A stretch of 64,000 nt of DNA from an uncultured virus (IMG/VR IMGVR_UViG_3300043781_000019) (Duplodnaviria; Heunggongvirae; Uroviricota; Caudoviricetes; Herelleviridae). The stretch is from IMG/VR virus record IMGVR_UViG_3300043781_000019. The stretch is one strand, 5' to 3'. Below the pieces are notes generated by a model. That model saw only the letters and a program-made list of their open reading frames with translations, did not search any database and was not told the origin of the DNA. Positions 1 through 64,000 of the stretch are shown piece by piece. Position numbers and translations under genes: made by a program. Position 1 is the first letter of the stretch, and the number at the start of each line of letters is the position of its first letter.

Positions 1-432
1 TTAAAACAGTATCTTTTTAAAAAGGGCTATGAAAAGGCTGAAAAGCGCTATGGTAGGGATCCAGTCACTTACTTTTTTGATGTGGCTAATGACGAGGTTA
101 GAACGGCTAAACAAAGTAACGGAATAACTGTATCAGAACATAGTATTGATATGATTTTTACACGAATTGGCACTATCATGCTTGCTGTATCAACATCCTA
201 TTTTAATGGCGCTAATGATTGGCTTAAGGACAACAAAGACACTATTCTTAGCGTTTTAAATCCTGCCTTAGATGCCAATGATGAAAAAGCGTTTTTAGGA
301 ATTTTGGATCGTAAAAATAAAGGGTTTGAATACGTAATTATTCCTCAGACAGCTAGCTTGGGTACAATGATTGTATATGATGGGAACAAATATACGCCTA
401 AGCAAGCTGTTAGATATTGGAAAGGAAGGTAA
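1..432 (+). CDS. hypothetical protein (5'-partial)
   Basis: Frame is open from base 1 to the stop at 432; no recognisable motif. Confidence 0.7.
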   Translation, partial: LKQYLFKKGYEKAEKRYGRDPVTYFFDVANDEVRTAKQSNGITVSEHSIDMIFTRIGTIMLAVSTSYFNGANDWLKDNKDTILSVLNPALDANDEKAFLGILDRKNKGFEYVIIPQTASLGTMIVYDGNKYTPKQAVRYWKGR

Positions 433-486
433 TTAACAATAGAAAATCAAAACAGAGACTTTGAGATACCCTATAGTAAGCAAGAT

Positions 487-966
487 ATGAAAGATAACTA
501 TAAAAAATTTAAGTTGCATTTAGGACTAGCTAAAGGCATAAAAGGGAAAAAGCTACGCCGAGAAATTAAAAAGTATAGATGGTATGACTATGCTTACATT
601 AATCGCTATCTTTTGAATTATTCTAGATGTCACTTTAAAAAGGAACATAGGTATCTTAATGAGCGCTTAGATTATCTTGGATTAGTAGTTGAAAATGAAG
701 TTTACTATAGGAATAAAAAGAGCTTACTGCCTCATATTTACAATTTATTTAAACACATGGAAAAATACAACCCAGAATACTTAAAGGGACTTAAATATTT
801 TATCAAGTATCTAGAAGCAAAACATTATTATGAGGGGAATGTTATTGATTCAGAAACTAAAGAAATATGTGATACCATGGAAGAATTTGTGCAAGCACTA
901 GATGCTAATAGTATTGCTAAGGCATCTGCCTTATATGTTAATAACTATGATAAATGGTGGGATTGA
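487..966 (+). CDS. hypothetical basic protein
   Basis: 159-aa ORF, co-oriented with neighbours. Confidence 0.7.
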   Translation: MKDNYKKFKLHLGLAKGIKGKKLRREIKKYRWYDYAYINRYLLNYSRCHFKKEHRYLNERLDYLGLVVENEVYYRNKKSLLPHIYNLFKHMEKYNPEYLKGLKYFIKYLEAKHYYEGNVIDSETKEICDTMEEFVQALDANSIAKASALYVNNYDKWWD

Positions 967-1022
967 GCAAGAACTCTGTTAATTAAAAAAGAGACTAGAT
1001 GCTATAATTTAGGAGGTGCCAA

Positions 1023-2180
1023 TTGAAATTTTTAGACTTATTTGCAGGCATTGGTGGATTTAGGCAAGGAATGGAAAATCAGGGTAATAAGTGTGTTGGT
1101 TACGTTGAAATAGATAAATGGGCACGTCAATCCTATCAAGCAATTTACAACACAGAAGGAGAGTGGACAGCTAATGACATTACAAAAGTCACAAATGAAG
1201 ATTGGCAACAGTTCAAAGGAAAAGTCGAGTGCATCTGTGCAGGGTTTCCGTGCCAGAGCTTTAGCATCGCTGGTAGACGACTTGGGTTTGCCGACAAAAC
1301 TCGCGGAACGCTATTTTTCCAAGTTGCCCGCGCAGCCGAACAAGTCAAACCACGTTATTTGTTCTTGGAAAACGTCAAAGGGTTACTATCACATGACCAA
1401 GGACGGACTTTTGAAGTCATCCTCCAGACATTGGATGAACTCGGGTATGATGCGGAATGGCACGTGCTTAACAGCAAAGAGTTCGTACCACAAAACAGGG
1501 AACGGGTCATCATTATCGGACATCTTAGAGGAGAAAGTACCAGAGAAGTATTTTTTGAGTCAGGAGAAAGTAAACAACTTGTTGAAGAGAATGAAATAGT
1601 AGACTTGCTACCAACTTCAGATAGCAGACATGGACGAAGAGGAACTGTATTATCTCCAAAGGGGATTAGTTCTGCTTTGGCTGCCACCGACTATAAGCTA
1701 CCCAAGCAGATTATACAAGTTGGCAACTATATGGAAGATCATAAATTTAAAAACCCTCAGCCAGGTAGGGTATACTCAAAGGATGGCATATCACCAACAT
1801 TAAATACCATGACTGGTGGCAATCGGCAACCCAATATTGTAGTTGAATCAGAACCTATAAGGGCTGTAAATTCTCCAGAAGTATCTAACAAGACACAAAA
1901 TGGGAGAAGAATAAAAGACGTGGGCGACCCAGAGTTTGCATTGACAGTAAGAGACAGACACGGCATCGTAATAGGAAAGGGTAAATCCCTTAGGATACGT
2001 AAGTTAACACCATTGGAATGTTGGAGATTACAAGGCTTTCCTGATTCTGCTTTTTATAAGGCTAAGGAATCTGGGGTAAGTGATAGCCAACTTTATAAGC
2101 AAGCTGGTAATAGTGTTACAGTACCTGTTATTGAGTTTGTCGCAAGACGGTTGAGTGGCGCTAATGGTCACTTGTGGTAG
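1023..2180 (+). CDS. DNA (cytosine-5)-methyltransferase
   Basis: Motifs LFAGIGG (I), GFPCQSFS (IV), ENVKG (VI), QNRER (VIII), LTPLECWRLQGFPD (IX), YKQAGNSV (X); AGGAGG RBS before a TTG start. Confidence 0.96.
   Translation: MKFLDLFAGIGGFRQGMENQGNKCVGYVEIDKWARQSYQAIYNTEGEWTANDITKVTNEDWQQFKGKVECICAGFPCQSFSIAGRRLGFADKTRGTLFFQVARAAEQVKPRYLFLENVKGLLSHDQGRTFEVILQTLDELGYDAEWHVLNSKEFVPQNRERVIIIGHLRGESTREVFFESGESKQLVEENEIVDLLPTSDSRHGRRGTVLSPKGISSALAATDYKLPKQIIQVGNYMEDHKFKNPQPGRVYSKDGISPTLNTMTGGNRQPNIVVESEPIRAVNSPEVSNKTQNGRRIKDVGDPEFALTVRDRHGIVIGKGKSLRIRKLTPLECWRLQGFPDSAFYKAKESGVSDSQLYKQAGNSVTVPVIEFVARRLSGANGHLW
1174..1599 (+). CDS. nested alternative-frame polypeptide within the MTase gene (M.EcoHK31I beta-like candidate)
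   Basis: 141-codon +1-frame ORF with AAGGAG upstream; C-terminal SLSDILEEKVPEKYFLS resembles the LxDILE..V.EKYxLS segment of C5-MTases. Confidence 0.55.
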   Translation: MTLQKSQMKIGNSSKEKSSASVQGFRARALASLVDDLGLPTKLAERYFSKLPAQPNKSNHVICSWKTSKGYYHMTKDGLLKSSSRHWMNSGMMRNGTCLTAKSSYHKTGNGSSLSDILEEKVPEKYFLSQEKVNNLLKRMK

Positions 2181-2195
2181 AAAGGATTAAAAATA

Positions 2196-2405
2196 ATGTC
2201 ACATAAGTTAACTGATAACGAGCATAATAGTTTAAAATTAAGTGTATTGGAACAAGCAGGGGTGGATAATTGGATTGGTTACAGTGCTGTTGGAGCAGTA
2301 TATGACTACGAGGACTATCTTTATGGGCTGGACGATGACCAGACCCCCTTGTCTTTTTATGAATGGCTGGATAAAAACAACAAGAGTATTGATGATTGGC
2401 TTTAG
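2196..2405 (+). CDS. small acidic phage protein with LExAGVDNWxGY motif
   Basis: 69 aa, D/E-rich, AAAGGA RBS. Confidence 0.75.
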   Translation: MSHKLTDNEHNSLKLSVLEQAGVDNWIGYSAVGAVYDYEDYLYGLDDDQTPLSFYEWLDKNNKSIDDWL

Positions 2406-2408
2406 TGC

Positions 2409-2437
2409 TTGACATATAAATTCTTATGCGCTACTAT
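2409..2437 (+). promoter_or_regulatory. sigma-A-type promoter
   Basis: TTGACA-N17-TACTAT upstream of the gene at 2470. Confidence 0.75.
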
Positions 2438-2469
2438 TAAAGTATAAAGAAAGAAGGTAGCAAAGTGTA

Positions 2470-2931
2470 ATGGGTATATTTAAAGAAGCTAAAGAAGTAT
2501 TTATTCCAGATAGTATGTTGGATACTACTACATGGGTAACTGATAAAGAGTTGGATGATATGCTAGATAATCTCCCTAAAAGTACCTTAGAGAAACTTGC
2601 AAAACGCTATAATGAAGATGCTGTAAAAGAGCAAAAAAGGGCACCTAAACGGAAAACAAAACTTTACCTTGCTGTTCAGCAATGGTCAGATAGTGACGGC
2701 TGGGAGCCAGGTGAGGGAGGTGCTAATATCTTATATGCTACCCTGAGTAAGGATAAGATGGATGCATACGTAGCTGATTTAAACAAGGATTGGCGCAATA
2801 AAGTTGAATGTGATTTAGTGACAATTGACTTGGACACAGACTACATTGACAAGGTACATAAGGGAACTAAGACACAGGTGGCCTCTTGGTTTGATCAAGG
2901 GTTTGTGTCTGATGATCCATTTGACATTTAG
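2470..2931 (+). CDS. hypothetical acidic protein (paralog of 2947..3459)
   Basis: Shares YLA...SDGW..GE.G.NIL..T..K.KMD.Y.A.LN with the next gene. Confidence 0.8.
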   Translation: MGIFKEAKEVFIPDSMLDTTTWVTDKELDDMLDNLPKSTLEKLAKRYNEDAVKEQKRAPKRKTKLYLAVQQWSDSDGWEPGEGGANILYATLSKDKMDAYVADLNKDWRNKVECDLVTIDLDTDYIDKVHKGTKTQVASWFDQGFVSDDPFDI

Positions 2932-2946
2932 AGTAGAGGGGTAACT

Positions 2947-3459
2947 ATGGATACAGAAGTTGAATTGCAATTGCTTAATATGATGCTTGTTGACGACACT
3001 AAATTCACCTTAAGGAACGATGGCGTGTTTGACTTTGAAGGTGCAATTAAGCAAGCAGAAGAATGTGATAAACCCGAACTAGCAGATTTTATGAAAGAAA
3101 GCCATGATAATGTTAGGGAAGTACTCCTATATATGCATAAGGTTGAAACGAAAAGTGACAAGCATGACCCTAGTGAGCAAAGCACAGTTATATACCTAGC
3201 GACCTATTTCTGGGATAGTTCAGATGGTTGGTATGGTGGGGAAACAGGAACTAATATTCTTTTTGTTACACCAGACAAGAAGAAAATGGATGACTATTTA
3301 GCTTCCCTTAATCCTAATGAAATTGATAAAGATAATATTACAGTAACAGTAGTTAAAACTAATGTGGACTATCTTAGCGAGATTGGACCGGAAACAGAAA
3401 CCTTGGTTGATTCTGGGTATGATGAAGTTGAAATTTATGATGAACATGATGATGTTTAA
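2947..3459 (+). CDS. hypothetical acidic protein (paralog of 2470..2931)
   Basis: Same shared motif; very acidic C-terminus. Confidence 0.8.
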   Translation: MDTEVELQLLNMMLVDDTKFTLRNDGVFDFEGAIKQAEECDKPELADFMKESHDNVREVLLYMHKVETKSDKHDPSEQSTVIYLATYFWDSSDGWYGGETGTNILFVTPDKKKMDDYLASLNPNEIDKDNITVTVVKTNVDYLSEIGPETETLVDSGYDEVEIYDEHDDV

Positions 3460-3472
3460 AGTTGGCATGTAC

Positions 3473-3501
3473 TTGACATACAGGAAGTAATGTGCTAATC
3501 T
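3473..3501 (+). promoter_or_regulatory. sigma-A-type promoter
   Basis: TTGACA-N17-TAATCT. Confidence 0.7.
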
Positions 3502-3523
3502 TAGTATGCAATGGGGTTTAAAT

Positions 3524-3991
3524 ATGGCAAAATATAATATGCCAGAGCAAGAGGCAAATAAAGTATTTTCAAGGGTACTAGGCGACATGGACATTGTTGG
3601 TGCTATTGAAACAATTATGGGAGTTAACGAAAGAGAGGAAAATAACGATATGACCGTGGATAAGGACTTACAAGATATTAAGGAACAACTAGCAGAAGTT
3701 AAAGCAGAGATTGCACAAGTGAAAGCCTCTAGTTTATACAATCAGATGCTTGGCCTTTTAGAGAGTGGTCATTATGGCATGTTTATGAATCTCATGCATG
3801 GTGTTACTGAAAAACCAATTAGTTTGGGCCAAGAGTTATTTGATGATCTTATAACGACTATAGGCAATCTGTACAAGTGGCACGAAGAAGAAGCTGTTCC
3901 TAATTGCTTTCCCTTAAATGCACTCAAACATGCTACAAAGAGGTATGCTAAGAGAAACAACCTTAATACAGAAAAGCTTGAGCACCTGTAG
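3524..3991 (+). CDS. hypothetical protein with coiled coil
   Basis: Start moved to the ATG at 3524, downstream of the promoter and a GGGG RBS. Confidence 0.75.
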   Translation: MAKYNMPEQEANKVFSRVLGDMDIVGAIETIMGVNEREENNDMTVDKDLQDIKEQLAEVKAEIAQVKASSLYNQMLGLLESGHYGMFMNLMHGVTEKPISLGQELFDDLITTIGNLYKWHEEEAVPNCFPLNALKHATKRYAKRNNLNTEKLEHL

Positions 3992-4005
3992 GGAGGGAAA
4001 TTAAA

Positions 4006-4662
4006 ATGAAGCCTAGTGAAGTTTACAGTAAATTACAAAAGATTGCAAAAACGAGTGCTGTTGAAAAATATGCTACTAGGAATGGAAGAGATACAGCTAT
4101 GGATATTAAAGATATTTATTTAAGCGCACAAGACTTCTTAGAAGGAAGCTATAAGGGACTATACTCAGAAACGGTGGAACCTAATAATTTGGAGCTATCT
4201 ATTCAAACAGATGACTTTACGATTACTATTTCTTACGATGACAATAAGGATAAATGTTTATCTTATGTTCAACGTTATCGAGATGGGCATGGGTATTATA
4301 TTACCTTAGAAGCAGGTTGGTTAACGGAAAAAGGAATTGAAGAAGTATCTAAGGAACTCATTGTCCGTTTAAAGCGAGCATTATATGGCCAAAATATTGT
4401 AGCACCCGGAAAGCATGTTGATCTAGTGTCACAGTTAGGAGAAGCAAAGGCTAAGATTAAGAATTTAGAGAAACAGTTAGATAGCCTAAGGGTTCATAAT
4501 CAGGATAGTAATGAACAAGATAAAGATGATGAAGTGTTAAATAGGTTAGTTAAGGAAGCATATGAAAAAGTGTTAAAGAGTATAAAAGCCAGCACGAATA
4601 GCTTTAATAGCAAACCTGTTGACATAAAGCTAAAGGTAGAAACGACTTATAGTGACGAATGA
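4006..4662 (+). CDS. hypothetical protein with coiled coil
   Basis: 218-aa ORF with GGGAGGG RBS. Confidence 0.8.
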   Translation: MKPSEVYSKLQKIAKTSAVEKYATRNGRDTAMDIKDIYLSAQDFLEGSYKGLYSETVEPNNLELSIQTDDFTITISYDDNKDKCLSYVQRYRDGHGYYITLEAGWLTEKGIEEVSKELIVRLKRALYGQNIVAPGKHVDLVSQLGEAKAKIKNLEKQLDSLRVHNQDSNEQDKDDEVLNRLVKEAYEKVLKSIKASTNSFNSKPVDIKLKVETTYSDE

Positions 4663-4665
4663 AAT

Positions 4666-4690
4666 AATCCCCTTGTTGGGGATTTTTTAT
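4666..4690 (+). terminator. intrinsic terminator
   Basis: AATCCCC-TTGTT-GGGGATT hairpin followed by a T-run, directly after the stop codon. Confidence 0.8.
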
Positions 4691-4718
4691 TGGCTCCCTT
4701 TTGTGCTACTAATGGATC

Positions 4719-4952
4719 GGGGTGGGGTTCCCTTAGATATTTATTAAGCATGGGGTAGGGTACCTTGTCCAAAATTACGGGGGTGGGGTTAGGGGGTACC
4801 TCTAAGCCTCCTTAATGACGGGGTAGGGTGACACGTTTCAGGGACATATTAATTTGCCCTATAAATTGGCGCCTCACACATACTCTAGCTAGTATATAGC
4901 GGGTAAGGTCGATATTTTTGGCTTCACATGGTCTATATAACACGGGGGCGGG
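4719..4952 (+). repeat. cluster of GGGG(T/TA/C)GGG G-tracts
   Basis: G-runs at 4719, 4752, 4779-4796, 4820 and 4944, all on the plus strand, in non-coding DNA. Confidence 0.8.
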
Positions 4953-5100
4953 TGCTGCCTAACTAGTTTCACTATGGTAGTTACAATGGTATAAGGATCA
5001 ATAAACTACCATAGCTAAGCACTTATTAGGTGGCGTATAAGGATCAATAAAGGACAACAAAAAAGCGACCATATAGGCCGCCGCGTTGCTTGTTACTATG

Positions 5101-5208
5101 CTAGTTGTTTGTGTTGTCATTGTTGCTGTAGTCTTTAATATCGTTATAAGTATCGCTAAACTGATCCAAGTCGTCACTATAGCCCGTGTACTTGCTTAAG
5201 TCGTCCAT
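5101..5208 (-). CDS. 35-aa acidic peptide (below ORF-track cutoff)
   Basis: MDDLSKYTGYSDDLDQFSDTYNDIKDYSNNDNTNN; GGGGGG RBS just after the stop of the upstream gene. Confidence 0.55.
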   Translation of the reverse strand: MDDLSKYTGYSDDLDQFSDTYNDIKDYSNNDNTNN

Positions 5209-5220
5209 GATGATCCCCCC

Positions 5221-5502
5221 TTAATTATTCCAATTGCTATCCAATAAAGCAATCATAACTGTATCTGCTAAGGTGTCAAAATTGCCGTACCACTCAACAA
5301 ACTGAGCATTTTTTACTTGGCGGTATGTTCTAGCAAGCCGTGGTAAGCCCTGAGCTACGTGGCTAGTGATCTTATAACGCGGGTTACCCGTGGCGCTGTT
5401 ATTCAAGTGTTCAATAGTTACAAGGGTTTCGCCGTTCTTACTGATTGTAACCGTGTCATTGTTTTCTGTTGCTTTAAGTCCTTCATAATTAAATGTTTTC
5501 AT
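5221..5502 (-). CDS. hypothetical early protein
   Basis: Own promoter/RBS cassette. Confidence 0.85.
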   Translation of the reverse strand: MKTFNYEGLKATENNDTVTISKNGETLVTIEHLNNSATGNPRYKITSHVAQGLPRLARTYRQVKNAQFVEWYGNFDTLADTVMIALLDSNWNN

Positions 5503-5574
5503 TTTTATAACTTCCCTTCATTTATCTTACTTTATAAGTATAGTGCTATCGCATTACGTTGTCAAACATTTTTT

Positions 5575-5853
5575 CTAAAATTGAGGGGTTAAAAATTTAT
5601 CAATTTGATCAGCGGTTAGACCTACCATGTTCCCCTTATAACTTGTATTATAATCAGTTACAACGGTTTCGCCTTTTTCACCGTATACTTTTGTGTATAG
5701 GGTTACAACGTTGCGCTTGCATGATAGGCTTACAAATCGCTTGCTTGTCTGTAGTACAATAGCGGCGCCATCTTTATACCATGCATCAAGGCTTAAGCCC
5801 GACAAGAATTTAACCTCAGTCTTTACATCATTATAAAAATCTGTTTTTTTCAT
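5575..5853 (-). CDS. hypothetical early protein (paralog of 13676..13963)
   Basis: Own cassette; shared FY, RNV, EKGET, YN and NMV residues. Confidence 0.85.
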   Translation of the reverse strand: MKKTDFYNDVKTEVKFLSGLSLDAWYKDGAAIVLQTSKRFVSLSCKRNVVTLYTKVYGEKGETVVTDYNTSYKGNMVGLTADQIDKFLTPQF

Positions 5854-5934
5854 GTTTGTAACTTCCCTTCATTTATCTTACAAGACCATTATATAATTAT
5901 ACTGTTACGGTGTCAAACATTTTTTCTAAATTTT

Positions 5935-6243
5935 TTAAGCTGTATACACAAGTTTTTCATTCAGCAGGTAAGACTCTTGGCCGTTTTCCTTGGCTAAGAA
6001 TTGCGCGAACTTTTTAGCAGCGGCTTTTTTAGTACCGATTAAAGTAAGCGTGTAACTGTACTCAATAGCGGCATCGCCGTTGTCCATTAAGTAGCTTCCA
6101 GTGTTTTCTACTAAAGAACCGCCACCAAATACCTTAGATACTTTTTTCATAAGGTCAAACCGTTGTTCCTCCGTTAACCGGTTCGCTTTTTGATCCGTGT
6201 TGAATGCTAGTGTAATAACTTGTTTACGATTGAATAATTTCAT
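5935..6243 (-). CDS. hypothetical early protein
   Basis: Own cassette. Confidence 0.85.
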   Translation of the reverse strand: MKLFNRKQVITLAFNTDQKANRLTEEQRFDLMKKVSKVFGGGSLVENTGSYLMDNGDAAIEYSYTLTLIGTKKAAAKKFAQFLAKENGQESYLLNEKLVYTA

Positions 6244-6496
6244 TTTTATAACTTCCCTTCATTTATCTTACAAGACAATTGTATAATTATACTGTCACGT
6301 TGTCAAACATTTTTTCTAAAATTAATTCAAAAAGTTTTTTTGTCACGCATATACAATAGGTAGAAACACGTTGGCAAGTTTTAGAAACCCTTTAGGGCTT
6401 GCTTTTTGCTGCCGATCATGGTAGCTTAATAGGTGCATAGGGGGCTAAATAGCTGCTCACTTACAACAAGCTTATTTATAGTATGCTTATTTATAG

Positions 6497-6637
6497 TAGG
6501 CTTATAAGGTTACAAGGATCCAAAGGGTGGCAGCTAATAGGCTTATAAGGTTACAAGGATCCAAAGGGTAGCAACTAGTGGGATCAATAACGAGCAAGGA
6601 TCGAAAGGGTGGCAGCTAGTGGGATCAATAACGTGCC
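6497..6637. repeat. 41-bp tandem repeat, about 3.4 units
   Basis: Units start at 6497, 6538, 6579 and 6620; core CAAGGATC(C/G)AAAGGGT(G/A)GCA(G/A)CTA. Confidence 0.9.
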
Positions 6638-6658
6638 AACCTACCTAGGCAGATCCAT

Positions 6659-6718
6659 GCTACAGGGACATGCTACAAGGCCTAGACAAGCTACATAGAT
6701 CCTTGCTACAAGGCTACA
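6659..6718. repeat. GCTACA array A (5 copies)
   Basis: GCTACA at 6659, 6672, 6690, 6705, 6713. Confidence 0.85.
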
Positions 6719-6869
6719 TAACTTAAATATGTAATAAAGATACCTCTAGAAAGCCATAATAGGCCGTCTAAGGGCATTTAGTATACATTAGTAAACTTAT
6801 AGGCATCCCCCTAATAAAGCTCTTAGGTTGCCAATTAGATAGCATATAAAAAGGACTAGCTATGATAAG

Positions 6870-7094
6870 TTAGTCCCGCTTTAAGCTTGTGTTAAAAGCA
6901 ATGATTGTGTCTCCTGTTGCTAAGTCTGCAAACACGGTATAAGCAAAAGGTGTGAAACCATTTAAGACGGCTTTATCACCAATCACCAAAGGATCACTAT
7001 CCTTAGTAACTTGTTGTAAGTGTTCAATTAAAGCTTGGCCAGTTAAGTTGCTCTTAACAGCTTGCTTAATCTTGTGTTTTTGTAACCAATGCAT
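6870..7094 (-). CDS. hypothetical early protein
   Basis: ATG at 7094 with AAGGAGG RBS; terminator-like hairpin at about 6847-6876. Confidence 0.75.
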   Translation of the reverse strand: MHWLQKHKIKQAVKSNLTGQALIEHLQQVTKDSDPLVIGDKAVLNGFTPFAYTVFADLATGDTIIAFNTSLKRD

Positions 7095-7164
7095 AGGTTG
7101 CCTCCTTATATAAACCAATGTGAAATTTGAAAGTCATTTTAAAAAGTCCTTTTGAAAAAATGTT

Positions 7165-7223
7165 TATCCTAAACGTTTATCCTATTAAGTTATCCTATTA
7201 AGCTATCCTATTGAGTTATCCTA
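7165..7223. repeat. TATCCT array A (5 copies, 13-bp period)
   Basis: TATCCTA at 7165, 7178, 7191, 7204, 7217. Confidence 0.9.
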
Positions 7224-7404
7224 ACATGTATGGTAACTTAGTTTGGATTAAAGCATAGACTTCTTTAGCTGTGAAACCATAGTCCCTTAAAATAGCCATT
7301 TCAGATCGACTAGGTAAGCTTTTAAAGCTATCAGTAATCACCTTGCACATAGCTACCTCATGGTCACTTCTAAGGGCAGCTACTTCCATACGAGCCTTAA
7401 GCAT
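7216..7404 (-). CDS. hypothetical protein
   Basis: Probably starts at MLKARME, coupled to the upstream stop; start uncertain. Confidence 0.6.
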   Translation of the reverse strand: MLKARMEVAALRSDHEVAMCKVITDSFKSLPSRSEMAILRDYGFTAKEVYALIQTKLPYMLG

Positions 7405-7600
7405 TAAATGTTTTGTTAATGGCTGCAAAGTAAACCCTTCTCTCTTCTGGATCATTAGTAAGTGACTTAATAACCTGAGTAGCTTGTAAGTAGCTTAAGT
7501 CACCTTGTACTTCTTTAAGACCACTAATTAAGGAACTAAAAGCTGACTGGTGTAAGATTAGTAACCGGCGAATAATGGTACTTTTAGATAATGTTGTCAT
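7397..7600 (-). CDS. hypothetical protein
   Basis: Translationally coupled (ATGA overlap). Confidence 0.7.
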   Translation of the reverse strand: MTTLSKSTIIRRLLILHQSAFSSLISGLKEVQGDLSYLQATQVIKSLTNDPEERRVYFAAINKTFNA

Positions 7601-7854
7601 AATTTTGCCCCCATAATAATCTTGTCATAAAGGTCTTCCGTAATAGGTTGTAAGTCCGCTTTAGCTGTTTTATTGTATTGGCCAAAGTGCACATAAGCAG
7701 TACTTCTAATAAGTCGCTTATAAGCCTCCTGATGGACAATAGTAGGTGTGAAGTGTGCATACCAGCCAGCATGATAAAGCTTGCTTAAGTCCTTAGCTGT
7801 GCTTAATGCCACCTGATTAAGGATCTTGTAATAAGTTTCTTTTTGCATCTTCAT
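7597..7854 (-). CDS. hypothetical protein
   Basis: Operon member. Confidence 0.75.
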   Translation of the reverse strand: MKMQKETYYKILNQVALSTAKDLSKLYHAGWYAHFTPTIVHQEAYKRLIRSTAYVHFGQYNKTAKADLQPITEDLYDKIIMGAKL

Positions 7855-7856
7855 AG

Positions 7857-8138
7857 TTAGGCCTTCTTTGTGATCTTTAAGCTTGGCTCACTAGTAGACT
7901 CTGTAACAAAGCGATGGTAGACCTCTTCTGAGTAGCCCTCTAAGCCTGCATAGTTAACGCGCCGGTTTAAGCGCCCCTTAGTGAAGCTTACTTTGGCCAC
8001 TTCATTCTCATACTTCTTATCTGGCAGCTTGTCAACAATTTCAGCAAGCTGTTTCTTGTAATCACTAATGCGATCCTTAATATCTTTTTCAGCTGTTTGC
8101 AAAGCTACAATCTTAGCAACTAATGTATCTGGTGTCAT
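7857..8138 (-). CDS. hypothetical coiled-coil phage protein
   Basis: Own promoter/RBS cassette at about 8140-8196. Confidence 0.8.
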   Translation of the reverse strand: MTPDTLVAKIVALQTAEKDIKDRISDYKKQLAEIVDKLPDKKYENEVAKVSFTKGRLNRRVNYAGLEGYSEEVYHRFVTESTSEPSLKITKKA

Positions 8139-8200
8139 GTTAATCTTCCTTTCTTGATTACAAAGACTATTATAGCAAAGTTTATTACAATGTCAAGTGT

Positions 8201-8503
8201 TTATTGAAGTTCATTTAAAATCTTGTAGCAAGCCTTAGCAAAGTTACTTTCAAAGTCCTCTTGATCCTCTGGCATACCATACATTAGTAAGTTGCCAAAC
8301 TCACCATACAGGAAAACAACTGGTTGCTTAACTACCAGAATAGCATGGTTCCAAGAGTCTTGCTCATCTACATAGTTAATTGTAAGAGTGTTTTCATTAC
8401 TCTTAAAAAGACGGCAGCTAGTGTGGTCAAAGGCTTCTTTTAAGAAGCCCATTAAGCGGTCAAGATTAATCTCTTTTGTATCCTTATTAATTTCTTTAAT
8501 CAT
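8201..8503 (-). CDS. hypothetical early protein
   Basis: Own cassette. Confidence 0.8.
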   Translation of the reverse strand: MIKEINKDTKEINLDRLMGFLKEAFDHTSCRLFKSNENTLTINYVDEQDSWNHAILVVKQPVVFLYGEFGNLLMYGMPEDQEDFESNFAKACYKILNELQ

Positions 8504-8651
8504 GTCAACCTTCCTTCCTTGATACTCTTATAGTAACTCATTAAGTCTATGTTGTCAAGCCCTAATTGTTCGGAAATTTAGCTAAATAAATGTACGCGTA
8601 TTGTTTAAAAATTGTTCACCATATAGTGTACATTAAAGTGACTTAACAGTT

Positions 8652-9086
8652 CTATTGTTCAGGTAAAGGATCATAGCAAATTTCAATCCCTTTAGTCTTA
8701 GCATAGGCTTCAAATACATTAGTGTCTTCAAAGCCTAAAAAGTAAGGGAACCAGTCCTTAACGTCTGTATTGACGCCTACATAAATAGCGTCCCTTGTAA
8801 CAACAGTGCCGTACCCCTTAATGTCCTTACCATAGGCGTCCATAAACTCCTCTATAAAGGATCCAATACCTGAATATCTATTGATCTTGTATAGGGTAAC
8901 AACGTCCATTAGCATTTCAGTTATGGCAGTCTCCATAAAGTTCTCTTTAGTATACTTAGCAATCTCTTCTGGCTCCATAAAGGATTTAGCTACCTCACTT
9001 AGAATGTCATAGTGTTCCATTTTGAGGTTGTAATAAGTTAGCCAGGTGCTAACATCTTTAATGCCTTCATTGTAGTATAGCTTCAA
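8652..9086 (-). CDS. hypothetical early protein
   Basis: TTG start with GAGAGG RBS. Confidence 0.75.
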   Translation of the reverse strand: MKLYYNEGIKDVSTWLTYYNLKMEHYDILSEVAKSFMEPEEIAKYTKENFMETAITEMLMDVVTLYKINRYSGIGSFIEEFMDAYGKDIKGYGTVVTRDAIYVGVNTDVKDWFPYFLGFEDTNVFEAYAKTKGIEICYDPLPEQ

Positions 9087-9323
9087 AGCCTCTCACGTCC
9101 CTTCTAAGCCACTTTAGCGTTACTTAGGTAAACTTATACCTGTTTGCTTAAGCGCCCCTTATATGGCTTATTATTAAGTATTACATGCTTAAGCTTACCC
9201 TTTGCCAGTTATATTGTCAAGTGTTATTTAATGTTTTTAGTTGGTTTTAGTCACCGTAGTCATGCCAAGGGTTACAGCCATTTGTTGCTTTAGTTTCCCC
9301 TAGAAGAATTTCTAAAGGGGATG

Positions 9324-9452
9324 TTATTTAAATAACTTATGGCACCATAGCCCAAACTTAGTTCCTTTGTCATACTGATTAACCACAAAGAGAACACCTA
9401 ACCAGCTTAAGATACCAATAGGGATCATATATAGCAATATTAGTATTAACAT
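9324..9452 (-). CDS. 42-aa membrane peptide (not in ORF track)
   Basis: MLILILLYMIPIGILSWLGVLFVVNQYDKGTKFGLWCHKLFK; AAGGAGG RBS. Confidence 0.7.
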   Translation of the reverse strand: MLILILLYMIPIGILSWLGVLFVVNQYDKGTKFGLWCHKLFK

Positions 9453-9679
9453 AGTGCCTCCTTAACCAACCTAATGGTGACACAGTTGCCACTTAGCTCA
9501 CCTTTGTCCCACGTAGTTGTTTCCCATGTGGTCCCATTAGTTAGCTTAACGGTTCCCTTGTTCCCTACAATTACAATAGCTTGTTCAAATGCCTTTAGTG
9601 CCTTGTTAAAGTCAAAGCTATGATAGTTATGTTTTTCTTCACCATAACGAGCTTCTACTGTAAACATAATTGGCTTCAT
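9446..9679 (-). CDS. hypothetical early protein
   Basis: Own cassette, AAAGGAGG RBS. Confidence 0.8.
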   Translation of the reverse strand: MKPIMFTVEARYGEEKHNYHSFDFNKALKAFEQAIVIVGNKGTVKLTNGTTWETTTWDKGELSGNCVTIRLVKEALC

Positions 9680-9807
9680 AACTGTTCCTCCTTTACATTC
9701 TTATAGTACCTTATTTAGGCTACGTTGTCAAGCCCTAATTTAGGGTTGGGTTTCTGCTACCTTATGCGCCCCATAAGGTACAGCGATTATTAAAAATGCA
9801 TTCTAGT

Positions 9808-9972
9808 TTATGCTGCGTGCTTACCTTTGCTTTTAGGCTCACTGTTAAAGGTAAATATTGGATCAATAAAGCCCCATACGAAGAATAACCAATCAGGTAC
9901 CCCAGGCATTAGTAAGTTAGCAATGAAAAAGAATATAAGAAACCTTGCAACAGCGCCCCATCTAATTGTCAT
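9808..9972 (-). CDS. 54-aa membrane protein, paralog A (not in ORF track)
   Basis: MTIRWGAVARFLIFFFIANLLMPGVPDWLFFVWGFIDPIFTFNSEPKSKGKHAA; own promoter/RBS cassette. Confidence 0.85.
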   Translation of the reverse strand: MTIRWGAVARFLIFFFIANLLMPGVPDWLFFVWGFIDPIFTFNSEPKSKGKHAA

Positions 9973-10032
9973 AATTAAGTCTTCCTTTCTTGATGCTCTT
10001 ATAGTAACTCATTAAAGTTACATTGTCAAGCC

Positions 10033-10197
10033 TTATTTAGCATGTTTACCTTTACTAGTGCCTAAGTTAAACTCAAATGGGTCAAGTAAAAAGGCTAGTA
10101 CAAAGTAAGCAATGTTGCCGACTGTCTCACCTACAAATAGGCTAATGAATGTCCCTAGTAGCAGGACTAATAGAAACCGTCCCCAGTGAATTGTCAT
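10033..10197 (-). CDS. 54-aa membrane protein, paralog B (not in ORF track)
   Basis: MTIHWGRFLLVLLLGTFISLFVGETVGNIAYFVLAFLLDPFEFNLGTSKGKHAK; own promoter/RBS cassette. Confidence 0.85.
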   Translation of the reverse strand: MTIHWGRFLLVLLLGTFISLFVGETVGNIAYFVLAFLLDPFEFNLGTSKGKHAK

Positions 10198-10844
10198 AAT
10201 GATCTTCCTTTCTTGATTATGGTTATACCTTACCCCTTATAGGCTATGATGTCAAGGCCTACTTAGGATTTTTATTGGTATACTTGTTAACAAAAGTTGA
10301 TTGGCCTTTTATTGCAAATGTTATGCAACGGGGATGAGCCTTACTGTGCCTAAGTGTTTATCTAGGTAGCATTAAGTAGGCCAAGTGTTGCTCCCATTAG
10401 GTAAAAATAACACTATGTTACTTTATTGGTCTACTTAGCAGCCATTGCCTGGCCTACTTAGCGGCCTCCATACAAGCCATTTTAAGCCCCCTTTTAGCCT
10501 ACTTAGCTAGTCTACCTATACTTGCCCTATTAAGCGCCCTAACATGCTCTAAGGGGCTATATAATGGCCTGCTACGTTATGCATAGTTATTCAGCGCCCT
10601 AACAAGTTTTAACTGGACGCTATTAGCTGACTATAGGGCACCTTTGAAACACGCGCGTGAGGTAAGTGTAGGCTAGCTAGTAAGTAACATATAGGTAAGT
10701 GTAGGTAAGCTAACCAAGGTACCATAAGTAACCAAGTAAATAAGCAAGCTAATAAGGGTGCGCTACATACTTGTTCATGGGTTACTAGGTTGCCTAATTA
10801 GGATCTGCATTAAGTACCTAGTAATAAGTACATATGTAGCCATA

Positions 10845-10868
10845 AAAATAGACCTAATTAAAGGTCTA
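10845..10868 (-). terminator. intrinsic terminator
   Basis: TAGACCT-loop-AGGTCTA hairpin with T-run on the minus strand. Confidence 0.7.
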
Positions 10869-10878
10869 GTCTGAATAC

Positions 10879-11397
10879 TTATTGATTGTCTTCTTTCACC
10901 TTATAACATCTGATTTGACCCGGCTTAGACCAGATGATCTTTTTACTAGCTGCTTCTAGCTTTAGTTGCTTTAGTTGCTTTAGTTGCTCAATAGGATTCT
11001 TAATATACTGAATAGCACTAGCATTTTGCTTAACTGCTTCTAGCTGTAGTTGCTCACTTGGATTATTCATACACTTAATAGCCAAGCCATCTTCCTTAAC
11101 TGCTTCCAGTTGTACCTCTTCACTGTTAACATTAAGTTCCTTTACAACCTTAAGATCACTTGCAATGTACTTACTACCACCATCCCTTTGAATTATCTTA
11201 CCGCTTGCTTCTACCACCGCAAGCTTCATAGTGGGAGCATAGGCATAATACCGAAAAAGATCTTTTAGATCCTTATAAAAATCCATGCCACGCTTAAAAA
11301 ATACTACGTGGTATTCATGATATGATTCTCCTAATTCATACTGTTTATCTTTCCAAGTCCAGTCACTATTAAAAGCTTTATACCCTTTTACTGCCAT
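10879..11397 (-). CDS. phage protein with DUF4116-like repeats (QLEAVKxxxxAIxxxxNP)
   Basis: N-terminal KGYKAFN..QYE.G domain plus two repeats. Confidence 0.75.
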   Translation of the reverse strand: MAVKGYKAFNSDWTWKDKQYELGESYHEYHVVFFKRGMDFYKDLKDLFRYYAYAPTMKLAVVEASGKIIQRDGGSKYIASDLKVVKELNVNSEEVQLEAVKEDGLAIKCMNNPSEQLQLEAVKQNASAIQYIKNPIEQLKQLKQLKLEAASKKIIWSKPGQIRCYKVKEDNQ

Positions 11398-11622
11398 AAG
11401 TAATTCTTCCTTTCTTGGCTATGGTACAAGCTTACCACGTGTTCATAAATTTGTCAATCCTTTTCAAGAAAAAGCTAACTATAATATATTTTCCCTTGTA
11501 AAGTCTTTACCTTAGCTCCCTTCTTTCCTTTACTATGGTTACACTATAGCATATATTTGCTTAGGTGTCAACTCTTTGCAAAATAAAAAGCCCTTGTGGG
11601 GGCTTATAAAGCTGGCTTAACG

Positions 11623-11964
11623 TTAGATAGTATCAATTTTGAAAACTTCTTTTCGTGGGTTCTTAACGATGTGATTTCTACCTCGCCGCTCTAACTGCCT
11701 TAGTGAGCCTTCTGATACCCCTAAGAACTTAGCTAGTTCCTTATAGGTACCTTCAGAGACAAAGTTATCATGCTCATAATAGGCATAAATATAACTAGCT
11801 TTGCTGTAATCCTTGGCTCTTGCGATCCAGTAACCCCGACAAGGTTGCTTGTCATGGTACTGACGCATAAAGTAACGGTAGCCAACACCTAACCTTTTAC
11901 ACAGGATCATAGGCGTGCCATAGTAGACTTTATTACCCCGTTTTATCTGATAGTTAATAGTCAT
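11623..11964 (-). CDS. HTH-like DNA-binding protein (DUF658-like)
   Basis: YAYYEHDNFVSEGTYKELAKFLGVS. Confidence 0.6.
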   Translation of the reverse strand: MTINYQIKRGNKVYYGTPMILCKRLGVGYRYFMRQYHDKQPCRGYWIARAKDYSKASYIYAYYEHDNFVSEGTYKELAKFLGVSEGSLRQLERRGRNHIVKNPRKEVFKIDTI

Positions 11965-11989
11965 ACTTTGCTCTCTTACACCTTATGAA

Positions 11990-12184
11990 TTAGTTTCCCT
12001 TTATACTCTTGATAGTATCTATAAGTCCTTGTAAAGGTTTTAGCAAAAATCGTGCAAGAACCAAGCACCAACCACAGTAATAATTATCCCACCGGCCAAA
12101 TTGATAGCCTTGTGTGTACTCAAAGTCATGTGGGTGACTAATAGATATAATATGGCTACCATCATAATACCCTTTGTCAAACAT
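11990..12184 (-). CDS. hypothetical protein
   Basis: GGAGG RBS. Confidence 0.65.
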   Translation of the reverse strand: MFDKGYYDGSHIISISHPHDFEYTQGYQFGRWDNYYCGWCLVLARFLLKPLQGLIDTIKSIKGN

Positions 12185-12209
12185 TTATTTTTGCCTCCAG
12201 TTGTTAACC

Positions 12210-12494
12210 TTAAAGATTTCCACCATACTTTTTAATCAGTTCCTGCTTAGGCAAGTCCTCTAATCCATACTGATTAATAAATTCATGGATATGGCGCATA
12301 GTTGTGTTGCTAAGCAAGTTTCGATCACTTGTAATAACTTGTTCACTATGGCTCACCTTAGCCACTGGTGTCATGTATGAGTACAATACTTTTGTTCCAT
12401 TTTGATCAGCTACTAATGCCTTACCATAGAAACTTTGTTGATTAGCATAACGTGGTACCAATTCCTTTAATTGACTTACTTTTGCATCTAACAT
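12210..12494 (-). CDS. conserved-looking phage early protein
   Basis: SFYGKA..LYSYxTxVA..SxTTxRHIxEF pattern; own cassette. Confidence 0.8.
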   Translation of the reverse strand: MLDAKVSQLKELVPRYANQQSFYGKALVADQNGTKVLYSYMTPVAKVSHSEQVITSDRNLLSNTTMRHIHEFINQYGLEDLPKQELIKKYGGNL

Positions 12495-12568
12495 CTTTAT
12501 AACTCCCTTTCTTGATTACAAAACCAGTATAACCCTTGTAACTTACATTGTCAATACCTTTTTTTAAA

Positions 12569-12829
12569 TTAATTAGTTTCTTTTAATGACCCAACTTGTG
12601 CATATACTTTTGACGCCGTAACCCAAGTACGATCTGAGTGAGTGTTCTTATAACCTGCTGCCACAATTGCTTTACTTAGAATATGATAGGCAGGTTCGTT
12701 GTAAGCAAGCCACTGTTTAAAGTTAGGGAAATAAGTAGGGTTTTTTGCATGTGCGGTAAGATAGCGCGAATATTCTTTTGCATAGTCATGTTTTTGAAAT
12801 AGTTTAATTAGCTTTTGCTTAGGTGTCAT
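12569..12829 (-). CDS. hypothetical early protein
   Basis: Own cassette. Confidence 0.8.
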   Translation of the reverse strand: MTPKQKLIKLFQKHDYAKEYSRYLTAHAKNPTYFPNFKQWLAYNEPAYHILSKAIVAAGYKNTHSDRTWVTASKVYAQVGSLKETN

Positions 12830-12904
12830 AATTAAAAGCTTCCTTTCCTTTACTATGTTACTAGTGTAGCCCTAATCAACACATTTGTCAAGCTCCATAT
12901 AAAA

Positions 12905-13171
12905 TTAGTCTTCCAGCTCGACAGCATCATCGGCAGTATCCCAATCGCTTACCCAGTCGCTTGCGTCATCGTCCAGCTTGTCCTTGTCCTGTTCATCTAG
13001 ATACCAAACAATTTCGTACAGGATTCCGTTTTCTACTGATCGACCAGTACCAGTCACCGCTAAAATTGAAAATGATTGCAATGTGTCATCATTACTATAC
13101 ACCGTCTCAATATCAGTTGTTGGGGCTTCGACAATTTCATAAATCTTACCATTAACCATTACTTTGCTCAT
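12905..13171 (-). CDS. very acidic small early protein
   Basis: 88 aa with D/E-rich C-terminus; GGAGGGCATATATC-ATG leader. Confidence 0.85.
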   Translation of the reverse strand: MSKVMVNGKIYEIVEAPTTDIETVYSNDDTLQSFSILAVTGTGRSVENGILYEIVWYLDEQDKDKLDDDASDWVSDWDTADDAVELED

Positions 13172-13377
13172 GATATATGCCCTCCTAGGCTTCTTGTCTT
13201 TTACTTTACTATGGTACTAGTGTAACCCCTACGAGTTATGTTGTCAATACTTTTTCTAATAAAAAGTTGAAAAAGTTTTAGGCCTTGTATTCTAGTATAA
13301 CCCGTACAAAGTCGAAATGGTTGGGTCAATCATCTGATCCATCGCCTTTAAAATCATTAGCATGGCTAACTCCTTTC

Positions 13378-13587
13378 TCAGTCTTCCTTGTAGCTTTGAA
13401 TTTCGTCCGTAATGATTTCTTGTGTATCTGCTAGATCGTCTGAGTACCCAACACCATCGTCGATAGATACTGGCCATAGAATCCATGTATTTTGCTCATG
13501 GTCTAACTCTAAAGTGCCATACTTGTCTCCGTTAACAGTTACTTCTACTTGGTCTTCACATGGGGTGCTGAACTCAACTTTTTTCAT
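13378..13587 (-). CDS. very acidic small early protein
   Basis: 69 aa; same GGAGGGCATATATC-ATG leader. Confidence 0.85.
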   Translation of the reverse strand: MKKVEFSTPCEDQVEVTVNGDKYGTLELDHEQNTWILWPVSIDDGVGYSDDLADTQEIITDEIQSYKED

Positions 13588-13675
13588 GATATATGCCCTC
13601 CCAGGGTTTTTACTTTTCCCTTACCATGTTACTATTGTAACCCCTACGAGTTACGCTGTCAATACTTTTTTAAAA

Positions 13676-13963
13676 CTAATTGAAGTTACTCATAGTTATA
13701 AGTTGCTCCATTAATGATGTGGTATTGGCTACCATATTTTCAGCAAATCCCTCATTATAGTTTTCTAACTTTGCAAGGGTTTCACCTTTTTCAGGTGTAA
13801 ACCGAGTAACAATAACATTGCGATCAAAGCTGACAGTTAAAATACCTAGCTTACCTTTTACGCTGATTGACTTGTCAGGCTTATTGATCCAGCTTTTAGG
13901 GTCAATTTTAAAAAGATACCGTGCATTAAGTTTCAAGTTCTTGTAAAATTCATTACGTGTCAT
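13676..13963 (-). CDS. hypothetical early protein (paralog of 5575..5853)
   Basis: Own cassette. Confidence 0.85.
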   Translation of the reverse strand: MTRNEFYKNLKLNARYLFKIDPKSWINKPDKSISVKGKLGILTVSFDRNVIVTRFTPEKGETLAKLENYNEGFAENMVANTTSLMEQLITMSNFN

Positions 13964-14030
13964 GTTGGTTACTCCCTTTCTTTACTATGGTACTAGTGTA
14001 ACTCTTGTAACTTACATTGTCAACACTTTT

Positions 14031-14363
14031 TTAATTAAAGTTATAAATGTGTGATACAAGATCGCTAAGCATATAAGTTTCACCAATGCTTGTGTAGTCC
14101 TCAACAACAAAGTTGTAACCTTTTGTCTGAGCTAATAAGTCTTCAAAAGTGCTACCCTTTGCAAATACACCATAGTAATCTTCATACTGGTTAAATAGCT
14201 CATGCAAGTCGCGGCTATCAATCTGTGCCCAACTATCCGCCCACTCTGGTACCCTTTCTAGCACAACCTCGTCATTATCGTCTAGATAAATACCCTCGTC
14301 ATCTGACTTGTTCCAATTCTTGGACAACTTTTCAGCCTCTTTGATTAAACCTTTTGTCAACAT
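14031..14363 (-). CDS. acidic early protein
   Basis: Own cassette. Confidence 0.85.
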   Translation of the reverse strand: MLTKGLIKEAEKLSKNWNKSDDEGIYLDDNDEVVLERVPEWADSWAQIDSRDLHELFNQYEDYYGVFAKGSTFEDLLAQTKGYNFVVEDYTSIGETYMLSDLVSHIYNFN

Positions 14364-14432
14364 ACTTGTTACTTCCTTTCTTGATTACAAAACCAGTGTA
14401 ACATGTAACTATGCTGCTGTCAATAGTAAAAT

Positions 14433-14456
14433 TAAAAAAAGCCCCATAAAGGGCTA
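14433..14456 (-). terminator. intrinsic terminator
   Basis: AGCCC/GGGCT stem followed by a T-run on the minus strand. Confidence 0.65.
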
Positions 14457-14480
14457 ATTTAAATTTATTCACGTTTTCTC

Positions 14481-14711
14481 CTATCCCTTAATAAAAGGTA
14501 CTTTGTTAATGCCGTAGATACGGTCATAGTCTTCATTAGCAGGTGACTCACCAAGGTCTCTAATGTAATCCCAATCTGGTTTGTCATCATCTTCACTTGC
14601 AATCTCTTTAAGCTTGCTTAAGACGGTATCCACATTATCCGATACTACCTCAATACTTAAATCCTTGTCATTTGTCCAATTGTAACCAACGTAACCTACA
14701 TACATATACAT
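14481..14711 (-). CDS. acidic hypothetical protein
   Basis: AAGGAGG RBS. Confidence 0.8.
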   Translation of the reverse strand: MYMYVGYVGYNWTNDKDLSIEVVSDNVDTVLSKLKEIASEDDDKPDWDYIRDLGESPANEDYDRIYGINKVPFIKG

Positions 14712-14723
14712 TGCTTGTCCTCC

Positions 14724-14954
14724 TTAAATATTTTTTAAATAATCAGTAACTTTTTTGCCTAAAGGGCCTACAATCGTATGTGCCTCTTCTTTGGTCCAAG
14801 CAAAGGCTAGATTTTGATTATTAATGTCAACCGCCATAACTTTACTAATATCAGGGCTTAGCATAGAATTTCCTAAGTAAAAAATTATTTTGTTTTCTGG
14901 TTCTACCTTAGTCGTTACATTCCCTTGGTTGTCTGCTGTAAGTACGTTATACAT
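14724..14954 (-). CDS. hypothetical early protein
   Basis: Own cassette. Confidence 0.8.
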   Translation of the reverse strand: MYNVLTADNQGNVTTKVEPENKIIFYLGNSMLSPDISKVMAVDINNQNLAFAWTKEEAHTIVGPLGKKVTDYLKNI

Positions 14955-14999
14955 GATTAGTTCCCCTTTCTTGATTACAAAACCAGTGTAACACTTGTT

Positions 15000-15245
15000 T
15001 TAGACTTTGTCAACATTTGTTTTAATGCTAATTTTCTGTCCACATTTTAGACGATAATCAATATCTGTTATATAGCCACCGATTTCTACTACTCCATACT
15101 CATTGTGTAGATAGTATCTAAGTAGTCCAGATAGCATACGTGGAGTAACCTTTACATCTAGTTCCTTACTGATTTTTGTGGCAAGCTCTTTAATTACCTT
15201 ATGCCGTCCAGAAACTGTTTTGAAAACAGGCGTTTTAAATAACAT
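15000..15245 (-). CDS. hypothetical basic protein
   Basis: Start moved to the ATG at 15245 after a GGGAGG RBS. Confidence 0.75.
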   Translation of the reverse strand: MLFKTPVFKTVSGRHKVIKELATKISKELDVKVTPRMLSGLLRYYLHNEYGVVEIGGYITDIDYRLKCGQKISIKTNVDKV

Positions 15246-15311
15246 TGTTGTGCCTCCCTTTTGATTATGCTTATAGCTTAGCACGCTATTGCTATGGTGT
15301 CAACTAATATT

Positions 15312-15404
15312 TTACAAATTTAAAATAAATCCGGTAAGTCCAACAATAATCAATCCAAGTCCCAGTAAAAATACCTTGTGTTCTGGTTTCAAATTTTTAA
15401 TCAT
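15312..15404 (-). CDS. 30-aa membrane peptide (not in ORF track)
   Basis: MIKNLKPEHKVFLLGLGLIIVGLTGFILNL; AGGA RBS. Confidence 0.6.
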   Translation of the reverse strand: MIKNLKPEHKVFLLGLGLIIVGLTGFILNL

Positions 15405-15431
15405 AATATTCCTATTTCCTTTTATGCAAGA

Positions 15432-15752
15432 CTACTTAACGGTTTCAACGCCCATCGTTGCAACGCTTTTTAGGACTGTGTGATGCTTGTCCTTGATCTG
15501 CTTGTTTGCATACACATTGTAGTATACTTTTTGATCAGCAGTTAGCTTCATATGAGTAGGGACAACTTGGCTTTTACGGTGCATAACTAGCCACGCACGT
15601 GAAGCTTGTTCAGGAACAATTGTTTCTGTTTTACCAGAAACAGACTTACTGTACAGCCAACTTTTATTAAGGTTAATCGTAAATCCTGATTTAATAGCTA
15701 GTAGTTTTTGCTCACGGTTAAGATCCTTTGTTTCAATTAATTGGTATTTCAT
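15432..15752 (-). CDS. hypothetical early protein
   Basis: Own cassette. Confidence 0.8.
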   Translation of the reverse strand: MKYQLIETKDLNREQKLLAIKSGFTINLNKSWLYSKSVSGKTETIVPEQASRAWLVMHRKSQVVPTHMKLTADQKVYYNVYANKQIKDKHHTVLKSVATMGVETVK

Positions 15753-15833
15753 GTTTATCTCTCCCTCTTTATTATGCTGATAGCATATAACGTGGTCATT
15801 ATTTTGTCAAGTTAAACTTAGTCATTCTCACCT

Positions 15834-16184
15834 TTACTTTAGCAGCGACTTTATAAATTTATTAGTTTCTTTAAGCTGTTCATTACTAAGCTTAGCTAAA
15901 TATGAGTTATAACACTTTTCTAGTGTAACTCGTTCTTTTGTTTCCTTATCTAGTGCTTTCCAAAATTCTTCTGGTGCAATTTTTCTGATAGGGTAGGAAC
16001 TTGTACTTGTGCTTAATGGCCAAGTAGATTTCTTAGTAAAGCTAGTACGAATCCCTTTTATATATACTCTTGAAGGGGTAACTTTTTCAACTTCTATGTC
16101 TTCACCAATAGCTTCATAGTTAAAAAAACTTGTTTGTCGTGCAAATAAGGTATCCCCTGCTTTTAACTCTTTTACCTGTTTCAT
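15834..16184 (-). CDS. hypothetical early protein
   Basis: Own cassette. Confidence 0.8.
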   Translation of the reverse strand: MKQVKELKAGDTLFARQTSFFNYEAIGEDIEVEKVTPSRVYIKGIRTSFTKKSTWPLSTSTSSYPIRKIAPEEFWKALDKETKERVTLEKCYNSYLAKLSNEQLKETNKFIKSLLK

Positions 16185-16218
16185 AATAGTTGCTTCCTTT
16201 CTACGCTATGCATATAGA

Positions 16219-16428
16219 TTACCGCGTATGGATCACATTGTCAACTGGAACTTCTAAAATTTGAATAATTGTCCCGCGTTTACCTAGCCAAAGATTTGCA
16301 ACATGCTTATATTTAGCAATGCAATATCCATTTTCATCTATGCCTTTGGTATGTTCATCTATATAGTCCCGTTCAGTGATAATTTTATTGCCAATGTAGA
16401 AGCTTTTTAGACGCAAGTAAATTTTCAT
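16219..16428 (-). CDS. hypothetical early protein
   Basis: Own cassette. Confidence 0.75.
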   Translation of the reverse strand: MKIYLRLKSFYIGNKIITERDYIDEHTKGIDENGYCIAKYKHVANLWLGKRGTIIQILEVPVDNVIHTR

Positions 16429-16519
16429 GTTACTAACTCCCTTTCTTGTTTATGGTTATACCTTAACATTACTTGCCTTCGTTGTCAATAAAAAATCCCC
16501 TAAAAAGGGGAAATAATTT

Positions 16520-17128
16520 TTAATAGACACGTAGTGGCGCTAATACAATCTTGGCAATCTCATAGTTATTAGCTTTTGAGCTTTGGCACAAGACTACTGG
16601 GACTACTCTATTATCACATGTATATAAGGTAACAGGATTTTCTGTCGGTTGTAAGTAGTTAAGAGCAGCAAACAAGTTTCTGGCATCAAAGATATACTTA
16701 AAGGTATTCTTGCTTATAGGATCAATCTTAATAGTTTCCATATCTTCTTTAGTGTCGCTATTATAGGTACTTACTAGGAAGCGACCTTCTTGAATAAGGT
16801 GAATCTTATCACCAGAACGCTTATGATTTTTTACAAAGCTGTAGAGGTAGGCAATGGTTTTATGATCCAGCTTGTTAGGTAAAAGGCCATCTGTTTTTGT
16901 TAAATGATCCAAAGTGGAGTCTTCAATATAAGTTCCTTCAAACTTGCTTAGATTAAACAGATCAATATCCACATCAGGAAGCCACGTCCCCTTTTGAATA
17001 AGCTTGTGTCCATCTGTAATTGTTAGTAAGCCATTTTTAACATGAGCTACTCGATCTGTTGCGCGGCCATTCTTGCTCTTGCTTGCAAATAACTGTAATG
17101 CTTTCAATAGCTGATTGTCCTTAATCAT
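16520..17128 (-). CDS. beta sliding clamp-like protein (two-domain length)
   Basis: ITDGHKL (compare DnaN ATDGHRL), FDARNLFAAL, PVVL and terminal VLAPLR; GGAGG RBS before the ATG at 17128. Confidence 0.55.
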   Translation of the reverse strand: MIKDNQLLKALQLFASKSKNGRATDRVAHVKNGLLTITDGHKLIQKGTWLPDVDIDLFNLSKFEGTYIEDSTLDHLTKTDGLLPNKLDHKTIAYLYSFVKNHKRSGDKIHLIQEGRFLVSTYNSDTKEDMETIKIDPISKNTFKYIFDARNLFAALNYLQPTENPVTLYTCDNRVVPVVLCQSSKANNYEIAKIVLAPLRVY

Positions 17129-17441
17129 TGAAATTTTCCTCCAAGTCACTCAGTACGGCTTCATAATCTTCACTTTCAAAATCATTAAAGTAAGTCTTAA
17201 TATCCAGATCTGAAATAGTATCCTCAAGGTTATCAAATAACCCAAAGGATCCATCATCATTAACAACAAGGTACTTTGAAACACGTGTATGATTATGCAC
17301 AATAGTAAGCAAATTACTGTTGTCACTTGATTCTACTAAACTGTTTCCAAAATATTGTGAGTAGTCATGACCCCACAAGTAATGTACAAGTTGCTTCTTG
17401 CTATACATGTGTACCTTTTCAAAAAATACTTCTTTGTCCAT
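17121..17441 (-). CDS. acidic hypothetical early protein
   Basis: Own cassette. Confidence 0.8.
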   Translation of the reverse strand: MDKEVFFEKVHMYSKKQLVHYLWGHDYSQYFGNSLVESSDNSNLLTIVHNHTRVSKYLVVNDDGSFGLFDNLEDTISDLDIKTYFNDFESEDYEAVLSDLEENFND

Positions 17442-17495
17442 TTTTAGTACTCCCTTTCTTGATTGTCTAAATCATAGCACATTGCTTTTACAAGG

Positions 17496-17855
17496 TCAAT
17501 AGAGACCACTAACATCATTGACAATAAACCCATTTGTGTAAATTTCCCCAACAATACCATCAATCCACGGATCTCCGCTAGGTTCATAGTTGTGTCCTGC
17601 ATATTGTCTTCTAATGTTAGCATTTCTAAGCATTAAGTCCATAGCATCTAACCGCTTAGGAACCATGTCAATTATTTTGCTAGTTTGGCTAGGGGTTAGC
17701 TTAGCAAGCTTATACATTACCCCCAACTGTTCAGCAGTTAGGTTAATGCGATTAATTGGTGCATAGGTTTCCCCTAAAAATAAGGTTCTTAAAGTGTCTT
17801 CCTTTACTGGTGCATACCCATCAGCAAGCATATCTTCTAACTTTTTGTATTGCAT
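17496..17855 (-). CDS. hypothetical early protein
   Basis: Start moved to the ATG at 17855 after the cassette RBS. Confidence 0.75.
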   Translation of the reverse strand: MQYKKLEDMLADGYAPVKEDTLRTLFLGETYAPINRINLTAEQLGVMYKLAKLTPSQTSKIIDMVPKRLDAMDLMLRNANIRRQYAGHNYEPSGDPWIDGIVGEIYTNGFIVNDVSGLY

Positions 17856-17974
17856 GATTCTCTTCCTTTCTTGACTCTGGATATACCTTAGCATGATTTG
17901 CATCCGTTGTCAACCTTTAATTCATATATTTACAGGATAGCTGCCATGGTTGCCATTAAGGCTAAATTGGTCAT

Positions 17975-18052
17975 GCTACAAGGAGCCATGCTACAAGGCC
18001 AAGCTACAAGGAGCCATGCTACATAGATAAGCTACAATGCCAAGCTACAAGG
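17975..18052. repeat. GCTACA array B (6 copies)
   Basis: GCTACA at 17975, 17990, 18003, 18018, 18031, 18044. Confidence 0.9.
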
Positions 18053-18081
18053 AACTAAAAAATAGCCACCCATTAGGGAGA

Positions 18082-18324
18082 CTATAATGTACCTAATATT
18101 TGCAAAAATTGAGGAAACCAAAAGATAATAGATAAGGCTAACCAAATACAAGCCATTGAGGTTGCCATAAATACAAGCCCAATTAATACTCCATACAGAC
18201 TCCTATATTCCTCTGCCATTAGTTTTATAGAGAGCACTAACGTTACAAAAGCTAAAGGTAGTAACAAAATACTAAGTATTAATCCAATAATTGATAAACT
18301 TAGTAGCCCAATTCTAACAGTCAT
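18082..18324 (-). CDS. two-TM membrane protein
   Basis: Two long hydrophobic segments. Confidence 0.75.
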   Translation of the reverse strand: MTVRIGLLSLSIIGLILSILLLPLAFVTLVLSIKLMAEEYRSLYGVLIGLVFMATSMACIWLALSIIFWFPQFLQILGTL

Positions 18325-18502
18325 TTGTGGTCACCTTCTATTCACTTCTTAGTTGAGTGCTAGATACCGCTAGTAGCTATACAGATAGAATAGTTACTCA
18401 TCACTTTAGATAGTATGCCTTACCAATACTATTTACATAGTTTACCTAGTAAAGGTGGCTTAAAATATTAATTGCGATACCACCGTCTGCTAAATATCAC
18501 GC

Positions 18503-18546
18503 TATCCTATAATTTATCCTAACATTTTATCCTAAGGGTTTATCCT
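18503..18546. repeat. TATCCT array B (4 copies, 12-13-bp period)
   Basis: TATCCT at 18503, 18515, 18528, 18541. Confidence 0.85.
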
Positions 18547-19294
18547 GTTTGTGTTCAGGAAGATTATCAATCTTTTTAATACTGTCAAAGGCATTCTTTT
18601 GATAAGATGATAGCTTTTCAACAGCATTAGCCCTATCTAGTTTCTTAATATGTTCATGATACTCTTCAATTCCATCTGATATGCCTTTAATACAGTCCTT
18701 GATGTAACTCTTGGTTGTATCGCAAAGGTCTGGGTATTTCATGATGCTAGGATCATTAACCATATTGATTGCAATAGGTAAAAGCGCGTCTAGTGTTATT
18801 GGTTTTCTTTTAGGCTCCTCATTTTGAAAACGAGACTTTCTCAGGGATGCTGGTATAGGATCACCATATAGTTGGTTCCCACCAAAATAGCAATCATTAA
18901 TATGTTTCAGGTCTGATAGAAATGGCCTAATAACTGTTCTTTCAAACCCGCCAGCGCAATCCCAATTATTTTTTTGACCTTTTAGTGCCATGTCTAACAT
19001 CTGTAAGGATTCCAGAATAGCCTTTTCGGCATGTTCCTCCATTGCTGATAGCCATAAATGGTAAGCAATTTCAAGCATCTTAGAAAGTCTAACTTTGAAA
19101 TAACCAGCAAGTGGGATAGGTGCTAAGGTTTCCTCACTGATAAAGTAGTTTAACTTATCTATTATTGGAACATAGGAACTGTATAGGTCAACTGATGTTC
19201 CCAAAAAGTCATCTGGGAGCAGAATAAAATAATGGGAGTGATGCTTGTTGTCAACGCAGGTACCCTGTGGCTGTGCATCTCCTAAGTATGCCAT
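18527..19294 (-). CDS. hypothetical protein
   Basis: 255-aa ORF, TAATG coupling. Confidence 0.8.
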   Translation of the reverse strand: MAYLGDAQPQGTCVDNKHHSHYFILLPDDFLGTSVDLYSSYVPIIDKLNYFISEETLAPIPLAGYFKVRLSKMLEIAYHLWLSAMEEHAEKAILESLQMLDMALKGQKNNWDCAGGFERTVIRPFLSDLKHINDCYFGGNQLYGDPIPASLRKSRFQNEEPKRKPITLDALLPIAINMVNDPSIMKYPDLCDTTKSYIKDCIKGISDGIEEYHEHIKKLDRANAVEKLSSYQKNAFDSIKKIDNLPEHKQDKPLG

Positions 19295-19641
19295 TACTTA
19301 AGCCTCTTTTCAATAGCTTCTCTTATGAAGGGCAATGCATCTTTATTACTAGCTATAAGTTTAACCAATCTACTCATTTCTTTATTATGCTGAGATCCTT
19401 TGTTAAACTTAAGATAAACTTTGATGACGTTAGAAATATCATCTGGGATATTAGCCATTTTCATTTGTAAGCACACTTTATAATACTTAATACTCATCAC
19501 ATGTCCTATTAACTTATTTGGCAAAGAAATATTTAATGCTTCAAAAGGATGCTTTTCCTCAACTGAGCAGTAGAGCACAAGCAAATACACAAGTGGCGTA
19601 GCAAGTAATAGTAAAAAAGCTATAAAAATAAAAGTAAACAA
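19294..19641 (-). CDS. membrane-anchored hypothetical protein
   Basis: N-terminal TM segment; GAGGTG RBS, TTG start. Confidence 0.7.
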   Translation of the reverse strand: MFTFIFIAFLLLLATPLVYLLVLYCSVEEKHPFEALNISLPNKLIGHVMSIKYYKVCLQMKMANIPDDISNVIKVYLKFNKGSQHNKEMSRLVKLIASNKDALPFIREAIEKRLK

Positions 19642-19663
19642 GGATATTCACCTCAGCTTTCTA

Positions 19664-19999
19664 CTAGTAATGAATCTCAAGAACAATAGCGTCATCTTCA
19701 TCTTGATTACAAGTATAGCCCAGTTTTTCTAGAGTTGCCTTAACATCTTTAACTGCTGCCATTATAGTAGGATTGGAAAATTGTTTAAAAAGAGTATCAA
19801 TAAGAGAATCACTTAACTCTGTTTTATAATCGGCATCTTGGTTAATAGTTACCTCTCTAGTGCCTTGTGGATCTCCATAGGGGTTGTTAATTAGAAAGTC
19901 AGAGACAACAACTTCTATAATTCTAGAAGCTTGCTTTTCCCTAGTGCTATCAATAAAGTGCAAAGCTTCGCTTGGTGTCATAATTTTACCTTTTTCCAT
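19664..19999 (-). CDS. hypothetical protein
   Basis: Operon member. Confidence 0.75.
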   Translation of the reverse strand: MEKGKIMTPSEALHFIDSTREKQASRIIEVVVSDFLINNPYGDPQGTREVTINQDADYKTELSDSLIDTLFKQFSNPTIMAAVKDVKATLEKLGYTCNQDEDDAIVLEIHY

Positions 20000-20000
20000 G

Positions 20001-20345
20001 TCATTTGCCTCCTAAATACTTGTCTACGTCTTCTTTACAAAATGCTGTTCCTACTCGTTTAAGATCATTATAGAAACAAATGGGTTCCCATTCTCCCTGA
20101 ATGTACCTTACCACATCATAAGTGGGCTTACCCTCTTCTGATCCAACTTCAACAATATCGCCTGAATAGTATTCTCTTTGCTTACCATCAAGTTGCTTTC
20201 CGAAAATACCTGTAGAAATTGCTAAAGCATGGTCACTATCATCATAGGTGCTTCCAAAGTAACCGCCTAACGGGTTAGCGGATAACCAGTAAGCTGGTTC
20301 TAACTTACCTAGTTTTTTGTTATAAATCATTAATTTAGTTGTCAT
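20001..20345 (-). CDS. YopX-like protein
   Basis: STG....DGKQREYYSGDIV pattern. Confidence 0.55.
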   Translation of the reverse strand: MTTKLMIYNKKLGKLEPAYWLSANPLGGYFGSTYDDSDHALAISTGIFGKQLDGKQREYYSGDIVEVGSEEGKPTYDVVRYIQGEWEPICFYNDLKRVGTAFCKEDVDKYLGGK

Positions 20346-20815
20346 TAGCTAACCTTCTCGACATATCCTGATACTTGCTTAGCAATTTTTTCTGCTTCGT
20401 CCCTAGTATAAGTTCCCGCCATCTTTTTGTCAACAGCATAGTAGGAATCTTCATAGTTATAGATATACTGTTTATTTGATTTTTGGTTGCTAGAAGCATA
20501 AGGATAATAGGGGCTGTAAGGGTTACCTTTTAACATATAAACTCGGTATTCGTCTTCACTATAGTTGCGCTTAATGTAACTTATTTGGTTTTCTTGCTTT
20601 CCTACTTGTTCCTCAAGATCAACAACCCTATGCAAGCCAAGAATTCCAATAAAGAAGTTCATAGCAAAGGCAAAAGTAAGTGAAAATATAAGAAACCCTC
20701 GCCCCTTAAAATCCTTGTCTATGGAAGCATAGAATAGATAGCCTAGCATTCCAGACACAAAAATGGTTTGAACTATAGTAATTATAATACTTTTCATACT
20801 ATTCCCTCCAATCAA
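20345..20815 (-). CDS. two-TM membrane protein
   Basis: Hydrophobic N-half; likely start MKSIII after GGAGG. Confidence 0.75.
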   Translation of the reverse strand: MIGGNSMKSIIITIVQTIFVSGMLGYLFYASIDKDFKGRGFLIFSLTFAFAMNFFIGILGLHRVVDLEEQVGKQENQISYIKRNYSEDEYRVYMLKGNPYSPYYPYASSNQKSNKQYIYNYEDSYYAVDKKMAGTYTRDEAEKIAKQVSGYVEKVS

Positions 20816-21113
20816 TTAAATCTGGCTTATTGTCAACCAGATAAAAGGCAAACCTATCTGGCTGGGTCTGCATGTGCGTTCCTTTACTTAGACGCTTATA
20901 GCGTTTCTTGCTATAGGGATATTTAAATCCCATTGTCTCCAAGACAGTAACCATGTCCTCATCTGTGCAAGATTTAGGTAGGCTTTTTAATAGGCCATCA
21001 CGATCCCGTGGTTTCTTGTTTTTACTAAAACGATTAACAATTAACTTTAACTTATTTTCGTTCAAAGGTCTCACCTCATTATTTACTATATACTTGTCTT
21101 TCCTAAAAGTCAA
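20799..21113 (-). CDS. hypothetical basic protein
   Basis: Overlaps both neighbours in the operon; start uncertain. Confidence 0.65.
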   Translation of the reverse strand: MTFRKDKYIVNNEVRPLNENKLKLIVNRFSKNKKPRDRDGLLKSLPKSCTDEDMVTVLETMGFKYPYSKKRYKRLSKGTHMQTQPDRFAFYLVDNKPDLIDWRE

Positions 21114-22591
21114 CCTTTAAAGTTACCACGGATTTTAAATAGTTTTACAACCATTAGAAAAGTAGTGAACAGGGTCAAGTAGGTTAACACGGTAAACCCA
21201 CTAGAAATGTAGGGGCTAATAGCATCTAACGCTGTGGCACTAGATAACCAGCCAAAGTGTAACCCTAGCACAATTCCAATAAGCAGAAGCACCATTGCAA
21301 TAATACCAACATGACTACTTTTTAGGGAACCTGATTCTGCAAGTTCCTGCATCCTCCAGCCATCACTCTTGTCAACCTTAGCCAAGTTCTTCCATGCACG
21401 ATAATGGACGTAAGCGTCAAACCAAATCTGTACTTCTGGGGAAATGGTTGTGACACTAAGCAGAACATCAATGAATCGTTTGTTAGGAACCTTAAGGGAA
21501 ACAATAAGGTTTAAGATCATACTTAGAGCCAAAGGCAATGCCCAAATCCATGACCACTTGAATCTATTTAAAGCTAGTGATGCCGGAATAAGAATAAGTA
21601 ACCCTACCCGAATAGCTAAGTTCATCCAGATCGTAAGTTCCTCCCGCCAAATCTTTCTGGCATAGGCTGTGGATACACCAGCCTTAGTTACATAGTCAAG
21701 CTTACCAGTACTCCATTTAACTTGTTGATTAATGTAAGCACTCATTGTTTTCATACTGTCCACATAGCAGCGAGCAGATTCGCTAATACGAGGTACCCAC
21801 CCTAAAGCACGTAATTGCTGTGTTAATAGTAGATCCTCAGTATCTGTTTCAGTTGAGTAAACACCATTAAGCTTGTAGCGTTGGTTAACTTCTTCAAGGG
21901 CTTCTGGACGGAACAGTGTGCATTGACCACCAAGAATGCTTGCAATATACCCATTATGCTTCTGTTCTAAAGTCCACTGAACAAAGCTTTTATTTTGCTG
22001 TGCTGTAATGAATCTTGCTAAGGCTCCCCCATGGTTGCTCTTAAGGTTAATAATTGATGTGCTCTTACTCTCTTTATACTTAGAAGTTGGTAATAAGCTA
22101 AGATAGTTAGCAGATACTCCAGCAATCTTATACTTCTGCTGCAACTCAGTCCATAGGGTAATCAGGCAATTGCTGTCCAAATAAACATCTGCATCAATCC
22201 CCATAAAAGCCACAATATTGGACACACACTGTTTCTGCTGCTTACCAATATCTTCTGCGTCAGTATCATGGTTTCCAAAGAACAGTTGGTACACTTGATT
22301 AAGCGCTCCAGCTTTGTGATCCTTATTGGAAATGGTATCCATTCCAAAAATATCTAGTCTATCAGCATAGCTTTTAACAACTTCCTCAGTATTATCTGTA
22401 CAGTTATCATAAGCAACAAACAGATTCAGCTTAGTGTCCTTAACTGTGACCAATTTAGAAATACTATCTAAGGTATCCCCAATTGATCCTGCTTCATTAT
22501 GAGCAGGCATAACAACAAATACCCGCTTAGATACATTGTCTGAAAAGATGCGATTATTCACCGCATCGTCATAGTTAACCTTTTTATACAT
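21110..22591 (-). CDS. membrane-integral processive family-2 glycosyltransferase (IcaA/PgaC/HasA-like)
   Basis: PAHNE, DNCTD, KAGALN, DAD, TED and QQVKW (QxxRW variant) motifs plus C-terminal TM helices; ATG at 22591 with GAGGAAGG RBS. Confidence 0.88.
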   Translation of the reverse strand: MYKKVNYDDAVNNRIFSDNVSKRVFVVMPAHNEAGSIGDTLDSISKLVTVKDTKLNLFVAYDNCTDNTEEVVKSYADRLDIFGMDTISNKDHKAGALNQVYQLFFGNHDTDAEDIGKQQKQCVSNIVAFMGIDADVYLDSNCLITLWTELQQKYKIAGVSANYLSLLPTSKYKESKSTSIINLKSNHGGALARFITAQQNKSFVQWTLEQKHNGYIASILGGQCTLFRPEALEEVNQRYKLNGVYSTETDTEDLLLTQQLRALGWVPRISESARCYVDSMKTMSAYINQQVKWSTGKLDYVTKAGVSTAYARKIWREELTIWMNLAIRVGLLILIPASLALNRFKWSWIWALPLALSMILNLIVSLKVPNKRFIDVLLSVTTISPEVQIWFDAYVHYRAWKNLAKVDKSDGWRMQELAESGSLKSSHVGIIAMVLLLIGIVLGLHFGWLSSATALDAISPYISSGFTVLTYLTLFTTFLMVVKLFKIRGNFKG

Positions 22592-22640
22592 ATCTGCCCT
22601 TCCTCTCTTGGCGTAAAAAATACACTTACTAACAAAAGTA

Positions 22641-22669
22641 AGTGTAACATGAAAAGGCCATATTGTCAA
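22641..22669 (-). promoter_or_regulatory. sigma-A promoter for the GT2 gene
   Basis: TTGACA-N17-TACACT with extended TG. Confidence 0.75.
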
Positions 22670-22679
22670 CTAAAAGTAT

Positions 22680-23369
22680 CTAGTCAAATCCCTCATAAAA
22701 ATCCTTGCTAAAGTCCTCATCCTTCACTTCTGGTAACTTGCTAATAAGGCTTGCAAGTAGCACCTTAGTTTCACGACAAGGTGAGTATCCATACTTAGCA
22801 TACTTGAACATGCGGTTATAGGTTGCCAAAGGAAATGGAGGATACCCAGAAATTGATAAACGATGCATAACAAGGTCTTTAAAGAAATCCTCTTGATAAA
22901 ACACGTTACCAAACTTTGGCTCATAAGCAAACTTATCAACGTTAAAGTCAAATCGCATTATCAAATCAACAATATCCGTATGCCAGTTGTCAACAAATTC
23001 TAAGGTGTAGCCATGGTAGTGATAAGCTGTAACGTTTTTAGTGCTATAACTCTTACTTGCTGTCCCTTGCTCTACTTTACCATCAAAGAGACCCACAGCT
23101 TCGTTAAAGTCTATATCATTTTTAAAATAAACATCAAGGTCTCGTGGCTTTTTACCATTTAAAATATCTTTAAAGCATCCACCTGCTACATAGCCCTGCG
23201 TACCTGCTAGTAGTCCTTTGATAAAATGTAGCTGTGGGTAATTTCTGGCATCATCTGGAATAAATGTTTTTGCATATTCATTAGACTCATCAGCTGCCCA
23301 ATCTTCAAAGCTATCATAACTTGCCTTGTCATTGCCATCCAGCGCTTTATCTAACCAGGCTTCTGCCAT
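22680..23369 (-). CDS. nucleotidyltransferase (class II, poly(A)-pol/CCA head-like)
   Basis: YVAGGCFKD..G..PRDLDVYF and RFDF motifs. Confidence 0.8.
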   Translation of the reverse strand: MAEAWLDKALDGNDKASYDSFEDWAADESNEYAKTFIPDDARNYPQLHFIKGLLAGTQGYVAGGCFKDILNGKKPRDLDVYFKNDIDFNEAVGLFDGKVEQGTASKSYSTKNVTAYHYHGYTLEFVDNWHTDIVDLIMRFDFNVDKFAYEPKFGNVFYQEDFFKDLVMHRLSISGYPPFPLATYNRMFKYAKYGYSPCRETKVLLASLISKLPEVKDEDFSKDFYEGFD

Positions 23370-23386
23370 GCTATTTCTCCCCCTTT

Positions 23387-23845
23387 CTATCTTAGCTTTC
23401 TAAAGCAACTTGGTACATCCCAAGGAATAAATACGGCTTTTCCCTCAATAGGAATAAAAATTTTAATGTCCTTAAAATCTTGGTAGTGTTTAATTTGTCC
23501 AACGGTTCCTTTACTAATCGTATACATATGTCCTAAATCTTTGTAGGGAGCAATACTGGCTTTATAATCCTCTGTAAGTTCGCATAGGCCGTCTTCAGGG
23601 TCTTCTATACTAATTAGTCTATCAAGGTACCAGCGAGCTTTCTCAAGGTCCTCCTTACGCTTACCCTTATATGGGAAACGAGATAAATACTTAATAACAG
23701 TCCCAAGAATAAAGGACTCATCCCCTGAGATTCCCTCCATATTCGCAAACATGTTAATAACATCTATTGCTTCAATTGGTTTGCCATTCAATTTAAGTCC
23801 CTTGTTATAGTGTTCAGGGTGATTAACATTTTCGATAATAAGCAT
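23387..23845 (-). CDS. DUF3310 family protein
   Basis: VNHPEHY..EAIDVI..IKYLSR..KG..EDLEKARWYL. Confidence 0.85.
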   Translation of the reverse strand: MLIIENVNHPEHYNKGLKLNGKPIEAIDVINMFANMEGISGDESFILGTVIKYLSRFPYKGKRKEDLEKARWYLDRLISIEDPEDGLCELTEDYKASIAPYKDLGHMYTISKGTVGQIKHYQDFKDIKIFIPIEGKAVFIPWDVPSCFRKLR

Positions 23846-23856
23846 CTCCTCAAAAA

Positions 23857-24528
23857 TTATTTGCTTGGTAACCCAATATGATCTGAAACTGTCCTAGAGA
23901 ATGTCCTTCCGTCTTCATTGACCAGCAAAGTCCAAACAACGTTTAGCTTAGCACCTTGTGCCCCATGTTCCTTAAGGTCATCCTCCGTGATTCGGTATTT
24001 TTCTGTCCACCCATAACCATTAAGAATCGTCATTGACGTTTCATTTTCATTGATTCCTTCAACTTGGAATGGGATTGAATAGCTGTTTTCACTATTGACA
24101 TCAATACCGCCAGAAGGCAACTGTGAGTATGATTGTTCTAAGCTATCTTGTCGAATACCATTAGTGCTTACCTTATTAGAAACAATTGATACATCCGAAT
24201 AAATATTGTTTACTAAAACTCTAGCATTACTTGGAATACTGACTGTCTTTATTTGCAAGTTAATGTTAGATTGATAAGTGAAGTGCCAGTTGTTAGCAAG
24301 ATTCTTATTAATCATGTAGGTTGCAACGACTGGAATCTTAGTCCCCTGATAGTCAATTGTATGTTCTACAGAAACTGATTTCATTGGCTCATTTGTGGCA
24401 ACGACTTTTGTATTCTTGCCAATTTGAGCATCTGTTTCTGACTTAAGAGTAACATCACTGTCTTGATCACATGCTGAAATGCCTAAGGCAATAAGTGCAA
24501 CTGCAAAAACTGATACTAGCTTCTTCAT
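23857..24528 (-). CDS. lipoprotein
   Basis: Signal peptide ending in lipobox ISAC. Confidence 0.8.
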   Translation of the reverse strand: MKKLVSVFAVALIALGISACDQDSDVTLKSETDAQIGKNTKVVATNEPMKSVSVEHTIDYQGTKIPVVATYMINKNLANNWHFTYQSNINLQIKTVSIPSNARVLVNNIYSDVSIVSNKVSTNGIRQDSLEQSYSQLPSGGIDVNSENSYSIPFQVEGINENETSMTILNGYGWTEKYRITEDDLKEHGAQGAKLNVVWTLLVNEDGRTFSRTVSDHIGLPSK

Positions 24529-25007
24529 TGTTTCCCCTCCAGCAGCTCCGGATTCTCAAAAATATTCCCGATGACTTCGCACGTCTCAACACCACTTTGA
24601 AAAATGGTTGCAAGTGCATTTGCATCATAATTCCATGCTGCCGGTATGCCTGCTAAATCAAACGCTGGGTAGTCTTCATCGCCAAACCATTTTACGGTTG
24701 CTGCATATGATTCACCATCTTTCCCTGTTACTTTCAGAATATCTGACTCGTATATTTTTCGTTTGTTCTTGTCGTGCAAGCCGATGTACTCGCCTATTGA
24801 ATTAGGATCAATACTCCCTTGAAGATGCCGGTTAGGTAGACACCAATCAGTCATTTCGTCCCATAAAATAAACCACTCGGTATTGCTAGGGTTTTGATCA
24901 TAATCTTCCGAAGTTACATAAGTTGTTTTATTTTGCTTAACTAGCGACCCGTAATACCACCGTTTAGTATCTGGATCGTAGCCTCTGAACTCAATCTCTC
25001 GTTTCAT
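24525..25007 (-). CDS. YopX family protein
   Basis: REIEFRG..IGLHDKN..KIYESDIL..EVIGNIFENPELL. Confidence 0.9.
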   Translation of the reverse strand: MKREIEFRGYDPDTKRWYYGSLVKQNKTTYVTSEDYDQNPSNTEWFILWDEMTDWCLPNRHLQGSIDPNSIGEYIGLHDKNKRKIYESDILKVTGKDGESYAATVKWFGDEDYPAFDLAGIPAAWNYDANALATIFQSGVETCEVIGNIFENPELLEGKQ

Positions 25008-25018
25008 TTCTCAGCCTC

Positions 25019-25279
25019 CTATAAGATGTCTCCGTCTACCAGAAGCATTGTGGGCACCTTAGCGTCCAAATCTTCTTTAACCTCTTCATAGGTGAGACTA
25101 TCCATGTCTTCTGTTTTTGCAGAAGCAATATGATACAGTGCTTCTTCCCGGCTTAGATCTTTAAATTGTTCGGGGTCATCATTATCCCCATACATTTCAC
25201 GGTACAGTTTAAGAGCTTCCTTATTGTTGTTAGCAACGATTAAGCTATAGAAAGGTTCTTCTGTTCCGTAATATTTCAT
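25019..25279 (-). CDS. acidic temperate-phage-type hypothetical protein
   Basis: ATGA coupling. Confidence 0.8.
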   Translation of the reverse strand: MKYYGTEEPFYSLIVANNNKEALKLYREMYGDNDDPEQFKDLSREEALYHIASAKTEDMDSLTYEEVKEDLDAKVPTMLLVDGDIL

Positions 25280-25680
25280 TTTTCTTCCTCCAATTTCATG
25301 ATTTCTCCTGTCCCCTCAACGCGCCAGACACCTAGCACCCATGCACGGGCGAAAGTGTCAACGCTATCTTTGACGTCACTGAACCAGAACCAATCTTGCA
25401 CGCTTTCCCATTGAGTGCCATCCAATAAAAATGACGTACCCTCATCAAGCGCCTGAACCAAATCTCCACGATCATGCTTACGCATTATCAGGTATTTAGA
25501 AATCAGTTCTGGAATCACCGGCAGATCATCTGGCAAGGCGTTGTCATAGTCCTTCATATAGGCTTGTTTTTCCTCGTTAGTAAGCTCTTCACCAATTCCT
25601 TCACCGTCCAAGGCAATGTATGCATTTGCTAGTTCTTCGACTAAGCCCTCAAACACGTCCCGCTTCATATCGTGGTTCAT
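25276..25680 (-). CDS. DUF1642-like temperate-phage protein
   Basis: LPVIP..DTFARAWVLG. Confidence 0.7.
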   Translation of the reverse strand: MNHDMKRDVFEGLVEELANAYIALDGEGIGEELTNEEKQAYMKDYDNALPDDLPVIPELISKYLIMRKHDRGDLVQALDEGTSFLLDGTQWESVQDWFWFSDVKDSVDTFARAWVLGVWRVEGTGEIMKLEEEK

Positions 25681-25883
25681 AGCACACGCCTCCAGCCGGT
25701 AGTTTGAAACATTGCATAGGAATCGTCAGGGTTCTTCTTTTTTAAGTAATTAAGTTGAAGAACTGCTCGCTCACGGTTGAAGTAGATAGGCGATACACGG
25801 TGTGCATTTCCAAAATCAGACACCTTGGCCACGAAGTAACAAGCTCTCCCACCGCTTTTTAGGTTCACTTCTTGTTTATTCAT
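25677..25883 (-). CDS. hypothetical protein
   Basis: Translationally coupled. Confidence 0.7.
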   Translation of the reverse strand: MNKQEVNLKSGGRACYFVAKVSDFGNAHRVSPIYFNRERAVLQLNYLKKKNPDDSYAMFQTTGWRRVL

Positions 25884-26406
25884 CGTCAGTCACCTCTTCT
25901 TTTTCGCAGTCTTGCAAGCCGTAATGCTCGATCTCTGATTCGGTGAACTTTCCACGAAGTACTTTATCCGCTGGGCAAATAGTCAACAAATCTGTATCGC
26001 CAGACTTGTAATACCAAGCCTCTTTGGTATGTGGCACCTTGACGTTGTACTTCTTCTCCTTTTCCACGGTGTAGCCGTTGACGTAAGCATTCATCAGTAA
26101 CTCTTCTAAGCCATTAGAATTATCACAATGGTCAGTAATATACTTTGCTGGCCACGCAACATCATGTGTCTCCTTAATGACTTTGGCTTGTTCCTTGGTT
26201 AGGACTACCTTTTCAGGCTCCTCAACGAGCGTGACAACGTGGCCACCATTTGTATTTCTTTCTGCCCATCCAGTTGCTTCATCACGATCAGAAAACATGG
26301 TAAATATAAATCCTGTGCCGTTTTTCTTCTCGGGGTAAAACGCACCACTGCCATCTGACCACTCGCCATCATCGTTCTTAACTGCGTACATTTTTTCTTC
26401 ACTCAT
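25876..26406 (-). CDS. DUF1642-like temperate-phage protein
   Basis: EPEKVVL..AYVNGYTVEKEKKY..KFTESEI. Confidence 0.75.
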   Translation of the reverse strand: MSEEKMYAVKNDDGEWSDGSGAFYPEKKNGTGFIFTMFSDRDEATGWAERNTNGGHVVTLVEEPEKVVLTKEQAKVIKETHDVAWPAKYITDHCDNSNGLEELLMNAYVNGYTVEKEKKYNVKVPHTKEAWYYKSGDTDLLTICPADKVLRGKFTESEIEHYGLQDCEKEEVTDDE

Positions 26407-26471
26407 TTTTCTTCCTCTTTCCCTGTTTAGTTCTCTAACAGAGTATCATGTAACCTTGTAAAAGTCAATAG

Positions 26472-26696
26472 CTAATTATTCTTACTTTCTAGTAGCTTAG
26501 CTAAGCATTCTTTATATTCTTTTCCATATTTGCTAATGAACTTTCCTGCATCTACCTTAGACATCGACCAAACTTCATCTGCTGAGGGCAACTGGTGATC
26601 CCCACCAATAACTTCATCATAATCTGCCAAAGCTTGCCTAATTGTTAGCATAAATCGTAATTGCTTATCTGTTGCTTTTTCCATTTTACTTTCCAC
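26472..26696 (-). CDS. hypothetical protein
   Basis: ATDKQL..AGKFISKY pattern. Confidence 0.7.
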   Translation of the reverse strand: MESKMEKATDKQLRFMLTIRQALADYDEVIGGDHQLPSADEVWSMSKVDAGKFISKYGKEYKECLAKLLESKNN

Positions 26697-27165
26697 CTTT
26701 AATTTCTGATAGTTGTGCTTCCCTATAAAACTTAGTAATCATCTGCTTGTCCTGTCTACTAAAAGGCGTAATTATCTTAGCTATATGCCTAACAGAGAAG
26801 TATTCGCCACTAAGATTTATTGCAATAATACCGCCCAGTGAAACAAGATTGCCATTGGGCTGTTTATATAGATTGCCAGTACCTATAACTTGTCTCTTAT
26901 TTGCTGCGCGAAATTGTTCATAAGAAAAGGCAACTTCATAGCTTTTTTCATTATTAATATCATGAAAGCTAGTAGTTCCATCTGGTTCTTTGTCAACCAA
27001 TAGCTTTAGTGTAATACTATCAAGATTGCCTTTTTTAAAATGAAAAATAGGATCTTCAATATATCTAAGCAGATATAATCCATCCTTTAAGGGAATTACT
27101 TCGCCAAGATTCAGCGTAGTTGGTTCACTTACCCCTACTTGGAAGTACTTTTTGATAACCTTCAT
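26686..27165 (-). CDS. hypothetical protein
   Basis: Operon member. Confidence 0.75.
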   Translation of the reverse strand: MKVIKKYFQVGVSEPTTLNLGEVIPLKDGLYLLRYIEDPIFHFKKGNLDSITLKLLVDKEPDGTTSFHDINNEKSYEVAFSYEQFRAANKRQVIGTGNLYKQPNGNLVSLGGIIAINLSGEYFSVRHIAKIITPFSRQDKQMITKFYREAQLSEIKGGK

Positions 27166-27166
27166 A

Positions 27167-27463
27167 TTAGTCCCCTAAGTTAAACCCTATATTTTTGTGG
27201 TTAATAGTTACTTTAACAGAGTAGTTGCTTGCACTAGCTCTTAACTTTAGATTCCCATTAGCCTTAATCTTAGCTAGGGCAAGCTTAATAATATCCTTGT
27301 CCTGCTTCCAAAAATCAATTGGGTTGTAATGCTTATTGAAACTAATCAATGATAAACAGTTGTCAGTAGTTGTATTATAGTCAACAGCTAAAATCATTTT
27401 ATCCTCGCCAGATCCCATAGTAAAACCCATTTCAAAAAGCTTGACTAGTTCTTCTTTTCTCAT
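27167..27463 (-). CDS. hypothetical protein
   Basis: Operon member. Confidence 0.75.
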   Translation of the reverse strand: MRKEELVKLFEMGFTMGSGEDKMILAVDYNTTTDNCLSLISFNKHYNPIDFWKQDKDIIKLALAKIKANGNLKLRASASNYSVKVTINHKNIGFNLGD

Positions 27464-27846
27464 TTACGCACTCTTGCCTCAATTCCTTCGCGCCGTAATG
27501 CATTTTCAACAGCCACAACTCCTACACCATCGGGTACAAACACTTTATACTGATTAAGCTCAACTTTAGGCTGCATACTGGTAATTTCTTTGTTAACAAT
27601 ATCTTCCCGCACCTTATTAACTAGGTTAACACCAACAGGCGTCAAAACTTCACTTAACTGTTTGTCATAAGCACGAGCAAAATCAACCACCTGAACCTTG
27701 TCAATATCTAGAAATTTATCTGCCGAATAAGTAACACTAATAGCACCCTTTCGACTACTATCAAAGCTGCCATCGATCCCGTCCTTGTAAATCACTAAAT
27801 CCTTACCATAGGTTACCCAATTGTAACCCCCAAGTTTTCCTTGCAT
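27460..27846 (-). CDS. hypothetical protein
   Basis: AAGGAG RBS. Confidence 0.8.
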   Translation of the reverse strand: MQGKLGGYNWVTYGKDLVIYKDGIDGSFDSSRKGAISVTYSADKFLDIDKVQVVDFARAYDKQLSEVLTPVGVNLVNKVREDIVNKEITSMQPKVELNQYKVFVPDGVGVVAVENALRREGIEARVRK

Positions 27847-27922
27847 ACTTATATCTCCTTTTACTTTTTAGGGTAAGCAAAAACCCCATGCTTATAGTAG
27901 CACAGGGTTACACTCATGTCAA

Positions 27923-28504
27923 TCATAAGAGTACAAATATTTTATTTTGATAATCTTCTACTGCTACTTGGTGGTAGTCAGCATTTACATCCGCCACTGG
28001 CTCTAACACGTTAGCAAGTTGGGTTGTCGTGCTGTTGATAATGGTTGGATCGGGAATTGCAACAAGACTGTAAATAGTTGTATCACCTTGCATCGTGTAA
28101 TAAACAACTTTATTTGCATCTGTATAAACCCCTGAAACAACTGCAACCTTTACTCCTTGACTATTATATCTAACAATATCGCCTACATGTAAAAGCACAT
28201 TCCCATAAAGGTTCTCATCATAAGTATAACAATCATACAGAGAGAAAGCATTAACTGGGACTGGAAACCTTAGCCAAGCAGATGTGCTGTTAGGTGCCTT
28301 ATAAGAGATTTCTGTTACTGGTGTATTCATAGATAGGTTTAGTCTTGTAAAAACATCTGATCCAGTGCTTTCTTCATAACCTGTTAAAACAAGATAGGTA
28401 CCATTTAGTAGCTCTGTAAAGGCTTGGCTTAAGGTCAGCTTAGCTTGAGTTACAGGAGTAAGCTTATCTATTGTAAGGTCTGTTTTAAGTAGTGCATACT
28501 TCAT
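27923..28504 (-). CDS. hypothetical protein (possibly late/structural)
   Basis: Coupled to 28501..29184; followed by a terminator-like hairpin. Confidence 0.75.
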   Translation of the reverse strand: MKYALLKTDLTIDKLTPVTQAKLTLSQAFTELLNGTYLVLTGYEESTGSDVFTRLNLSMNTPVTEISYKAPNSTSAWLRFPVPVNAFSLYDCYTYDENLYGNVLLHVGDIVRYNSQGVKVAVVSGVYTDANKVVYYTMQGDTTIYSLVAIPDPTIINSTTTQLANVLEPVADVNADYHQVAVEDYQNKIFVLL

Positions 28505-29184
28505 ATCTTTACCCCGTTTTCCTTAAGAATTTGAACAACAAGCTTATTCTGTGGTGTAACTTCCATCTGCTTTAACTGATCCTTCTCAACTTTATCCATG
28601 TAATCAATCGCTTCTTGCTGTTTTTCTTCTGGTACAAATTTAAGAACAGCCTGAGTTAAAGCTGTGTACTTAGCTTGGGAATAAAGTTGTAGCTCTCTTA
28701 GCCCTTGAACACCTAGTCCCTTATTAGCACCACCATCAAGCTTATTTTTAACATTAATGGCCGCAATAGCATCTTTCCAAGGTATATCATCAGGATCTGC
28801 TGATACTAGTCCACTAAACTTCTTAGATATTAAGGTGTCTAAGAACTGAATATCACTAACATATACCGGAGTAGTTACAACATTCTCAATTTCCTCATGT
28901 TTTTCTTCTTTTTTCTTTATACGCTCTAATGCATTTTTTGTTTCACCATCAATTGATTTTCTTAGATCTGTACCCTTTATGCTTGATTCAGTCCTTGCTT
29001 TAGCATAACGGGAGATAGTGGGAGCAGATACTGAAACCCCATAATTGTCTGCTATCTTAATAATATCTGTGTATGGCACCTTATTATCAAGGGCGGCATC
29101 TATCTTACTTCTAAGAAGTGCATTATCATATATTTCAAGAAGAACGCTCTTCTTTTTCTGTACCCGTTTCATTCTCTTTGCCAA
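28501..29184 (-). CDS. Herelleviridae-type conserved HTH-like protein
   Basis: VLLEIYDN..KIDAALD..VSAPTISRY. Confidence 0.7.
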   Translation of the reverse strand: MAKRMKRVQKKKSVLLEIYDNALLRSKIDAALDNKVPYTDIIKIADNYGVSVSAPTISRYAKARTESSIKGTDLRKSIDGETKNALERIKKKEEKHEEIENVVTTPVYVSDIQFLDTLISKKFSGLVSADPDDIPWKDAIAAINVKNKLDGGANKGLGVQGLRELQLYSQAKYTALTQAVLKFVPEEKQQEAIDYMDKVEKDQLKQMEVTPQNKLVVQILKENGVKI

Positions 29185-29415
29185 ACTCTAACACCCTCGC
29201 TATGCCCTATATAAAGGGTTTTTTAACTTCATATACTAATATAGACGTTCATTTCTAACATGAAATCCTGTTTATACCAATAAATTGGGCTATTTAGTGG
29301 CATAAATTTAAGATAATCGTCTTTTTATATAACGTTTTCTAACTATTTTAGTATTCATTTAGGATTTAAAAGCTATATAATTAGCCTTTATGCTATATAT
29401 AATATATTAAAACGT

Positions 29416-30264
29416 CTAAACATGTAGCTGAATATTGAATATTCCCTGCATATTTATCTTTATGAAATAATCTTTATTCTTAGACTTTTTAATGCTAGCA
29501 CTCTTAATTTCATCCTTGTTAACTACAATAGTTCCTGTTGTTGTTGAGAAGGTGTAAGTATCATTATCCTCATGTCCAACAATAGTATTGGTGATTGGGT
29601 ATAGTGTTGCAGCATGACTTTTATCTTCATAAAGAATGGCTGTTATAGGAATACCTGTTAGGTTGCCATAGCAAAGTTCATGCAAAATACGCTTAGTTGC
29701 CCGCTTAGATAACTTCATACCTAGTATATCTGAGTAAAAACTAGTGGAGTCACTCGTATGTTCCTTGAACAAAAGCTTTAACGTAACTTCTAAGCCATTC
29801 TTAGATTCCACCAAAGAAACCTTTTTGAAGGTGACACCATTAAGCAAAAAGGTAGAATCATCAATATCAGGATTATCAAAATCAATGGATACCTGAAAAG
29901 GATCATAATGGTAAGATTCCACCTCAATTTGAATCTTATCTTTTAAGCTTTCTTCCTGCTTAATTTCTTTGCCAACATTGTGTCCAAAGTTACTTGTTTC
30001 TAAATCCTTAGTAAATTGAGCCAATTCTTCTACTTGTTGCCCAATAGGTCTAAAACTAACAATAAAGCTTGTCTTATCCCCTAATGATACTGAAAGAACT
30101 GGATCCTCAATCATGGCTTCATCAATGTGGGGACTTATAACATTGACACCAACCAAGTCAAGCTTTTTATCTTGTGCTTTTAAAATGGTGTTTTTAATAC
30201 TACTCATTACTTTTAATATCTCCTCTGCGGCTACGCTTCTTATTTCTCCGCCACTTTCGATCAT
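29416..30264 (-). CDS. hypothetical protein
   Basis: 282-aa ORF. Confidence 0.75.
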   Translation of the reverse strand: MIESGGEIRSVAAEEILKVMSSIKNTILKAQDKKLDLVGVNVISPHIDEAMIEDPVLSVSLGDKTSFIVSFRPIGQQVEELAQFTKDLETSNFGHNVGKEIKQEESLKDKIQIEVESYHYDPFQVSIDFDNPDIDDSTFLLNGVTFKKVSLVESKNGLEVTLKLLFKEHTSDSTSFYSDILGMKLSKRATKRILHELCYGNLTGIPITAILYEDKSHAATLYPITNTIVGHEDNDTYTFSTTTGTIVVNKDEIKSASIKKSKNKDYFIKINMQGIFNIQLHV

Positions 30265-30703
30265 TTATACGTTTACCAGAACGCCCGCTTGGTGCATCAT
30301 ACCGTTTTATGTGTTTACCTCTAGCTTCTTGTGCAAGCATATACGCACTTTTAGGTGAGACCAAATGGTCACTAAAGCTAATCCACATTTTGTATGAGTC
30401 TCCCATATCCAGCAACTTGATAGATAGCTTTCCAAGAACATCTCCCATGTACTTTACATAGTAAACTTCGGTTCTTGAGTAATCACTATACTTATCATCC
30501 TTTGGCTGTAAGGCAATTAAAGACTCCGCACACTTCTCGTCCTCTGCAATAAGTTCCTTTGCAAGTACTAAACGCGCATTAATTTCTTCCTCAGTTAGGT
30601 TAGAGTACACATGTGTAAAGCGCAAATAGTAAAACCCCTTAGGGCGTGCCTTAGCCTCTTGATAATAGTTTCTATGCATCCCAAGAAGGCTCATGATTTC
30701 CAC
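30200..30703 (-). CDS. hypothetical protein
   Basis: 167-aa ORF with basic C-terminus. Confidence 0.7.
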   Translation of the reverse strand: MEIMSLLGMHRNYYQEAKARPKGFYYLRFTHVYSNLTEEEINARLVLAKELIAEDEKCAESLIALQPKDDKYSDYSRTEVYYVKYMGDVLGKLSIKLLDMGDSYKMWISFSDHLVSPKSAYMLAQEARGKHIKRYDAPSGRSGKRINDRKWRRNKKRSRRGDIKSNE

Positions 30704-31335
30704 CTAAAGTTGTAGCATGAAAAGCTTCTATCTGGACTTAATAAACCTTCAATAACAAAGTCAATGAATAGCTCTGATCCTTCGTCCATACCCATATTAT
30801 CTAGTATAAACTTGATCCGTTTTCGCTTATTACTGACTTTATACTTTACAACTTTTTTATGCTTAATTGATGAAACTAACTTGCACATGTCCCAAAGCTC
30901 AGCTGACCAAAGCATATCAAGTTCTACTTTAGAATCTTTTAAAGGGTTTTTTAGTGCTTTCCTAACAATCCCAGGTGATAGCATATCATCAATTTCTGTA
31001 TAGCAGATACAGCCAACGTGGGGAAAGTCTTCTAAAATATCCTCAACTTCTGTAAACTTGCTATCATGTATAAAAACATAAACTTGGTCACATACCTTAC
31101 TGTAGCCTGCTAGTTGCCTTGTAAGGCGTGCTTTTGAATCATGCGCAGTCTTTATCTCAACCCCAATAAGTCCTCTTAAATGGCTAAATATTAGACAATC
31201 AGCAATCGTAGGTTTACTGCTTAAACCGTCAATCTCTTTTTCAAAAAGAACGGTTGTGTTATCATCCTTACTAGTGAACAGGTAAGGAGAATCAAGAATT
31301 AACTGTTTAACAGAATCAGCGTAAACTGTTTTCAT
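30691..31335 (-). CDS. PD-(D/E)xK nuclease-fold protein (sce7726/MmcB-like)
   Basis: IADC..GVEIKT..D...RL.RQL..Y.KV.D.VYV. Confidence 0.75.
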   Translation of the reverse strand: MKTVYADSVKQLILDSPYLFTSKDDNTTVLFEKEIDGLSSKPTIADCLIFSHLRGLIGVEIKTAHDSKARLTRQLAGYSKVCDQVYVFIHDSKFTEVEDILEDFPHVGCICYTEIDDMLSPGIVRKALKNPLKDSKVELDMLWSAELWDMCKLVSSIKHKKVVKYKVSNKRKRIKFILDNMGMDEGSELFIDFVIEGLLSPDRSFSCYNFRWKS

Positions 31336-31885
31336 CTAACCAGTCCTTATAGGTTTCCATCAAATCCTCATTTGTATACTTAATATCCTCCCACTTAAAA
31401 GAGTCTAAGCAAATAAATACCCCTGTTTCTGTTCCTCTAACATATTCCTTTAAACTAGACTTATCTGGTGTACGATCCCAAAACCCTAGGCCATGGTGTC
31501 CTGTGAAGGTATCAACACCCATTTTTATATCTGTTACAAAAAGGGGCATCTCATACAACCTCTTCTTAACAAGCTTTTTATTTTTGCTACCAAGTCTTTT
31601 ACCAGCAAGCTTACCTAACAAAGTTTCCTCTGAGAAATGATATTGGGGTTTTTCATCCATAACAAACTTCTTATCCCAAAAATCTTTCCCTCCAATAGTC
31701 GTCTTCATTGGAGCATAAACAGCTATCTCTGGGTACTTATCTTTGTATTCAGCAATATAAACAGGCTCTTTATTAACTGTTAGCATACCCCTATGAGAAT
31801 AATTACTGAATACTGGTATCTTTTTGTTCTGACTTTGCAACTTTAATCTTTTGTTGTCCATGTCGGATAAAAATCCCCCTAACAA
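31316..31885 (-). CDS. conserved hypothetical protein
   Basis: Start uncertain (overlaps the upstream gene). Confidence 0.7.
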   Translation of the reverse strand: MLGGFLSDMDNKRLKLQSQNKKIPVFSNYSHRGMLTVNKEPVYIAEYKDKYPEIAVYAPMKTTIGGKDFWDKKFVMDEKPQYHFSEETLLGKLAGKRLGSKNKKLVKKRLYEMPLFVTDIKMGVDTFTGHHGLGFWDRTPDKSSLKEYVRGTETGVFICLDSFKWEDIKYTNEDLMETYKDWLDENSLR

Positions 31886-32174
31886 TAAGTGTTACAAGTG
31901 ACTCAATAACTCTAATAAACAAGTAGCCAAAGAAACTAACAAGCCCTGATAGCCAAATGTTTAAACTAATAGGGGGAACAAATGGAATTGCCAGTAATCC
32001 CAAGGCCACAACAATAAAAATGCTAGTACCTAACATAATATAAGTTGATTGTCCATATGAACCTAATCCCATCTTAATTCTATTAATATCGTTTCTAACA
32101 GTTTCTTTTAACAACAATAACCAATCAACAATGGAAACTGTCAATAGGCAAAATAAAAGAATATTAAGCTTCAT
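31803..32174 (-). CDS. membrane protein (3 TM)
   Basis: Three hydrophobic segments. Confidence 0.75.
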   Translation of the reverse strand: MKLNILLFCLLTVSIVDWLLLLKETVRNDINRIKMGLGSYGQSTYIMLGTSIFIVVALGLLAIPFVPPISLNIWLSGLVSFFGYLFIRVIESLVTLIVRGIFIRHGQQKIKVAKSEQKDTSIQ

Positions 32175-32982
32175 TTAATGTGCTCCTCAATGCTTCTGCT
32201 AAGGTGTAATCTTCTAAGTTATCCATAAAGAATGAGTAAGTATTTCCTACCTGTTCAAGATTATCAATCCCTAACGAATCCATAATATTAACCTCTGGTG
32301 ACTTATGTACCACTACAAAGTTACCATTCTGTACAAATACAGCATTTTTATAGCCAAGTTTAGTGCTATCTATCTGACACCTTAAGGCGATTTCATGCAT
32401 ATACATATCTGCCTTTACAACAGAAACTTGAAGATCGCCTTTAGTGAACTGATAACGTCTTGCGAGCTTCTTGCTAATGTAATCTTCCTTATCTTCCTTA
32501 GCAACCTTAACACCCATGTCATCTAGGTGACAACCATACTTGCTAAACTTTGCTTTAATAAGCTTTGGCTCAATTTCCTTGAATCTAGTGTAGATTGCTT
32601 CATAGTTTTCATTAGGTAACAATACAAAGTCATTGTAGGCTTTGTAAATTGGTTCGTCACTAGTAGCAATTAAATTGTTAGCTTTAAGCAAATTATATAG
32701 TTGCAGCCAATTAGTTTCACGGTCGTCATAATGACTTTTGCTTGAGAAAGCCCCCTCATATGCATAGGTGGGAAGATAATGATAAGGTGGTAAAGAGGCG
32801 GCAGCGTTAACCGTGTCTGAACTCGTGGAAAAGTTTCCTACAACAAGAACTGGTGCATAAGTCCCAGAAAGGACTTTTTCTAGTGGCGTCCCAGCCTTAA
32901 ATATTTTACTGTTTGTGCTTGAATGCAAAGCTGACATAATCCCAATAGGGGTATCATCAGTATAAAGTGTCCACTGTGTCAC
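32164..32982 (-). CDS. hypothetical protein, possibly a degenerate DHH/DHHA1-like phosphoesterase
   Basis: Size and weak pattern only; no intact DHH motif. Confidence 0.55.
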   Translation of the reverse strand: MTQWTLYTDDTPIGIMSALHSSTNSKIFKAGTPLEKVLSGTYAPVLVVGNFSTSSDTVNAAASLPPYHYLPTYAYEGAFSSKSHYDDRETNWLQLYNLLKANNLIATSDEPIYKAYNDFVLLPNENYEAIYTRFKEIEPKLIKAKFSKYGCHLDDMGVKVAKEDKEDYISKKLARRYQFTKGDLQVSVVKADMYMHEIALRCQIDSTKLGYKNAVFVQNGNFVVVHKSPEVNIMDSLGIDNLEQVGNTYSFFMDNLEDYTLAEALRSTLNEA

Positions 32983-33322
32983 GTAATGCCTCCCATGCTT
33001 GTCTTGTTAATTCTTCATCTAAGTATAAGTGAACCATCTTGCCCTCTAGCAAGGACTCAACTTTAAAGCTCGATGCCAATATATCAATTAAGGTGCAAGA
33101 GTCTCCAATACCCTTTTCACTACTAGGCTTAACAGTGTCTAGTACCTTTTCAAAGTCATTAGTGCTTTTTACATTATGCTTCTTAAGCAAATCCCACAGA
33201 TACTTTGCATCACAATTTCTAGGCTCACTGCCATAAAGATCACCATGAAATAGTACCCTAGGAGATTCAAGTAAAACATCAATATTTTTGTAAGTATACA
33301 AGATTGATCGCCCCTTTATCAT
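32957..33322 (-). CDS. hypothetical protein
   Basis: Promoter-like TTGCCA..TATAAT upstream. Confidence 0.7.
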   Translation of the reverse strand: MIKGRSILYTYKNIDVLLESPRVLFHGDLYGSEPRNCDAKYLWDLLKKHNVKSTNDFEKVLDTVKPSSEKGIGDSCTLIDILASSFKVESLLEGKMVHLYLDEELTRQAWEALRDTVDTLY

Positions 33323-33352
33323 ATATTATAGCACACTTTTTGTTTTTGGCAA

Positions 33353-33376
33353 CAAAAATAGCCCTAAAAGGGCTAA
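33353..33376 (-). terminator. intrinsic terminator
   Basis: TAGCCC/GGGCTA stem followed by a T-run. Confidence 0.7.
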
Positions 33377-33383
33377 GTTTTTA

Positions 33384-34058
33384 CTAAGCAACTGTAATGT
33401 GGCAGGTAGCAGTAAGCTTACCTGTACTATCAGTGACAGTAATATCAGTTTCGCCTGCTTTAACACCAGTAACAACACCATGAATATCAACTGTTGCAAT
33501 CGTAGCATCTTTACTTGCAAAAGTTACACTAGTATCTGTTGTATTATCAGGTGTAAACACAGCAGCAACCGTCTTAGTATCACCTACACTAAGGTTAAGA
33601 CTTGTTGGGTTAACGGCAATACCTGTTGCTGGAACAATATCAGCTGTTTTAATCGTTTCCCAATCTGTCATGACAATGTTGTAGTTTGCCATTGCAAATT
33701 CACGTTCTGCATAAGCTACAAAGGCTTGCAATACTTGTGCTTGCTTACTTTCGTAGCTTTGAACCGTCTCCAATTGGTCAATGTCATCAATGTTAGGGGC
33801 AAAATCACTTCTAGTTGTAAAGAAAATATTATCGCCCTGTGTCTGAATAACTGGTGAGTCTGCTGGTGCATAAGCACCATTTTGGACAATCATTGGATAA
33901 ATTGCGTAGTCGTCCGTTCCTACCTTTGCAACTGAAAAGGCATATTCTCCTCGTGAAAAGTGCGGATATGGGAAGTTCTTTGTCGCAATGATTAAAACAG
34001 TACCATCAATATCTAAACCTGAATCGTTAATTGCTTCTGAAATATATTTAATTGCCAT
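33384..34058 (-). CDS. virion protein with C-terminal Ig-like (Big_2) domain
   Basis: VPATGIAVNPTSLNLSVGDT..IATVD.HGVVTGVKAGETDITVT. Confidence 0.85.
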   Translation of the reverse strand: MAIKYISEAINDSGLDIDGTVLIIATKNFPYPHFSRGEYAFSVAKVGTDDYAIYPMIVQNGAYAPADSPVIQTQGDNIFFTTRSDFAPNIDDIDQLETVQSYESKQAQVLQAFVAYAEREFAMANYNIVMTDWETIKTADIVPATGIAVNPTSLNLSVGDTKTVAAVFTPDNTTDTSVTFASKDATIATVDIHGVVTGVKAGETDITVTDSTGKLTATCHITVA

Positions 34059-34114
34059 TATCTTGGCTCCTTACTCTTATTTAAGTACTTTATCTGCTTT
34101 CAAAATTAATATAG

Positions 34115-34783
34115 CTAGTCTTTATTGATAAGATTTAATTCTTTAGCACGCTCGTAAAGCCTTCCTTCAAGTTTGGTATAAGCATTATCAAACTCTACTT
34201 GATTACATTTAGTAATCCCCTTAGCATAGTCAAAAGACTCTTTCCTACCAGTATTGCCTTCCATCCAAGAAGCCATAATAGCATGTTCTAACCCTGTAGT
34301 GGCTAGATCAGAAGTTAAATCATTAGCCCCTGTGATATACTGTATTCTTTGATAAGCCACATTATCAACATGTCCAGGGCCTGCATAATCGTCTTGATTC
34401 ATATCCTCAAGCTCTTCCTTGCCCTTATGTGCAAAAAGCTTTTTGATGTAGCTATGACGGGTTCTTAAGTATAGCTTCGTCTTGATATACCCTGGGAAGT
34501 CTACCCCAGATTGAGGATCATATTCTTTTACTAATAAGATAAACTGGTAGAGTATATAGCTCATAAGCTCATCTTGCGAACTCTTTGGCTTTATTAACGC
34601 TAATTGGTCCTTGGTATAATTTAAATTTCCTTTCGGGCTTTCTCCCTTAGGCGCACTCTTGTCACTCTTGTGATCAAATCGACCCTTTTGCTCATTATAA
34701 ACAGCAGATAGTAAATGCTTATACTTAACAATCAAAGCATCTACATCTCTTGGTCTTACATTAGACATTGTTACCACCTTCAA
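34115..34783 (-). CDS. phage RNA polymerase sigma factor
   Basis: ELMSYI..QFI.LVKEYDP.SGVDFPGYIKTKL; syntenic downstream of recA. Confidence 0.8.
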   Translation of the reverse strand: MKVVTMSNVRPRDVDALIVKYKHLLSAVYNEQKGRFDHKSDKSAPKGESPKGNLNYTKDQLALIKPKSSQDELMSYILYQFILLVKEYDPQSGVDFPGYIKTKLYLRTRHSYIKKLFAHKGKEELEDMNQDDYAGPGHVDNVAYQRIQYITGANDLTSDLATTGLEHAIMASWMEGNTGRKESFDYAKGITKCNQVEFDNAYTKLEGRLYERAKELNLINKD

Positions 34784-35063
34784 ATATCAACTTAACCTGC
34801 TTCTTATTTCCAACAACAATTGAAGTATAGTTAATGGTATGTCTTACATGGTACTCCTCATCACCATTAATAATAACTTCCTCACCTGTTGCCCATCTTG
34901 ACCCAACGTAGATAATATAGACTTTAACTGCGTCCAGAATACCATAGTTAGACTCTTGAATAATAACAGCTTCATGGTTATCTTTTGCCTGATTAAGCCT
35001 TTTTTCTAGTTTCTTAAACTTATCGTTTGCGTACATTGCTTGCTCCTTACGAAAAAACGGCAA
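34761..35063 (-). CDS. conserved hypothetical protein between recA and sigma factor
   Basis: Synteny; likely start MYAND. Confidence 0.7.
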   Translation of the reverse strand: MPFFRKEQAMYANDKFKKLEKRLNQAKDNHEAVIIQESNYGILDAVKVYIIYVGSRWATGEEVIINGDEEYHVRHTINYTSIVVGNKKQVKLIFEGGNNV

Positions 35064-35088
35064 CGGCCTAAACCGTCACCGCTAATAG

Positions 35089-36291
35089 TTATTCTCTATT
35101 TGCTACCTGTTCTTTTGGTAGACTACTAAAGTATTTTCTAAGTTCCTTAACGCCGGGCCATGCATCACAATTAAGGTTCTTGTTATCAAGATACCTTGGA
35201 TGTCCTTCTGTCCATATCGTTTCCATACTTCGTATAAAAAGCTCTTTAGTAAGGTTAGGATCATCCTTAAGCCGCTTAAGAAAATCAACTTCATATGCAT
35301 TGATTTCTTCACCAGCTAAAGTTGTATACTTACGGTAACCACCAGAGGCCTTAATCAACCCAAGTTCCTTAGCATCCATGTACATATTATATTCATAATC
35401 AATACCATTAAGATAAGCATTGTTTTTCAATAGCCAACCAGCTAGTAGTGCTGCTTGGGCTTTTTGGTGGGGACGAGATTGCTTTGACTTATCAATCTTC
35501 ATTGTGATCAAATGGCCTTCATATGTATCATCTGATTCACCCTTATACTTACCTTTAATTTGAGTTGACTTCGCAAGTTCCAAGCGCAAAGCATCTGCAT
35601 GTTTCAGCGCCTCACCACCACCAGCAATTGTCTTAGGCGCATACTTGTTCATGGCGTCTTGGTTAGCCCGCACTTGGTTAATAGCTACCAAAGCAATGTT
35701 AACGTCCCTAAGCATTGGTGTAATCTTACGGACAAGCTTAGTAACAGCAGCCGCTTGCCGACCACGTTGGCCTTCTTCGCCAAAATCAGTATTTTGTTCT
35801 GCCTGTGTAATTGTCCCACCAATAGAATCCCAAATAACAAGCAGTGGTGTATCCTTACGCGACTCATCATCTTTATAAGTATTAATAATGTTTTCTATGG
35901 TAGCCCCTACTTGCTCAACGTTAAGAGACTCGCCATTGTTTTTATCTGGGGAATAGATAAAGGTATGGGCTGGGTCAACCCCAAGTTCTTCCATACGATC
36001 CCCATCTGAAGTTCCTTCCGCATCAAGCCAAAAAGTATCTGCACCTAATGCACTTGCAACCCTATTAAGATAAATCATAAAGGTGGACTTACCTACCTGC
36101 TCTGGTGCATAAATTTCTGTAATTCGTCCAAAGGGAATGCCGCCTCCCATTATGTAATCCCATTGAGGGATGAATGTTGGCAACATATCTTTAATTGCCA
36201 CATCATGACCAATAGGACTGAAGCCAATAGACTTAGCAAGGTCTATTGTAGTACCAGAATTTTCTAATTCGTTTTGCCTTTTCCTAGCCAT
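35089..36291 (-). CDS. recA: RecA/UvsX-like recombinase
   Basis: GGGIPFGRITEIY, Walker A APEQVGKST, WDSIG, INQVR, GGEALKH. Confidence 0.93.
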   Translation of the reverse strand: MARKRQNELENSGTTIDLAKSIGFSPIGHDVAIKDMLPTFIPQWDYIMGGGIPFGRITEIYAPEQVGKSTFMIYLNRVASALGADTFWLDAEGTSDGDRMEELGVDPAHTFIYSPDKNNGESLNVEQVGATIENIINTYKDDESRKDTPLLVIWDSIGGTITQAEQNTDFGEEGQRGRQAAAVTKLVRKITPMLRDVNIALVAINQVRANQDAMNKYAPKTIAGGGEALKHADALRLELAKSTQIKGKYKGESDDTYEGHLITMKIDKSKQSRPHQKAQAALLAGWLLKNNAYLNGIDYEYNMYMDAKELGLIKASGGYRKYTTLAGEEINAYEVDFLKRLKDDPNLTKELFIRSMETIWTEGHPRYLDNKNLNCDAWPGVKELRKYFSSLPKEQVANRE

Positions 36292-36875
36292 TACTTGCCT
36301 CCAAACAATTTATTGGCAACATCACCTAGTCCAGAACCATTCAAGACATCCTTCACAGAGAAACCAATCACAGGTTTGTCTACTGTCACTGGCAACCAGT
36401 CAGTTGCTACATTTCCTACTTCTAACTTTTCCTTTTGCCAATAAGTACCAATAGTTGCATCTGGTATACGTGTTGTTAGCCTAGCTAGTGTAGGAAGTAT
36501 CATTGTAATGTCGTCCGGTATAGTAAATGTTACTGTTGAGTATCCTTGTGACCCTGTTTCAATGATGTTCCCTGTCCAAGTTGACTGCCACTTGTTACTA
36601 AATACTGTGCCACTATATCCATTAACGGAAGCCTGTAGCGACTCTGTATTATTACTATTAATATATATTCTGTACGTAAATACTTGCCCCGTAGTAACAG
36701 GTATAAACACACGTTTTGGTGGATAACCATTAGATGTTGGTGTCAAATTATTTTTAGGGATGGTATTTTCAAAATCTTTAAGCTCACTTTGCCTTTTCCT
36801 AGGCATTACTTGCCTCCAAACAATTCCTTAGCAACGTCACCTAATCCAGAGTCATTCAAGACATCCTTAACAGAG
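36273..36875. repeat. 88-bp imperfect direct repeat (36273-36360 and 36788-36875)
   Basis: 9 mismatches in 88 bp by manual alignment, 515-bp offset; duplicates the ssb 3' end, RBS and recA 5' end. Confidence 0.95.
36291..36806 (-). CDS. chimeric protein: RecA-like N-terminus + tail-type carbohydrate-binding module + SSB-like C-terminal tail
   Basis: MPRKRQSEL (RecA: MARKRQNEL); GN.I..G..GYS and KLEVGNVATDW shared with baseplate modules; SVKDVLNGSGLGDVANKLFGGK nearly identical to the SSB end. Confidence 0.85.
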   Translation of the reverse strand: MPRKRQSELKDFENTIPKNNLTPTSNGYPPKRVFIPVTTGQVFTYRIYINSNNTESLQASVNGYSGTVFSNKWQSTWTGNIIETGSQGYSTVTFTIPDDITMILPTLARLTTRIPDATIGTYWQKEKLEVGNVATDWLPVTVDKPVIGFSVKDVLNGSGLGDVANKLFGGK

Positions 36876-38032
36876 GCATCAGTAACATGCTTGTCTGTCG
36901 GAGCGGGCTGCTGTGGTGCTGGCGCTTGTGAAGCAGGCTGTTCCTGCTTAGGCTGCATCTGGGAACCAAACTGACTCAGCGGATTGCCTAAATCTTCAAT
37001 CTCCTGCTGTTCTTCTGGCTTTGCTTGTGGAACTGACTGCGGTGTAACCTGCTGTTGCTGAACTGGTGGCTGTTGTACTGGTGCCTGAGTAGGTTTAGCT
37101 TGTGGGACTGCTTGTGGCGCTACTGGCTGAGTTGGTGCCTGAGTGGTGGGAATACTCCCAAAGATAGGCGAGTTGCTAAACGTATCTTTGAAACTTGGCG
37201 CTTGAGTTGCACTTGTCTGTGGCTGCTGAGCTGGCTGTGATGCCAATTCAGCATTTTTCTGATTTAAAACATATTGAACAATGCTTGGATTTGTAATATA
37301 AGATGGCTGAATAAGCTTGTTAAGATCTTCTAACTGGTTTTCCCATCCCATTGGTAATGGTGGCAACGGATAATTTTGGGCAATTTTAACGTCATAATGA
37401 ACATGATTATTGCTTTCCTTAACATAGCTAACCTGAATTGGATATGCTAACCCGCTTGAGATAAAGCTCCAATCCTTTTGATCTTGTGACGGGTTAAAGG
37501 CATAAGCATTAAGCGCTGCCTGATTAACGTTAGGATTGCTCATAGGGTCTTCTAAAGAACCCATCAACGAATCCATCTGAGACTTAGAAAGTTCCATGAC
37601 GTAGACGTTAGGTAACCCGTCAGGTGTTGTAGCTTGAATAATTTTACCATCTGTATACTGCAAAGGCACAACATTTACATAGTAACGCTTGGATGGATAG
37701 CTATTACTAAAGGTAGTACCCATTAAACCTGCTTTATCCGCGCGATCAATATAAGCCTGAATTGGATCATTTTCGTCTCGCTTGCTAGACATAGTAAAAG
37801 CAGTTCTAAATTCACCACCCGACTTCTTGCTAGCACTTGTAAACCACTGCCTAAATTCTGTGTAGAATAGATTATCACTATTAGCAGGAGGCAATATACG
37901 GATCATCACCTTTTGATTCTTAGCACCTGCTCGTAAAATAGTCTTATTACGAAGTTCCTGAGTTGGATCGTAGTTGTCATCATTGTTGCTGTTTACTTCT
38001 TTATAACGATTAATTGCATCTTTAAGGCTCAT
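36806..38032 (-). CDS. single-stranded DNA-binding protein (gp32-like)
   Basis: IRILPP and RYYVNV motifs, P/Q-rich linker, position between UvsY-like and recA. Confidence 0.8.
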   Translation of the reverse strand: MSLKDAINRYKEVNSNNDDNYDPTQELRNKTILRAGAKNQKVMIRILPPANSDNLFYTEFRQWFTSASKKSGGEFRTAFTMSSKRDENDPIQAYIDRADKAGLMGTTFSNSYPSKRYYVNVVPLQYTDGKIIQATTPDGLPNVYVMELSKSQMDSLMGSLEDPMSNPNVNQAALNAYAFNPSQDQKDWSFISSGLAYPIQVSYVKESNNHVHYDVKIAQNYPLPPLPMGWENQLEDLNKLIQPSYITNPSIVQYVLNQKNAELASQPAQQPQTSATQAPSFKDTFSNSPIFGSIPTTQAPTQPVAPQAVPQAKPTQAPVQQPPVQQQQVTPQSVPQAKPEEQQEIEDLGNPLSQFGSQMQPKQEQPASQAPAPQQPAPTDKHVTDASVKDVLNDSGLGDVAKELFGGK

Positions 38033-38047
38033 TTATGTACCTTCCTT

Positions 38048-38539
38048 TTAATTTCCATAGTTATTTTCTTGACGCTTGTCCGCACCATATGAGATAAGCA
38101 TTTGAGCGCGTTGCTCAAAAACCTTTACAATAAACTGTACTCGTCCCATAGAGTAATCTGCGGTATTCACTCTATTCTGAGCTTCTTGGTAAGCAGGGTC
38201 TAATGCTATCTGGGCTTCCAACAAATCCTTAGTTGGTCTAATACCCTCTTCCAAATATTTCTGATATGCTTTGTTATAGCATTCAGCATGTTTTCGCTCT
38301 AGCAAGTCTTCTTGCTGTTTGAGTACCAGCTTAGCCTCTTGTAATACTGCACTCCAAAAGGCATACTTAGCTGGCTGCTCAATAAATGCTTTTTGATAGT
38401 TAGACTCATCTACTTCAAGCTCTTTTTGGATTGAATACTCATGCTTAATACCATTATAATCCTGTACTGTAATGGTATCTGTATCGAGATCATTAACATA
38501 AGCTTTCATTGCTTGCCCCCTTTGACTATATAGTAGCAT
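38048..38539 (-). CDS. UvsY-like recombination mediator
   Basis: EQPAKYAFW..helical..FEQRAQMLISYGA; syntenic after the polymerase. Confidence 0.65.
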   Translation of the reverse strand: MLLYSQRGQAMKAYVNDLDTDTITVQDYNGIKHEYSIQKELEVDESNYQKAFIEQPAKYAFWSAVLQEAKLVLKQQEDLLERKHAECYNKAYQKYLEEGIRPTKDLLEAQIALDPAYQEAQNRVNTADYSMGRVQFIVKVFEQRAQMLISYGADKRQENNYGN

Positions 38540-38560
38540 AGCCTTATAGCAAAAGTCAAG

Positions 38561-41500
38561 CTACTTTATAGGCAACTTGTCAATTATTTTTTCATATTGC
38601 TCTTTGCTAATGTCCTTGCTTTCTTCCATATCTTGTAACATCTTAATCTTTTCAAAGTAGTCAATGTAGGAATTATAGGAGTCAAAATACTTAAGCTTGT
38701 CTTTGTCTAAGCCTACCATGTCATTATAGGTTTTACCAATATCAACTTCTGCTTCAATTGGATACCTAATTCGCTTCCCCTTATAGTTGGTAAATAGCCA
38801 CGGGTAGTCAAGGTGCTCCATGACATATAAAGCTAGTGTAGATACCTTATCTATCTCTTCCTCGGGACAATCAATTAAGATGGAGTCATGCACAGTAGCA
38901 ATGATCACAGACTTGAATTTTGACTTTGCAAGTAGTTCATTCAAAATAATAACTGCTGTATTAGTTAAAATTGCCCCAGACCCTTGGATGATTGTGTTAA
39001 CAGACTGCCGCTGCGCCTTGGAACGCTTACCATAGTCAGTACTAAAAGCCCCACCAAGATTACGTCTAAACCCGTTTAGTGTTGTCACATAGCCGTTGTT
39101 TTCAGCAAACTTATGTGCTTTATCAATAAAGGCTTTGACTCGTGGCTTTGACTTAAAGAAAGTATTTATTTTTTCTTGTGCTTCCTCCAAACTCAATCCG
39201 AGGTCTTCTGCAAGTGCAGCGTCTCCTTTTCCATAAATCAAACCAAATCCGATTGACTTGGCGGCCTTTCTTTGCTCTACAATAACATCATCATAGGAAA
39301 CATCGTACATTAGGGAGGCATTAGCTGTGTGTATATCCTTCCCTTCTAAAAATGCGCCTGTCATACTGTCCTCTTTAGTTACTAAAGCAAGTATATGAAA
39401 TTCAAGAGAGGAATAGTCCAAGTTAATAAGTTTACCATTTGGAAATCTTGAAACAAACATACGCTTGATTGGGTACTTATAGTTAAACAAGTGAGTGTTA
39501 CTCTTTTCAGCTGGTAAGTTTTGAAGATTAATTTGGCTAGAGGATAACCTACTTGTCTCTGTACCAACTGCGGAAAAATGCCCATGTAGTTTCATGGTGT
39601 CATCTGTATACTCACGCAAGCTATCCGTAAAGCTACTACTAATCTTATTAACGATAGAAAACTTTGCAAGCATTTTGGTTAAGTCTTCCGTGTCTTTATC
39701 TCCAGCCTCTTTAGCCTGACTATTGACATAGTCTAAAGCGACCTTATTAGTTTTGTAGTCAGACCATATAATTTGTTCCTCAGGCTTGTTCTTTTTCCAA
39801 ACGGTATCTTTAATAAAATCTTTCCCGTATGGTAGTGCATACCCAAGATTTTTGTATAAAATGGTAGCTATATCATTTGCTCTACTTGCAGAAAACTTAT
39901 ACTTGTCATCTTTAAACTTTGCACGATAGCCAAAAATGGTCTTGTCCCGTTCCTTAGGAGGCTTAGCAAACTCCTTAACACCTTCATTATAAAGCCCAAG
40001 TTGGTACTCTTCAAAATCTTTTACTGCTGGGAGCTTTCTAATGTCATTGTTAAGTTCCTCGGCCTTATCTGCATAAATTCTAGTAATTTTGGTTAGGTAA
40101 GCATCATCAACCTGCATGCCATGATTTTGGATACAAGCTAAAGCATGTACTAGCTTAGGATAAAAGTTAAGGTAAAGGTCTTCAATGCGCCCATCTTTAT
40201 TTAGGGGGTCTTCTCTAATAAGCTGTAGAAGCTTGTTATGAACTCTTAGCGTAGCATCTGCATCACCGGCAGCATAATAGTACATAATCTCCATTGGAAT
40301 CCACTCATAGGAGAAATTACCCCCACTGAATACATTTGATGTGCTAATATTGGCTAAGTCCATTGTTGCTTTAACAACTTTATCCCTATAAAATCTGTTA
40401 ACTACCGGAATAAGAACCTTATTAAAAACCCAGTCTTTAACTTCATCTGTGTTAAACCCATACTTGTCAAGATAGGTTAAATCTGCTCCCTCTAGAAAGT
40501 TTGACAGGTTGTCCTTACCAAGCAATACCGTATCATCCTTATTGGCTCTATTTGCCTTTCTAACATACATAATTGCCTTATTAATAAGTTTAACTAGCCA
40601 TGTCTTGTACTCTTCTAGCGGCTTGTCATAGCCACCTATACTTGTCAAAGAAAAAGCTAGGTCAGATAAATGACGAGACGTCTTCTTGTCCTGAGATATT
40701 TCTAGATAATGACCCGTCAATGTATCAACAACATTAACAAAGTCAAGCTCTTTAGCATGACCAGTCGCAAGCATAAAGTGTTCATCGAAGGCAATATTGT
40801 GTCCGACTTTAATAAGCCTAGTATCCTTTGGCAATGTCATAGTAACCGGTACCTTTGGGTGAATGTCACCAATAGTCTTTGCTCTTGTGAGATCGTCAAG
40901 CATGTCAAAAATCTCTTTTACATCTTCCTTAGTAAAATAGCTAGGCTTCCCATTTAAAGTAGTACCTGTTTCCGAATAACGCTCACAGTGACCAACAGGA
41001 ATAGCGCAAGCCTTACCCTCAGCCCAAGCAAAGCTAATAACAATAATTTTAGCTCCCTTTTTATTTGGCTTCAGGGTATTGGTTTCAGTATCCCACCCAA
41101 ATTTAGCTGTTTCTACTGGTTTTGCCATTACCTCTCGCGCTTGCTGAATACTAGTAACTTCAAAATAATCAGGACGCTCAGGAACTAAAGCTTTGTCCCC
41201 TTTAGCTAAGTATTCTCCCAAAAGCCTTAGTGAGGCATTGCGATTAACCTTCCTATTTGGCTCTGACTCTATGTACTCCTGAGAAAACACAGGCAAAATC
41301 CACCTTTTTTTACCGGCAATATCCTTTTTAACCGGAACTCCTTGTGCTTTTGTTATTCCTCCCAAGCCAAAAAAGTTGGTTGAAATTGTTCCCATAGGGA
41401 TAATAATGTCTGGGTCAAGTTCTTTTATCTTTGAATTAACTTGATCACTCTTTTCATTAACAACACGCTTCCCTGGTGACTTGTATTTGACAACATCGCC

Positions 41501-41701
41501 CCTACGATTAACCCTATCTGGTTCTGGAATGGTTGGATAGGTAAAAGAGAACTCATAGGATTGGTGTTCTCGTAAACCAATTGTGGTAAGGTCATGCTTT
41601 AACTCTTTACCAGGTGCCGTCTTTCCATAATCAAGTTTGTTGTTAAATACATAGCTAAGCTTTGGATAGTCTAGTAAAAATAATGCTTTCAGGGTTATCA
41701 C
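38561..41701 (-). CDS. polA: family A DNA polymerase with N-terminal UDG-like and 3'-5' exonuclease domains
   Basis: DTET, HNIAFD, YAAGD (exonuclease); DYSSLE, RKAAKSIGFGLIYG, TVHDS (motifs A/B/C). Confidence 0.95.
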   Translation of the reverse strand: MITLKALFLLDYPKLSYVFNNKLDYGKTAPGKELKHDLTTIGLREHQSYEFSFTYPTIPEPDRVNRRGDVVKYKSPGKRVVNEKSDQVNSKIKELDPDIIIPMGTISTNFFGLGGITKAQGVPVKKDIAGKKRWILPVFSQEYIESEPNRKVNRNASLRLLGEYLAKGDKALVPERPDYFEVTSIQQAREVMAKPVETAKFGWDTETNTLKPNKKGAKIIVISFAWAEGKACAIPVGHCERYSETGTTLNGKPSYFTKEDVKEIFDMLDDLTRAKTIGDIHPKVPVTMTLPKDTRLIKVGHNIAFDEHFMLATGHAKELDFVNVVDTLTGHYLEISQDKKTSRHLSDLAFSLTSIGGYDKPLEEYKTWLVKLINKAIMYVRKANRANKDDTVLLGKDNLSNFLEGADLTYLDKYGFNTDEVKDWVFNKVLIPVVNRFYRDKVVKATMDLANISTSNVFSGGNFSYEWIPMEIMYYYAAGDADATLRVHNKLLQLIREDPLNKDGRIEDLYLNFYPKLVHALACIQNHGMQVDDAYLTKITRIYADKAEELNNDIRKLPAVKDFEEYQLGLYNEGVKEFAKPPKERDKTIFGYRAKFKDDKYKFSASRANDIATILYKNLGYALPYGKDFIKDTVWKKNKPEEQIIWSDYKTNKVALDYVNSQAKEAGDKDTEDLTKMLAKFSIVNKISSSFTDSLREYTDDTMKLHGHFSAVGTETSRLSSSQINLQNLPAEKSNTHLFNYKYPIKRMFVSRFPNGKLINLDYSSLEFHILALVTKEDSMTGAFLEGKDIHTANASLMYDVSYDDVIVEQRKAAKSIGFGLIYGKGDAALAEDLGLSLEEAQEKINTFFKSKPRVKAFIDKAHKFAENNGYVTTLNGFRRNLGGAFSTDYGKRSKAQRQSVNTIIQGSGAILTNTAVIILNELLAKSKFKSVIIATVHDSILIDCPEEEIDKVSTLALYVMEHLDYPWLFTNYKGKRIRYPIEAEVDIGKTYNDMVGLDKDKLKYFDSYNSYIDYFEKIKMLQDMEESKDISKEQYEKIIDKLPIK

Positions 41702-41758
41702 CTACTTTCATTAACAATCCTACCACAAATTTATACAAGTTGCAACAAAAAAGTCGCA

Positions 41759-42073
41759 CTATTTATGCGACCTTTCTAAGAATAATTTTCCTAAGCTGTG
41801 TACTTTAATCTTAAGCTTGTAATGAGCTTTGCTTTCTCCATACTCATGCGTGTACACATTATACCGGCGTCTTGAAGCAACTGGGGTTGGGTATACTGTA
41901 AACAATTTACCGAATTTAATTGGTTCCCCTTGAGTTAAAGCTTGCGCGTCAAAATCCTCAGCATGTTTTAAAACTTCCATACAGTCTTTAATTGTAAATC
42001 CTGTCATTTCACTAATATACTTTGCTTTGTCCGTTAGTTTTTTAACCATTCTGATCTTTCCTTGCCATATCAT
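41759..42073 (-). CDS. HU/IHF-like DNA-binding protein
   Basis: AKYISEMTGFTIKD..GEPIKFGKLF..RRRYNV..LKIK. Confidence 0.75.
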   Translation of the reverse strand: MIWQGKIRMVKKLTDKAKYISEMTGFTIKDCMEVLKHAEDFDAQALTQGEPIKFGKLFTVYPTPVASRRRYNVYTHEYGESKAHYKLKIKVHSLGKLFLERSHK

Positions 42074-42803
42074 CTAGTGATGCCTGCTCTGCTTTACTAT
42101 TTGCAACCATAACAATGTTCATTCCCCATGCTGACAGAGGATCCTTAATCTTCTTAAAGAAATTAAACTTTTCCTTCGTATAAGGGTGATACAAGCCATC
42201 TGGTGCCAAGTAATAGTAAGGCTTGCGCCAATCAACCATCTCATCTTCATGCAAAGGTGAAAAATCAATGTTAACCAAGTCTACATTTGTCCTGAAATTA
42301 GCCATGTACATTAGTAAGGTTTCTGCATGTAGATCTGGCATGAATCCAGGGAAATCAAACATCACCTTAGTTGCTTCATGAGCTTTCATAACATTATTAA
42401 CTAAATCACGATTAATGTTTTTATGCGCTCCAAATGTCCCATAGATAACTTTTCCTCTACCAGACTCCGCCATAGCGTCTAAAACGGCGTCACTAACAAG
42501 CAACTTAACATAATACTCGACATACATACCAGATTTTATCATGTCAATTACATAGTCATCAATCAGCATTTTACCCTGTTCATAAAAGTATCTGGTATCG
42601 TCAGCGTATAAGTCAGCCATGCTATTCTGCGCCATGATTTCATCAATATATGGCTTTGTACTAAAATCAACATTAACCTTACTATCAACATCTTTAGCAA
42701 GAGCTGTTGAAAAGTTATAATATTTATCTGTATTATATATGTTAAGACGCTTTTTTCTTCCTGTATGCTTTATCTTACCATTTGTTGGCTCTACGTATGG
42801 CAT
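42042..42803 (-). CDS. conserved Herelleviridae-type protein (putative DNA-binding)
   Basis: Syntenic upstream of HU/pol. Confidence 0.65.
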   Translation of the reverse strand: MPYVEPTNGKIKHTGRKKRLNIYNTDKYYNFSTALAKDVDSKVNVDFSTKPYIDEIMAQNSMADLYADDTRYFYEQGKMLIDDYVIDMIKSGMYVEYYVKLLVSDAVLDAMAESGRGKVIYGTFGAHKNINRDLVNNVMKAHEATKVMFDFPGFMPDLHAETLLMYMANFRTNVDLVNIDFSPLHEDEMVDWRKPYYYLAPDGLYHPYTKEKFNFFKKIKDPLSAWGMNIVMVANSKAEQASLDDMARKDQNG

Positions 42804-43348
42804 TAATCTTCACCCTCTAGAATAAATATGGTAGGCAACCCCAAGTAATATTTAAGCAACATATTAGACCTGATTTTGTAAGCACCCTCAATTTCTGCGC
42901 TAACCTCTTTAACTGCCTTAGGAAGATTAGCAATATAGGTTGCTTCAATACTTTTAGCTAAACTTCTATTATGATCCATATAGACATTTTGGTGTCCTTC
43001 AATATGTTTTAACATGTTCTTAATTGAACCTGCAAGGGAAACAATAGTCTTATTATAGGTGTCAGCGTCTTCCCCACTTCTCACCTTATTTAACCAATCC
43101 CAAATAGCTAACAGTTGAAAAGCATCATTAATATGCAAAACCGTGTCTCGGTATGCCTGAATAGGATTACTTGCTTTCTTAACACCCATGTTCAAAGTAT
43201 CATTAACGAAACCTTTAGTACTACTAGAAATATCAGTGGCAATCAACTTAATAGAATCTCTATCGAGAAATTCTTTAGACTCTGGTATTTCTTCTCTTAA
43301 CTTTCTTAAAATATAGTATGCTCCTGAAACTGCATTAAATTCTTCCAT
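42803..43348 (-). CDS. hypothetical protein
   Basis: Operon member. Confidence 0.75.
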   Translation of the reverse strand: MEEFNAVSGAYYILRKLREEIPESKEFLDRDSIKLIATDISSSTKGFVNDTLNMGVKKASNPIQAYRDTVLHINDAFQLLAIWDWLNKVRSGEDADTYNKTIVSLAGSIKNMLKHIEGHQNVYMDHNRSLAKSIEATYIANLPKAVKEVSAEIEGAYKIRSNMLLKYYLGLPTIFILEGED

Positions 43349-43981
43349 TTATACACCTAGATCCTTTATGCTAGATAGAATATTATCAACACTAGCAACT
43401 TTTTTACTGTTTTTCTTTTTCTTCTTTATCTTATTTTCCCAGTTCTTATCATAAGAATTAATAAACCAGTTTTTATCGAGGGTAACAAGTTCTTCCATTG
43501 TGAATGTTATAGTTTTTATAACTTCAATTCCACCTGTAACCTCACTAGCATACTCAATGTCGGATACCATATAGTGACTAAGCTTGTTGGCCATCTTGGA
43601 TGAATAAGGCATCAGTACAAAAGGCTTTACATAGTCTCTTCTAAATATAAGCATAAAAGGAGCACCTTCTGTGTGCCCCTCTCTTACTGACTGTGAAACG
43701 AACTTCGGAAACCAACTGTTACCATGCAAAACGTTCTCTAATGTCCATGATCCTGCATTATAAAATTTACACTCAACAATGTAAGGCCACTCTTTCCATG
43801 TCGTTATAACATCAGCAGAAATGCCAAAGTTCTTTAACCCGTGATCAGCACCAGACGTAGGAGACCGTTTAAAATACTCTCCTGTCCAATCTGATAACTG
43901 TTGCGCAATCTCACGTTCCAGTGAATTACCACGGCGTTTACTACTACGCCCTAATACCTGTCTATTTACCAATAGGAGCAC
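43349..43981 (-). CDS. Holliday junction resolvase
   Basis: SKRRGNSLEREIA..FKRSPTSGA..ADV..VECK. Confidence 0.85.
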   Translation of the reverse strand: MLLLVNRQVLGRSSKRRGNSLEREIAQQLSDWTGEYFKRSPTSGADHGLKNFGISADVITTWKEWPYIVECKFYNAGSWTLENVLHGNSWFPKFVSQSVREGHTEGAPFMLIFRRDYVKPFVLMPYSSKMANKLSHYMVSDIEYASEVTGGIEVIKTITFTMEELVTLDKNWFINSYDKNWENKIKKKKKNSKKVASVDNILSSIKDLGV

Positions 43982-44582
43982 TACCCTGCTGCTTCTTAAG
44001 TTCCTCTGCTAACTTATTCATACGTTCTTGTAAGTCCTTTTTAGTTTTTTCAACTGTTGCTTTTGTTTCTTCAAAGTCCTTCTTAGTGAGCTTCAAGTGA
44101 GCAGATGCGATTGTGTGGTAAGTTTCTTCATCAATCTTTTTATTTTTAAGCAACTTATCAGCTAAACGCTTAATCCCATCATTAGTTGCCATCTTGTCAC
44201 GGGCAATAATTTGCAGGTGAAGCAACTGATCTTTAAGATAGTAGTAATTGGTTGCCAATTGATTACGATATGCTGCCATAACAACATCAGTCAAAGCTTT
44301 CATACTTACCCGCTTGTTAGCCATTTTATCAAGCATCTCAGCCTCATCCTTGCTAAGCTTCATAGTCCCTGCTGATTCAATAAACCGTGTCATAAGAGAT
44401 AGCTCTGCTTCTGATGGCTCTGGGTAGTAAATACCCATAAGGTCTAATACATCTTTAACAGAAACCCGTTTTGATAAAGCATATTCAAACTTGCTTTTCT
44501 CTGCTTCTGTTAACCCTTCTTCACCACTAATAACAGCCTTGCTTACTAATTCAATATCTTTACTACTTGCTTTTTCTGACAT
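43962..44582 (-). CDS. hypothetical helical protein
   Basis: Operon member; internal KRVS repeat. Confidence 0.75.
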   Translation of the reverse strand: MSEKASSKDIELVSKAVISGEEGLTEAEKSKFEYALSKRVSVKDVLDLMGIYYPEPSEAELSLMTRFIESAGTMKLSKDEAEMLDKMANKRVSMKALTDVVMAAYRNQLATNYYYLKDQLLHLQIIARDKMATNDGIKRLADKLLKNKKIDEETYHTIASAHLKLTKKDFEETKATVEKTKKDLQERMNKLAEELKKQQGSAPIGK

Positions 44583-44908
44583 TATTTAACCTCTTTCTTT
44601 TCTTCACTGTTAATTGCTTTAAGTTGTTGCTTAACTGAATCTAAAACATCTTTTGACAATACCCTGTTCTTTTCTAATGCTCGTACAATAAGATCATAGC
44701 GAGCTTTATTAGCAACATACATTGGTTCTGTCGCATTCATAAAAGCATTAATAACATAGATAGCTGCCTTATCAACATCCATAAGTGTTGCTGGTTGCTT
44801 ACTATAGGTATCTTCTAGCTGCTTGCGTTCTTTAGAAACATCTTCACCATTAACCTGTTCCTTAAAAGTGAGTTTAGAATCTTCTTCAATCAATTTAATG
44901 ATGTCCAT
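44582..44908 (-). CDS. hypothetical protein
   Basis: AAGGGAG RBS. Confidence 0.75.
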   Translation of the reverse strand: MDIIKLIEEDSKLTFKEQVNGEDVSKERKQLEDTYSKQPATLMDVDKAAIYVINAFMNATEPMYVANKARYDLIVRALEKNRVLSKDVLDSVKQQLKAINSEEKKEVK

Positions 44909-44952
44909 TTTGAATCTCCCTTATTTAGTTACTAACTCTATTATAGCACACA

Positions 44953-46008
44953 TTATTGCTGATTTAAAAGAAACAAGTTGCTACTTACTGGATCAGCTCT
45001 CATAGTATGCCTTTTAATGACTTCAAATGCCTTATCTCTACCTAATGAATTTGCGTCTTTACCTGTTGGATTATAAACTAAATAGGTTTCTTTATGCTTG
45101 TCATAAAGCTTTCTCCCTAGCTTAACCAATAAATCTGATGCATCCATATCAAGCATAACAAGTATCTTCTGATTTTCCTGCATACTATCAATAATAAGCT
45201 TAATCTGCCTATCCGTTACCTGCTTGCCAAATGTCCCAACACCATAGGGATATAAAGTTAATGCATCTGGAACCCCTTCTGTGATGATAATGACAGGTTG
45301 TTTGCTTGCATAGTTAAGCCCAAAAACAACATCTTCTCGTGTGATAGCAGTGCCACTATCATTCTGTGGTGCGTTGATTGACTTAGGAATACTGTTAGTA
45401 ATTGATCTTGTGTTCCAATAAGTATAGTTACCTTTGCTGTCATAGCTAAAGAACACCACATGTTTTTGTATGGGTATTCTTTTACCCCTACTACTTATAG
45501 CGTACCCAGATTCTACATAGCCAAATCCCTGTGATAAAATTAACTCTCTACTAAAGCCACGCCGTTCTAAATAGTTCCAATAAGGAATTTCGCTAGGACT
45601 ATTACCATTGAAATACTTAAGCCCATAAGGTAACTCAGGAGGAGATAACTTGTTTGCTTTAATATTATGCTCTTTAGCCTCCATAGGCTTACCAAGAGTA
45701 AGCATAATGTTCTCATTGTTAGTTAGTTCATTGTTATAAGGAACACTATCCATAGAAATTCCAGCGTTAAACATATCATCTTGCGCCTGCTTAAAGCTAA
45801 CCTTTTTAATTCTCATGTAGAGACTAGCAAGATTTCCATGTTCCTCACAATTATAACATATCCATAAGCCAAACTTATTACTAGTCTCATCATTATTGAT
45901 ATAAAATTTTTGTTTGGGAGACCCACAAAATGGACAAGTATACCTAAGTTGCCCATTAGCATCAATATGACTACCTAATAATGGATCTAAAAAGTCACTC
46001 AAGCTCAT
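44953..46008 (-). CDS. DNA primase
   Basis: CPFC..CYNC zinc finger, EGVPDA, DMDA, KDAN TOPRIM motifs. Confidence 0.92.
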   Translation of the reverse strand: MSLSDFLDPLLGSHIDANGQLRYTCPFCGSPKQKFYINNDETSNKFGLWICYNCEEHGNLASLYMRIKKVSFKQAQDDMFNAGISMDSVPYNNELTNNENIMLTLGKPMEAKEHNIKANKLSPPELPYGLKYFNGNSPSEIPYWNYLERRGFSRELILSQGFGYVESGYAISSRGKRIPIQKHVVFFSYDSKGNYTYWNTRSITNSIPKSINAPQNDSGTAITREDVVFGLNYASKQPVIIITEGVPDALTLYPYGVGTFGKQVTDRQIKLIIDSMQENQKILVMLDMDASDLLVKLGRKLYDKHKETYLVYNPTGKDANSLGRDKAFEVIKRHTMRADPVSSNLFLLNQQ

Positions 46009-46561
46009 TTTTGCTAGCTACTTTCTTCATAAGGCAAAGCATGTTATAAATCTCGCCTAAATATGTATACTCTAAGTTTTCTTCCTTGGTACAATGTTTC
46101 AAGGCGTAAGCCTCTTGATTATAAATGTCAAACTTACCTGTTCCTGATTCAAAGGCATGGGGGTGATGCCTAATAACTTTCATCGTTAGGTCATCAATTA
46201 ACTGCCCCACTTTCAAGAACCCCTTGCTAACATCTAGACTATTATAGTCATCAAATATTGAACTTATACCAAGGGAATGAGCATGTTCTTCAATACGTTT
46301 GTTATCTGCATATACGCCCGCATTGTACCACTTAATAATATTTAAATAGTTACCCTTAATCTTAGCTGAAATTCTAGAGTTCCTGTGCCTAAATCTAATC
46401 TCTTTAGACCGTTCATCATACTCATAATAATAGTTTAAATTAAGCGGGTACCAGTAAGGAAGGGTATCTACAGAAAACTTATAAACATGACGCCATTCCC
46501 CTGGCTTTCCTTCCTTATCTACTGCAACTACACCAATTTTGTTACCAATCTCTACTCTCAT
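45995..46561 (-). CDS. hypothetical protein
   Basis: Translationally coupled in the operon. Confidence 0.75.
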   Translation of the reverse strand: MRVEIGNKIGVVAVDKEGKPGEWRHVYKFSVDTLPYWYPLNLNYYYEYDERSKEIRFRHRNSRISAKIKGNYLNIIKWYNAGVYADNKRIEEHAHSLGISSIFDDYNSLDVSKGFLKVGQLIDDLTMKVIRHHPHAFESGTGKFDIYNQEAYALKHCTKEENLEYTYLGEIYNMLCLMKKVASKNELE

Positions 46562-48423
46562 TTAACAATCCTCGATATTCCATTTTTATCTTTCTCAACG
46601 GTTATAACATTTTCAAACAATGGTTTTAACAACTCATTATGTGTTATAACAAATACTGTACCAATCGTTTTCTGCTTTTCCTGCATAATCTCAATAACTT
46701 TTTCAGTTCCAACTGCGTCTAACCCATCAAAGCACTCGTCATATATAGCGATATTTATTCCTGTTTCTGAATTAGAGTTTAACAAATCCTGAATTGCAAA
46801 AGATATTGCAATATCAATACGCTTCTTTTCTCCTGCTGAACAAGATTGATATGAATCTGCACCACTGGCGTTCTTAACCTGTAAATCAAACTTGTCTGCT
46901 AAAGTATTATTAGCATTTAATGTCTGGGTTGACATATAAACTTGAATGACAGATCCAGATAGCTTTGCTAAGTAATAGTTAGTATGCTCATTAAGGTAAG
47001 GTATGATTAAATCCATTGCCATTGACTGAATCCCTTGTCTGCTAAACACCTTATTAGCTAGAATACCATAATCTTCAACCTTTTTCTCTTCCGATTTCAA
47101 TTGAATGTCTAGGCTATCTAAACTTTCCTCCAGTGCCTTAATATCCTTTGAAAAATCCTGTACAGTTAGCTCCTTATCCTTTTGCTGTTTATAAAGAGTA
47201 AGCGTACTATTTAAAGAACTAATCTCATTATTTTTCTCTTTAATACTGTAGCTAATCTTGTCAACCTTGCTATCTAATAGCTGGTTATGCTTATAAATTT
47301 CTTGACTTCTGCTACTAAGGCTTGCTACCTCATTTCGCTTTTTTTCAACAATTGGTTGCAATTCCTTTAAGCTTTTAATATTATCTGCTAACTGTTTAGA
47401 CGCGTTCTTAATAAGATCAGTAAGCTTTTCGCGCTCTTGTTCTTTGTGCTGATTTGTAACAGGCTGACCACAGGTAGGACACACTTTTTGAATATCTAAA
47501 TCCTTATACTGTTTAAAGTAATCCTTAATCTTGCTCTTGCCATCAGTAACCACATAGGTAAGGTTGGCTAATTTCTGCTCATAGCTACTAATGTCTGGTA
47601 CACCGCTGGGAAGCTCAAGATGATTTTCCTTTGCATCCTCTTGTGCCTGCTCTAAATCGTTATTTAGCTTCTCTAGCTCAGCATTTTCAGAAGAAAGCTT
47701 GCGGCTTGTCTTGACTATCATAGACTCCAGGGTTTCTTGATAAGCCAAATCTTGCTTATACTTTTCCTGTGCTCTCTGCTGATAGCCTCTGGTTTGTTCA
47801 AGCTGAGATGTCTTAAGATCCTTTTCTCGTTTTAGAGTAGCAAGTGTTGATTGGTGTTCCCTTTCCTTACTAGAAGAGATGTCTCTTGCCTTAGCATAAA
47901 CAGACGTATTAGCTAGACTTTCTAAGATTTCTTTTTTGCCCTTATCTGTTGCTTGACTAAAAACAGGAATATTTCCTTGCCCATAAACAACTGTGTTTAC
48001 ATAGGTATCAAAAGGAATACTAAAGATTTTATCTATTTCTACCTGTGTCTTAGCATTTGTAGCAAGCGTAACCTCAGAGCCATTTGCAAGTAGCTTTAAC
48101 TTATTGCGATTGTTATGCTTTCCTTTCCTATAACGCTGAATCTGGTAACTTGTTGAGCCAACATAAAAGTCAAGAATGACAGAGCAAGCTGTTCCAACCT
48201 CCTTATTAATAACAGCATCTCCTGAGAGACCATCAATCGTTTGACCATAAATTGCATAGGTAATGCTGTTAAGCAGTGAAGTCTTGCCACTGCCATTGCT
48301 AACATAGTTGTTACTACTATTATTAATTCCAGAAATTAAAGTTAATCCCTGATTCTCTAAAGGAAGTTCTGCATCCTTATAGGAAAGAAAGTTGTGCAAA
48401 GTTACTTTTTTAAGCTTAATCAT
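46558..48423 (-). CDS. SbcC/Rad50-like (T4 gp46-like) ATPase
   Basis: NGSGKTS, CPTCG hook, SAGEKKR, DECFDGLD, ITH. Confidence 0.93.
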   Translation of the reverse strand: MIKLKKVTLHNFLSYKDAELPLENQGLTLISGINNSSNNYVSNGSGKTSLLNSITYAIYGQTIDGLSGDAVINKEVGTACSVILDFYVGSTSYQIQRYRKGKHNNRNKLKLLANGSEVTLATNAKTQVEIDKIFSIPFDTYVNTVVYGQGNIPVFSQATDKGKKEILESLANTSVYAKARDISSSKEREHQSTLATLKREKDLKTSQLEQTRGYQQRAQEKYKQDLAYQETLESMIVKTSRKLSSENAELEKLNNDLEQAQEDAKENHLELPSGVPDISSYEQKLANLTYVVTDGKSKIKDYFKQYKDLDIQKVCPTCGQPVTNQHKEQEREKLTDLIKNASKQLADNIKSLKELQPIVEKKRNEVASLSSRSQEIYKHNQLLDSKVDKISYSIKEKNNEISSLNSTLTLYKQQKDKELTVQDFSKDIKALEESLDSLDIQLKSEEKKVEDYGILANKVFSRQGIQSMAMDLIIPYLNEHTNYYLAKLSGSVIQVYMSTQTLNANNTLADKFDLQVKNASGADSYQSCSAGEKKRIDIAISFAIQDLLNSNSETGINIAIYDECFDGLDAVGTEKVIEIMQEKQKTIGTVFVITHNELLKPLFENVITVEKDKNGISRIVK

Positions 48424-49474
48424 TAGCGTCTCCCCCTAAAGCGCTCATAATGACGCTCTCAGCCACTTTAGACAGAGATGGATAATACTTACCCATATAA
48501 GATTCAGTAACCTTAACGGGGCTTGTATTGCTATCTATGTCCATTCTCACCTTATTGTCCACTTTTACCTTTGCTTCTAACCTAATGTTGCTTTCGGGGG
48601 CTAGTTGCTTTGCCTTGTCCTCTGGTAATTGCAGACGAACATAGTAATTCTTGAACTTTTTCTCATCTTCCTTAGACCACGAGTCTAAAGTTATAAATGG
48701 CGTGTAGTTAGCTTTGAAGAATTTCCATGATGGCTTACCATTATTAATAGTAAGAACATCATATCCCTTTTCTTGCCCTTGATCATTGAAAGTCAGCTGC
48801 ATAGTGGAACCGCCATACCACATGTTTTCAGCAAGTTTTTGCCGCAGATGAATATGCCCAACGTACACGGCATCATAAGACTCTGGGTGTAGATCAGCAA
48901 CCCCAAAGGCAAAAGCCAGTCTATGAGTACTAAGTCCCTGCTTTGCCCCATCAATACCAAGGTGAGCTACCTCAATGTTAATATCTGCATTTTCTTGTGC
49001 TGTCCGTTTGCTTTGCTCATCAAGACATTTCTTCATATTAGGAATGTCTTCACCATAGGGCATAAATTCTATATGTACTCTCTCACCGTCAACATCAATA
49101 TCTTTATATGTAGGAGTATCAATAACTGTTACATTAGGAAGCTGATTAAAAATATCAATGGACGCTGGTGAATCCATCTGATTGCTAACCGAATCATGAT
49201 TACCGCGTAAAAGAATAGTAGGAACGTTCTTATAAGAGGCAATTGTTTTGAAAACGGCGTTAATAACTCGCGTATCAACAGAGCTTCGTGCATGGAACAA
49301 GTCACCACCATGAACAACCCCATATTGATGTTCATCTGCAAACTTGAAAATATCATTAAGTGTCTCTATCTGTTGACTAAATCTGTCATTAACCAGTTTT
49401 GGATCAGGTACTGGACTTGCAAACTCAGACCATAAATGCGCATGAAAATCTGTAAAAAATAGTAATCCTTTCAT
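48416..49474 (-). CDS. SbcD/Mre11-like (T4 gp47-like) nuclease
   Basis: DFH, GDLFH, GNHD, GHIH. Confidence 0.93.
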   Translation of the reverse strand: MKGLLFFTDFHAHLWSEFASPVPDPKLVNDRFSQQIETLNDIFKFADEHQYGVVHGGDLFHARSSVDTRVINAVFKTIASYKNVPTILLRGNHDSVSNQMDSPASIDIFNQLPNVTVIDTPTYKDIDVDGERVHIEFMPYGEDIPNMKKCLDEQSKRTAQENADINIEVAHLGIDGAKQGLSTHRLAFAFGVADLHPESYDAVYVGHIHLRQKLAENMWYGGSTMQLTFNDQGQEKGYDVLTINNGKPSWKFFKANYTPFITLDSWSKEDEKKFKNYYVRLQLPEDKAKQLAPESNIRLEAKVKVDNKVRMDIDSNTSPVKVTESYMGKYYPSLSKVAESVIMSALGGDAND

Positions 49475-49537
49475 ATTTTCACCTCAATAATAATTTAACA
49501 TAAAAAAGAGGCTCTGTCAAGAGTCTCCTACATATTT

Positions 49538-50191
49538 CTATTCAAATTTTTTAATAGCTTTATCAGCCATACTATTAATGTTTGAAACGTCCGTATTGTA
49601 ATCCTCGACTTTCCAACTTCCTGTCGTCACCTTGTCCTCATAGTCTGCAATTTCAATAAGTTTCTCTTCAAGCTGATCTGGACGATTAATACGACTAGCA
49701 GAGTTGTAAAGATTGCCAAGTTCCTTGTAGTTATCTCCTAAGGCAACTAAGTCCTTTGCTAAGTCACCCCAAATTCCCTTGATTACATGTGTCTTGGCTT
49801 TAGTAATAGCAGATTTAATTTCAGCTTTAGCTGTCTTTACAAGCTCACTTTCATCATCTTCTTCTGGCATTGTATGGAGAGCGAAGCTTGGTTCATAGAT
49901 TGTCCGAATAACATGTCTTGTAGTATCTAGCAGAAATGTAATATTTTCTGTTCCCCAAAACTCAAGGCCAGAAGTATCAGGACGTCCAAAGTATTTTGCT
50001 GCGTTTAAGTTGTCTTGAACAAAGTTAGTTGGCCCTTTAGCCTTTACTCCTGGAAAGCTACGAGTTCGTAACCGTTCTTGTGCATGATACAAGAGCTTAT
50101 AAGTTGATGGGTTTCGCAATGGAGCGTGTGGATATACTTTATGCATGATTCTCTTCCTTTCAAATTTAAATATGTATAAAGTATACGGCAC
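49538..50191 (-). CDS. hypothetical protein
   Basis: Likely start MHKVY after AAAGGAAG; own promoter. Confidence 0.75.
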   Translation of the reverse strand: MPYTLYIFKFERKRIMHKVYPHAPLRNPSTYKLLYHAQERLRTRSFPGVKAKGPTNFVQDNLNAAKYFGRPDTSGLEFWGTENITFLLDTTRHVIRTIYEPSFALHTMPEEDDESELVKTAKAEIKSAITKAKTHVIKGIWGDLAKDLVALGDNYKELGNLYNSASRINRPDQLEEKLIEIADYEDKVTTGSWKVEDYNTDVSNINSMADKAIKKFE

Positions 50192-50204
50192 AGTTGTTCA
50201 TTTG

Positions 50205-51710
50205 TCAACCCTTATTCTGCCAACTTTCAATAAAATCATTGGCCTTTTTACGTTTCTCATCTAAATCTTTTTTACTAAGGCCTTCCTTTTCATAATCGCC
50301 AAACTTACTTGACTTGCCTTTTTGCAACAGTTGTAAGTGTGCTTCGTGTTCAGACTCGTTTTCTTCCCTAATTGAAACAGATTTCTTATCAATACAAAAG
50401 TACAGCATTCGGTCAACCGTTGTTTCAGGGTTACGTATCTTATCAATGTAAAGGCGCATGTAACCATTGTCGAACTCATCTTGGCTCTGGTTCATTGTCA
50501 AAGAAAGCTCTACAGTATTAAGTTTCTGCTTTGACCCTTCAATGGAATAAGCATTTGCAATTTCTTGATCAACCACAGTTCTGTTGGTCTGAGAAGCAAC
50601 CCATGTTACCATATTGTACTGTCCAGCAATACGCCTAATAGCCTCATACAGCATCCCAACTGCACGGAATTCATTAATTCCCTCTTTCAGAAATGGGTTG
50701 TCCATTAATTCTGGATAGTCAATAAACAAAGCATCTGGGTAATGACCCCGCTTAAGTGCATACTGCTGAATTATCTTTTCAATACCAGCAGGGGAAATGG
50801 TTTGGGGGTTTGATGTAACAATGTCAAGGTCTCCAATTAGTCCTTGCTTTTTAGCTTCATAAAAGGCCTTTAACTGCAACTTTATCTTAGCTTCATTAAT
50901 ATTACCTTCTGAGTCTTTAATGTCACTCATTCCTTGATTTGAAACCATACGAAATTCTCGTGTTGCAAGACGACCAACTTTTTCTTCTAGGGCAACATAT
51001 AAAACATTCTTCCTAGAATTAACGGCGTATCTTTTTGCAACATTAATCATAAAGTTACTTTTACCACGTCCAAAAGGTGCAATGATAAGGCCTAGCTCAC
51101 CAGCAGCCAAGCCACCACCAAGCATGGTATCTAAATGTTGCCAGCCAAAAGGAATTGTTTTACTCCTAACATCCTTCATACTTGAGACAACGTTGTCAAT
51201 ATCGTTTTCGTCAAAAAGAGATACCCAACCGGTAACTCCTGACATAGATCCAGCTGACATGGCATCATTAAGCCCACTCATGATTCTTTGGATAACTTCT
51301 GGTGACCCCACATCTGGACTCTTAGATAACTCCCTTACCAAAACGGAAGTTGCCATTTGATTTCTAGACCAAGAATCTATCTGATCCTTTATCTCTTGGT
51401 CATTAGCATAATTTTCCCTTTGCGAATAGCTAGATACCTCTTTAGCCTGTTCCATAAAGGTATCCACATTATCTGAGTTGTCTTTACGACCTCGCTTTAA
51501 AAAATTAATTAATGCTGTCTGTAAGGCAGACACACTCATGGGATCACTATATTTTCGATAATGGTTTCTTATTTCAATAGCTACCTGCTTGTAGTCACCA
51601 TACATTTCTTCTGTGCAAGGTATCTTGCCAAAAACATTAGATGCATAGTCAGGATCTGCTAATGCCCTATAAAGAACCTGCTTAACTAAAGGTGCATCTT
51701 CCTCTCTCAA
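50205..51710 (-). CDS. DnaB-like replicative helicase
   Basis: GGLAAGEL..APFGRGKS, IDYPELM, ASQTNR, DKIR. Confidence 0.9.
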   Translation of the reverse strand: MREEDAPLVKQVLYRALADPDYASNVFGKIPCTEEMYGDYKQVAIEIRNHYRKYSDPMSVSALQTALINFLKRGRKDNSDNVDTFMEQAKEVSSYSQRENYANDQEIKDQIDSWSRNQMATSVLVRELSKSPDVGSPEVIQRIMSGLNDAMSAGSMSGVTGWVSLFDENDIDNVVSSMKDVRSKTIPFGWQHLDTMLGGGLAAGELGLIIAPFGRGKSNFMINVAKRYAVNSRKNVLYVALEEKVGRLATREFRMVSNQGMSDIKDSEGNINEAKIKLQLKAFYEAKKQGLIGDLDIVTSNPQTISPAGIEKIIQQYALKRGHYPDALFIDYPELMDNPFLKEGINEFRAVGMLYEAIRRIAGQYNMVTWVASQTNRTVVDQEIANAYSIEGSKQKLNTVELSLTMNQSQDEFDNGYMRLYIDKIRNPETTVDRMLYFCIDKKSVSIREENESEHEAHLQLLQKGKSSKFGDYEKEGLSKKDLDEKRKKANDFIESWQNKG

Positions 51711-52429
51711 TTAAATCGTCCCTTCTCTTCTAACATTTTCCTAATGTTCTTTTGCTGACTACTTGGTATCTTAGTAAAAGGGCTGCTTTTAATCCTAAAG
51801 TTACTTCTAATAGCCTCAAGATAACTAGTAACACCCTTAGTTGATATAACAGGTTCTTGAATTGCCTGAATTGCTATTGGTATTGTAACGCCTTCTAACA
51901 ACTTACCAATCTTAATTGTCCAATAAGGGTTTAGCTCTAACCCGTATAAACTACTAGGAATCCAAGAGTTTTCCGCGTAAAGAATGGCTAAACTATATGC
52001 TATGCAAGGTAAGCTTACATATCTGTTACAAGGATCATATTTATTGGCCCTATCAATAGCTTGCTTAGCCAACTTAATAATCTTTGCATTCTTGATCATC
52101 TTAAGTGTTACCCTTCCATAAGACTCATTTACTTCTTTTATGTAAAAAATCTCGCTTACGTAAACTAGTATAGAGTATTCTGGCTCAGAGTTAGCTGTTA
52201 AGTACAGGTATACCTGCAATAGATCATAAAATGCTGTTCCTTGAATTGGGAAGTTAAGCTTACTTGGCCTCTTGGTATGATTAAACTTTTCATCGTTAGC
52301 TTGTAAAACCAAAAGCAATTTATAGGTTCCCACAAGGTCATCTATAGTGTAACCTTTATACCTAGCATATGTCAATAAGGGCGCAAGCTTAATCTCCAAC
52401 ACGCTTGATTTCAAATTCCTGCTCTTCAT
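51707..52429 (-). CDS. hypothetical replication-module protein (between the helicases)
   Basis: Synteny only. Confidence 0.6.
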   Translation of the reverse strand: MKSRNLKSSVLEIKLAPLLTYARYKGYTIDDLVGTYKLLLVLQANDEKFNHTKRPSKLNFPIQGTAFYDLLQVYLYLTANSEPEYSILVYVSEIFYIKEVNESYGRVTLKMIKNAKIIKLAKQAIDRANKYDPCNRYVSLPCIAYSLAILYAENSWIPSSLYGLELNPYWTIKIGKLLEGVTIPIAIQAIQEPVISTKGVTSYLEAIRSNFRIKSSPFTKIPSSQQKNIRKMLEEKGRFN

Positions 52430-54137
52430 ATATGTCTAACCGTTCCTGAGAGTGATTACGTAAAATCCTATTCGTATCATCATAGAAGTCAAATATTGTC
52501 GCCTTATTTTCCTTATTTTCCTTTTTACGTAGAACACGCCCAACTCTTTGAATAGCTTGTCGCATTGATTTACCACCAGCAGCCATAATAAGAACATCAA
52601 TGTTGGAAATATCAACACCCTCATCAAGAACAGAAGTAGCAATAAGAACTCTTGTATGACCAGTCTTTACTCGATTAAGCTCACTTTTTCTATCATCGTC
52701 CTCTTGAGTACCATTAATCACTTCATATGGAACACCTAGGTCTTGCAAATTATTTGATATGTTATCAGAATGTGCTATCTGAGACACGATGATTAAAGTC
52801 GTTTTGCCACTGTCATAACTTTGCTTAGCTAATCCTGCAATTAATGAGTTTCGGTATTCATTCTCAACAATACCTGCTTTATAAATATCTTGCCATTTTT
52901 TTAATCCTACAATATCACCAGGAGATTCAACGTTAGCCATAATAATAGTTGGCTTTGCTAGTAATCCCTCATCAATTAGCTTCTTTGCCTTAAGCTTAGC
53001 TATAATTCCCCCAAACACTCCCTGTAGTCTAGCCCATGTAAGCTTGTCATCTTGATCTATGGACCCCGATAGCCCGACTTTGTAAACAGCATTCCTACAG
53101 GATAGTAGCACATTGTACCAAGTATCAGCACGAGAATGGTGGCATTCGTCTGCTATAAACATAACAAAGGAATCAAGTAGATCCTCTATAAACTTCTTCT
53201 TGTCTACCTTTTCTTTAGCTTTTTTATAAACAATTTTATTATACTCTTCAAGTTTCTGGTTAAAGGCCCTTACAACATCCTCATTAGAGCCACAAGAGTA
53301 TAAAATGTCTTCAAGGGTTTCCTTTGTTTTATAATCAACTTTCTTAATAGGTCTAAACATTCTAACAAATGACTTTAGCTCTGCATATGGGTTAACTGTA
53401 TGTATAAACTTTTCCCTGTAGTCTATTGCCATCTTCTGAATTTGACGTTCCTTAGGCGAATAGCTAAGCCCCTTTGTTGGCTCAATTTTAAGATAAGAGT
53501 CAACAGTTGGTATCATGCACACCATAACCTTAGCTATTTTCTTCTTACCCCCACCTAAGTAACCAATCTTCATGCCTAGCAGTTTCTCTAAGTTTTCCTT
53601 ATTCTGCCTAAAAATTTCTTTATTATTAGTAAACATTGCAATTCGTTCATCAGACTTAAGACTTGGCAAAAGAGCCTTAATTGCTGCTGCGCCTACACCA
53701 GTTTTACCAGTTCCTGTGCCATAATTAACAATACCACCATGTCCACTTGAAAATATCTTGTTAACAGCATTCTCTTGATAGTCACGCAGTTTAAACTTAC
53801 CTTTTTCAAGCGTGTAAGCATCCCTTATGTTTTCCTCATTAGCAAAAGAATCTGGACGATTATCAACTACCTGATAAGTAAACTCCCACAAGAACCTAAC
53901 CTTATCCAAAACTAGTGTTGCACGATTAATCAATCCTGATGCAAAAGAATGACTTTTCTTGTCATAAAAGTGGGACTTTCCATCCCACCTACCGCTACGA
54001 ACTGATGGTGAAAACTGTGCCCCTGGAATATCTTCCGAAAGTTCATCATATAAATACTCGTCTATTCTATCCTTAAGTTTCTGTGGCTCTCCGTCAAACA
54101 CCACAGTAGCTATTGTGTTATCCTGAATTATTTTCAC
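52389..54137 (-). CDS. SF2 DNA helicase (UvsW-like)
   Basis: LRDYQ, TGTGKT, DECH, SGS, QRVGRVLR. Confidence 0.93.
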   Translation of the reverse strand: MKIIQDNTIATVVFDGEPQKLKDRIDEYLYDELSEDIPGAQFSPSVRSGRWDGKSHFYDKKSHSFASGLINRATLVLDKVRFLWEFTYQVVDNRPDSFANEENIRDAYTLEKGKFKLRDYQENAVNKIFSSGHGGIVNYGTGTGKTGVGAAAIKALLPSLKSDERIAMFTNNKEIFRQNKENLEKLLGMKIGYLGGGKKKIAKVMVCMIPTVDSYLKIEPTKGLSYSPKERQIQKMAIDYREKFIHTVNPYAELKSFVRMFRPIKKVDYKTKETLEDILYSCGSNEDVVRAFNQKLEEYNKIVYKKAKEKVDKKKFIEDLLDSFVMFIADECHHSRADTWYNVLLSCRNAVYKVGLSGSIDQDDKLTWARLQGVFGGIIAKLKAKKLIDEGLLAKPTIIMANVESPGDIVGLKKWQDIYKAGIVENEYRNSLIAGLAKQSYDSGKTTLIIVSQIAHSDNISNNLQDLGVPYEVINGTQEDDDRKSELNRVKTGHTRVLIATSVLDEGVDISNIDVLIMAAGGKSMRQAIQRVGRVLRKKENKENKATIFDFYDDTNRILRNHSQERLDIYEEQEFEIKRVGD

Positions 54138-54325
54138 TTATTATCTAACCTTTTTAAAATTTTGTTTAGTAACTCATTGTTTTCCTTAACCAACTCAAAC
54201 AGTTTTTTAATACCGCCATTTTTTGACAGCTCATACAATTCCCTTTCTGATTTGTCACTCTCTGTTGGGATAAATACTTGAGCCACAGGAATACCTCGGC
54301 GTGTAATCTCTTCTTTTTTAGACAA
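54134..54325 (-). CDS. small coiled-coil protein following the adsorption protein
   Basis: AQVFIPTE motif, TTG start with GAGGTG RBS. Confidence 0.7.
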   Translation of the reverse strand: MSKKEEITRRGIPVAQVFIPTESDKSERELYELSKNGGIKKLFELVKENNELLNKILKRLDNK

Positions 54326-54372
54326 AAAATCACCTCTATGTTTATAGTAACACAGAGATGAAATTAATGCAA

Positions 54373-57300
54373 CTATTCATTTGTTAAAGCAACAGTTACT
54401 TGATCCACAGAAGGCCTTTGATACGGATTAGCTGTAGTAAGCTTAAAATGAAGCTTAAACGACTTCTGTGTTGAACTAAGGGTTTCTGTATAGTGTACGT
54501 TAGTCCATTCAGTTGAAACCTGTGTTGTCGTTGGGGTAGACTTGAAGTTAATCCAAGTAGCTCCCTTATCCAAGGAATATTGGGGAACAACGGCAGATTG
54601 TCCAGGCAGGTTAACAGGATAGTCTAGCGAAATTGTATTAAATGGTGAAGCGTCCATTGGAACGTTAACGGATACATAATCTCCCCTGAGACCCGTTGTA
54701 AATGCGCCAAACTGTAAATCATCAAGTGACATTAAAGGCGAAATATATTCATTTGCTGTAAAAGTAGCACGAAGCTGAACAGCCTTTGCAACACCACCCG
54801 CATCAGTCTTAGTATAGCTTGAAAGCGCCTTGTATGGCTGACTTGTAATATCACCGGTAGAACCATCATACAAAATTCTATATTCCCATGTGCAGCCTGT
54901 GTTATCTGGTGTTAGATAACTTGCAAATAGTACAAACTCATCTAAGTTCAAGTTAACAAAAGGATCAAACTCCATCGTTGCTGTTGGGTTATACTTAGCT
55001 GCGTTTACTACAAACTTTAGGTCAGCCGATTGATCTGGGGTCCATGTCTGCCCATTAGAAGATAAGAATAATACCCCTTCTTGATATGGTTGACCAACTA
55101 CCTTAGTATTAGTCCCTATTAAATTACTACCGCTACGAGCAACAGCTAAGGTGTAGTCAGCTGATGATGATCCCACCACTATAACGTATGATGATCCTGG
55201 GGTTGTCATAACTGGGTCGTCAAAAGCAACTTTAGTAACTGCGCTAGCATCACTCGAAACGTTAACCTGAGCTGGTGTTAACACCTGTGTTGCATACACA
55301 ATGTTATTAGGCATACCGGTATCAGACATGCCCCTAACTGTTATGGTAACATTATTTTTAGTTGATTTAGAACCAAAATACAAGTATATGCTTGTTAGCT
55401 GACGTGCATCTAGCGTCTGGAAGGACTGGCCAAGTGGGTCAACTAAATGTGCTGTCACATATGTTTGAATAATTGTATCTGTTGTTACTTTATTAATGCC
55501 TTGAGCTACATAAGTAGTTTCTGCACTGCTACCATCACTGTCCAGAATGACAGCAACTTTACCACATAAAACATTATCTGGGATTTGGAATGACCCCTTA
55601 GCAACACCATTACTATCTGCCATAATAGAACCAGATACAGTAGATCCAGCATGGTATCCTTGAGCAGGCACTATACTAGTAATAATATTGTTAAATCTTA
55701 GAATCAGATTGTCTTGGTTAGGTTTTAACCCATTTGCCACAAACGTGATTGTTTGTTTTCGCATATACTGAATTTGCTGGTCAGTTGTTGTCGTACCACC
55801 TGACTGTGTAATAGTACCGTGCAAGTCGTTAAACTGATCACGACTAATGCCAATATTCCAATAAGCGATGCCTTCTGTTATAGCCTTTGAGGTGTCATCC
55901 CACTGAGTCTTTTGGTTATAGTAATTTTCACTAGCGTCTGCTGCTTTTCCTAAATCCTTGTGAACCCACCAACGGTCAGTATTATAGGTCTGATACTTGG
56001 TCTGGTATACCTGAGTATTGGTATTATCAACCCAATTGTCCGCACTAGGCGTGATGGTTAAAGACCCTTCCTCCTTACTGTTAGAGAAGGGAACAACACT
56101 CATAAATTCTGTTGCTTGCAACTGCTGTACGACTGGAAATTCAGTAAATGGTGCAGAAATTAATCTTCCCCAAACATGAGCAGTTGAACTATCACCAATA
56201 AGGTGAGCTTGGTGTGGGTCCTCTGCATCTCTAGGGAGTGTTATGCGACCATCATCAAAACTGAACATAACATTGGCTTTAAACCCGTCAGTTGCCGTCC
56301 CTCTGCTGTCATAGGATTCATCAAATCTATCCAAAGTAACAAAAGCATCTGTAAATACCCCACGCAGTGTCACAGGTGTATGGTTCTGGATAGTCTGATT
56401 GTCTAATGACATCTGCGCTTCATTATATTCTAGATTTTGAACTCTTGCAATTGTTTTTTGCATTTTTTCCATTGTTACGTTTGTAACAGCATCGGTTAAA
56501 ACGGAACCTGTGTCAGAATTAGGATACAACTTAGCAGCACCAATGCGTAACGTAAATGGATCATTAAACTCTGGTTCGCCTACTAAGTCAGCACGTGCTG
56601 GTTGTCCCTTATGAATAACAAAGTCGCCATCTTTATTAAGCGTAATAATATCTATTCGTGCCCAATAAATATCATAGTTAATAGTAATGTATCCTTGATC
56701 CTTTGGCACATATGCTGCTGTATTTCCACTTCCCTTAGCACCAGCAAAACTGATTGTAGAGATGCCATTAACATCTTTGCTTACTGTAGCTGTGTAGTCA
56801 ACACCGCCACCCGTTAGTACTTTATTATACGTTGCAGTAACAACATAGCTTGAGTTAACAGCTGGTTCCTGCCCTGTTGGGAAACTCCAGTCTACTGAAT
56901 TACCAGACACTCTGTAATCAGTACCTTCAGCAAAGGTTCTTCCACTTGTACCTTCTGTATAGACCTTATCAACACTAATCAAGTTGTTAACAATAAAGTC
57001 TGTCCCGTCTTGGGAACCGTGCGTAATCGTAAAGTTCTGCTGAATCTGTGCAGATACCTGATTAACAGCCTTCACATTAGGAACAGCCAAACTATACACG
57101 TTTGTGCCCTTATGATATACATGCTGTTCAGACGTAATTGTTTCTGTCTCTGTTGACTTGTCAAGAGCTAACCTTGTTGGGTTAGGTTTGCTTACTTCGT
57201 AGCCTTGTACAAATGCAATACCAGGCTGAATATTAAGGGTCACTTTAGTTGTATCATCTGTATCTGGAGAGAGCGTCATAAGGAATCCAGTTTCCTTACC

Positions 57301-57894
57301 CGTTGTAGCGCCCACTCTATAGTTACCATTTGTTTCAAAAGTGCGCCTTGCCATAATATCTTGTACTTGTGATAACTGATTATTTAAATTCTGCCGATAT
57401 AGCACCGCATCTTTAAATGTGTAAATAGTCGCTGCGGTACTATCATTAACAGTCAAAACGACTGTCTCTTTAAGCCTATCTGCCCCTGATGATCCAGCAC
57501 TAGGTACATCTTGTGTGGGATCATTAAGCGAGCTATCATCAGAAGCTTTAACAATACTCTGTGAAATCTTAACCCCGACAGTCTCCATACCTGTTCCTGT
57601 TAAAGTTACTGTCTGTCCACTATAACTTCTAACCTTACCAGCTAGATAAACAGAACCAGAATTAACAGTTATGTTGTTGCCATCTTGTGTGTAGCCCATA
57701 CCCGATTGAATATCACCATCACGCATAACGCTGTCCCCTAAGGCACCAATATAGTGTCCTAAGGTTGACTGTAGCTCATTAAGCTCTCTCTGTTGTAATG
57801 GCCTGTCAGGATTGAACAGTAACATTGTCCAATCCTTAGTAGCGTCATACCTATCAAAGTATGGGGTTGTTGTTATATCTATTTCGTCTGCCAT
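54373..57894 (-). CDS. large adsorption-associated baseplate/tail protein (DUF4815-like)
   Basis: PYFDRY..LFNPDRPLQQRELNELQS, GADRL, ARRTFETNGNY, DPLGQSF. Confidence 0.88.
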   Translation of the reverse strand: MADEIDITTTPYFDRYDATKDWTMLLFNPDRPLQQRELNELQSTLGHYIGALGDSVMRDGDIQSGMGYTQDGNNITVNSGSVYLAGKVRSYSGQTVTLTGTGMETVGVKISQSIVKASDDSSLNDPTQDVPSAGSSGADRLKETVVLTVNDSTAATIYTFKDAVLYRQNLNNQLSQVQDIMARRTFETNGNYRVGATTGKETGFLMTLSPDTDDTTKVTLNIQPGIAFVQGYEVSKPNPTRLALDKSTETETITSEQHVYHKGTNVYSLAVPNVKAVNQVSAQIQQNFTITHGSQDGTDFIVNNLISVDKVYTEGTSGRTFAEGTDYRVSGNSVDWSFPTGQEPAVNSSYVVTATYNKVLTGGGVDYTATVSKDVNGISTISFAGAKGSGNTAAYVPKDQGYITINYDIYWARIDIITLNKDGDFVIHKGQPARADLVGEPEFNDPFTLRIGAAKLYPNSDTGSVLTDAVTNVTMEKMQKTIARVQNLEYNEAQMSLDNQTIQNHTPVTLRGVFTDAFVTLDRFDESYDSRGTATDGFKANVMFSFDDGRITLPRDAEDPHQAHLIGDSSTAHVWGRLISAPFTEFPVVQQLQATEFMSVVPFSNSKEEGSLTITPSADNWVDNTNTQVYQTKYQTYNTDRWWVHKDLGKAADASENYYNQKTQWDDTSKAITEGIAYWNIGISRDQFNDLHGTITQSGGTTTTDQQIQYMRKQTITFVANGLKPNQDNLILRFNNIITSIVPAQGYHAGSTVSGSIMADSNGVAKGSFQIPDNVLCGKVAVILDSDGSSAETTYVAQGINKVTTDTIIQTYVTAHLVDPLGQSFQTLDARQLTSIYLYFGSKSTKNNVTITVRGMSDTGMPNNIVYATQVLTPAQVNVSSDASAVTKVAFDDPVMTTPGSSYVIVVGSSSADYTLAVARSGSNLIGTNTKVVGQPYQEGVLFLSSNGQTWTPDQSADLKFVVNAAKYNPTATMEFDPFVNLNLDEFVLFASYLTPDNTGCTWEYRILYDGSTGDITSQPYKALSSYTKTDAGGVAKAVQLRATFTANEYISPLMSLDDLQFGAFTTGLRGDYVSVNVPMDASPFNTISLDYPVNLPGQSAVVPQYSLDKGATWINFKSTPTTTQVSTEWTNVHYTETLSSTQKSFKLHFKLTTANPYQRPSVDQVTVALTNE

Positions 57895-57910
57895 TTATAT
57901 TGCCTTTCTT

Positions 57911-58453
57911 TTAAGCTTCTAAAGGAGCCAATGTGTATAATGCCCCAAGTTTTACCGAAGTTTCATCATCTAATGTGTTAACCGCCTTATTTGCATATGA
58001 AATAAGTATCCCTGTATTTGCTACATCAGTTGGTAAAATAACTGGTTTCGTTACCCCTTGCTTTGGTACAAGACCTACATTTACCCCTGTTGTTCGGTAA
58101 GAAACATTATCTGATCCTATATCTGATTTTGCAACTGTTGTCTCAAAGTATACATAAGTTGCTCCCTGTGAATAGGCATCTGCTTGCGCTACCCTAACAT
58201 AGGTGGCTTCTCCCCACACAATTGCATCGCTAGGCGCCGTTTCACCTTGCTGTAGTGGGCGGCATAATGTAGCTACCTTAACTTGAGCATAGGCAATCGG
58301 GTTAGCAATAGTGGATGCTGTAGGGTCTTCTGCTGGTGGGGTGTCATTACTATTCCACGTGGCTGCTTGCCCAATAGAAAAGTAAACTGAAGAATACTTT
58401 TGAACAAGGTCTAAAGCGAGTAGTGTTCTAGCTTTATTTGTTGTAATTGTCAT
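57911..58453 (-). CDS. baseplate protein
   Basis: IG..TW...TPPAE..AY..GATYVY; synteny. Confidence 0.8.
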   Translation of the reverse strand: MTITTNKARTLLALDLVQKYSSVYFSIGQAATWNSNDTPPAEDPTASTIANPIAYAQVKVATLCRPLQQGETAPSDAIVWGEATYVRVAQADAYSQGATYVYFETTVAKSDIGSDNVSYRTTGVNVGLVPKQGVTKPVILPTDVANTGILISYANKAVNTLDDETSVKLGALYTLAPLEA

Positions 58454-58454
58454 T

Positions 58455-60503
58455 TTAAGCCTTCTTTATATTTGTTTCTAACTGATCTGATTTTAAGTTA
58501 CTACCCATACCTGGAAATGCTAGTCTTATGTAAATGCCAGCACCTGCATAAGAAATCCTACAAGTATCAGTGCTCGTTACTACTAGAGGAACTGTTATGT
58601 CTGACCCAGTATAGCTAATTTTGCTCTTATCAATATCTATTATACCATCTTTATTAGGGGCGACCCCATTTATTAGCACAGCTTTGTCAGATACTACTTT
58701 TTCTTGTATAGTTATATTGCTATCTTTTAGCATTGATACAACTTTTTCATAGCTAGTACTTCCACTATAAATATTTACTATTGAACTGTAATTATTAACT
58801 AATTGATTATACAAGGATAAGGTGCCATCTACCATGTTCTCATAATATTCAGGATCAGCTGGGTTAGGTGACCATGCAGTAGGAACATTACCCACTTCCA
58901 TCTTTGCTTCTTTGTATCCATATGATCCGGATGCGGAAGCACCATGGTTAAATGTGTAAACCGTGTGGCACTTGATATTTGCATATGTGCTGTCTGTTGT
59001 CACTTTGACAATGCTATATCCACTAGTACCAGCCGATATAGTATTGCCTCGTGCCCATACAATTTGACTGCCACTAGAATCTGAACAGTCCAATTTTGCA
59101 CACGCATCAAAAGTGGGATTGTCAATCCAAACTCTGAAGCAATAGTTTGTACCAGCCTGAGGGACTACATTTCCAAAAATATGTTCATTCCAGCCGCTTA
59201 AGCTTGTAGATGCTAGCTGATTACTGGTTCCTGTTAACAAATTCACTGGAACGTCCTTGTATTTGGTTGCAGGCAGCGTTAGATATGCACTATTATTAGT
59301 TGATAGAACTGCTCGTTGCTCAGGTGTTGACCCATATTCAGGATCCGCTGGGTTAGGCGACCAAGAAGAAGCTGTGGTGCCAATCGCTACTTTGGCCTGA
59401 CTCCAAGTGTATTCATCTGTTAGCACTGCTGGCTTAACTGAAAAATTAATTGGCAAGGGCAACTCGGACAATTCTTTTGTCCAGGTGATTGTGAAAGTCT
59501 CCATTCCATTTGAAAATAAGGGAGATACCTGTTTGGTATTAAGACCAACAAAAACATTAGTATTCTTAACCCCATTGACTTTTACTTGAAAAGAAACAGT
59601 ATCGCCTATTTTTAGGCTGCTTGTGTCTAACAATAAATACGGATTGTCTCCCCACGTCTGGGCAGGAACTGTTTGCGGTTCGCCACTACCCTTCAGTAAA
59701 TTAACTGGCACGGCCTTATATGGGCTGTTACTTAAATCCAGTGAGTTCCAATAAGTTACGTTGTGTGTAGGAGACCCCGCTAATACATCCGCGCCATTTA
59801 ATTCACTATTATTAGTTTTAAAATAATCGGTATTTGGAACCAATGTATCTTCTCTGTCTGCAAAGGTAAAAGGTAAAATTCTAGCATAGTTAAAGCCAAA
59901 CATGCGATTAATAGTATCTAAGCGCGTTACTTTAAAGTCTGCCAAGATAAGCCTTTTTACATCTTCACCTAAGTTACCATCAACTGTCACATAAAACTTA
60001 ACTCCAGCAGGTTTAAATGCTTCTATTGCGTCATGTATTGCTTGACTCATAGGCCTATCAATATGAACATCAATAATAGCATACCTGTAATAGTATCCTG
60101 GTAAATGATCCTCACCATTAAGATTACTTTTGTTTAAGTAAAAGATATTTTTCCATGGCTCATAAATACTTATCTGTGCTTTAGTATCATTTAAGTAGTA
60201 CTGAATGCCTTCTATAATTCCCTGAACTGTTGACCTTGGTATTAACAGGTAATATTTAATTCTTTCTCTATAGTCATTATCGTCTTCATTGGGGTAGCGG
60301 CTAACACCAAACCACTTACCATACTCGTCTAAGTAATCTCCCGTTGCTGTTTCAAATATTAGCTGAATCTTTTTGCTTAAAGTATCTCTTTCTGCATCGC
60401 TTAACGAATCAGCAAGGGATTTCAACACTGCATAATTAGCAGTACTATACCGCGAGTCATTATCAGTCTTTAGTAACGGATGCAGATATTTCCAAAAGTC
60501 CAA
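58455..60503 (-). CDS. baseplate wedge protein (P2 gpI-like N-terminus) with two inserted carbohydrate-binding-type modules
   Basis: LHPLL, ATGDYLDEYGKWFGV.R..EDD.DYRERI, YEPW, FKPAGV; two VPVNLL..WSPNPADPEY modules. Confidence 0.85.
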   Translation of the reverse strand: MDFWKYLHPLLKTDNDSRYSTANYAVLKSLADSLSDAERDTLSKKIQLIFETATGDYLDEYGKWFGVSRYPNEDDNDYRERIKYYLLIPRSTVQGIIEGIQYYLNDTKAQISIYEPWKNIFYLNKSNLNGEDHLPGYYYRYAIIDVHIDRPMSQAIHDAIEAFKPAGVKFYVTVDGNLGEDVKRLILADFKVTRLDTINRMFGFNYARILPFTFADREDTLVPNTDYFKTNNSELNGADVLAGSPTHNVTYWNSLDLSNSPYKAVPVNLLKGSGEPQTVPAQTWGDNPYLLLDTSSLKIGDTVSFQVKVNGVKNTNVFVGLNTKQVSPLFSNGMETFTITWTKELSELPLPINFSVKPAVLTDEYTWSQAKVAIGTTASSWSPNPADPEYGSTPEQRAVLSTNNSAYLTLPATKYKDVPVNLLTGTSNQLASTSLSGWNEHIFGNVVPQAGTNYCFRVWIDNPTFDACAKLDCSDSSGSQIVWARGNTISAGTSGYSIVKVTTDSTYANIKCHTVYTFNHGASASGSYGYKEAKMEVGNVPTAWSPNPADPEYYENMVDGTLSLYNQLVNNYSSIVNIYSGSTSYEKVVSMLKDSNITIQEKVVSDKAVLINGVAPNKDGIIDIDKSKISYTGSDITVPLVVTSTDTCRISYAGAGIYIRLAFPGMGSNLKSDQLETNIKKA
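58845..59363. repeat. 30-bp direct repeat at the module ends (58845-58874 and 59334-59363)
   Basis: ATATTCAGGATC(A/C)GCTGGGTTAGG(T/C)GACCA, 2 mismatches. Confidence 0.9.
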
Positions 60504-61559
60504 TTATCCCACCTCGTTACTAATAATAATTGAAGCTGTACCTGCCCTAATGATTTCATTAGGGGCAACTTCCACGTTACCACTAGGATTTGTAACACTA
60601 ACATCATAAATAAGTGGTGAAAATGCTCTTATGCGAGACTCAAGAGCCGAAATAATAAGATCATCTCCTGCTGAAAAGTTATCTAAGTATGCACCAATGT
60701 AGTTAGACAAACTATCTGTAAAATCGGATGGCACCATTCTGTAATTAGTTACTGTAACTGATACTTCAACATCCAGCAGCTTTTTAGAAACTGGCTGAAC
60801 ATCCCATGGAATAGAAACAGGTCTATAATCTTCCTCAGCTGTAGCTATCTCGTTAATAAGTGCATCTGACAGGTCGCCATTGGCATCATGCGCATAAACT
60901 GTAACATGACCGACAGTCTCATCTATGTAAACACCAGTGACTTCTGGAATAGTTCTCGCAGCATAGTCCATTGCTTTTACTGTCCCCCTGCCCCTAGTAT
61001 CAACAAACTCATTAAAACGTAATCTTTCCTCATCTACTGATTCTTCATCAGTCCCTGTAAGAATGGCATCTGTATTAGTTACCTTATAGATGCCTGTTTG
61101 CATACCTGAGCAAGAATCCAAAACCGCAGCAGGAATGTTTCCAGCTGACCCAACTTGTGTACAATAGGCAGTTACAGTTGCCTTAATTGCTCCTGCTCTA
61201 ACTAAATATGGCTCTTGCAACACATATGTCTGTGAGTACAGATCATTACTAGAATAAAAAGTTGTCCCTCGTGGTATAGTCGTATCCTGTGATAAGGGAC
61301 CATAAAATGTAATATCAATATCACCATAAGCTGGCGTGGCTTCCCTTGGAGAAAAACCAAAGGAGCTTAATACACCATTTTGTATCCCCCACGAAATATT
61401 TTCCTCTTGTAAATAATAGTATTCCTCAAGTTGCATTGCAACAGCTTCATAGATTGACCTAATAACCGAGCCTGGGGTGAAGTCATTAATCAATGTTGTC
61501 CTTGCTGTTGTGTTGTCAATCAAACTTGCTAAAATATCTGATAATCTTTTAATTTGCAT
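60504..61559 (-). CDS. baseplate J-like protein
   Basis: DFTPGSVIRSIYEA, GNIPA, GTDEES, V.VYAHDANGDL. Confidence 0.9.
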   Translation of the reverse strand: MQIKRLSDILASLIDNTTARTTLINDFTPGSVIRSIYEAVAMQLEEYYYLQEENISWGIQNGVLSSFGFSPREATPAYGDIDITFYGPLSQDTTIPRGTTFYSSNDLYSQTYVLQEPYLVRAGAIKATVTAYCTQVGSAGNIPAAVLDSCSGMQTGIYKVTNTDAILTGTDEESVDEERLRFNEFVDTRGRGTVKAMDYAARTIPEVTGVYIDETVGHVTVYAHDANGDLSDALINEIATAEEDYRPVSIPWDVQPVSKKLLDVEVSVTVTNYRMVPSDFTDSLSNYIGAYLDNFSAGDDLIISALESRIRAFSPLIYDVSVTNPSGNVEVAPNEIIRAGTASIIISNEVG

Positions 61560-61570
61560 TGTTTCAACCC

Positions 61571-62275
61571 TTACTGAATGATGAATTTACCTGTGTCGTC
61601 TCTGCCAATAACAAAATCAAGTTGTGCAACTACGGATTCAATTGTAATTGACCAAGAGCTTGAATAGGTTGACCCGTTTAAGGTGCTGGACTGTTTTTCC
61701 GCTTTAGTAATCCTACTGTCACTTAAAATTGCTTTTGATATTTCGTCATCAACTAGCTTAGAATTAGGTATTGTTCCTTGCACAAACAATTCATTAAGAT
61801 TAGAGCCATACTCTGGATGCAAAATTAAAGAACCCTTTGCAGTTAATAAGTGCGCAATAACTATCTGCTTAATATTATTAACACCATACACAGTTGATAA
61901 GTCGCCTTTACCATTACTACCAAGTTGCATGATATTCTCCTGTGTTCCCCTATTTTGGTATACTGGCGGGAAATCAATCATAGATAAATCCTGGCCTAAA
62001 GCTAGTCTTCCTAAAGCATCTCTATCCTGCTGATTGAGCTTCTGTGCTAAGTCTTCTGTCAGCTCTACCTCTACTGGAATAACTAAGGTATCACCAGCAG
62101 TTACAAGATGCTCCATGTTGTTCATTTTTTGATCTACTGTGTCTACAATATATGGGTAGGACAAGCCATTATACTTAGCAATATCTGTCCAAGATGTTGC
62201 ATCGCCCATTTCCTTAGCTGCAATAGACTGCAAGGTTTCTCCATACCTTACTGTATGTCTTATATATCTTGCCAT
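61571..62275 (-). CDS. baseplate wedge protein (LysM + gp25-like)
   Basis: HTVRYGETLQSIA, LLT.KGSL.LHPEYGS. Confidence 0.88.
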   Translation of the reverse strand: MARYIRHTVRYGETLQSIAAKEMGDATSWTDIAKYNGLSYPYIVDTVDQKMNNMEHLVTAGDTLVIPVEVELTEDLAQKLNQQDRDALGRLALGQDLSMIDFPPVYQNRGTQENIMQLGSNGKGDLSTVYGVNNIKQIVIAHLLTAKGSLILHPEYGSNLNELFVQGTIPNSKLVDDEISKAILSDSRITKAEKQSSTLNGSTYSSSWSITIESVVAQLDFVIGRDDTGKFIIQ

Positions 62276-62800
62276 CTAGACACCTGCCATCTTATGCAAA
62301 CTATCTATGTTGTTCTTAATAACCCCTAATGATACTACCATATCAGAAAACTTCTTTGCTATGTCTAAGTACCTGTCATCACCAGAAAAATAATCGCATA
62401 AATAAACGCAATTATCAATTGTTTTATTAATGTCATTCTCAGTCAAGCTTGCAAGAAGTGTGTTGTCATCCTCATAAGCATATGCATATGAATACATGTC
62501 CATAATTGCTACTTGGCATAGCCTAAATATATCAGGTGTCTCTACATCAATAGCAGAGTGTTGCAGTAGATAAAGCAAAGTTCCACTTGCTGCTCCATTG
62601 CTGTATCCCATGCTTAAGCTTTCCCTAATAGTAGATTTGGCTTTAAGTGCTACCTGAGAGACTTTTAAGTTTGGCGTAAAGTACTTTGATATGTAACTAA
62701 TTGAACTGTCTAACTGATTCTCAATAACTGTACCATCCGCGGATAAAGAAAGACCCTTTAAAAATCTGTATAAATCTGCTGTAAGTCTCATACTATCCAC
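62276..62800 (-). CDS. structural/baseplate-region protein
   Basis: Synteny. Confidence 0.7.
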   Translation of the reverse strand: MDSMRLTADLYRFLKGLSLSADGTVIENQLDSSISYISKYFTPNLKVSQVALKAKSTIRESLSMGYSNGAASGTLLYLLQHSAIDVETPDIFRLCQVAIMDMYSYAYAYEDDNTLLASLTENDINKTIDNCVYLCDYFSGDDRYLDIAKKFSDMVVSLGVIKNNIDSLHKMAGV

Positions 62801-63410
62801 CTATCTGTGCTTCTATGTTACTAACAGCGTTACTTACGTCCGCTGATTGCGTACTTGAGTTTGTAACCAAATGCCCTTTAGGGTTCTGTGTACTTTGTCC
62901 TGAACCTGAACCAACTAATGCATTAATAACAGAACTTCTGTCTGGCTGGTCAGATCCTCTTAAAACAGCCATGCTAATACTATAATTAAACAAAACAGCA
63001 GTATCAACACTTCTAGAATATTCAAATCCGCCTGTTGGTATCGTCACCACATAACTCTGGTCATCAGTATAGTTATAAAAAACCAAATCTTTATCTGGTG
63101 CAAGTCCGTCAATTGTCGCTGACTGGTAGCTAAGTATAAGGGACTTTAAATCTTCCAGACGTTGCTTACCATTTTTACCATTGGCATCAATTTTATAGCC
63201 AGTGTGCCCAGATATAGAAATTATTGGAAAATCGGGGCCATACTGTTCAATGACATTGTCTCCTTGTGTTTTAATGGTTGTAGCTCTCTGCGGTTCTTGA
63301 AATTGATAATTTTGAGGGTTTGGCCATAAATTGACTGTTGTGCCATTATATGAAAAGGCCATTCTCTTTAACTCATTATGCCCATCTTCTTGTGGCATTA
63401 TTTTCACCAA
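62793..63410 (-). CDS. baseplate hub/tail-tube initiator-like protein
   Basis: NPQNY...EPQRAT..KT..I.ISG.TG..FYNYTD. Confidence 0.75.
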   Translation of the reverse strand: MVKIMPQEDGHNELKRMAFSYNGTTVNLWPNPQNYQFQEPQRATTIKTQGDNVIEQYGPDFPIISISGHTGYKIDANGKNGKQRLEDLKSLILSYQSATIDGLAPDKDLVFYNYTDDQSYVVTIPTGGFEYSRSVDTAVLFNYSISMAVLRGSDQPDRSSVINALVGSGSGQSTQNPKGHLVTNSSTQSADVSNAVSNIEAQIGG

Positions 63411-63459
63411 CTTTTAACTCTTTAGTTCTAATATAGATTCCTTACTCATTATACCACAT

Positions 63460-63486
63460 AAAAAGGCCTCTATAAAAGAGACCTTA
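63460..63486 (-). terminator. intrinsic terminator after the lysin gene
   Basis: AAGGTCTC/GAGGCCTT stem followed by a T-run. Confidence 0.65.
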
Positions 63487-63491
63487 ATTTA

Positions 63492-64000
63492 TTATCTAAT
63501 ATACAAACTTTGCCCTGGAATGATAATGCTGTTAATTGACTTGCCATTGTTTGCCGCAAGGGTATACATGCTAATGCCATACTTTCTAGCAATACTCCAG
63601 AAGCTATCCCCTGATCGTACTGTATAGTAAACATGACTTGGAGTGCTTACTGCCGAACCATGAATTTTAAGGACATCACCTGGATGTAGCATTGAGTAAA
63701 TAGTCTTACCATTGTTTGCCGCCAGCGTATACATACTCATACCATTGCTGTTTGCAATGCTCCACCAGCTGTCTCCAGACTTAACAGTATAACTACCATA
63801 GGAAGCAATACTAGAGCTATTCTGGTTACTACCATTAACTGTCAATATGTCTCCTGGGTGCAATACAGAGTAAATTGATTTGCCATTGTTAGAGGCCAAA
63901 GTATACATGCTCATGCCATACTTGTAAGCAATAGCCCACCAACTATCACCTGATTGCACTACATATGTACCTGAGTTTACCCTAGGAACACTAGTAGTTG
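63492..64000 (-). CDS. cell-wall hydrolase/endolysin C-terminus with three LysM domains (5'-partial)
   Basis: Three Y.V.SGDS.W.IA...G.SMYTLA.NNGK.I repeats; frame open to the window edge. Confidence 0.88.
   Translation of the reverse strand, partial: TTSVPRVNSGTYVVQSGDSWWAIAYKYGMSMYTLASNNGKSIYSVLHPGDILTVNGSNQNSSSIASYGSYTVKSGDSWWSIANSNGMSMYTLAANNGKTIYSMLHPGDVLKIHGSAVSTPSHVYYTVRSGDSFWSIARKYGISMYTLAANNGKSINSIIIPGQSLYIR

Follow-up and report, generated by a model that had tools for sequence, protein, structure and literature searches.

A conserved reading frame nested in the +1 frame of a phage C5 cytosine methyltransferase gene carries the element that the host frame lacks after motif VIII

The methyltransferase gene at positions 1023-2180 of a 64,000-nucleotide stretch of DNA from an uncultured Herelleviridae virus (IMG/VR record IMGVR_UViG_3300043781_000019; the whole stretch is called the window below) contains in its +1 frame a second open reading frame (ORF), which is kept open and conserved in diverged homologues and whose end matches a conserved methyltransferase element that is absent from the main frame. 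Double-stranded DNA phages and bacteria seldom have long overlapping genes on one strand, and gene-calling programs drop them; for the present case comparison gives strong evidence, and the family is a large one (236 phage records and 2909 protein-cluster representatives). By analogy with the two-polypeptide enzyme M.EcoHK31I, the reading that we consider the probable one, with some reserve, is that the gene is read in two frames and that the nested product, beta, would be translated alone at a low level, bind the main product, alpha, and complete the enzyme in trans. The layout is a known but under-annotated one, and it differs from M.EcoHK31I in which piece of the enzyme is displaced.

The host gene and its setting comprise the following features:

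965..2172, + strand: insertion with the methyltransferase gene, relative to Lactobacillus phage Lb338-1 (blastn)
1011..1016, + strand: AGGAGG, ribosome-binding site of alpha, 6 nt 5′ of the TTG start (read from the sequence)
1023..2180, + strand: alpha, C5 DNA cytosine methyltransferase gene, 385 aa, TTG start, with every conserved motif in frame 0

Profile matches assign alpha to the C5 DNA cytosine methyltransferases, both with PF00145 (E 4.4e-81, 273 bits against a cut-off of 22, covering profile positions 1-322 of 324) and with TIGR00675 (293 bits, cut-off 100.65), and its N-terminal half aligns with M.HhaI (E 2.8e-48). The catalytic motifs were sought in a single frame as FxGxG (I), PCQ (IV), ENV (VI), QxRxR (VIII), motif IX and GN.V (X), and frame 0 of alpha holds FAGIGG, FPCQ, ENV, QNRER, RKLTPLECWRLQGFPD (motif IX) and AGNSVTV, with motif IX itself reading RIRKLTPLECWRLQGFPD. 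These motif names are the ones in general use for C5 methyltransferases, with a passage of PMC3404938 as a partial guide. In the predicted structure of alpha the large domain is confident, the strand E160-168 through ...IIIGHL standing at a pLDDT of about 92, and residues 179-319 fall below 50 because the recognition regions in the alignment differ.

The surrounding genome is close to the Lacticaseibacillus myophages Lb338-1 and Lbab1 (about 95-96% identity to the window). Specifically, window positions 2-964 and 2173-3571 match Lb338-1 (L001) at 96% by blastn, and the 1208 bases between them replace 21 bases that in Lb338-1 sit between two small genes; the methyltransferase gene is thus an inserted accessory gene. 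One IMG/VR contig (L005) bears an identical copy, and the best phage relatives of alpha are enzymes of about 50% identity from streptococcal, enterococcal and lactobacillal phages. Such genes are mosaic, with differing recognition regions set in a common core.

The first-pass annotation of the window, made from the letters alone, had pointed to a 141-codon ORF in the +1 frame of this gene with an AAGGAG of its own, and both are found:

1156..1161, + strand: AAGGAG, candidate weak ribosome-binding site 12 nt 5′ of the beta ATG, which also encodes the conserved T-E-G-E of alpha
1174..1599, + strand: beta, nested ORF in the +1 frame of alpha, ATG start, 141 aa (ORF list, homology, selection tests)

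Beta stops at a TAG codon (1597-1599), and its C-terminal end is ...SSLSDILEEKVPEKYFLSQEKVNNLLKRMK, in which nine residues follow the string that the first-pass annotation had quoted. Met codons within beta stand at residues 8, 88, 92, 93 and 140. The 12-nt spacing between AAGGAG and ATG exceeds the usual distance, and the conservation of AAGGAG is ambiguous, since the same bases encode conserved alpha residues. At the aligned place in 32 representative homologues (less than 85% nucleotide identity to one another) GGAG is found in 30, ATG in 28 and both in 27, the start codon being absent from that position in four. The claim that the overlapped stretch is visibly richer in G+C is right but modest: the content is 0.43-0.51 over 1126-1575 against 0.39-0.42 elsewhere in the gene and 0.27-0.36 outside it, and some of the difference reflects the origin of the gene, which as a whole was inserted into a phage backbone richer in A+T. 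Across the family, G+C averages 0.431 in the nested part, 0.412 downstream and 0.395 upstream, and in 24 of 32 genes it is higher in the nested part than downstream.

Structure prediction leaves most of beta, taken alone, disordered, with a mean pLDDT of 52 and confident values (82-88) at residues ~112-141 only. Searches with the whole of beta gave nothing usable among PDB sequences (best E 0.51), unrelated families only in Pfam (best E 0.1), and nothing usable in NCBIfam or the ESM Atlas; a word-based search for longer proteins containing beta residues 100-141 returned one candidate, which did not match.

Homologues of beta are abundant. In Streptococcus phage MM1-1998 (GenBank DQ113772), orf13 is annotated as ‘C5 methyltransferase alpha subunit’ (385 aa) and orf14 as ‘beta subunit’ (141 aa); orf14 starts 151 bases into orf13, and its offset, frame and length are all those of beta. 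Beta and orf14 are 46% identical (E 1e-27), and alpha and orf13 55%. A profile built from these two nested proteins matched 408 database proteins at E<=1e-3, and one built from 53 of the 408 matched the 2909 cluster representatives at that threshold, 1437 of them at E<=1e-10. By tblastn the nested ORF is present in the 236 phage records, mostly from Streptococcus (146), with Clostridium, Lactococcus, Lactobacillus and others making up the rest. Profile match, position and the tail motif LSDILE, invariant in all 53 aligned beta proteins, together place beta in a family of nested ORFs like MM1 orf14.

It had been anticipated that annotation would miss such an ORF. This is borne out in 52 of the 60 phage rows listed, which have a single CDS (four others have two methyltransferase CDSs and four are unannotated), but not in the MM1 records. 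The homologous ORF is thus already annotated in those and a few others, and most genome annotations overlook the nested gene. A literature search, with subscription journals outside its coverage, found no published family-level description or test of the nested gene and no experimental work on MM1 orf14.

To follow the +1 frame through evolution, 160 homologous loci were gathered via an N-terminal pattern (MKFLDLF / GFR.GME); because a single pattern was used, they represent one family rather than independent lineages of all C5 enzymes. Adding the window and MM1 brought the set to 162 sequences, from which 8 contig run-offs and 6 with an alpha ORF below 280 aa were removed, leaving 148 full-length genes. 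Many of these are near-identical, and the 32 representatives mentioned above were used for the tests.

The first-pass annotation had proposed stop avoidance across homologues as a check on the nested ORF, and the avoidance is pronounced. A stop-free +1 run of at least 120 codons occurs in 147 of the 148 full-length genes, against a median of 34 codons for the longest +2 run; the exception (L125) has a stop in the +1 ORF, a run of 86 codons and an intact alpha. When the window gene was shuffled synonymously, 8.9 stops were expected in the +1 frame for a whole-gene shuffle (none of 300 shuffles was stop-free) and 4.9 for a shuffle of the region only (none of 500). For the 32 representatives, no stop was observed in the +1 run where the whole-gene shuffle predicts 7.3 (mean chance of none 0.0003) and the region-only shuffle, which keeps the region's own codon usage, predicts 4.1 (mean chance of none 0.006; worst case 0.108, in L067). 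Elsewhere no such deficit is seen: the +1 frame downstream of it holds 427 stops against 325 expected, and the +2 frame 1257 against 1219. Over a fixed region the +1 frame is stop-free in 31 of the 32 genes, and the mean numbers of stops are 11.8 in the +2 frame and 3.4, 1.4 and 14 in the three reverse frames. An antisense gene as the source of the constraint was considered and rejected, no reverse frame being consistently open.

Synonymous sites of alpha are likewise constrained, and only where the two frames overlap, above all towards the end of beta:

1432..1560, + strand: most constrained part of beta, W87-S129, where synonymous sites of the host frame are almost invariant (four-fold-site identity 0.70)

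More specifically, third-position identity at four-fold sites of alpha is 0.385 before beta, 0.554 in the first part of beta, 0.70 in the last part and 0.323 after it (overlap versus flanks, Mann-Whitney p 8e-10 and 8e-7). Codon identity reaches 0.93-1.0 at alpha V148, L149, N150, I164, G166, H167, L168, R169, G170 and F177, the codon being the same in all pairs at I164, H167 and L168 and identical at 0.93-0.94 at G166, R169 and G170; Leu and Arg codons in motifs IX-X have an identity of only 0.27-0.39. At the protein level, the +1 product shows identities of 0.448 and 0.603 in its two parts, against 0.314 and 0.354 expected under independent codon choice given alpha.

These patterns could in principle have arisen at the nucleic-acid level, with the +1 ORF untranslated and its openness and synonymous constraint caused by RNA structure or by recombination that homogenises the DNA beside a swappable recognition region. 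Such an origin would suit the mosaic make-up of the genes, with different recognition regions behind a common core, the position of the strongest constraint next to the junction with the variable region, and a beta with no fold of its own. Homogenisation, however, would not clear the stops from one frame over 140 codons in all 32 lineages while the bases vary; the other border of the variable region, at motif IX, has no comparable constraint; and the amino-acid conservation of the +1 frame exceeds the nucleotide-level expectation. We therefore hold this explanation to be very improbable. Stop avoidance, synonymous constraint, excess protein conservation in diverged homologues and the start signals together show a functional overlapping element that is read in the +1 frame; dual coding, as proposed, is strongly supported, and the +1 ORF is not due to chance and is under purifying selection.

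What the nested frame encodes at its end bears on what it may do. The features concerned are the following:

1510..1584, + strand: beta tail SLSDILEEKVPEKYFLSQEKVNNLL, the canonical post-motif-VIII element, in the +1 frame; the one part of beta with a confident fold (pLDDT 82-88)
1518..1556, + strand: alpha segment GHLRGESTREVFF, link after motif VIII, an out-of-frame reading of the beta tail

In single-chain C5 methyltransferases an element lies in frame between motif VIII and the variable region; judged by profile match, the last ~25 residues of beta (SLSDILEE.V.EKYFLS.E....LL) are that element. The profile of this tail matches the window gene at 54.6 bits in the +1 frame and has no match in frame 0 or +2. 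Indeed, the first-pass annotation had observed both that the nested ORF ends over GHLRGESTREVFF, directly after motif VIII (QNRERV), and that the main frame is without the usual LxDILE..V.EKYxLS segment, and on both counts it was correct. Across the family, tail scores reach 15 bits or more in the +1 frame of 148 of 148 genes (median 48) and in frame 0 of none of the 148 (best -5.0). Alpha has no such element because these bases are read there in a different frame, giving GHLRG...VFF, and variants of alpha follow codon changes in the tail (GHFRG in L168, GHLRS in L169).

As controls, 43 other loci were taken, namely six weaker phage matches and 37 loci from Bacilli genomes; eight of the latter come from genomes that hold L097, L142 and L160, and 29 are new, being among the 30 best Pfam matches in 301 genomes. 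The motif filter recovered a methyltransferase ORF in 35 of the 43. A GH[LS]R..[FL]P signature follows motif VIII in nine of these 35 genes (L169, L173-L177, L190, L200 and L206), three of which (L174-L176) are family genes already taken as L097, L142 and L160. All nine genes of the GH.R..FP type have the tail in the +1 frame (22-56 bits), and the open run that holds it spans 142-194 codons. None of the remaining 26 has a +1 tail, and around motif VIII their +1 frame stays open for just 9-53 codons; several of them carry the element in frame 0, most clearly L199 (...SLADFLEKEVNERFFLSEEKIAKLV..., after motif VIII and a spacer, 32 bits), and it follows motif VIII in frame 0 in the single-frame relatives L199, L182, L189 and L192. 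The element is therefore found either in frame or in a +1 ORF (9 of 9 versus 0 of 26). One further locus (L168), outside the motif filter, proved dual-coded on hand check. Three database proteins (P0106, P0108 and P0111) had been considered as in-frame relatives of beta outside methyltransferase genes, with a recognition-region-like PTLR stretch in frame upstream of a beta-like part; this idea was dropped on the evidence of L165 and L167, relatives taken together with P0108, in which the beta-like stretch lies in the +1 frame of a methyltransferase gene.

This either/or pattern is also what bears on a different role for the nested protein. Beta could be a real, translated product of an overlapping gene with a role other than that of a subunit (it might, for example, adjust how active the methyltransferase is or when it acts, or target a host factor), and its tail would then resemble the canonical element as a relic of its origin. 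Evidence of selection is silent on the function of a protein, beta is largely disordered in the model, and a longer class of beta proteins (166-169 aa) bears a conserved basic C-terminal extension. Furthermore, alpha has all ten motifs and, in its own frame just 3′ of the overlap, a weak HhaI-like stretch (…EIVDLLPTSD…), aligned by HMMER with M.HhaI residues ~190-205 at low posterior probabilities, so that it may manage without beta. A role of this kind does not, however, predict the strict alternation seen here (9 of 9 against 0 of 26 in the controls, 148 of 148 against 0 of 148 in the family), which is what complementation predicts, nor that the strongest constraint falls on the canonical element itself, and we judge it unlikely, if worth bearing in mind.

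Variants of the layout are informative about a third possibility, namely that no separate beta is made and that ribosomes leave the alpha frame for +1 close to where motif VIII ends, perhaps returning later, and so make an enzyme or isoform that contains the element. The first-pass annotation had offered a frameshifted methyltransferase as an alternative to two subunits, and the canonical order, with the element after motif VIII, agrees with it. The candidate site is:

1551..1557, + strand: T TTT TTG run in the beta frame, resembling a -1 slippery heptamer and present only in this window

A -1 shift at this place would restore the alpha frame, and in relatives such as L060 the +1 frame continues through the recognition region and motifs IX-X. 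The T-run, the sole candidate examined for a conserved shift site at the frame junction, is however peculiar to the window: alpha position 178, which is F here, is P (codon CCT) in at least 90% of the 31 aligned homologues. A single +1 shift in the window gene would give a truncated protein ending at 1599, so that two precise shifts are required; and a shift site has no need of some 110 further open and constrained codons upstream, or of a conserved ATG. Frameshifting as the sole use of the +1 frame is accordingly highly unlikely in our view, and a separately initiated beta is the reading carried forward.

In L060 the alpha frame (ORF 401-937) ends after 178 aa (Pfam positions 1-163), and a +1 ORF of 330 aa (498-1490) takes in the tail together with the recognition region and motifs IX-X; Pfam matches it from position 181. 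More generally, when the +1 frame of a relative extends into the recognition region and motifs IX-X, Pfam aligns it from about position 177-188, at the tail. Among 257 beta-like database proteins, 110 end at most 20 residues past the tail, 84 have an extension of 21-50 residues, 20 are of the long form and the rest are unclassified. A plausible history has two shifts, with the split form first: in a single-frame ancestor, loss of the spacer behind motif VIII would have changed the frame and produced a split form, and a second shift past the tail would have put the recognition region back in frame with alpha and cut beta short. Some copies among the loci are decayed (L036, L071), and others have stops in alpha (L018, L019, L154).

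In the mechanism that we favour, frame 0 would yield alpha, a C5 cytosine methyltransferase of 385 aa with motifs I-X and a target-recognition region, and the +1 frame, from the ATG at 1174 to the TAG at 1597-1599, would yield beta, 141 aa long, with a poorly structured leader over alpha motifs IV-VIII and a conserved C-terminal module. Beta would initiate separately, from a start that is probably weak, and then bind alpha, its tail standing in, in trans, for the in-frame element where the small domain begins. According to PMC6755750, phage SpSL1 has an alpha homologue that methylates RCGRC in the course of infection; that context is native, and the nested ORF is present in it.

A bolder proposal can be made for the whole family, and we put it forward tentatively, as a possibility somewhat short of an even chance. 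A very large family of ‘orphan’ C5 methyltransferases from phages and prophages (2909 cluster representatives match beta) would consist of obligate two-chain enzymes in which a small +1 protein supplies the first element of the DNA-recognition domain in trans. One beta could serve several alphas, since beta is conserved while the recognition region of alpha swaps freely; weak separate initiation would offer a handle on the timing and amount of methylation; and the layout would go back to a frameshift that removed the spacer behind motif VIII, the split forms (L060, for one) being intermediates. If beta is needed, (i) recoding or codon optimisation may inactivate or alter cloned ‘orphan’ methyltransferases of this phage family, (ii) methylome predictions and anti-restriction studies that assume single-chain enzymes would need revision and (iii) the family would be a natural, evolvable scaffold for split methyltransferases, such as are sought for targeted methylation. 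The family also offers a clean case of the birth of an overlapping gene, in which a piece of a protein has been displaced into another frame.

Several known systems can be set beside the window gene. The closest is the MM1 orf13/orf14 pair, which has the same host-gene length, nested offset (+151 nt), frame, nested length and tail; unlike MM1, the window alpha has another recognition region and belongs to another host, on a Lacticaseibacillus myophage backbone, and the MM1 subunit names are those of the record annotation. M.EcoHK31I of E. coli (YGGCCR), which the first-pass annotation had rightly cited as a precedent, has a beta encoded inside the alpha gene in another frame that carries motif IX and is required for activity, according to PMC2836561; that beta can do without its first 42 residues and can be initiated at internal Met codons (PMC2836561 and PMC3404938). 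Here as there, the second ORF lies wholly inside the alpha gene on the same strand in another frame, is conserved among relatives, and carries a conserved methyltransferase element missing from alpha. The two differ in the displaced piece, as the alpha of M.EcoHK31I is without motif IX, which is in its beta, and the window alpha keeps motif IX, the window beta having the post-motif-VIII element instead. The likeness is one of layout: the need for two chains is experimental in M.EcoHK31I and would extend to the window gene by analogy.

Splits near this point of the enzyme are known from other systems as well. In PMC3404938, M.AquI (CYCGRG) is described as a natural two-polypeptide enzyme split within the variable region, and fragments of M.SssI cut in the proximal variable region as reassembling without overlap, such splits being tolerated. 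Relatives such as L060 match the M.AquI layout; unlike M.AquI, the window has an unsplit alpha, a second chain that supplies an element of only ~25 residues, and genes that overlap fully rather than follow one another. At the other end of the range stand single-chain enzymes of the M.HhaI type, in which, as in the single-frame relatives, the beta-tail element follows motif VIII in frame and the +1 frame has no long ORF (9-53 codons).

Relative to the closely related Lactobacillus phage Lb338-1, the entire C5 DNA cytosine methyltransferase gene (alpha) is an insertion, at 965-2172 of the window, where 1208 bases take the place of 21 bases of Lb338-1, between the homologues of lb338_phage_24 and lb338_phage_23; the sequence on either side is 96% identical to Lb338-1. 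Within alpha, two stretches resembling recognition regions, GISSALAATDYKLPKQ and GISPTLNTMTGGN (window 1660-1830, residues ~214-267), suggest from their sequence that the target-recognition region is composite or double.

Two features concern alpha and beta, the 141-residue ORF nested in its +1 frame:

1551-1557, + strand: T TTT TTG, a lookalike of a -1 slippery heptamer, read in the beta frame
L060:401-1490: split methyltransferase layout of two ORFs, in the homologous locus L060

The heptamer looks like a site that would send ribosomes back to the alpha frame directly past the ...EKYF of beta. It is peculiar to the window, because its counterpart in relatives is TATTTCCT (VFP in alpha). In L060, motifs I-VIII are carried by a 178-aa ORF, and a 330-aa +1 ORF, overlapping it by ~145 codons, combines the beta leader, the tail (the last ~25 residues of beta, the element that canonically follows motif VIII in single-chain enzymes), the recognition region and motifs IX-X.

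Beta itself varies in length among the homologous loci. A longer class, with +1 ORFs of 166-169 aa (L024, L043, L068, L070, L012 and L142), bears a conserved basic C-terminal extension, either …PLPQDT…RTLLKVNRRR or …LLPDT…ILKRQGK, which overlaps the start of the alpha variable region. Prophage copies in which alpha is interrupted by a premature stop or frameshifts (L018, L019, L154, L036 and L071) represent either genes in decay or sequencing errors; in the first four, the +1 ORF is open from a start codon through the tail despite the broken alpha, and in L071 it passes the tail and runs into other sequence.

The database ORF P0223 (611 aa) has a DPPY-type methyltransferase domain at its N-terminus, and C5 motif I and a beta-like segment in one frame; it represents a tandem methyltransferase locus that is fused or frameshifted, or else an artefact of gene calling. 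Searching phage records with tblastn, we found beta-like stretches far beyond phages of Firmicutes, in Methanobacterium virus Drs3 (MH674343.1, E 1e-11) and Caulobacter phage DMCA (PQ480021.1, E 4e-6), so this nested arrangement may have a far wider distribution.
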